Origin: Pseudomonadota bacterium
GTDB taxonomy: Bacteria > Pseudomonadota > Gammaproteobacteria > Pseudomonadales > Pseudohongiellaceae
Direction: 5' to 3'
DNA: 31,550 bases
Assembly: GCA_038059145.1 (NCBI GenBank)
Contig: JBBTKA010000106.1
Location: 23,097-54,646, forward strand
Shown: one piece after another, positions 1 through 31,550 of the stretch
Numbering within the stretch: the first letter of the stretch is position 1
Layout of the letters: the number at the start of each line of letters is the position of its first letter
The notes under the pieces: model-generated
What the model saw: the letters and a program-made list of their open reading frames with translations, nothing else
Told to the model about the DNA's origin: nothing
Databases searched by the model: none
Made by a program: the position numbers and the translations under genes

Positions 1-81
1 GCCTTGGCAGGACACGCCCGTGAATACATCCCTGTAGGGCTCGGTCGCGCCATCCATGGCGCTCAACGGTCCTGCCAAGGC
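1..81 (-). ncRNA. TwoAYGGAY-like structured RNA/repeat, copy 1 (may extend beyond window start)
   Basis: Outer stem GCCTTGGCAGGAC (1-13)/GTCCTGCCAAGGC (69-81) encloses two hairpins TACATCCCTGTA (25-36) and GCGCCATCCATGGCGC (47-62); on the minus strand their loops read AGGGAU and AUGGAU. Confidence 0.6.
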
Positions 82-256
82 CTGCCCCACCCCCCGATCT
101 GGCTGCAGTGGTTCGCGGAAACCAGGAGTGCGGGCGGAGATGTACATACTTGCTGGGCAATGGCGCATGCTGGTGTGTTCACTGCATGAACAGTAGGCAC
201 ATCCCACTCGTATCAATGGATTTTGACCTTCGACGTCCCACAGAAGTCAGAGCGAT

Positions 257-363
257 GGCGGGTGGGGAGAGGCAGGCAGGACCGTGTGCCGCCAGGGATG
301 GCGGCACCCGAGCCCCCCATGGATGGGTTCACGGGCGTGTCCTACCCGCTGCCCCCTCGCCCC
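257..363 (+). ncRNA. TwoAYGGAY-like structured RNA/repeat, copy 2 (inverted relative to copy 1)
   Basis: GGCAGGAC (275-282)/GTCCTACC (339-346) stem encloses TGCCGCCAGGGATGGCGGCA (287-306) and CCCATGGATGGG (316-327); its reverse complement shares AGGACACGCCCGTGAA, GGGCTCGG and ACGGTCCTGCC with copy 1. Confidence 0.6.
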
Positions 364-394
364 AACGCTCGACCTACGGAGCACAATCAAAAAA

Positions 395-2749
395 TCAAAT
401 TAGGCTAGGCTGAGAATTCTGGCCAAGGCGCCGGACTGCGTCTTCCATGTCGGCCAGTGAGATGGGGCGGCCCAGGAAGTAGCCCTGGATGTAATCACAA
501 TCGAAACTTCTCAGCAGATCGATATCTTCCTGCGACTCCGCCCCCTCCATCGTCACCAGCATCCCATTGGTGTGACACAACTCCACCAACGGCTTCAAGA
601 TCTGCCGGTTACCCCGCTTCAGGGTCTGCTGAATGAAATTCTTGTCGAACTTCACCATCGAGATCGGATACTCCACGATGCGCAGCAACGACGTGAAACC
701 CGCTCCGAAGTCATCCAGCGCCAGCAGATAGCCGGCATTGTGCAGCCGGTTGAGGAAGGTGCTTGCGTAGGATGTGTACTCGATATTGATCGTCTCGGTG
801 ATCTCGAGCTGAATAAACTGCGGTTCGATACCGAAGCGCTGCGCATAACGATCCAGCACCTCCTGCAGATTGCTGAGCTGCAGCTGCGCGGACGAGATGT
901 TCAAGGAAATCTTGAAATCGCGCGCCAGCATGTTGCGAATGGTGGGGTAGCTCGACAGGCCTGTGCGGATCACCCATTCATCGATCATGGCAAAGACACC
1001 GCAGGACTCGGCGATGGGCACGAACTCATCCGGCTCCACATTGCCGAACCGGGGCGAATCCCAGCGCAGTAGCACCTCGAATCCATCCAGTTCCCCGCTG
1101 CGGACATTGAGCAGCGGCATGTACACGAGCTTGAATTCCTGGTCGGGGTTGACGATTTTCAGCTCCGTTTCGAGCTCCTGGCGTCGTCGCAGCTTGCCTG
1201 CCAACTCGGGGGAGTAGTAGGCAATCTGATTCTTGCCCTGCAGCTTGGCCTGATGCATGGCGGTATCGGCATTCGACATGAGCGCGCTGACGGAGTCGGC
1301 GTCCTGCGGATATACCGCGATGCCGATGCTGACAGTAATGGGGAAGTGCGCCTGTGCGAAGCTCAGTCCGCTCGACAGCAGGTTCAACACCCGCTCCGCA
1401 ATCTCGCGAATGATGATGAAGGCCTGCGGGTGGCGCACCAGCAGGCTGAACTGGTCTCCGGCTACCCTGCCGGCGAGAATCTGCGGAGTCTGCTCGAGAG
1501 TGGCTTTGCGGCTGGCGACATCCGCCACTTCGGCGAGGTGGGAAGCAAAGGCCACCAGCAGTTCGTCGCCAAATTTGTGGCCATACTTGTCGTTGACGAA
1601 CTTGAAGTTGTCGAGATCAAGGTAGAGCAGGGCAACCTGATCACCTGACACTTTCGCTTCCTGCAGCGCTGCTTTGGCCATCTCATTGATATGACCGAGG
1701 TTGTAAAGGTTGGTGAGGTTGTCGCGCTGAATCAGGCGGCGGGTGGCCTCGTACGCACTGGCGAGGTCGCCATAGAGGGTACGGAAGGTGTTCGCGAGAC
1801 GACTGATCTCGTCGTCCCCGCCCTGTCGGACGGGAATGGTGGCGCTGCGTCCGGCGATGACATCCGCGAGGTCCCTCTCCAGCACCGATACCGGGCGCGT
1901 GACGTAACGGCGCACCAAGCCATGCAGGCAAATGGACGCCGTCGCGGCAAACAGCAGTGAGATCAGGATCAGCCATCCCGTGACTGGGCGTAATTGCTGC
2001 TGAAGGTGGTCCTCTGGCAATCCGGCGAACAGGAAGCGGTTATCGCTCAGCAGAGCAGACGCCTGCAACCCTGCAAAGGTCGGTGGTTGTTCGGCGATGA
2101 CGAATTCCGCCAGCAGCTCCGCTTCCAGTTGCGTGCGCAATTGATTGAACTCGGTGGGCTCGATGGCCAGTTGCACGACGAAACTGTCAGACATCTGTCC
2201 GGGAAAGGGCGTGGAGAGTGTGAAACGATCGACCAGCACGGCCTTGACGATTGTATTGCGCTCGCCAGGCGGCTGCAGGTAGTCCCAGCGCTCTGTCTTG
2301 CCACTCCGGAGGACGTCAAAGGCGAAGTCGGAGAGTCCGGAGGAGATGGTGCTAAACGGGTTGTCGCTGAGTTCGAAGTAATACGTGATGGTTGGATCGG
2401 GCGAGCGATTGGCGATTGCCAGACTCAGGTAGTCGGAGTGATGCTGCCGGAAGGTCCGCAGGCTGTCTTCCACGCTGCGCACCAGCGCCAGCTCGTTATA
2501 GGTTTCGTCACTGGTCTGCAGATATTCGTGAAACGCATGGCTCTCGGTAATGGCGTGCAGATAGCTTTCAGTGAATGTCGTGTACTGGTTGAAGACAGCG
2601 GCCAGCTGACTGACTGCGTAATTAAGCCGGTTCTGCTCCTGGCGCTGCACGAACAACTGCGCCTGCTCGTAAATAATCAATGACGCCACGAGGAAGCTTA
2701 GAAGCACCACGGGTGTTATGACGAGTAACGAGCGTTTACTGAGATTCAT
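395..2749 (-). CDS. mbaA: Membrane HAMP-GGDEF-EAL c-di-GMP phosphodiesterase, MbaA-like
   Basis: 784 aa; two TM segments around a periplasmic domain, HAMP (RPVSVLE..DDEISRLANTF), DNLTNLYN/DLDNFKFVND GGDEF domain with degenerate AGDQF, EAL domain with EVLLRW, IETE, DDFGAGF, KFD, EGAE motifs; overlaps upstream PotD-like gene by 14 bp. Symbol by resemblance to Vibrio MbaA. Confidence 0.85.
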   Translation of the reverse strand: MNLSKRSLLVITPVVLLSFLVASLIIYEQAQLFVQRQEQNRLNYAVSQLAAVFNQYTTFTESYLHAITESHAFHEYLQTSDETYNELALVRSVEDSLRTFRQHHSDYLSLAIANRSPDPTITYYFELSDNPFSTISSGLSDFAFDVLRSGKTERWDYLQPPGERNTIVKAVLVDRFTLSTPFPGQMSDSFVVQLAIEPTEFNQLRTQLEAELLAEFVIAEQPPTFAGLQASALLSDNRFLFAGLPEDHLQQQLRPVTGWLILISLLFAATASICLHGLVRRYVTRPVSVLERDLADVIAGRSATIPVRQGGDDEISRLANTFRTLYGDLASAYEATRRLIQRDNLTNLYNLGHINEMAKAALQEAKVSGDQVALLYLDLDNFKFVNDKYGHKFGDELLVAFASHLAEVADVASRKATLEQTPQILAGRVAGDQFSLLVRHPQAFIIIREIAERVLNLLSSGLSFAQAHFPITVSIGIAVYPQDADSVSALMSNADTAMHQAKLQGKNQIAYYSPELAGKLRRRQELETELKIVNPDQEFKLVYMPLLNVRSGELDGFEVLLRWDSPRFGNVEPDEFVPIAESCGVFAMIDEWVIRTGLSSYPTIRNMLARDFKISLNISSAQLQLSNLQEVLDRYAQRFGIEPQFIQLEITETINIEYTSYASTFLNRLHNAGYLLALDDFGAGFTSLLRIVEYPISMVKFDKNFIQQTLKRGNRQILKPLVELCHTNGMLVTMEGAESQEDIDLLRSFDCDYIQGYFLGRPISLADMEDAVRRLGQNSQPSLI

Positions 2750-3788
2750 GAAGGTTTACCAGCGAACTGGTGATACGGTTGCGCAGACGCACATTGGCAT
2801 TATCCATGTCGTAGTTGTAATTCTGACTGTTGGAGAGCGTCTCCTGATCAGGATATATCAGTGTATTGCTGCGGAAATGCTTCGATTGTAATGGCAAAGC
2901 GGCTGCATTGGTTGTGCCAACGGACAGTGCCTCCGAGTTGGCGGCGGCGATCTCAGGACTGTTCATGAAATTCAGAAAATTGAATGCCAGCGCCTGATTC
3001 TGCGATGTCGACAATACTGCCAGACAGTCGACCCATAAGACAGTGCCTTCGTCGGGAATGACGTAATGCCAGTAATCCCCTCCGCTCAATTCGTTCAGCT
3101 CCAGTTGGTCGCCGCTGTAGGCCAGCGCAAGATGCAGTTCGTCGGCCTCTGCGCTTTCGCCAACGAAGGTGATCGGGTAGTCAAAGGTCAGAACGGAGGG
3201 CAGGAGGCCGCGCATCTCGGCGAAGACTTCTGCCAGTACCGCTCCGTCAGGCGTGTTGATGTCTGCGCCGCGCACCAGCAGAGAAGGAGCCAGTGTGTCG
3301 ATGTAGTCTTCCAGTAGTCCGATGTGACCGCTGAGCGTGGCGGACGGGGTCAGCAGGTCTCGCCAGGATGAAGGGGCTTTCGCAAGTTTGTCCTTGCGGT
3401 ATACCAGACCCATGGTGCCCCAAAGGTAGGGCGTGCTGAACTCGCCACATTGCGCCTGCCACATGGGGTCGATATGACGCAGATTCGGAGCGTCGGTATA
3501 TTCCGAGAGCGGCAGCAGGATGCCCCTGCGGCCGAAGACTGGTGCGGTGACCTGATCAATGATCACCAGATCGATAGCGCTTTGTTCGTAGGAGGTCAGC
3601 AGTGAATTGCGGGTCTCGTCGTTGTCGAAGTAAATCTGGCTGATGGAGGCGCCGGTGCTGGCCTCCCACTGCTCAATGGCTGCCTCCGAGAGATAGGCCT
3701 CCCAGTTGAGGATTGTAAGTGTTTGACCGTACCCGATAGAGCACATCATCAAGCTGGTCAACAAGAGTGTCAGTCGTCGCAATGCCAT
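2736..3788 (-). CDS. nspS: Periplasmic polyamine-binding protein (PotD/PotF family), NspS-like sensor
   Basis: LTILNWEAYL, PYLWGTMGLVYRKD, PDEGTVLWVDCLAV, FLNFMNSPEIAAAN motifs of PotD family; signal peptide from ATG at 3788 (ORF track starts at TTG 3809); no potABC nearby. Confidence 0.8.
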   Translation of the reverse strand: MALRRLTLLLTSLMMCSIGYGQTLTILNWEAYLSEAAIEQWEASTGASISQIYFDNDETRNSLLTSYEQSAIDLVIIDQVTAPVFGRRGILLPLSEYTDAPNLRHIDPMWQAQCGEFSTPYLWGTMGLVYRKDKLAKAPSSWRDLLTPSATLSGHIGLLEDYIDTLAPSLLVRGADINTPDGAVLAEVFAEMRGLLPSVLTFDYPITFVGESAEADELHLALAYSGDQLELNELSGGDYWHYVIPDEGTVLWVDCLAVLSTSQNQALAFNFLNFMNSPEIAAANSEALSVGTTNAAALPLQSKHFRSNTLIYPDQETLSNSQNYNYDMDNANVRLRNRITSSLVNLHESQ

Positions 3789-3955
3789 GGAAAAATCGCT
3801 TCGCCGCAAGGTGCGAAATTATAATCCGCCAGCGCGGGAAATATCGGAGGCACGGCACAATATCGCCAAAGATGTCCCACTTTCTTCCAGTAAATCACCG
3901 GCTCATGGTGGTAAAAATTTGGCTTTTTCCCGGAAGTGGATGATGGCAGTGGGCG

Positions 3956-4891
3956 TTAGCGAGTATTGTCAGGGTGGCGGCGCGCGGCCTCGATGTGCTG
4001 ACAAGTCTGCTCGGTGCCACTGAGAACACGCAGGCTGTGGCGTTGTACCAGATCCGGGGGAACGAAGTAGAGATGACCGTTGGCAACCGCCTGCAACTGC
4101 GGCCAGCGCAACCACTCATCCAGCCAGGCGGGCCTGGAGGCATCCATGCCACTGGCGATAATGACCGCAGGATCTCGTAACAGCACCGCTTCTTCGCTGA
4201 CCTTGGGGGCCAGCCCCAGGTCGTCGAAGATATTGCTGCCGCCACACAGACGGATGATGTCGTTGATCAATTCATTGCCGCCGACGCTGATCAGCGGTTC
4301 GTTCCAGACCTGGTAGAACACGCGCACAGGTTCCCGGTGTCGATAGGTGTTGTCCAGACGAGCCAGTGCTTCGCGAAAACCTTGGGCAGCGGCGAGTCCG
4401 ACAGCTTCCGTGCCTGCCAGGGTGGCAAAGCGTGCGATGTGGTCGGCAATGCTGGCAATGGTGGTGGGCTCGGCTACGTAAACATTGAAACCGAGATCGA
4501 TGAGGCTTTGCACGGCGGAGCGGGGGTTACCGCTGCGCCAGGCAACAATGAGATCTGGCGCCAGGGCGACGATAGTCTCCATGTCCAGAAGGTCATAACG
4601 CCCCACCACAGGGAGGGCCTTGGCTTCAGGAGGGAAGTCGCTGTATTCGCTGACGCCGACGACTCGAGTGCCCGCGCCCGCCGCGTACAGCAACTCCGTC
4701 AGCGAAGGGGCCAGACTGACAATGCGCTGCGCGGGCTGCGTCAGGCTGACGCTACGCTGGGCGTCATCCGTCACGCTGATAACCCGCTGGTTGACTAAGG
4801 GCTGGTCGGATTGCGCGAGTGCAACGCTGGCGAGCAGAGATATCACTCCCGTGAAAGCCATCATAAGATGAGTGAATATGATGTGGCGCAT
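3956..4891 (-). CDS. btuF: Cobalamin-binding periplasmic protein
   Basis: QRIVSLAPSLTELLYAAGAG, VGVSEYSDFP, PDLIVAW, VFYQVWNEPL motifs; in riboswitch-led operon with btuB; start overlaps cobO stop (TGATG). Confidence 0.88.
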   Translation of the reverse strand: MRHIIFTHLMMAFTGVISLLASVALAQSDQPLVNQRVISVTDDAQRSVSLTQPAQRIVSLAPSLTELLYAAGAGTRVVGVSEYSDFPPEAKALPVVGRYDLLDMETIVALAPDLIVAWRSGNPRSAVQSLIDLGFNVYVAEPTTIASIADHIARFATLAGTEAVGLAAAQGFREALARLDNTYRHREPVRVFYQVWNEPLISVGGNELINDIIRLCGGSNIFDDLGLAPKVSEEAVLLRDPAVIIASGMDASRPAWLDEWLRWPQLQAVANGHLYFVPPDLVQRHSLRVLSGTEQTCQHIEAARRHPDNTR

Positions 4892-5499
4892 CAGTAGTCG
4901 ATTCCTTTCTGTACTCTGATGCCGTTATTGAATGCGTGTTTGACATCGCGAACCTCGCTGACAGTATCCGCCATGTCCATCAGGGCATCACTGGCATTGC
5001 GTCCGGTGACGATCACATGCTGATTGGCCGGTCGTTCTGCCAGACTCCGCAGCACTTCGGCGGCGTCCAGATACCCATAGGTCAGCATGTAGGTCAGTTC
5101 GTCGAGAAGGACAACCTGAATCTGCGGGTTCCGCAGCAGCTCTACCGCATGGTGCCATGTGGCACGGGCAGCTGCGATGTCCTTTTCGCGGTCCTGCGTC
5201 TCCCATGTGAAGCCCGTGTTCATGACGTAGAATTCCACCAAGGGGTGGTCCTTGAACAAGAGGTGCTCGCCGCACTCCCATTGCCCTTTGATGAATTGCA
5301 CGACACCGCAGCGCAGGCCGTGACCTACACTGCGTGCGAGCATTCCGAAAGCCGACGAGCTCTTGCCTTTGCCATTGCCGGTGAGCACCACCATGAGCCC
5401 CTTGTCGATGATCGCGGCGGCAATGCGCTCGTCGACAAGCGCTTTCTTGCGCTGCATAGCCTTCTTGTGGCGGGCGTTTCTGTCGTCCTGTGTGCTCAT
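4891..5499 (-). CDS. cobO: Cob(I)yrinic acid a,c-diamide adenosyltransferase
   Basis: GNGKGKSSSAFG P-loop, VVQFIKG, LDELTY, VIVTGR, KHAFNNGIRVQKGIDY; start chosen at ATG 5499 with GGAG upstream (ORF track start 5541). Confidence 0.95.
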   Translation of the reverse strand: MSTQDDRNARHKKAMQRKKALVDERIAAAIIDKGLMVVLTGNGKGKSSSAFGMLARSVGHGLRCGVVQFIKGQWECGEHLLFKDHPLVEFYVMNTGFTWETQDREKDIAAARATWHHAVELLRNPQIQVVLLDELTYMLTYGYLDAAEVLRSLAERPANQHVIVTGRNASDALMDMADTVSEVRDVKHAFNNGIRVQKGIDY

Positions 5500-5572
5500 G
5501 GGTTGCTCCCGGCGGTCCTCGTGTGCTGTCGTGTGCTGCATTGTGCTGGTGAGATCAGTAGCGTAGGGCTAA

Positions 5573-7459
5573 TCAAAAATTGGCGCGAATGCCAACGTAG
5601 ATTGATCTGCCTGCCGTGTTATACCCCAACACTTCCTCATAGTCTGTGTCAGTCGCGTTATCGATTCTGACATAGGCGTTGAAAATGCGATTGAGGTCAA
5701 AGCTCGCGCTCAGATCGACAACGTCGTAGTTATCCAGCGCCACAGGAGCGCCGAAGAGCGAATCGACAGAGTCTTCCGAGCGACGATAGAAACCACTCAG
5801 TTGCAGACGTTCATCAGCACTTTGCCAGGACAGCCCCAGGTTGGCGAGATGCCTGGGGCGCAGGATCCGCTGACTGCCATCGGGGCGCAGGGCCTTGTTG
5901 TACGTGTAGTTGCTGTTCAGCGTCAGTTGCGCAGTCAGCGGCAGCTTGGCTGAGAGCTCTACCCCTTCCGAAGTACTCTTGCCGACATCCTGCAGATAGC
6001 CGGAGTAAGCGTTCAGGTCGAATTGAATTGCATCCTCGATTTTCTGATCGAAGTACACGGCTTCCAGATGCAATCCGGCAGGCGTGTAGTACTCCATCCC
6101 CAGCTCATAGCCAGCGCTGGTTTCCTCGGTCAGGCTGGCAAGCGAGGCCGGCGGTCGTGCAGAAGCGCTGCGGTTATAGGCGGCTTCGTAGGGGCTGGGA
6201 GCACGGAATCCTGTGCCGAGGCTGGCTCGCAGTTTCAGCTCCGAGTTGTTGTTCATCCCGATCAGGTAAGCGCCGCTGACGCGGTAGCTGTTGTGATTGC
6301 CGAAATCATCGCTCTCGTCGCGGCGGACACCGGCGGTGAAGAAAATTGCATCCGAGAAGTCACTGAGATACTCGACGTAGTAACCAAGCTGGTCGCGGGT
6401 GTCACCTTGATTGTCCTCCTCTTCCAGATCGGCGCCGTAGACGAGCTTGAAAGAGTCGAATCCGGTGGCGGCCCCCAGATATTCCCAGCGCTGAGTCTTG
6501 CCAGTGAAATCGTAGGTCGCGGCGCCCAGGGTGAAGTAGTCGCGTTCGGTGGCAGTTCTGGCATAGGCCAGTGAGTGGGTGCCGGACGCCCCTTCATAGG
6601 TGGCGGAAGCGCGGGATGCTTGTTGCTCGAAGTCCGCGTCGCAGTCGTGTACCTGACTGAAGTTGGTGGGATGGAAGCAACCGTCGTAGGCTGATTCGCC
6701 GGCGACATCGCGATGCACCAGTTCCAGGCGCAGACTTTCGCTGGCGTTGACGCCGATGCGGGCGTGCAGCGAGGAGTTGTCGTAGCCGTCATCATCGGCA
6801 GTCGCGGTGTCGGCTTTGCGGGCATTGAAACCATCGGTTTCCAGCTGGCTCGCGGAGACGAAGAAATCGCCACGATCATTGCCGGCGCTGACGTTGCCGT
6901 TCACCTGTCGTGTTCCAAAGGCGCCTGACAGCACATCCACGGTGGTGCGTAATTCATTGCTGTCGCGGCGTGTGCTGATGTTCACCACCCCGCCGGCGTC
7001 GGCGCCATAACTCAAGCCTTGAGGGCCGCGCAAGATTTCCACGCGTTCGATGCCGCTGCTGAGCAGGTGCTCCAGTTGGGGCTGCACTTGTGTCACGCTG
7101 GGGTCTGACAATTTCATACCGTCGAGCAATGTGAGTGTGCGATATCCTTCCTCGCCACGGATGCGCATTGTCGATATCTGCCCCTGGCCGCCGTTGTTGC
7201 TGACGGCGACGGCGGGCAAGGTGCGCAGGATGTCGAGCAGGGAGTCGTTTGACCGCGCGTTGAGGTCGTCGCTGTTCAGCACCGATACGGAGGTGCCGAT
7301 CTGCCGTAACGGAGTAGCGATGCGGTTGGACGTGACGATGACCTCGTTCAGTTCACTGGATTCTGCTGTGGTGTTCTGGGCGAGTGCGGGTTGCGAAATA
7401 AAAGGAGATAACGTGGCGCCTGTGGCACAGGCCAGCGCCAGAAGTTTACGGTAATGCAT
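5573..7459 (-). CDS. btuB: TonB-dependent cobalamin receptor
   Basis: Signal peptide, TonB box (EVIVT), plug (IRGEE, IERVEILRGPQGLSYGADAGGVVNI), C-terminal Phe; preceded by cobalamin riboswitch. Confidence 0.88.
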   Translation of the reverse strand: MHYRKLLALACATGATLSPFISQPALAQNTTAESSELNEVIVTSNRIATPLRQIGTSVSVLNSDDLNARSNDSLLDILRTLPAVAVSNNGGQGQISTMRIRGEEGYRTLTLLDGMKLSDPSVTQVQPQLEHLLSSGIERVEILRGPQGLSYGADAGGVVNISTRRDSNELRTTVDVLSGAFGTRQVNGNVSAGNDRGDFFVSASQLETDGFNARKADTATADDDGYDNSSLHARIGVNASESLRLELVHRDVAGESAYDGCFHPTNFSQVHDCDADFEQQASRASATYEGASGTHSLAYARTATERDYFTLGAATYDFTGKTQRWEYLGAATGFDSFKLVYGADLEEEDNQGDTRDQLGYYVEYLSDFSDAIFFTAGVRRDESDDFGNHNSYRVSGAYLIGMNNNSELKLRASLGTGFRAPSPYEAAYNRSASARPPASLASLTEETSAGYELGMEYYTPAGLHLEAVYFDQKIEDAIQFDLNAYSGYLQDVGKSTSEGVELSAKLPLTAQLTLNSNYTYNKALRPDGSQRILRPRHLANLGLSWQSADERLQLSGFYRRSEDSVDSLFGAPVALDNYDVVDLSASFDLNRIFNAYVRIDNATDTDYEEVLGYNTAGRSIYVGIRANF

Positions 7460-7469
7460 GGTTGGGTTT

Positions 7470-7494
7470 CCTCTATGAAAAAAATTTCATGAGG
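7470..7494 (-). promoter_or_regulatory. Shine-Dalgarno-sequestering hairpin of btuB (riboswitch expression platform)
   Basis: Minus strand CCCTCATGAAA-TTTT-TTTCATAGAGG; the 3' arm contains the AGAGGA RBS just upstream of the ATG at 7459. Confidence 0.65.
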
Positions 7495-7543
7495 GAGGGG
7501 AGCGGCAGGAAAGAATCGACAATTGACGACTGAACCGACCACC

Positions 7544-7733
7544 GATGGAGCCCTCCGCTTCATCACAGGTGTAATTCATCGTCAGGCTGGTATCGGGCTC
7601 ATGCAACACGCTCATGGAGAGCATGCTACGCATTACCGTTGCGGGGGCAGCGCTGGAATCGAACCAGCTTCCCATTTATCTCGACAGCAGCTTGTCCTTG
7701 AACAAGCAACCATCGAGCACCTGAACAACTAAT
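7544..7733 (-). promoter_or_regulatory. Cobalamin riboswitch (short, class II-like)
   Basis: Minus strand CAGGTGC...AAATGGGAAGCTGGTTCGATTCCAGCGCTGCCCCCGCAACGGTAA...GAGCCCGATACCAGCCTGAC; P1 TTGTTCAG/CTGACGAT; downstream hairpin loop GCGGAGGG complementary to L5 CCCCCGC. Confidence 0.95.
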
Positions 7734-7774
7734 CAGCATCGCGGCGCGAGCAGGCCCTCACCGCAACGCCGGGG

Positions 7775-7803
7775 AGTCTACGCACTGCTCCCCCCTGAGT
7801 CAA
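7775..7803 (-). promoter_or_regulatory. Sigma70-like promoter of the btuB operon
   Basis: Minus strand TTGACT (7803-7798), 17 bp spacer, TAGACT (7780-7775), about 40 nt upstream of the riboswitch. Confidence 0.65.
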
Positions 7804-7812
7804 TCGCTCTGC

Positions 7813-7834
7813 CGCGCGGGTCGGACCCACGTAA
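7813..7834 (+). repeat. Left terminal inverted repeat plus target duplication
   Basis: CGCGCG-GGTCGGACCCACGTAA; contains GGGTC-G-GACCC palindrome. Confidence 0.85.
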
Positions 7835-7943
7835 CTTTATGAAATTTAGGTGCTTGTTGCGGTTTTAGGGGGCTTTTGGTGGCCAGAAATGCGGTTTTGT
7901 ACTAGATTTTACGCAGGAAGACATCATTTTTGGGAGGGCAAGG

Positions 7944-8723
7944 ATGCCACGCGCGAATCGCTATTTTCGGCAAGGCCACATCTGGCACATAACTCATCGC
8001 TGTCATCAGCAGCAGTTCCTGTTCAAATTCTCCCGTGATCGTGCGCGTTGGGTTTACTGGTTGTTTCAAGCCAGAAAGCGCTATCAGTTGTGCGTCTTGA
8101 ATTACGTTGTCACGTCAAACCATATTCATCTCCTGGTGCAGGATCGCGGCAAGGGAGAGATCGCGGATGCGATGCAATTGGTTGAGGGCCGGACGGCGCA
8201 GGAGTACAACCAGCGCAAGGAGCGCCGCGGGGCGTTCTGGGAGGATCGTTATCATGCCACCGCGGTGGATAGTGAGCGCTATCTTGCGGAATGCCTGGTC
8301 TATATCGATCTGAATATGGTGCGAGCGGGTGTTGTGCGGCACCCGCAGGAATGGATGCATGGTGGATACCTCGAACTGCAGTCGCCGGTGAAGCGTTACA
8401 GCATTATTGATTCGGGGACGCTGGTGAAGTTGCTTGGATTCACGAATGCAATGGAATTGCGCGAGGCACACAGGCAGTGGGTTCATGAGGCATTACAGCG
8501 CGGGAACCTGCCGCGGGATGAACGATGGACGAAAAGCCTTGCGGTCGGAAGTCCGGAATTCGTAAGGCGATTCCAAGAGGGTCTGGGTGTCAGGGCTAGG
8601 TATCGCGAGGTTTTCGAGCAGTCTGGCTTCTGCTCGCTCAGCGAGCATCGTGGCACTTATTGCGCTGAAATGGACGCTGGAATCCTACTCCCAAGCCTCG
8701 GAGAAGCGGATAAAAATGACTAA
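7944..8723 (+). CDS. REP-associated tyrosine transposase-like (RAYT, Y1_Tnp/HUH) protein
   Basis: MPRANR..GHIWHITHRC N-terminus, HUH motif SNHIHLLV, FWEDRY, catalytic-Tyr motif YIDLNMVRAG; GGAGGG RBS upstream. Confidence 0.92.
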   Translation: MPRANRYFRQGHIWHITHRCHQQQFLFKFSRDRARWVYWLFQARKRYQLCVLNYVVTSNHIHLLVQDRGKGEIADAMQLVEGRTAQEYNQRKERRGAFWEDRYHATAVDSERYLAECLVYIDLNMVRAGVVRHPQEWMHGGYLELQSPVKRYSIIDSGTLVKLLGFTNAMELREAHRQWVHEALQRGNLPRDERWTKSLAVGSPEFVRRFQEGLGVRARYREVFEQSGFCSLSEHRGTYCAEMDAGILLPSLGEADKND

Positions 8724-8743
8724 TACTCATCATTATCAATAGA

Positions 8744-8765
8744 TTACGCGGGTCCGACCCGCGCG
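8744..8765 (-). repeat. Right terminal inverted repeat plus target duplication; encodes the current dxs C-terminus and stop
   Basis: TTACGCGGGTCCGACC-CGCGCG; reverse complement CGCGCGGGTCGGACCCGCGTAA. Confidence 0.85.
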
Positions 8766-10633
8766 ACCCGCGCGCGGATGGCGGCGACGATGGAGGGGGA
8801 GTCCAGGCCGGCTTTGGCGAGGATGTCGGGGACTTTGCCGTGGCTCAGGAAGGCGTCGGGAAGCCCGAGGTTCAAAATCGCGACGCGATGGTCTTCGCGC
8901 AGCAGGAACTCGTTGATGGCTGAGCCGGCGCCGCCCATGACGGTGTTCTCTTCCAGTGTCACGATCAATCGATGTTGTCGTGCCATGTCTCCCGTCAATT
9001 CTTCATCTAGAGGCTTGATGAAGCGCATATCCACCACGGTCGCGTCCAGAATCTCTGCAACTTCCAGCGCAGTGGTCACCATGCTGCCGAACGCGAGAAT
9101 GGCAACATCCTTTCCACTTCTGCGTACCAGGCCTTTGCCGATTGGCAGCAACTCCATCTTTTGGTTGATTTTCACGCCTGGCCCTTTCCCGCGCGGATAG
9201 CGCACCGCCGCCGGACCTTGGTGACAATAACCGGTGTAGAGCATCTGCCGTGCTTCGTTTTCATTGCTCGGTGCCATGACCACCATATTGGGAATACAGC
9301 GCAGGAAGCTCAGGTCAAAACTGCCGGCGTGGGTAGGGCCATCTTCTCCTACCAGACCTGCGCGATCGATAGCAAAGAGCACATCAAGATTTTGCAGTGC
9401 AACATCGTGAATCAGTTGATCGTAGGCGCGTTGCAGAAATGTCGAGTAAATCGCCACCACGGGTTTCAGCCCGTCACACGCCATCCCGGCCGCCAGCGTC
9501 ACGGCGTGTTGTTCGGCGATGGCAACATCATGGAATTGGCGCGGATATTTTTCGGCGAACTGATCCATCCCCGAACCAGCACTCATTGCCGGTGTGATCG
9601 CTGCCAACAGAGGATGATCAACTGCCATGTCACACAGCCACTGTCCGAAGACAGCCGAGTAGGTCGGCGTTTCGGCCTTGCGCGTGGCAGGCAGAGGACG
9701 CTTGGCCTCGACCTTGTTCATCGCGTGCATGCCAAAGGGATCGCTTTCCGATGCCGTGTAACCCTTGCCCTTCTGCGTCACGACATGCAGCAACTGCGGA
9801 CCGCGCAGTTGTTTGATGTTGGCAAGCATGTCGATCAGCCCGAGCGTGTCATGTCCATCGACCAGACCGATGTAATTGAAGCCGATCTCTTCGAACAGAG
9901 TGCCAGGTGACACCATGCCTTTCATATATTCTTCGGCCCGATGCGCCGCTTTCAATGCGGGAGGAATGTGCGACAGAACTTTTTTGCCACCCGTCCGAAT
10001 AAAGTTATAGGGGCGGCTCGCCCACATACGGGCAAAGTAGCTCGACAACCCACCGACGTTTCTGGAGATGGACATGTTGTTGTCGTTGAGGATCACCAAC
10101 AGGTTTTCGTCGAAATCACCGGCATGATTGAGCGCCTCGAAGGCCATGCCTGCGGTCATGGCGCCATCGCCAATAATCGCCACCGTGTGGCGGTCGATCT
10201 GCTGCTCGCGTGCGGCGATCAGCATTCCGAGTGCAGCGCTGATCGATGTGCTGGAGTGTCCGACTCCGAAGCTGTCGTACTCGCTCTCCTCGCGACTCGG
10301 AAATGCCGCGAGACCGCCGGCCTGTCGCATCGTCAGCATGCGCTCGCGGCGGCCCGTAAGAATCTTGTGAGGATACGTCTGGTGGCCGACATCCCACACC
10401 AGGCGATCATGAGGGGTATTGAAGACATAATGCAGCGCAATGGTGAGTTCCACCACACCCAGTCCCGCCCCGAAGTGGCCGCCAGTCTGTCCGACAGAAT
10501 AGAGCAGGAATTTGCGCACTTCACGTGCAAGATCCTTGAACTGGGCGGGGTCGATTTTTTTCAGGTCGTCCGGACTTTGAATCTGGTCAAGCAGCGGGGT
10601 GTCAGGGCGGCTAAGGGGAATTTCGTCGAGCAT
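8744..10633 (-). CDS. dxs: 1-deoxy-D-xylulose-5-phosphate synthase
   Basis: [73 protein letters not shown] motifs; 629 aa. Confidence 0.98.
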
Positions 10634-10741
10634 TTGGATGTGCTTACTCTTTATGAATCCGGGCTTGGAAAGGCGCCAGACCTTTGGGTTGGCGCTAACT
10701 TAATGGAATGACCTGACTGCGTCAATCAAGCGCAAAACGAG

Positions 10742-11671
10742 TCAACTCTTGCGCTCCACAATATAAAGTGCGATCTGCCGCAGGGCGTCCGCGTGGGCAT
10801 CGAAGTCCCGCAGTGCATCGACAGCGGAGTCGCACAGTTCACGCGCCTTGCTGGTCGCACCTTGCAGCCCCAGCAGGGAGACGTAGGTCGGCTTGTTCAG
10901 TGCCTGATCAGCCCCTTGCGTCTTGCCCAGCGTGGCGGTGTCGCTGATCACGTCGAGGATGTCATCCTGTACCTGAAAGGCCAGGCCTATGCAGCGGCTG
11001 TACTGCTGCAGCGCCGCCAATTGCGCAACGGTCGCCCGCTCCGTGCAAAGTGCGCCGAGCTGCACACTGGCGCTGATCAGGGCGCCGGTCTTGAGGCTGT
11101 GCATGTTTTCCAGCTGCTCCAGTGTCAGGGTATGCCCCATCGCGTCAAAATCGATGGATTGTCCTGCCACCATCCCCTCGTAGCCGGAAGCGGCCGCCAG
11201 CAGGTTGATCATGCGCAGGCTGGTGCTCTCGCTGACACTCGTATTCTGCGGGTCACTGAGCAGGCGAAAAGCCAGGCTCAGCAGCGCGTCTCCGGCCAAA
11301 ATCGCGGTGGCTTCGTTGAACGCGATGTGTACGGTTGGGATGCCACGGCGCAAGGCATCATCGTCCATGGCTGGCAGGTCGTCGTGTACCAAGGAGTAGC
11401 AGTGCACCAGTTCGACCGCGCAGGCGGCGCGGTCTGCTTTCGCGAGCTCTGCACCAAGCGCCTGCGCAGCGGCATACACCAGCAGTGGACGCACTCGCTT
11501 GCCGCCCTGCAGACTGGCGTACTGCATCGCGTTGCGCAACCCCGCAGCCGTGGGTGGCAAGGCTTCCAGGTGATCGCCAAGTGCCGCTTGAATGCGCTGC
11601 TGACACAGCTGCATGAAGTCCTTGAGGGCAAACGCAGAGGGGGCAGTAGTGCTGGTGAGAGGAGTGGTCAT
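10742..11671 (-). CDS. ispA: Farnesyl diphosphate synthase / geranyltranstransferase
   Basis: GGKRVRP, SLVHDDLPAMDDDALRRG, GQSID, KTGALI, FQVQDDILD, KPTY motifs. Confidence 0.96.
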   Translation of the reverse strand: MTTPLTSTTAPSAFALKDFMQLCQQRIQAALGDHLEALPPTAAGLRNAMQYASLQGGKRVRPLLVYAAAQALGAELAKADRAACAVELVHCYSLVHDDLPAMDDDALRRGIPTVHIAFNEATAILAGDALLSLAFRLLSDPQNTSVSESTSLRMINLLAAASGYEGMVAGQSIDFDAMGHTLTLEQLENMHSLKTGALISASVQLGALCTERATVAQLAALQQYSRCIGLAFQVQDDILDVISDTATLGKTQGADQALNKPTYVSLLGLQGATSKARELCDSAVDALRDFDAHADALRQIALYIVERKS

Positions 11672-11931
11672 TGTGCTTCACTGCCATCGACGGCATTGGC
11701 AGCATCGAAGCTGATGGGTTCGGGGCTGCCATTCTCGTCGATGAGTATCTGCACGGTCTGTTCAGCTTTCTGCAGCGCAGCCTGGCATTCGCGAGTCAGG
11801 CGTATGCCTTTCTCGAAGGCCTGCAGTGATTCTTCCAGGCTCAGCTCTCCCTCTTCCATGGCTGAGACCAGGCTCTCCAGGCTGGCCAGAGACTCCTCGA
11901 AGTTGAATACACTGTCTTTTTTCTTGCTCAT
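11668..11931 (-). CDS. xseB: Exodeoxyribonuclease VII small subunit
   Basis: FEESLASLESLVSAMEEGELSLEESLQAFEKGIRLTRECQAALQKAEQ; canonical xseB-ispA-dxs order. Confidence 0.96.
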   Translation of the reverse strand: MSKKKDSVFNFEESLASLESLVSAMEEGELSLEESLQAFEKGIRLTRECQAALQKAEQTVQILIDENGSPEPISFDAANAVDGSEAQ

Positions 11932-12019
11932 CTACCAGATTCCAGTCGCTTGCGCGGGCGGCCAATTATCGATTTTCTGCCCCGCAATAGCAATGCGCGG
12001 CGCCCAGCCGTGTTATTCG

Positions 12020-12048
12020 TTGACCCGCCACAGGGCAGGCAGTAATCT
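12020..12048 (+). promoter_or_regulatory. Possible sigma70 promoter for the 12135 gene
   Basis: TTGACC (12020-12025), 17 bp, TAATCT (12043-12048). Confidence 0.4.
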
Positions 12049-12134
12049 AGCCAGCGTTCGCTGCAGCCCCGGATTTTATTGGAAGAATTCCGCCTGTATG
12101 TCGATTCCGAATTGCCGATCGGCGGAGAAAAAAG

Positions 12135-12944
12135 TTGGAAGAAGTGAGTCAGGACAAGAAAATCCCCAGTGTGATAGAGGAACAGCATAAGGACTGGAGG
12201 ATATTGTTTGGCCTGATTCTGACGCTGGTCTGGCTGCTGCTGGCTGTCCTCTATATCTCCACGAATGTTGGCTGGAGTGATTTCATTTACCTGCCTATCG
12301 GTGAGATGGGGAATTTCCTGGAGGGTGCATTTGCCCCGCTGGCCTTCCTCTGGCTGGTCATCGGGTTGTTCATTCAGCAGAGTGTGCTGGCGGAAAACAA
12401 TCGCGAGTTGCGCCACAACAACGTGCAGTCCGAGAAGCAAACCATGGCGATCGCCGCCACGGAAATGAACGCGCGTCAGGAGACTTTCTTCAAGATTGCC
12501 GACAACACCCGGCGCCAGCTCGGCGGCATCAGTGGTTTATTGCTGCAGTCGAGCAAGGGTCCGCAGGGCGACGAGACTTATTCTGAAGCGGAATTCATGG
12601 AGATGTGGCACCTGTTTGCCACCGGTGACTTCGAGATTTTTTCGCGCAATTTCCTGGTGCTTTCCGGCAAGGGTGTGGATCTGCAATCATTGTTTTACGG
12701 CACGCAGATTCGCTGCACCCATACGGACAATTTCATCATGAACTTCGACCGCCTGCTGCGACTGGCCAAGGAGTGTGATACGAATGGCATTATCTCTGAT
12801 GCACAGTTACATTCCGCACACGGACTGCTGAGTTCGCGGATGCGGGAGTTGCATCCGCGTATCAAGTTCAAGCGTTATGAGGTGACTCGCTCCAGTTCCT
12901 ATCTGGAGCAGATCATCAAAAACAGCCAGGGACAGGCACAATAA
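12135..12944 (+). CDS. Hypothetical membrane protein (two N-terminal TM helices, coiled segment, soluble C-domain)
   Basis: 269 aa ORF, TTG start with GGAGA upstream; GNFLEGAFAPLAFLWLVIG..QQ..L..RQETFF motif. Confidence 0.8.
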   Translation: MEEVSQDKKIPSVIEEQHKDWRILFGLILTLVWLLLAVLYISTNVGWSDFIYLPIGEMGNFLEGAFAPLAFLWLVIGLFIQQSVLAENNRELRHNNVQSEKQTMAIAATEMNARQETFFKIADNTRRQLGGISGLLLQSSKGPQGDETYSEAEFMEMWHLFATGDFEIFSRNFLVLSGKGVDLQSLFYGTQIRCTHTDNFIMNFDRLLRLAKECDTNGIISDAQLHSAHGLLSSRMRELHPRIKFKRYEVTRSSSYLEQIIKNSQGQAQ

Positions 12945-12971
12945 AAACCACCTTCAGAAGGAGCAGGGCCG

Positions 12972-13355
12972 ATGGAGTATGTAGCATTGGTGATCGTAGC
13001 AGCGCTGCTGCAGTATTTTTACTTTGGAATCCTGGTGGGCAATGCGCGTGGCAAGTTCAATGTCGCCGCGCCGGCGATCACCGGGCATCCGGTGTTCGAG
13101 CGCTATTACCGTGTGCATCAGAATACTCTGGAAATGCTGGTGATCTTCATTCCCGCCATCGTGCTGTTCGGGTACTGGGTGCGCCCTGATCTTGGAGCGG
13201 GCATCGGTGCCGTTTATCTGGTGGGCAGGCTGGTGTATCTGCGGGCCTATGTTTCTGATCCGGGCACCCGCTCGCTGGGTTTCGGTTTGAGCATCCTCCC
13301 CACACTCATTCTATTGTTGGGTGGTGGCATCGCCGCGGTCTTCTCGCTGCTGTAG
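12972..13355 (+). CDS. MAPEG family membrane protein
   Basis: VGNARGKFNVAAPA, FERYYRVHQNTLE, YLVGRLVY motifs; AAGGAG RBS. Confidence 0.9.
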   Translation: MEYVALVIVAALLQYFYFGILVGNARGKFNVAAPAITGHPVFERYYRVHQNTLEMLVIFIPAIVLFGYWVRPDLGAGIGAVYLVGRLVYLRAYVSDPGTRSLGFGLSILPTLILLLGGGIAAVFSLL

Positions 13356-13982
13356 TTGATAATAGTTTTTTGCGAAAGTCTCCGGGCCCATCGCACGTAT
13401 CTGTTCGTCGATCAGACCATCCATAATTTGCAGCAGTGCCGAGTATTTATTCTCGGCGTTGCCTGCAAGTCTCTCCGCTGCACCCTCCAGAAAAGTCAGA
13501 GCATGCACAACCGCTTCCAGCGTGGAGAGCGCTTCGCTGTTTGGCTCCTTGCGGATGCGGTAACGGCTGGCTGGCGGTGATTCCAGATGGTAACGCGGCA
13601 ACGCCGCGAGCCACGCGGACTCCAGCAGCAGCCGTCGACTCTTGCGCCAGGTGGCATCAATAAAGAGCAGCCGCTGTGGTGGCAGTTCACGCAACACCGA
13701 GAGTGGTTGACTGTCCGCGCCGGGATAGATCAGCGCGACACCCTCCCCTGCAGCGAGCTCTGCCATTTCAGCCTGCATTGCCTCCGCGTTGCCGATGATC
13801 AACCTGCAATCGCTGAGTCCCAGTTGCGCGATGCGGGCGGTACCGAGCGCATGCCGACTTTCCTGCGGATGCTGCAGGATTGCGACGGGCCAAAGGTTAT
13901 GTAAGGCAGGGGACGGCAACAGTGCGCAGTAGCAGCGAAGCGAAGGACGCTGACAGCGCGGGCAACGTGCTCGGGGCGGCAT
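13311..13982 (-). CDS. tapT: tRNA-uridine aminocarboxypropyltransferase (DTW domain)
   Basis: RCPRC..CYC zinc motif, LQHPQE, IDATWRKSRRL, LSTLEAV; overlaps MAPEG 3' end by 45 bp. Confidence 0.85.
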   Translation of the reverse strand: MPPRARCPRCQRPSLRCYCALLPSPALHNLWPVAILQHPQESRHALGTARIAQLGLSDCRLIIGNAEAMQAEMAELAAGEGVALIYPGADSQPLSVLRELPPQRLLFIDATWRKSRRLLLESAWLAALPRYHLESPPASRYRIRKEPNSEALSTLEAVVHALTFLEGAAERLAGNAENKYSALLQIMDGLIDEQIRAMGPETFAKNYYQLQQREDRGDATTQQ

Positions 13983-13997
13983 GCGGGTTACCCTCCG

Positions 13998-15454
13998 TCA
14001 GCGCTTCCAGGGCGAACCGTTTTCTTCCGTGCCGGCATCCACATGCATGGAGCAGCGTCGAACCTTGAACTTCTGACCCTTGATGGGACGGCCTGCCAAT
14101 TGCTCCAGTGCTTCTTTCACCTGAGCGGTGGCAATCGCGACGTAACTGGCGTGATCCAGAATGTCGATCCTGCCGATGGCCGTGGCTGCGATAGCGCCTC
14201 CGGCTGTCAACGCGCCGAGCACATCCCCCGGACGGATCTTGTTCTTGCGACCACCTGCAATGCTCAGTGTCTGCCAGGAAGGCGGGGCCGGTTTGCCGCG
14301 CTCCTGTGGCACTACGGCAATGCTCTGGATGTCGGAGTCCGACAGTTGCTCCTGACGTGCCCGCAGCGCATCCACTCTGAACCTTTCGTTCTCGAAAAAG
14401 ACGCTCAACGACATGCCGGTGTTGCCGGCGCGTCCAGTGCGCCCGATGCGGTGTGTGTAGACTTCGAGGTCGCGGGGCAATTCGCAGTTGATGACCATCG
14501 GCAGTTGCTCGATGTCCAGTCCGCGCGCCGCGACGTCGGTAGCCACCAGAATCTGACAGCTCTGATGACGGAACTGAATCAGCACCTGATCGCGTTCACG
14601 CTGCTCCATGTCGCCGTGCAGCGGCATGGCACTCAGGCCCGCGTCCACAAGATAGCGAGCCGTCTCACGAGTCGCCTGTTTGGTATTGCAGAACACCAGG
14701 CATGATTCGGGTTTGAAATGCAGCAGCAGTCGCAACACGGCGGCATAACGACTTTCACCTGCCTCTGTGGCGCCGCAACTGTAGTAATGCTGGGCGATGC
14801 TGGCAGCCCCATGGCCTTCCTCGATTGTCACCCGACGAGCCCCTTTCTGGTACTTCGCGCTCAGGTTCTCGATGTCGTGTGGGAAAGTGGCCGAAAACAG
14901 CAGTGTCTGCCGTGTTGCCGGTGTCTGGTCGATGATCAGTTCGATGTCTTCGGAGAAGCCCATATCGAGCATGCGGTCGGCTTCGTCCAGCACGAGGGTG
15001 CTGACGCGGCTCAGGTTCAAGGTCTGCTTTTCTATGTGATCGCGAATTCGGCCGGGTGTGCCGATAACGATGTGCGCCCCGTGTTCGAGTGAACCGACCT
15101 GCGGCCCGAAGGCCTGTCCGCCACACAGCACCACGACCTTCAGATTGGGAAGGTAGCGCGCCAGGCGGCGAATCTCGGTGGCAACCTGGGTGGCCAGTTC
15201 GCGAGTCGGGCACAGGATCAGGGCCTGGGTGCCAAAGTCGCGCTGATTGATGCGGTTGAGCAGGGCGATGCCAAAGGCGGCAGTTTTGCCGCTGCCGGTG
15301 CGCGCCTGCACGATCAGATCGCCGCCCTGCAGTGCAATCGGCAGCGCCTGCGCTTGCACCGGAGTCATGCGCGTGTAACCCAGTGCCGTGAGGTTGTCGA
15401 CCTGCTCGGGAGGCAGGTTCAGCACGGTGAAGGCGTCGGTCACATGGGATTCGC

Positions 15455-15458
<4 letters not shown>
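13998..15458 (-). CDS. dbpA: ATP-dependent 23S rRNA DEAD-box helicase
   Basis: [32 protein letters not shown] and C-terminal DbpA RNA-binding domain ([17 protein letters not shown]). Confidence 0.93.
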
Positions 15459-17062
<1,604 letters not shown>

Positions 17063-17339
17063 AGTATTGTCCGTTCTTTACAGATGAGTGTTGCGGGTGA
17101 GAGTCACTGCAGAATTGCGGCAGTAGTGGCCCTGCAGGTGCTGCTGACACTGCGGAGGGCGTTATGGTTGTCTATTGCAGGCGCGCGGCATTATAAAGGA
17201 GGCGTGCTCAGGCGACTACTGCTTATTTCCCGGCAGCTTGTTAGACTCTCGATGTTAGACTCACGCCTGCAATTGCAGTATCTTGCCGCCGCCACGGGCC
17301 TTCTGCCCTGGCGCCGCATCAGTCATTCGGGGAACAGCG

Positions 17340-17744
17340 TTGAAAATCATAGTCCGCAATCTTGCTCGGGAAACGACACAGGCAGAGCTTCTCGCCCTGT
17401 TTCAGGCACAGGGGCGCGTGCAGTCCTGCACCGTCGTCATGGACGCAGTGACCGGCGGTTCCAAAGGGTTCGGATTCGTCAACATGCCCGTCCCGCATGA
17501 GGCCAAGGCTGCCATTCGCACTCTGAACAATCTCGAGCTTGGAGGCAGCCGTATTCGCGTCAAGAAGGCGCAGGAAGTTGCCGAGGTGACACCGGCTGCG
17601 CAAGACGAGTCCGCGGCAGCAGAGAGTTCCGCGGAGGCTGCAGCCCCGGGCGACGCAACGGCAGGTCGCGCCCGCACCAAGAAGGATGGCACACCGCTGG
17701 GATTCAAGAAGCCGCGTACCTTCAGCAAGAAGAAACAGGACTGA
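17340..17744 (+). CDS. RRM (RNP-1) RNA-binding protein with low-complexity, basic C-terminal tail
   Basis: KIIVRNL (RNP-2), SKGFGFVNM (RNP-1); TTG start at 17340 with GGGGA upstream. Confidence 0.88.
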   Translation: MKIIVRNLARETTQAELLALFQAQGRVQSCTVVMDAVTGGSKGFGFVNMPVPHEAKAAIRTLNNLELGGSRIRVKKAQEVAEVTPAAQDESAAAESSAEAAAPGDATAGRARTKKDGTPLGFKKPRTFSKKKQD

Positions 17745-17748
17745 TCGC

Positions 17749-18450
17749 TTGGCCGAACTCTCTGCCGCACACTCTGCCTCAAATCATGCCGCTGAGGACG
17801 CACTGTTTGCCCGCATTGCCGAGGATCTTCTGGCGAATTCCTGGAGTGTCGTTCCTGCCGCTCTGCCCCCCGCGTTGAGTGCCGCCCTGCAGCAGCAATT
17901 ACAGTCGACTGGCACAACAGGTTTCAGCCCTGCTGGCGTCGGGCGCGGAACTGACCACGCCATCGTTGCGCGGGTCCGGCGGGATGAAACTCTCTGGATC
18001 GACGGTGCAACTGACGCGGAACGCGAATGGCTGGGTTGGTCCGCACGTCTGCAGTCCTATTTGAACAGGCGTCTGTTTCTCGGGCTTTTCTCCTTTGAGA
18101 GCCACTTCGCGCACTACGCGCCGGGCGCCTTTTACCGCAAGCATCTGGACGCCTTCAAGGCGCCTGTGGATCAAGATGACGCTGCGGGAGACACGAGCAA
18201 CCGTGTCGTCTCACTGGTCGCCTACTTTAACTCGCAGTGGCAGCCCGACGAGGGCGGGGAACTGGTTCTGTATGCCCCGGATGGCAACACGGAGTTGGCG
18301 CGAGTGAGCCCGCTGCTGGGGACGCTGGTGGTCTTTCTGAGTGAGGATGTTCCACACGAGGTGCTACCGGCGCGACGGGATCGTTTCAGCATTGCTGGCT
18401 GGTATCGAGTTAACCAGACCCGCCACGGGCGCACGGATCCTCCACGCTAA
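17749..18450 (+). CDS. 2OG-Fe(II) oxygenase, prolyl-hydroxylase (PPHD/SM-20-like)
   Basis: YAPGAFYRKHLD (HxD), GGELVLY, VPHEVLPA, RFSIAGWY; start TTG 17749 inferred (ORF track 17686). Confidence 0.85.
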   Translation: MAELSAAHSASNHAAEDALFARIAEDLLANSWSVVPAALPPALSAALQQQLQSTGTTGFSPAGVGRGTDHAIVARVRRDETLWIDGATDAEREWLGWSARLQSYLNRRLFLGLFSFESHFAHYAPGAFYRKHLDAFKAPVDQDDAAGDTSNRVVSLVAYFNSQWQPDEGGELVLYAPDGNTELARVSPLLGTLVVFLSEDVPHEVLPARRDRFSIAGWYRVNQTRHGRTDPPR

Positions 18451-18606
18451 ATCCCCCCGTCTGAGCTAAATCGCCGGTTGGGGGTAAATCGACAGACAGA
18501 TGCATTGCGCGGTCAGTTGCCTCATGAATCCTGTGGCGGTGCCGACGGCAGCCGTGTTACTTTTCTACCCGCATTATTAACCACGTACCCCGGGGGGTTC
18601 TTCAAC

Positions 18607-18978
18607 ATGTTCAGCAATACAATTTCCAGAATTTCACGACTCACTATCGCGGCAGTCTTCACGCTGGGAGCTCAATTCGCCAGCGCAGATGTCAGCGGCA
18701 GCTGGGCCTTTGCCGTTGATGTCATGGGGCAGACCGGCAACGCCAGCGTGACCATGGCGCAAGGCGCCGACGGTGCTGTGACCGGGCACTATACCGGCCA
18801 GCTCGGCGATACAGATTTCACCGGTACGGCCACAGGGGATGATTTCCAGTTTACGCTGACGGGCGACGCCGGTTCGGTTGTTTATAAAGGCACATTGCAG
18901 GACGATGGCACAATCACCGGCACTGTGGACCTTGGCGGAATGGCTACCGGCACGTTTACCGGCAAGAAGTCAGGTTGA
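18607..18978 (+). CDS. Small exported beta-rich hypothetical protein
   Basis: Signal peptide ending ASA, DVSGSW start, Gly/Thr-rich beta-strand pattern; followed by terminator. Confidence 0.75.
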   Translation: MFSNTISRISRLTIAAVFTLGAQFASADVSGSWAFAVDVMGQTGNASVTMAQGADGAVTGHYTGQLGDTDFTGTATGDDFQFTLTGDAGSVVYKGTLQDDGTITGTVDLGGMATGTFTGKKSG

Positions 18979-19027
18979 TCGTTCTCCAACGTTTTCCGCT
19001 TTACCCGGACAAGAAGTAATCGACCTC

Positions 19028-19062
19028 GTGGCGGACTGATCTCCTCGGTCCGCCACTTTTTT
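19028..19062 (+). terminator. Rho-independent terminator
   Basis: GTGGCGGACTGA-TCTCC-TCGGTCCGCCAC followed by TTTTTT. Confidence 0.8.
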
Positions 19063-19309
19063 ATCCCTCCTTCTTTACCCGCTCTGCTTTACCTCTTTTG
19101 CCTATTCCTCCAGCGTGGAGCGCGATAGCAAGGCATCATCGGCCCGCCGAGCTGGCCCGTCGATGAAGTGGTTGCCGGCCTTGCGCGGAGGCGATAGTTC
19201 TGCTGCTCTTGACCCCGTTTGGTCAATGCAGCTTGCTTGATTCTCATGGCTTGACACTCCTTGCGACGAAGTGTTTATATCGGCCGACCAAATCCGGAGG
19301 TCCTGACAT

Positions 19310-20233
19310 ATGCTCGGCTGTAAAAACACGTTGAACTGCCTCTCCGCCGCACTTCTGCTGGCGTCCCTGGCCGCCTGCTCTCCAGCAGGAACCGCACCTG
19401 CGGAAGACGCCACTGCCACTGCAGTTGCTGCAGCTCCGGCCAGTGCTATTCCCAGGACTTCCGACGGCAAGCCGGATCTCAATGGCATCTGGCAGGCCAT
19501 GAGTACCGCGAACAACAATCTGGAGTCAGCGCCTGCCAAGGCGGCCTTCGCGATGGTGCCAGGCGATTTCGTCCCCGTACCTGCTCCTGAAATCGTAGCG
19601 ATGGGGGCGGTGGGTTCAGTCCCAGCCAGTTACTCTGTGGTCGAGGGCGGGACTATCCCTTACAAGCCGGAGGCATTGGCGCAGCGCCAGACCAATCAGG
19701 AAAACTGGCTGACCAGTGACCCCGAGATCAAGTGCTTTATGCCGGGTGTTCCCCGTGCGACCTACATGCCGCATCCGTTCCAGATTTTCCAGAGCCAGGA
19801 GGCCATGTTCATCGCCTATTCGTTTGCCGGCGCAGTGCGCAACATCTATCTGGAGAATCCGGGTGAACCTCCCCTGGATGCGTGGATGGGGCAGTCATAC
19901 GGATATTGGGAGGGCGACACCTTCGTCGTCGAAGTCACGGGCCTTGACGACCGAACCTGGTTTGACCGGGCGGGCAATTATCACACTTACAAGCTCAAGG
20001 TGACCGAGCGTTACACGATGGTGAGCGAGAATGTGATTGAGTATGAGGCGACCATGGAGGATCCGGATATTTTTGAGCGTCCCTGGACAATCAGCATGCC
20101 GATCTACCGAAGACTTGAAGAAGGCTTCGAACTGCCGCAATTCAAGTGCGTGGAGTTCGTAGAAGAGTTAATGTACGGCAAGTACAGGAAGGGACGTGAA
20201 GCGGAGCTGTTTGGGCAGGAAGTCGACCGCTGA
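19310..20233 (+). CDS. Uncharacterised lipoprotein (family commonly paired with DUF6152)
   Basis: Lipobox LAAC; PRTSDGKPDLNGIW, DPEIKCFMPGVPR, WMGQSYGYWEGDTFVV, YEATMEDP motifs; GGAGG RBS. Confidence 0.85.
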   Translation: MLGCKNTLNCLSAALLLASLAACSPAGTAPAEDATATAVAAAPASAIPRTSDGKPDLNGIWQAMSTANNNLESAPAKAAFAMVPGDFVPVPAPEIVAMGAVGSVPASYSVVEGGTIPYKPEALAQRQTNQENWLTSDPEIKCFMPGVPRATYMPHPFQIFQSQEAMFIAYSFAGAVRNIYLENPGEPPLDAWMGQSYGYWEGDTFVVEVTGLDDRTWFDRAGNYHTYKLKVTERYTMVSENVIEYEATMEDPDIFERPWTISMPIYRRLEEGFELPQFKCVEFVEELMYGKYRKGREAELFGQEVDR

Positions 20234-20270
20234 GATCAAGTTAATTCAGACCAAGCAAAGGGGTGGAAAT

Positions 20271-20711
20271 ATGAAGATCAAGATGTTGATGGCTGTGGCA
20301 GCAGTCGCGGGTGGGATGGTGGCCAGTATGCCAGCGTCCGCACACCATGCATTCTCTGCAGAGTTCGATGCGAATCTGCCGATTGCACTGCGCGGGCCGA
20401 TTACCCGGGTGGAGTGGATCAATCCGCATTCGTGGATTCATCTGGAGCACACCAATGAAGACGGCAGCAAGCAACTCTGGATGGTCGAGGGCGGCACGCC
20501 CAACACACTGCTGCGTCGGGGCATCAACCGCGATTCTCTGCAGATTGGCACCGAGATAATTGTGACGGGTTACCAGAGCAAGGATCGTCTGTGCACACCC
20601 GAATGCCGTGGCAATGGTCGGGACATCACCTTCCCGGACGGCCGCAAACTGTTCATGGGCTCTTCGGGCACTGGCGCGCCAGTCGATGGTTCCGATCCAG
20701 GCGACAGATAG
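20271..20711 (+). CDS. DUF6152 family exported protein
   Basis: Signal peptide ASA then HHAFSAEFD, WINPHSWI, WMVEGGTPN motifs; ATG 20271 with GGGGTGGA upstream. Confidence 0.85.
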   Translation: MKIKMLMAVAAVAGGMVASMPASAHHAFSAEFDANLPIALRGPITRVEWINPHSWIHLEHTNEDGSKQLWMVEGGTPNTLLRRGINRDSLQIGTEIIVTGYQSKDRLCTPECRGNGRDITFPDGRKLFMGSSGTGAPVDGSDPGDR

Positions 20712-20716
20712 TCGTC

Positions 20717-20749
20717 GAGACCGAGTTGTTGAGACCGAGTTGTTGAGAC
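20717..20749. repeat. 14-bp tandem duplication
   Basis: GAGACCGAGTTGTT x2 followed by GAGAC. Confidence 0.9.
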
Positions 20750-20792
20750 ATAAAAAAGCCCGCATCGCCAAGGCAGTGCGGGCTTTTTTATG
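20749..20792. terminator. Bidirectional Rho-independent terminator
   Basis: CATAAAAAAGCCCGCA...TGCGGGCTTTTTTATG between convergent operons. Confidence 0.9.
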
Positions 20793-20820
20793 GCCGGATG
20801 TTTAACTCAGGCCACACGCC

Positions 20821-21405
20821 TTAGTTGAGGACGGGTGCCAGAGTCTGTTCGAACACGCCGCCGTCACGAAAGAGAATCGTGCCCTCGTAAAATCCGGCGC
20901 TGTGCAGACGCAATACCACTTCCTCGAAGGTGCGGTTTTCCCAGAACCAACCGTGAATTCCAGTGAAAGGCGCGTGGTACGTGCCCATGCTGGTGGTCGC
21001 GGTGGCCTTGTCAAAACTCTCTACAAATTCTTCGCCTTCCATGTTGTCGGGATCTGCGTGCATGTCGTAGACCAGCGCACCCGTCGCCTGCCAGGAATAG
21101 ATCATACTGTTGCCTTCGGCCAGGCGGTATTTGTACTCCAGTGACTGAAATGGCCCCAGCACGAACTCCACCGTGTCGGCTCTGTGCACCATGGTTTGTG
21201 CCTCCAGTGGCCCTTCGCTGGCATCCGCCAGCTCCTGCAACCCCAGCGCACGACCGACGCCCAGCGGATCGATTCCGAATTCGGCGGGCAACACGGCCAC
21301 CACCAATACTGTGCCCGCAATCAGGATGGCGGTAGCCGAGCCCAGCACAAGCTGGCGGCGTGAAAGCGGTGCGGGGGATTGCTGAGTGTCAGTCGGTTCT
21401 GTCAT
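20821..21405 (-). CDS. Membrane-anchored uncharacterised protein (type usually found next to HupE/UreJ genes)
   Basis: N-terminal TM then LPAEFGIDPLGVG, EYKY, YDMHADP, PFTGIHGWFWENR motifs. Confidence 0.8.
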   Translation of the reverse strand: MTEPTDTQQSPAPLSRRQLVLGSATAILIAGTVLVVAVLPAEFGIDPLGVGRALGLQELADASEGPLEAQTMVHRADTVEFVLGPFQSLEYKYRLAEGNSMIYSWQATGALVYDMHADPDNMEGEEFVESFDKATATTSMGTYHAPFTGIHGWFWENRTFEEVVLRLHSAGFYEGTILFRDGGVFEQTLAPVLN

Positions 21406-21453
21406 CGCGGTTCTCCAACCCCTGTGGTCAGTGTGTTCGGGGAATGCATTGGC

Positions 21454-22212
21454 TCAGTCGAGCAAAAAGTGGGTGAACTGGTAGGCGGCCAGCAGAAAGC
21501 CTCCGCTCATCAGCGCGGTGTTGGTGATAAAGGCATGGCGCAGATAGCTGGCGTAGCGGCGCCAGGCGCTCAGCATGAGGAAAATGATGAACAGCGCCAG
21601 GAACTGCCCCAGCTCGACACCGACATTGAAGCTGATGATGTTGATGATCAGGCCATTCGGGGACAGTTCGAACTCCTGCAGTTTGGTGGCGAGTCCCAGC
21701 CCATGGAACAGGCCGAAGACAAACACCGCCAGACGGGGATCGGGGTGCAGCTTGCCGAGCCTGTCGAGGCCGCCCATGTTTTCCAGCGCTTTGTAGACGA
21801 TGGACAGGCCGATGATGGCGTCGATCAGATAAGCATTCACCTGCAGATCGGCCAGCACTCCGGTCAGCAGCGTGATGCTGTGGCCGACGGCGAAGAGAGT
21901 GACGTATTGGGCAACCTGTACCGGGCGATAAAGGAAGAAGACCACCCCGATCAGATACAACAGATGGTCATAGCCGGTGACCATGTGTTTGGCACCAAGA
22001 TAAATGAAAGGCGCGACTGCCGGGCCGTCGATGTCCTGCACAAAATTGGCGTCATTGCCGGTGATGGAGTGGGCTTGAGCCTCGCCAGTCAATGCCAGCA
22101 ATATCGGCGCCAGTATCGTCAGCAGCGCCACGACCAGAGCGCGGGACCCTCTCGGGTCCTGCTGCCGGCATGGTCTTGGGCGGAGCACTGTCTGCGCTGG
22201 CATGCGAGGCAT
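21454..22212 (-). CDS. HupE/UreJ family metal (Ni/Co) transporter-like membrane protein
   Basis: Signal peptide AQA-H, LGAKHMVTGYDHLLY, FAVGHSITL, FGLFHGLG, FNVGVELGQ motifs. Confidence 0.88.
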   Translation of the reverse strand: MPRMPAQTVLRPRPCRQQDPRGSRALVVALLTILAPILLALTGEAQAHSITGNDANFVQDIDGPAVAPFIYLGAKHMVTGYDHLLYLIGVVFFLYRPVQVAQYVTLFAVGHSITLLTGVLADLQVNAYLIDAIIGLSIVYKALENMGGLDRLGKLHPDPRLAVFVFGLFHGLGLATKLQEFELSPNGLIINIISFNVGVELGQFLALFIIFLMLSAWRRYASYLRHAFITNTALMSGGFLLAAYQFTHFLLD

Positions 22213-22219
22213 CGTCCGG

Positions 22220-22798
22220 TCAGTTGGTCGCGAACTTGGAGGTGATTTCGGGGTTATAAGCCTGATGGCAGGCAGTGCAGACGCTGTACAGTTGCGCGCC
22301 GGCCTGGAAGAAGTCCTCCTTGTTCTGGAGGGCAGCGGCCTCCATCGCGAGCGCTCCGGCCTGGCTCAAACCGTTGGCGTAAGTCAGCCACGCATCGTTG
22401 TCGACGGCGCGTCCGGGCAGCGCGAGCATATTGCCGATCTCGATAAGAAGTGCCGCGTGGCGCCTTACGTAGTCCCATTGCTCGTCGGTGGTCGGGTAGA
22501 GTTCCTCGTAACCAGTCTCTCTGCTGTCCACCCACCCAGCAGAATCCCAGAGGACGTCCGCGGCGGGGTCGAGAACCAGGTTCATGAAGTCCTTCATATT
22601 CAGCGAGGTGTTGAATGCTGTGGGTGTATTCTCGGTAGCGGGTGCGGCGCTTTGTGTGGGTCCAGTGGAAGGTTCGCCGCAGGCTGCCAGAAGCAGCATG
22701 GCGACCAGCACTGTGGCGCGTCGCCATGATCGGGGCAGCGCTGTCGCCAGCGTGCTAGCCAGCGAACGGAAATATTGCAGCGGGAGACTGATGTACAT
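22220..22798 (-). CDS. Lipoprotein c-type cytochrome (helical, C-terminal CxxCH)
   Basis: Lipobox LAAC; single CTACH near the C-terminus of a helical domain (class II/cytochrome c'-like arrangement); start ATG 22798 inferred (ORF track 22870). Confidence 0.78.
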   Translation of the reverse strand: MYISLPLQYFRSLASTLATALPRSWRRATVLVAMLLLAACGEPSTGPTQSAAPATENTPTAFNTSLNMKDFMNLVLDPAADVLWDSAGWVDSRETGYEELYPTTDEQWDYVRRHAALLIEIGNMLALPGRAVDNDAWLTYANGLSQAGALAMEAAALQNKEDFFQAGAQLYSVCTACHQAYNPEITSKFATN

Positions 22799-23137
22799 GG
22801 CTCGACCCTCGATAATTGTTATTGTCGTTGTGCCTTGAGCAGTGCTTGGTAGTGCGTGGTAGTGCTTCACGGATGCAAGGCATTCTACAGTAAAAGCGCA
22901 TTAACGCGATTCTCGTGATCCCCGCGATCACGGCGGTTGGTCGTGATATCTATTGCTGCGCTCCTTGGCTTAAACTGGGCTGAAACTGGGGTTGCTTAAA
23001 CTCAGGCGCTGGTTTAGTTTGCTGTCAGGATATTTTTTTGCGCAAAAATTGATCGGGTACACGGATGACAGGCTAACTGCCTGACTCGCCCTTGCAACGA
23101 AGGCCGCCATGGTGCCTGCAATAGAGTAAGGACATTC

Positions 23138-24610
23138 ATGAATTATCGCTTGTACGAATGGAAGATCATCTACGTCTTTATCGTAGTGTTCGCGTTGATT
23201 CAGGTCGGTGCCTACATGGTGCTGACGGTCAGCAATGAAAACATTGCTCGAGAGAATGCCAGTCACGATCTGCAGGTTGCATCGGATGTCATGCGCAATC
23301 TGGTTCTCCTGCGGAGTCGGCAACTGGCTCTGACCGGGCAGGTGATCGCCGCCGATGCCACTGTGCGGGAAGCGATAGCCACCGGCAACAGACTGGCCAT
23401 CGAAGCGACTTTGCAGAACAACGGTTTTCGTATTCAGGCTGCGGCCATGCTGCTGACCGACGTCAACCGGAACGTCATAGCCTATGTATCCGGGCCCGCC
23501 TCCACAGGACAACCTGATCCGGTCAGTGTAAATCCGGCCATCCTGCAGTCCCCTCCACCTCCTCAGTTGATCGCCCCGATGGATACGAGCGGCGAGGTTC
23601 TTCACCAGATTGTGACGATTCCCATCAACGCCCCGCAGCTGGTTTGCTGGCTGAGTATCGGTTTTCCGATGGGAGACCCGTTGTGGCAGGTGCTGGGCGG
23701 AGATGCCAATGCCAACTATGCGTTCTTCGCGCGGACTGCCGGCACATCCTGGAAGATGCACGCCTCGACTTTCCCGACAGAGGTTGGGGAGGACATGCTG
23801 GCGCAGTTCACCGCTGAGGGAGGGGTTGCGCCATCATTCGAGAATGGTCAGCTCAATTATCTTCTGAACATGCTGCCCTTGGTCCGTTCCGAGGGGTTGG
23901 AAGTCATTGGTGTCATGGGCAAGTCGCTCGATGAGGTCATGGGCCCCTTCGATCAACTGCAGACCAGCCTGATGAGATGGATGCTCGCCAGTGTGGCGCT
24001 CAGTATTCTTGCGGTCTTCCTGCTGACCCGGCTCATGGTTGGCCCACTGAACACGCTCGCTCATCTCGATACTTTGACTGGCGTGGCGAATCGTCGCCTG
24101 CTGGACATGAGCATTGCCAGGCTGTGCATGCAACCCGTGGGCGCTCCCCTTAACCACTTCGCCGTGCTGCTTCTCGACATGGATGACTTCAAACAGATCA
24201 ACGATACGCGCGGGCATGACGCCGGCGATCAGGTGTTGCGGATTATCGGCCGCCGGTTGAAAGCGGCGTTGCGCAAATCTGATCTGATCGCCCGTTATGG
24301 TGGCGATGAGTTTGCTGTGTTGCTCCATGGCGCGACCCGGGAGTCGACCCGGGAGTCGACCCGGCAGGTGATGGAGGCATTGATCCAGGCGTTGCAAAAG
24401 CCCATGCAGGTGGATGGGCGTGAGTTCCCGGTACATTTCAGTATTGGTGCTGCGCTCGCTCCCCAGGATGGCACGGAGGCTGCCGTGTTGCTGAAGAATG
24501 CCGATCAGGCCATGTATGCCGCCAAGAAGTCGCCCCACGCCTTTGTTTTCTTCGATGAGATCGGCGAGCCCGAGAAGATTACCGGTCGATTGACCACTCG
24601 CAGTGCCTGA
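23138..24610 (+). CDS. Membrane diguanylate cyclase with Cache-like periplasmic domain
   Basis: Two TMs, DTLTGVANRR, DMDDFKQIND, I-site RKSD, intact GGDEF, NADQAMYAAK; AAGGA RBS. Confidence 0.9.
   Translation: MNYRLYEWKIIYVFIVVFALIQVGAYMVLTVSNENIARENASHDLQVASDVMRNLVLLRSRQLALTGQVIAADATVREAIATGNRLAIEATLQNNGFRIQAAAMLLTDVNRNVIAYVSGPASTGQPDPVSVNPAILQSPPPPQLIAPMDTSGEVLHQIVTIPINAPQLVCWLSIGFPMGDPLWQVLGGDANANYAFFARTAGTSWKMHASTFPTEVGEDMLAQFTAEGGVAPSFENGQLNYLLNMLPLVRSEGLEVIGVMGKSLDEVMGPFDQLQTSLMRWMLASVALSILAVFLLTRLMVGPLNTLAHLDTLTGVANRRLLDMSIARLCMQPVGAPLNHFAVLLLDMDDFKQINDTRGHDAGDQVLRIIGRRLKAALRKSDLIARYGGDEFAVLLHGATRESTRESTRQVMEALIQALQKPMQVDGREFPVHFSIGAALAPQDGTEAAVLLKNADQAMYAAKKSPHAFVFFDEIGEPEKITGRLTTRSA
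24333..24364. repeat. In-frame 12-bp tandem duplication inside the GGDEF domain
   Basis: CGACCCGGGAGT x2 plus CGACCCGG, giving ATRESTRESTRQ. Confidence 0.9.
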
Positions 24611-24637
24611 TTCTTTGCTTCGCCTGCGTTTTTCCAA

Positions 24638-24667
24638 TTGCAAGTCTAAATGAGAGCGATTATCATC
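24638..24667 (+). promoter_or_regulatory. Sigma70 promoter overlapped by a Fur-like box
   Basis: TTGCAA (24638-24643), 17 bp, TATCAT (24661-24666); AATGAGAGCGATTATCAT, 12/19 to GATAATGATAATCATTATC by manual alignment; upstream of an iron ABC operon. Confidence 0.7.
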
Positions 24668-24747
24668 TACCTCATGATGCGGTGCGCTCCCTGCTGTCAG
24701 GTCTGACAGCTATTCCCTCACTCAACCCGCACCAAGGGGTCATCTCC

Positions 24748-25767
24748 ATGCTTAGAAAATTTACGCTGACGCTGCTGGCTGTTTGTTGCACACCTTACTG
24801 TGTACCGGCGCTTGCCGACGAAGTGAATATCTATTCCGCCAGGCAGGAAAATCTCATCAAGCCGATTTTGGACATTTTCACTGAGCGCACTGGCGTGACG
24901 GTGAATCTGGTAACGGGTTCTGCCGATGAACTGATTCAACGTCTGACACTGGAGGGGGACAATTCTCCTGCGGATATGCTGATTGCCGAAGATGTCGGCC
25001 GTCTCTACCGTGCCAAGGAAGCGGGTGTTCTGCAGGCGGTGGAATCTGCTGCCATCAACGACATTATTCCTGCCCAGTACCGCGACTCTGAAGGCTACTG
25101 GTACGGTCTGACGCTGCGTTCACGCGTCATCATCTATGACAAGGCGCGCGTGAATCCCGCCGATCTTTCTACCTACGCCGATCTGGCCGACCCGAAGTGG
25201 GACAACAAGATCTGCGTGCGTTCCTCCGGCAACATCTACAACCAGTCTCTGGTGGCGTCGATGATCAGCCGCAATGGCGTTGAGGCGACGGAAGCCTGGG
25301 CCACTGGCCTGGTGGCGAACTTCGGCCGCGCACCGCAGGGCGGCGACCGCGAGCAGATCAGTGCGGTGGCTGCAGGTCAGTGTGATCTCGCCATCAGCAA
25401 CACCTACTATTTCGGTGGCATGCTCAAGTCCACCAACGAGGCAGAGCGCAAGGCGGCTGAGGCTGTGGCGGTGTTCTTCCCTGATCAGAATGGCAATGGC
25501 GCGCACATGAACATCAGTGGAGCTGGCGTTACCAAGGCCGCGAAGAATCGCGATGCGGCCGTGCAGCTCATGGAATTCCTGGCTGGTGAAGAAGCGCAGG
25601 CCTGGTACGCTGAAGTGAATAACGAGTTCCCGGTGCGTGCCGATGTGCCCGCCAGCGAGCTGCTGCAGTCCTGGGGAACCTTCAAGGCCGACAATCTTGC
25701 GCTGGAAGAACTCGGCATCCATAATGCCGAAGCAGTCCGCCTGATGGACAGAGCCGGCTGGCAGTAA
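24748..25767 (+). CDS. fbpA: Fe(III) ABC transporter substrate-binding protein
   Basis: VNIYSARQENLIKP, EGDNSPAD, RSSGNIYNQSL, ISNTYY, HMNISGAG, NNEFPV motifs (FutA/FbpA/IdiA); start ATG 24748 inferred. Confidence 0.93.
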   Translation: MLRKFTLTLLAVCCTPYCVPALADEVNIYSARQENLIKPILDIFTERTGVTVNLVTGSADELIQRLTLEGDNSPADMLIAEDVGRLYRAKEAGVLQAVESAAINDIIPAQYRDSEGYWYGLTLRSRVIIYDKARVNPADLSTYADLADPKWDNKICVRSSGNIYNQSLVASMISRNGVEATEAWATGLVANFGRAPQGGDREQISAVAAGQCDLAISNTYYFGGMLKSTNEAERKAAEAVAVFFPDQNGNGAHMNISGAGVTKAAKNRDAAVQLMEFLAGEEAQAWYAEVNNEFPVRADVPASELLQSWGTFKADNLALEELGIHNAEAVRLMDRAGWQ

Positions 25768-25783
25768 CCCGGCTGGCAGTAAC
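25754..25783. repeat. 15-bp tandem duplication spanning the fbpA stop codon
   Basis: CCGGCTGGCAGTAAC x2. Confidence 0.9.
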
Positions 25784-25826
25784 AAAGGTGGCAACCACCA
25801 CCTGCACCTGACAAGCAGATGTCTCC

Positions 25827-27524
25827 ATGATCAATAGTATGGACGGGGCCCCGGAAGGGGCCTTGTCGTCTCTGAAAACCGGGATTTACAGCCGTCTCCC
25901 CATGCTGGGTATCCTGCTGTTGTGTCTGCTGCTCAGCGTGCCGGTGCTCACCATTCTCACGTCGATCACCAGCAGCAGTGATGGTGTCTGGCAACACCTC
26001 TATGAAACGGTACTCGGCGACTATGTCACCCATTCCCTGACTCTGCTGGTCGGTGTTGGTCTCGCCGTACTGGTGCTCGGCATCGGGCCGGCGTGGCTGG
26101 TGACGATGACCCGCTTTCCGGGCAGCCGCGTGCTGGAATGGGCGCTGGTGCTGCCACTCGCGATGCCCGCCTACATCATCGCCTACACCTATACGGGAAT
26201 GCTGGATATCGGCGGACCGCTGCAGGTGTGGATTCGCGAGACCTTCGACGTGCGCTTCGGCGACTACTGGTTTCCGAATGTCCGCTCCTTGGCTGGCGCC
26301 GTCGCCATGCTGTCGCTGGTGCTCTACCCCTACGTCTACCTGCTCTCGCGTACCGCCTTTCTGGAGCAGTCCGTGTGTGTGCTGGAAGTCTCGCGCACGC
26401 TCGGTGCCAGCCCCTGGCAGGCGTTCATCCGCGTGGCGATGCCGCTCGCGCGCCCTGCCATCATTGCTGGTCTGTCGCTGGTGCTGATGGAGACGCTGGC
26501 AGACTACGGCACCGTGCAGTATTTCGGAGTGTCGGCCTTCACCACCGGCATCTTCCGCACGTGGTTCGGTCTTGGCAGCCTCACGGCCGCCGCCCAACTC
26601 GCGGCGGTCCTGCTGATCTTCATCCTGTTTCTGGTGATGATTGAGCACTGGTCGCGGCAGAAGGCGCGCTACCACCACACCAGCAACAAGTACTCACGTC
26701 TGCCACAGATCCCGTTGACTGGCTGGAAGCGCGCGGCGGCCATGGTGTATTGCATGCTTCCAGTCCTTCTTGGCTTCCTGATTCCCTTCATTCAGCTGTC
26801 GCTCTGGGCAGTGGATACCTGGCATCTGGTCGACAAGGACAGCTTCTTCACCCTGTTCGTAAACAGCCTGGAGCTTGCCTCGGTCACGGCCATCATCGCG
26901 CTGGTGCTGGGCGTGTTCATTACCTACAGCAAGCGCCTGCGTCCGACATTGCCCTTGCGCGGGGTTGTCAGAGTGATGGGGCTCGGCTATGCAATTCCCG
27001 GCACCGTAATCGCGGTAGGCGTGCTGATTCCCTTCGCGTGGTTCGACAACACGCTGGATGCCTGGATGCGCGAGCACTTCGATATCGCCACCGGGCTGCT
27101 GCTGAGTGGCACGCTGATCGCCGTCGTGTTCGCCTATCTGGTGCGCTTCCTGCCGGTGGCGTTGAACACACTCGATGCGGGGCTCGGCAAGATCAAGCCG
27201 ACAATGGACGATGTCGGCCGTTCAATGGGGCTCAGCCCCTTGCAGATTCTGCGGCGCGTGCATGTGCCCTTGTTGCAGGGGAGTCTGTTGACGGCCAGCC
27301 TGCTGGTATTCGTCGATGTCCTCAAGGAGCTGCCCGCTACCCTCATTCTGCGACCATTCAATTTCAACACACTGGCGATCCGTACTTACGAGCTGGCCAA
27401 TCAGGAGCGCCTCGCGGAGGCCTCCAGCTCGGCCCTGATGATCGTATTGGCCGGTATTATTCCTGTTATCATCCTCAGCAAATCGATCTCCCGATCCCGG
27501 CCTGGTCATGACTCAAGTACTTGA
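25827..27524 (+). CDS. fbpB: Fe(III) ABC transporter permease
   Basis: LPLAMPAYIIAYTY, YPYVYL, EVSRTLG, ETLADYG, DVLKELPATLILRPFNFNTLA motifs. Confidence 0.93.
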   Translation: MINSMDGAPEGALSSLKTGIYSRLPMLGILLLCLLLSVPVLTILTSITSSSDGVWQHLYETVLGDYVTHSLTLLVGVGLAVLVLGIGPAWLVTMTRFPGSRVLEWALVLPLAMPAYIIAYTYTGMLDIGGPLQVWIRETFDVRFGDYWFPNVRSLAGAVAMLSLVLYPYVYLLSRTAFLEQSVCVLEVSRTLGASPWQAFIRVAMPLARPAIIAGLSLVLMETLADYGTVQYFGVSAFTTGIFRTWFGLGSLTAAAQLAAVLLIFILFLVMIEHWSRQKARYHHTSNKYSRLPQIPLTGWKRAAAMVYCMLPVLLGFLIPFIQLSLWAVDTWHLVDKDSFFTLFVNSLELASVTAIIALVLGVFITYSKRLRPTLPLRGVVRVMGLGYAIPGTVIAVGVLIPFAWFDNTLDAWMREHFDIATGLLLSGTLIAVVFAYLVRFLPVALNTLDAGLGKIKPTMDDVGRSMGLSPLQILRRVHVPLLQGSLLTASLLVFVDVLKELPATLILRPFNFNTLAIRTYELANQERLAEASSSALMIVLAGIIPVIILSKSISRSRPGHDSST

Positions 27525-28557
27525 ACTGAAAGATGTTGCCGTTGCGCTCGACGGCAACCCCATTGTGCGCGGCATCTCCTTGCAACTCAGCCACGGCACC
27601 ATAGGTTGTCTGCTGGGGCCGAGCGGCTGTGGCAAGACCACCTTGCTGCGGGCTATCGCCGGATTCGAGAAGGTGCAGCAGGGAGAGATCAGCATCGCCG
27701 GGCGTCCGGTCAGCAATCAGCAGCTGTGTCTGCCCGTGGAGAAGCGCCATGTCGGCATGGTGTTCCAGGACTATGCGTTGTTTCCACACCTGACGGTCGC
27801 CGAGAACATCGCCTTTGGTCTTTCTGCCATGCCTCGCGCAGATCGTCAGAAGCGGGTGCAGGAACTGGCGGAGATGCTCAAGATTGGCGAGTTTCTGAAT
27901 GCCTATCCGCACAGACTGTCTGGCGGGCAGCAGCAGCGCGTGGCGGTGGCGCGGGCGATGGCGCCCAAGCCCGGCATCCTGTTATTGGATGAGCCTTTCG
28001 CCAGTCTCGATGTGGAGCTGCGTGAACAGATTGCCCGCGAGATTCGTGCCGTGCTGAAGCACGACGGCATCACGGCGATACTGGTCAGCCACAATCTGTA
28101 TGAGGCCTTCGCCATGGCCGACGAGATCGGCGTCATGCGGGCGGGAGAGTTGCTGCAGTGGAGCACGCCCTTCGAGCTCTATCATCAGCCAGCCTGCGCC
28201 TATGTCGCGGATTTCGTCGGCGAAGGGGTATTCCTCAACGGGACAGTCGTAGACCCTTCACGGGTAGAGACAGCGCTGGGGTTGCTGGGACGGGAGGATG
28301 AATTGCACGGCTACCCGCTGGGCAGCAAGGTGACCGTGTTGATTCGGCCGGATGATGTGATTCACGATGACTTCAGCCCGAAACAGGCCCGCGTGGTTGA
28401 AAAGGCCTTTCGTGGCGCTGGCTATCTCTACACGCTGGCGCTGCCGGACGGTTCGCACGTGCTGAGCCTGGCGCCGAGTCATCACGCCCATGCCGAAGGG
28501 GAGATGATCGGCATTCATATCGAGATGGATCATCTGGTAGCGTTCAAAGAGAGCTAG
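27508..28557 (+). CDS. fbpC: Fe(III) ABC transporter ATP-binding protein
   Basis: GPSGCGKTT, VFQDYALFPHLTV, LSGGQQQR, LLDEPF; TOBE-like C-terminus. Confidence 0.92.
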   Translation: MTQVLELKDVAVALDGNPIVRGISLQLSHGTIGCLLGPSGCGKTTLLRAIAGFEKVQQGEISIAGRPVSNQQLCLPVEKRHVGMVFQDYALFPHLTVAENIAFGLSAMPRADRQKRVQELAEMLKIGEFLNAYPHRLSGGQQQRVAVARAMAPKPGILLLDEPFASLDVELREQIAREIRAVLKHDGITAILVSHNLYEAFAMADEIGVMRAGELLQWSTPFELYHQPACAYVADFVGEGVFLNGTVVDPSRVETALGLLGREDELHGYPLGSKVTVLIRPDDVIHDDFSPKQARVVEKAFRGAGYLYTLALPDGSHVLSLAPSHHAHAEGEMIGIHIEMDHLVAFKES

Positions 28558-28599
28558 TCGCCCTGTTCTACTCTCCCTCTTCTATTCGCCCTGTTCTAC
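28554..28599. repeat. 18-bp direct repeat duplicating the 3' end of the VC0807-family gene
   Basis: CTAGTCGCCCTGTTCTAC (28554-28571) and CTATTCGCCCTGTTCTAC (28582-28599), 17/18 identical. Confidence 0.85.
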
Positions 28600-29349
28600 C
28601 AGGAAAGTCTCCAGGCTTTCGCCCGTCAGTTTTTTCACCTGCGAGAACACAAACCAGATGGCCAGCATCAGGATCACCATGCTCGGCAGGGCAATCACCG
28701 GATAGCTGAGCGCGGTCATCTTGCCCAGTTCGGCGCTGAACTCCGTGGTGCCTGGCGGGCTGACCAGAATGACCTTGGCCAGCACGAAGTTCAGCACTGA
28801 CGAGACGAAGAACGACCCCGCCACAATCAACGATGCCTGTGCCAGGCGGCGTTCGAACAGATCAGTCTTGCCCTTGTCCGCCAGCGCCGCATACAGCGCT
28901 TCGACACGCACCAGTTGCGCGTTCAGGATCAAGGTCTTCACCAGCGGGAAGCGCGTGCGCTGCGTCAGCAGCACGGCGATGCCGATGCAGGCCGGAATGG
29001 TCGCCTCTTTGATGGCGATATATTTGGGGTCCAGCTCCAGCAGACTGATGCCGCCGGTCAGGAACACACTCACGACACCAAGAATGGAGAACGGATTGAT
29101 CTTGCCGGACTGGCGCAGATCCCACAGTCCATAGCCGATGGGGAAGGCCAGCGCGAAGACGATGCTCAACGACGGGCCGAGGCTGTCGGCGCCGCTCAGT
29201 CTGCTGAGGATGAATACGGGGATGATAATGTTGAAGGCGAGGTTGGCCAGAAAGCTGCCGCCACTGGGAGTGCCTTCCTTGCTCTTGACCTGCTTCACAT
29301 CGCCCGGTTCTGTGACTGGGGCTGGATTGTTGGGAGTGCCTTCGCTCAT
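28582..29349 (-). CDS. VC0807-family membrane protein
   Basis: LANLAFNIIIPVFIL, ALAFPIGYG, LTGGISL, IKEATIP, LGKMTALSYPVIALP; multiple TM segments. Confidence 0.8.
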   Translation of the reverse strand: MSEGTPNNPAPVTEPGDVKQVKSKEGTPSGGSFLANLAFNIIIPVFILSRLSGADSLGPSLSIVFALAFPIGYGLWDLRQSGKINPFSILGVVSVFLTGGISLLELDPKYIAIKEATIPACIGIAVLLTQRTRFPLVKTLILNAQLVRVEALYAALADKGKTDLFERRLAQASLIVAGSFFVSSVLNFVLAKVILVSPPGTTEFSAELGKMTALSYPVIALPSMVILMLAIWFVFSQVKKLTGESLETFLVEQGE

Positions 29350-29395
29350 GATCTTCAGTCGGTTATTTTTCGTCCGGGCAGTATACGAAATTTAT

Positions 29396-30253
29396 CTAGC
29401 CGGTTACCACAGGCAACGTCGCATCCGCTCCCCACTCCGCCCAGGAACCGTCGTAAACGGCGATGTCCCGATATCCTGCCAGATGTGCCGCGAGGGCGAT
29501 GACGCAGGAGGTGACGCCTGACCCGCAGCTGGCAATGATGCGATCGGACGCCGGGGCGTGTGCGGAGAGTGCCTGCTGCAGCTCGTGCACCGGGCGCATG
29601 CGGCCTTTGTGAAGCAATTGATCGAACGGCAGATTACGAGCGCCGGGCATGTGTCCGCCGCGCAGACCGGGTCGCGGTTCAGGTGCTCTGGCGTGAAAGC
29701 GATCGGCCGAACGGGCATCGAGAATGCTGATGTCGTTCGCAGTTGTGGCCAGCAGCACCTCGCGCCAGTCACCGATCAGGGTGGGGCGATAGCTGGCGGT
29801 GAAGGTGCCGCTGTGTCCGACTGCCTCCGGTGCCGAGTCGTGCAATAGCAATCCCGCCTCCCGCCACGCCGGCAATCCGCCATCGAGCACGGCGCTGCGC
29901 CGCAGCCCCATGGCCTGCAGCATCCACCACGCACGCGGGCTGGAGAAAATGCCGACGCTGTCATAGACGACAACCGCGCTGTCATTGTTCACACCCAGCC
30001 GTCGCAGCTCGGTGGTAAACAGTTCCGCGTCCGGCATCATGTGCGGCAGGCTGGATTCGCGGTCGCAGATGCGAGTGTCGAAGTCGAAGAAGCGCGCACC
30101 GGGGATGCGCTGCGTCAGCCATTCCTGCTCGGCATCGCGGGCACTGCCGGGCATGTGCCAGCTGGCGTCGAGCACGACCAGAGAGGGATTCTGCATGGCG
30201 GTGGCCAGCCATTCCACAGTGACCAGCGCGCCGGGAAGTTCTAGATCGGACAT
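29396..30253 (-). CDS. sseA: 3-mercaptopyruvate sulfurtransferase (tandem rhodanese)
   Basis: LDASWHMP, RIPGARFFD, LPHMMP, LDGGLPAW, GHMPGA, active-site CGSGVTS, YDGSWAEW. Confidence 0.93.
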   Translation of the reverse strand: MSDLELPGALVTVEWLATAMQNPSLVVLDASWHMPGSARDAEQEWLTQRIPGARFFDFDTRICDRESSLPHMMPDAELFTTELRRLGVNNDSAVVVYDSVGIFSSPRAWWMLQAMGLRRSAVLDGGLPAWREAGLLLHDSAPEAVGHSGTFTASYRPTLIGDWREVLLATTANDISILDARSADRFHARAPEPRPGLRGGHMPGARNLPFDQLLHKGRMRPVHELQQALSAHAPASDRIIASCGSGVTSCVIALAAHLAGYRDIAVYDGSWAEWGADATLPVVTG

Positions 30254-30267
30254 GTTTGTTCTCCGTT

Positions 30268-31086
30268 TTACTGCAGTAGTCGTACTTCGCGCTGCGGGAA
30301 GGGCATCGCGATGCCGGCTTTCTGCAACGAGTCGTAAATGGTCATGTTGGCGACGTAGTGTGTCTCGTAGCGGACGATGGTCTTTGCCCAGAAGCGAATG
30401 CCGAGATCGATGCTGCTGTCGGCGAAGCGCTCGATTCCCACCTGTGGCTCGCGATGCGCGCTGATGCCTTCGACATGGTGCAGCGCATCGAGAATCACCT
30501 TGATTGCCACGCGTGGATCACTGCCATAGGCAATCCCCACGGTGAGCTCGACGATGCTGTCCGCTTGCGAGTTGTGAATGATCTCGCCCACGATATGCTT
30601 GTTAGGAACGGTTATGCTGACTTCGTCCTCGTCGCTGAGAATGGTGTAGGCCAGATGCACCTCTTTGACGACGCCGCTGACTCCCTGCACAGAGATGGTG
30701 TCGCCGACGACGAAGGGGCGGGTGAGAATGATGTTGAGCCCTGCGCCGTAGTTGGACAGCAGGCCTTGCACGGCCAGCCCCGCGCCCAGAGACGCGGCGC
30801 CGATGGCTGCCACGAAGGGGGTGATGCTGATGCCCAGCTTGCCCATCGCGATGATGCCCGTCATCACGATGACGATCAGCCGCACCGTGCTGGCGATGAA
30901 GTTGCTCAGCGTGACATCGATATTTCGCTTCAGGCACAGATGCAGCACCATGTTGCCGATCTTGCGCCCCACCAGGATGCCGATGAGGAAGATGATGATG
31001 GCGCCGATGATCTGGAAACTGTAATTCACCAGAAACGTGGTGACCTGATTGTAGATCGCCGTGAACTGTTCCAATTCTTGTTCCAT
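30268..31086 (-). CDS. mscS: Small-conductance mechanosensitive channel
   Basis: AIGAASLGAGLAVQGLLSNYGAG, RPFVVGD, VPNKHI, GIAYGSD, PFPQREV; true start ATG 31086 with AGGAGA RBS (ORF track extends to 31371). Confidence 0.93.
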   Translation of the reverse strand: MEQELEQFTAIYNQVTTFLVNYSFQIIGAIIIFLIGILVGRKIGNMVLHLCLKRNIDVTLSNFIASTVRLIVIVMTGIIAMGKLGISITPFVAAIGAASLGAGLAVQGLLSNYGAGLNIILTRPFVVGDTISVQGVSGVVKEVHLAYTILSDEDEVSITVPNKHIVGEIIHNSQADSIVELTVGIAYGSDPRVAIKVILDALHHVEGISAHREPQVGIERFADSSIDLGIRFWAKTIVRYETHYVANMTIYDSLQKAGIAMPFPQREVRLLQ

Positions 31087-31096
31087 GTCCTGTCTC

Positions 31097-31189
31097 CTGT
31101 GGGAGCGAGCCTTGCTCGCGACTGCCTTGCACACCTTCGCCTGCCAAGCTACTTCAGGAAAGCTTCGCGGGCAAGGCCCGCTCCCACAG
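31097..31189. repeat. REP doublet (REPIN) of GTGG-type REPs
   Basis: CTGTGGGAGCGAGCCTTGCTCGCGA (31097-31121) and inverted TCGCGGGCAAGGCCCGCTCCCACAG (31165-31189), 23/25 identical with compensatory stem changes. Confidence 0.88.
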
Positions 31190-31309
31190 AGTTTGGGGCG
31201 AGCGTTGGCTCTATCGACTCGCCCGGAGGGCTGGGGTATTCTTCGGACGTCATTGCAGTACGCACCAACAGTAGACAACAGCAGCGCAGCCACTCTCCCG
31301 GAATGATTC

Positions 31310-31550
31310 ATGACGTCACCGCTCAGCACAGATGACAGCTTCGTCCGCTCCGCCGGAAAGCAGCTTGCCATCTATGCGCTGGTAGCGGTGGTGGTGCTTG
31401 TGGTTCTGATGTACACCCTGAATTTTGCCGCTTCGCTCACCAGCACTGGCGCCGGTGGTGTTGCTGGCGCGATCGACGTCGAGAACAACGAGATCACGAT
31501 TTACCTGCGGGAAGAGCCCCCGCAGATGAACAGCATGCTGGCTACCGACG
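31310..31550 (+). CDS. Partial ORF, probable peptide ABC transporter substrate-binding protein (OppA-like), runs off window
   Basis: Manual translation MTSPLSTDDSFVRSAGKQLAIYALVAVVVLVVLMYTLNF...ITIYLREEPPQMNSMLATD: TM anchor then EPP.L...ATD-like family 5 SBP start; open to window end. Confidence 0.6.
   Translation, partial: MTSPLSTDDSFVRSAGKQLAIYALVAVVVLVVLMYTLNFAASLTSTGAGGVAGAIDVENNEITIYLREEPPQMNSMLATD

Follow-up and report, generated by a model that had tools for sequence, protein, structure and literature searches.

A compact unit lies at positions 7813-8765 of the 31,550-nucleotide stretch of DNA analyzed here (G000:C106:23097-54646, hereafter the window), in which a single gene for a Y1/HUH transposase stands between symmetric inverted ends. 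The question raised by this locus is whether such a unit represents an active insertion sequence of a new class, a gene that has been domesticated together with its repeats, or a member of a system that has already been named. With a probability of roughly 80%, we conclude that this stretch is a TIRtron, i.e. a RAYT-like Y1/HUH gene (TIRYT) between two cognate terminal inverted repeats; the unit is a new subfamily of this known kind and not a new class. It is carried by a small set of bacteria from groundwater and lakes, and near-identical sequence is present in groundwater, anchialine and freshwater metagenomes. The source genome is 68% complete and comprises 227 contigs.

The unit sits exactly between the end of an open reading frame that we take, from its sequence, to be dxs (1-deoxy-D-xylulose-5-phosphate synthase) and the promoter of a btuB-like gene, since the minus-strand stop codon of dxs (TTA at 8744-8746) falls within the right repeat and the riboswitch promoter stands on the left (Table 1). 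The -35 box of this promoter, conserved GAGTCAATC (7795-7803), provides a left-flank marker in all congeners.

Table 1. Features of the unit, its surroundings and the related elements elsewhere in the source genome (positions are those of the window unless a contig is given).
Feature	Position	Strand	Remarks
Cobalamin riboswitch	7568..7739	-	serves the TonB-dependent receptor gene 5573-7459 (-), btuB-like
Sigma-70-like promoter of the riboswitch	7775..7803	-	TTGACT-17-TAGACT
Left terminal inverted repeat	7813..7834	+	conserved box GGGTCGGACC(C) at 7818-7828
Leader, left repeat to start codon	7835..7943	+	box-to-ATG about 126 nt
TIRYT/RAYT-like Y1 HUH transposase gene	7944..8723	+	259 aa; Pfam Y1_Tnp
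Right terminal inverted repeat	8744..8765	-	7-bp-stem hairpin CGCGGGT-CCG-ACCCGCG
dxs	8744..10633	-	last residues and stop codon encoded by flank stutter and right repeat
9-bp in-frame tandem repeat of end/flank, ACCCGCGCG	8766..8774		inside the rewritten dxs tail
G000 doublets	C106:14311-14526; C202:2670-2876; C28:4901-5107		bounded by the unit's ends
G000 solo ends	C181:9878; C118:5927; C202:13131

A repeat search of the window returned one inverted pair, CGCGCGGGTCGGACCCACGTAA at 7813-7834 and TTACGCGGGTCCGACCCGCGCG at 8744-8765, each 22 nt long, complementary at 21 of 22 positions (95%) and spaced 909 nt apart. A preliminary description of this DNA had reported inverted-identical 16-nt ends flanked by CGCGCG hexamers; both are present as described, and because arms and hexamers are contiguous in the inverted pair they form a single 22-nt repeat. 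That description had also placed a hairpin at each end: as single-stranded DNA the right end folds at -9.2 kcal/mol with a 7-bp stem (z -2.5), whereas folding of the left end is weak (-3.5 on the plus strand, -5.9 on the minus strand) and shuffled sequences fold equally well. The outer CGCGC of the left repeat is the outer arm of the palindrome and is specific to the host clade, and the conserved inner positions of this repeat reach to about 7848 (YAA..TGA). GTAG is absent from the foot of the unit's ends, and no extra copies of the end motif were found in the rest of the window. The unit is thus compact with symmetric inverted ends, as had been claimed, and has neither IS200-type hairpins nor GTAG REP arrays.

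The transposase gene is the sole open reading frame of the unit with homologues, and it is present in one copy in the source genome. Its product matches Pfam Y1_Tnp (PF01797) with an E value of 5.6e-11. The HUH motif reads H60-I-H62 and Tyr120, catalytic by motif, lies within YIDLNMVRAG. Across 72 homologues there is no variation at H60, H62, Y120 or N124, and the tyrosine motif is invariant as Y120-I-D-L-N124-M125, that is, Y-x3-N-M with the proline of Y-x3-N-P replaced. A C-terminal extension of about 120 aa is conserved in the same 72 proteins (W179, W195, G202, R221, Y239). Three C-terminal halves gave no Pfam domain at E values up to 10, and the ESM Atlas structural neighbours of residues 1-249 are Y1_Tnp proteins with HTH_23, HTH_3 or Bac_DnaA_C tails. 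PDB sequence searches with the single protein or a 20-sequence profile returned nothing significant. In a thin RNA data set (run X15), contigs cover the riboswitch leader and dxs and none covers the transposase gene.

Homologues of this transposase number at least 8,000 among metagenome proteins, many of them 241-271 aa long, with identities of about 55-65%, and labelled either 'putative transposase' or 'REP element-mobilizing transposase RayT'. We fetched 80 loci from genomes of species that belong to the Gamma-, Beta- and Deltaproteobacteria, Nitrospirota, Binatia and other groups, and used the 72 with sufficient flank for an analysis of the ends. Cultured hosts of family members include Thioalkalivibrio sp. 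ALJ7, Neptunomonas antarctica S3-22 and Desulfocicer vacuolatum DSM 3385. At 57 of these 72 loci, GGTCGGACC (with at most one mismatch) occurs inverted on both sides of the gene, so the conservation of the ends among homologues, a check that the preliminary description had called for, is borne out. The box-to-box length has a median of 931 bp and lies between 922 and 953 bp in 51 of the 57 units, and the distance from box to ATG is mostly 112-125 nt. The 114 ends of these units yield the consensus GGGTCGGACC-N4-YAA-N5-TGA, with positions 1-10 each conserved at 90% or more, A16 at 97%, T23 at 86% and G24 at 87%. The inner part (YAA-N4-TTGA) agrees with the IHF consensus WATCAANNNNTTR when this is read as its reverse complement; 22 of the 114 ends have the complete IHF-like pattern, at a constant position. 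Ends from beyond the host clade form no hairpin: position 11 is A and the flanks are unpaired. That the same ends surround homologues of 53-80% amino acid identity shows that the ends of the unit are not a chance feature.

The family also bears on the target-site duplication that had been read from the identical CGCGCG on the two sides of the unit. Direct matches between the flanks of the 57 units have length 0 in 42 cases, 1 in ten, 2 in four and 5 in one, which equals the shuffled control, so there is no target duplication, and the fixed-length duplication that marks a classical insertion sequence was not found in these units. No flank position beside them is conserved. At the locus itself, CGCGCG is the outer arm of the palindrome, and in sister species the flanks of orthologous units differ between their two sides; in G016, for instance, the sequence outside the repeat reads ..ccctaCGCGGGTC on one side and ..ctcccCGCGGGTC on the other. 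The proposed duplication is therefore abandoned. A repetition of the end motif in the flank had likewise been taken as a hint of sequence-guided targeting. The repetition is real, with ACCCGCGCG occurring twice (8757-8765 and 8766-8774), but it is a 9-bp in-frame stutter of the dxs tail that has a similar size in G020 and is absent from G041, G017 and G014. It is a local event and evidence neither of target duplication nor of guided targeting.

These properties closely match those of a group of elements described by Di Nocera, De Gregorio and Rocco in 2013 (PMC3733652), who reported RAYT-like genes with long inverted repeats and no GTAG REPs and named the units TIRtrons and their proteins TIRYTs. 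The class had been called poorly described; it is indeed little studied, but it has thus had a name since 2013. Like TIRtrons, the present family combines a low-copy RAYT-like HUH/Y1 gene with long terminal inverted repeats at a fixed distance from the gene, and its ends also occur as singles and dimers that are moderately abundant in some genomes and near-absent in others, in keeping with the 'moderately abundant' singles, dimers or clusters of the published repeats (PMC3733652). Landmarks shared with the TIRYT alignment include MPR.., T(S/N)NH(I/V)HLL, G.(L/F)WE(G/D)R(F/Y) and Y-I-(E/D)-L-N-x-VRAG. The strings WEDRY and NMVRAG are absent from the 26 published TIRYTs, and the family is therefore not among the published examples. 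A GGGGWSAS motif was reported for many, though not all, TIRtrons (PMC3733652). The family box (G)GGGTCGGACC reads GGGGTCGG and is mostly one base off this motif, with an exact match in a few members (e.g. GGGGTCAG in L116); the host clade reads CGGGTCNG. Two further differences are that M, not P, follows the N of the tyrosine motif and that the repeat has turned into a self-complementary hairpin in the host clade. Literature searches with the strings GGGTCGGACC and GGTCGGACC returned unrelated matches only.

Twenty of the 26 published TIRYTs were assigned by Quentin et al. in 2018 to TnpAY1 subclass 2.1 (PMC6006769), a subclass found in about 15% of strains and characterized by long proteins, a C-terminal HTH-like extension (HTH_23, HTH_28, Bac_DnaA_C) and no REPs. 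It corresponds to RAYT group 1 of Bertels et al. 2017 (PMC5581495), which among the groups is distributed most widely and resembles insertion sequences most, and whose flanking 16-mers occur in about 12 copies per replicon. Judged by these published descriptions, our family would fall in or near this group. It shares with it the long protein with a conserved C-terminal extension, the lack of canonical REPs nearby, the wide and patchy distribution, the low copy number, flanking repeats of comparable abundance (7-10 copies of the end motif here, compared with about 12 for the 16-mers) and Atlas structural neighbours that carry HTH_23 or Bac_DnaA_C. It departs from it in that the C-terminal part has no Pfam HTH match and the tyrosine motif is Y-x3-NM, whereas Y-x3-N-P is given for all class 2 TnpAY1 proteins (PMC6006769).

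Within the host genus, the unit is found at the same locus in 6 of 26 genomes (G000, G041, G020, G017, G016 and G014), with transposases of the five other carriers 64-80% identical to that of G000. In a tree of Dxs the carriers form one clade (support 100/99) with the topology (G016,(G014,(G000,(G041,G020)))); the tree holds five of the six carriers, G017 having been left out because its contig ends too soon. The ranking of transposase identities agrees with this topology. The dN/dS of the transposase is 0.06-0.19 and its dS tracks that of dxs (0.25 compared with 0.16 for G041-G020, and 1.03 compared with 0.64 for G000-G041); the gene is thus inherited vertically and is under purifying selection. 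In each carrier the exact motif GGGTCNGACCCRCGYAA is present in 7-10 copies, in the other 20 genomes in none, with reversed-pattern controls giving 0, and looser matches to the end motif number 12-22 per genome. Since the carriers are one clade, this co-occurrence of gene and motif does not amount to six independent observations. The search of the genome with both ends that had been suggested earlier thus reveals a dispersed repeat family outside the window, accompanied by a single-copy gene.

In the carriers most copies of the motif belong to inverted elements of 205-216 bp that lack a gene (doublets), the others including some solo ends. G000 has three such doublets, of 207-216 bp, bounded by the same ends as the unit (Table 1). 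They are alike only in their ends of about 30 bp, their AT-rich interiors being mutually unrelated, and they sit just downstream of genes. All three, along with most other copies, occupy orthologous sites in sister species, where identity is 76-95% in the 28-bp ends but only 50-65% in the interiors, and the lengths stay at 205-208 or 214-216 bp. Such doublets invite the reading that the locus is a canonical REPtron, in which a RAYT has been domesticated along with its REP/REPIN population, the unit's ends being REP hairpins and the doublets REPINs. The resemblance to the REPIN-RAYT systems of E. coli (TnpA-REP) and Pseudomonas is considerable: a single-copy, vertically inherited Y1 gene under purifying selection, inverted cognate repeats that form true palindromic hairpins in the host clade, a repeat family found only alongside the gene, dispersed gene-less doublets in inverted orientation just downstream of genes, and REP_Tyr_transpos as the best NCBIfam match. 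That match, however, scores 72.4 bits and stays under the cutoff of 80. The GTAG/GTGG foot is missing, the copies number about ten (7-22) as opposed to hundreds, and the ends are not hairpins in the family at large. In the single-strand fold computed for a doublet, pairing is confined to its two ends (about 20-30 nt), so that doublets of about 207 bp with unrelated interiors that are not self-complementary stand in place of REPINs. On balance we regard a canonical REPtron as improbable and retain the TIRtron assignment.

The history of the locus can be read by comparing its filled and empty forms. In six outgroup congeners (G006, G018, G010, G008, G013 and G002), promoter-GTCAATC is followed by a few bases and then the dxs stop, and the Dxs proteins of unit-free congeners end in ..AAIRSKLQKCKIQSEAV* or similar. 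In the carriers this longer ancestral tail is missing and the reading frame continues into the right repeat, from which it follows that there was one arrival of the unit, in which about 50 bp of target sequence disappeared. The unit entered at the 3' end of dxs, took the place of its final ~13 codons and today provides its stop codon. A further outgroup genome, G007, has an intact dxs tail and, where the left end would lie, the hairpin CGCGGGTCCGGCCTGCG, which may be either a footprint or a target that was there beforehand. An allele that joins 7805 to 8769 via CGCGTCCCGCGAG is present in contigs of a freshwater run, and a metagenome contig (L169) that is about 88% identical to both flanks confirms this allele. 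Because L169 has neither the unit nor the ancestral dxs tail, it represents a secondary loss. The empty-junction pattern was not found in the 26 genus genomes, and two other contigs with the empty-junction 20-mer proved to be unrelated coding sequence. A contig of run X14 joining 7835 to 8731 was not counted as an excision product, as one of its sides is only 24 nt long. The preliminary description had counted fixation of the gene at this locus, with no empty site in related genomes, as an outcome that speaks against its own view: the gene is fixed in six species, but empty sites do exist in the outgroups and through the one secondary loss.

This gain and loss, the inverted repeat with identical CGCGCG on both sides, and a unit size and ends conserved across phyla in a way that implies movement between genomes are what could be said for the view put forward at the outset, namely that an active insertion sequence stands here, autonomous and of a new class, with a Y1 enzyme that mobilizes symmetric ends and creates a duplication of 4-6 bp of target. 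Against it, flank duplication is at chance level in the 57 family members, the flanks differ from side to side in sister species such as G016, and no matching flanks were found beside the three doublets, which make up three of the four complete elements in G000. The gene is present in one copy per genome, occupies a single fixed locus in six species and co-diverges with dxs. It is also single-copy in five further hosts that were searched, one of which has in addition a paralogue of 46% identity, and a tblastn search of 72,556 plasmids (E 1e-20) found no homologues. The class, moreover, has already been named. We consider this view very unlikely to be correct and drop the claim of an active autonomous element. 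Movement of the TIRtron itself is seen only indirectly, in one gain, one loss and a patchy distribution across phyla.

Some lineages show the unit or its relatives in decay. A 129-bp deletion in G014 took the left repeat, the leader and the start codon, and no in-frame ATG, GTG or TTG is left in the transposase gene of that genome; in G041, doublet 2 has been replaced by a lone degenerate box, GGCGCAGACCC. Together with the finding of nearly all copies at orthologous sites in six species, these events point to very low present-day activity with subsequent decay. One might then suppose that the gene is fully domesticated, with no transposition left and with repeats and doublets that serve the host as nucleoid or IHF sites or, at dxs and other genes, as 3'-end hairpins. 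Such a role would accord with purifying selection on the gene, with copies at orthologous positions, with doublets whose ends and length are conserved as their interiors drift, with a right repeat that forms part of dxs and with the IHF-consensus-like profile of the ends. On the other hand, the unit has been lost wholly in one relative, G014 has lost its left end and start codon, G041 has lost a doublet and the gene is missing from 20 of the 26 congeners. Copies of the end box in other hosts range from 1 to 32 per genome; some hosts are enriched (32 against 0 in the control for G042, and 13 against 1 and 8 against 1 elsewhere), yet G044 has almost no extra copies (1 against 2 in the control). 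Full domestication hence seems to us a poor account of the locus, with little chance of being right.

That the unit is an ordinary insertion sequence of the IS200/IS605 family, to which the Pfam Y1_Tnp match and the nearest weak PDB match of the family profile (2xm3, an ISDra2-type transposase, at a non-significant E of 0.95) might point, is hardly credible given an NCBIfam IS200 (NF033573) score of 27 bits against a cutoff of 55, inverted ends in place of same-strand subterminal hairpins, the absence of tnpB and of multiple copies, and a protein of 259 aa with a C-terminal extension compared with about 130-150 aa for TnpA-IS200. What the TIRtron does have in common with IS608 and ISDra2 is the presumed HUH/Y1 chemistry and the lack of a target duplication. 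Those elements otherwise have subterminal hairpins on the same strand, no inverted repeats, many copies and a short dimeric TnpA, and their insertion sites lie 3' of a defined tetra- or pentanucleotide, whereas no flank base is conserved here.

By analogy to E. coli TnpA-REP (PMC8266576, PMC3479197) and to IS608 TnpA, Tyr120 and the HUH metal site of the TIRYT would probably nick and reseal single strands of DNA at the unit's cognate ends. The terminal box of 9-11 bp is near-palindromic and therefore presents nearly the same sequence on one strand at both ends, which would let the enzyme recognise the same strand at both. The IHF-like subterminal site, whose distance from the box is constant, may assist in bending the ends, and the extra C-terminal domain may bind duplex DNA. 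Short doublets, whose ends can pair in single-stranded DNA, would be the likelier substrates, much as REPINs are for RAYTs.

A more specific model, which we offer tentatively and rate as doubtful, holds that the box (GGTC-N-GACC) is the same-strand nick site at both ends, that excision leaves a box in the donor and another in a circle in a manner resembling rolling-circle Rep proteins, that solo boxes are footprints or landing sites and that the length-locked doublets of about 207 bp, their interiors neutral and their conserved ends bearing IHF-like sites, are kept as functional nucleoprotein substrates. If true, it would be the first mechanistic model of a single-strand HUH enzyme acting on inverted ends. 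TIRtrons are a biochemically unstudied but common kind, as the number of homologues of this one subfamily illustrates, and the locus offers a comparative set (a precise end consensus for the family, a fixed unit length, the lack of target duplication and the strict co-occurrence of the gene with gene-less doublets of constant length) along with dated gain, decay and loss events inside one genus. Our findings thereby give substrates for a first biochemical test and do not overturn current ideas.

Comparison of the source genome with its congeners indicates that insertion of the unit rewrote the tail of dxs, the gene that runs into the right repeat from the opposite strand. The stop codon of dxs in the source genome falls within this repeat; in congeners without the unit Dxs terminates in ..AAIRSKLQKCKIQSEAV*, whereas the source genome protein ends in a different sequence, and tail length differs from one carrier species to another. 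Just inside the unit ends lie two subterminal stretches of the form YAA-N4-TTGA(T) that match the IHF consensus; they are equidistant from their respective ends, and the position of this IHF-like match is conserved among the 114 ends of the family profile.

One carrier, G014, has suffered a 129-bp deletion that took out the left repeat together with the leader and the transposase ATG. Because the remainder of the transposase ORF is intact, the sequence suggests that inactivation of the gene was recent in this species.

Features located in the source genome and in other hosts
Feature	Location	Remarks
dxs tail	window 8744-8790	minus strand
IHF-like matches	window 7835-7850 and 8728-8743	
Deletion in G014	G014:C9 (L018)	orthologue of window 7806-7950
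GC-rich palindromic repeat (GGACACGCCGTGAACCCATCCGTGGGGGCTCG..)	G000:C106:14141-14289 and 14600-14732 (= L043 842-990 and 1301-1433)	outside window
Locus with 4.8-kb segment, G014	G014:C5:76300-82000 (L147)	
Locus with 4.8-kb segment, G041	G041:C20:18000-23600 (L148)	
Homologous gene with end boxes, G042	G042:C1:2384268-2385631 (L116)	

A GC-rich palindromic repeat (core GGACACGCCGTGAACCCATCCGTGGGGGCTCG..) adjoins doublet 1, a gene-less inverted pair of unit ends, and an 8-bp tandem repeat, (C/G)TTTCGGG x6. It is distinct from the unit ends and much commoner than them: each sister genome contains 38-82 matches, and the source genome, G000, gave 8 hits. At the site of doublet 3, G014 and G041 carry an extra 4.8 kb encoding an efflux operon that resembles MacAB, with an HlyD-type adaptor, a MacB/FtsX permease and an ABC ATPase. 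This segment, the presence of which varies among sister species, is placed between the doublet and another right-end copy, and directly repeated ends form its borders.

In another host, G042, the homologous gene has two end boxes (the conserved terminal motif) on one flank and three on the opposite flank, an arrangement resembling a REPtron array, and G045 and G043 contain clusters of four end boxes, all in one direction, within 2-5 kb. Most congeners also possess other Y1_Tnp paralogues, which include one group with open frames of ~200-310 aa (26-34% identity) and a second with frames of ~330 aa (22-25% identity); in length the latter are reminiscent of subclass 2.3, reportedly common in Chromatiales.
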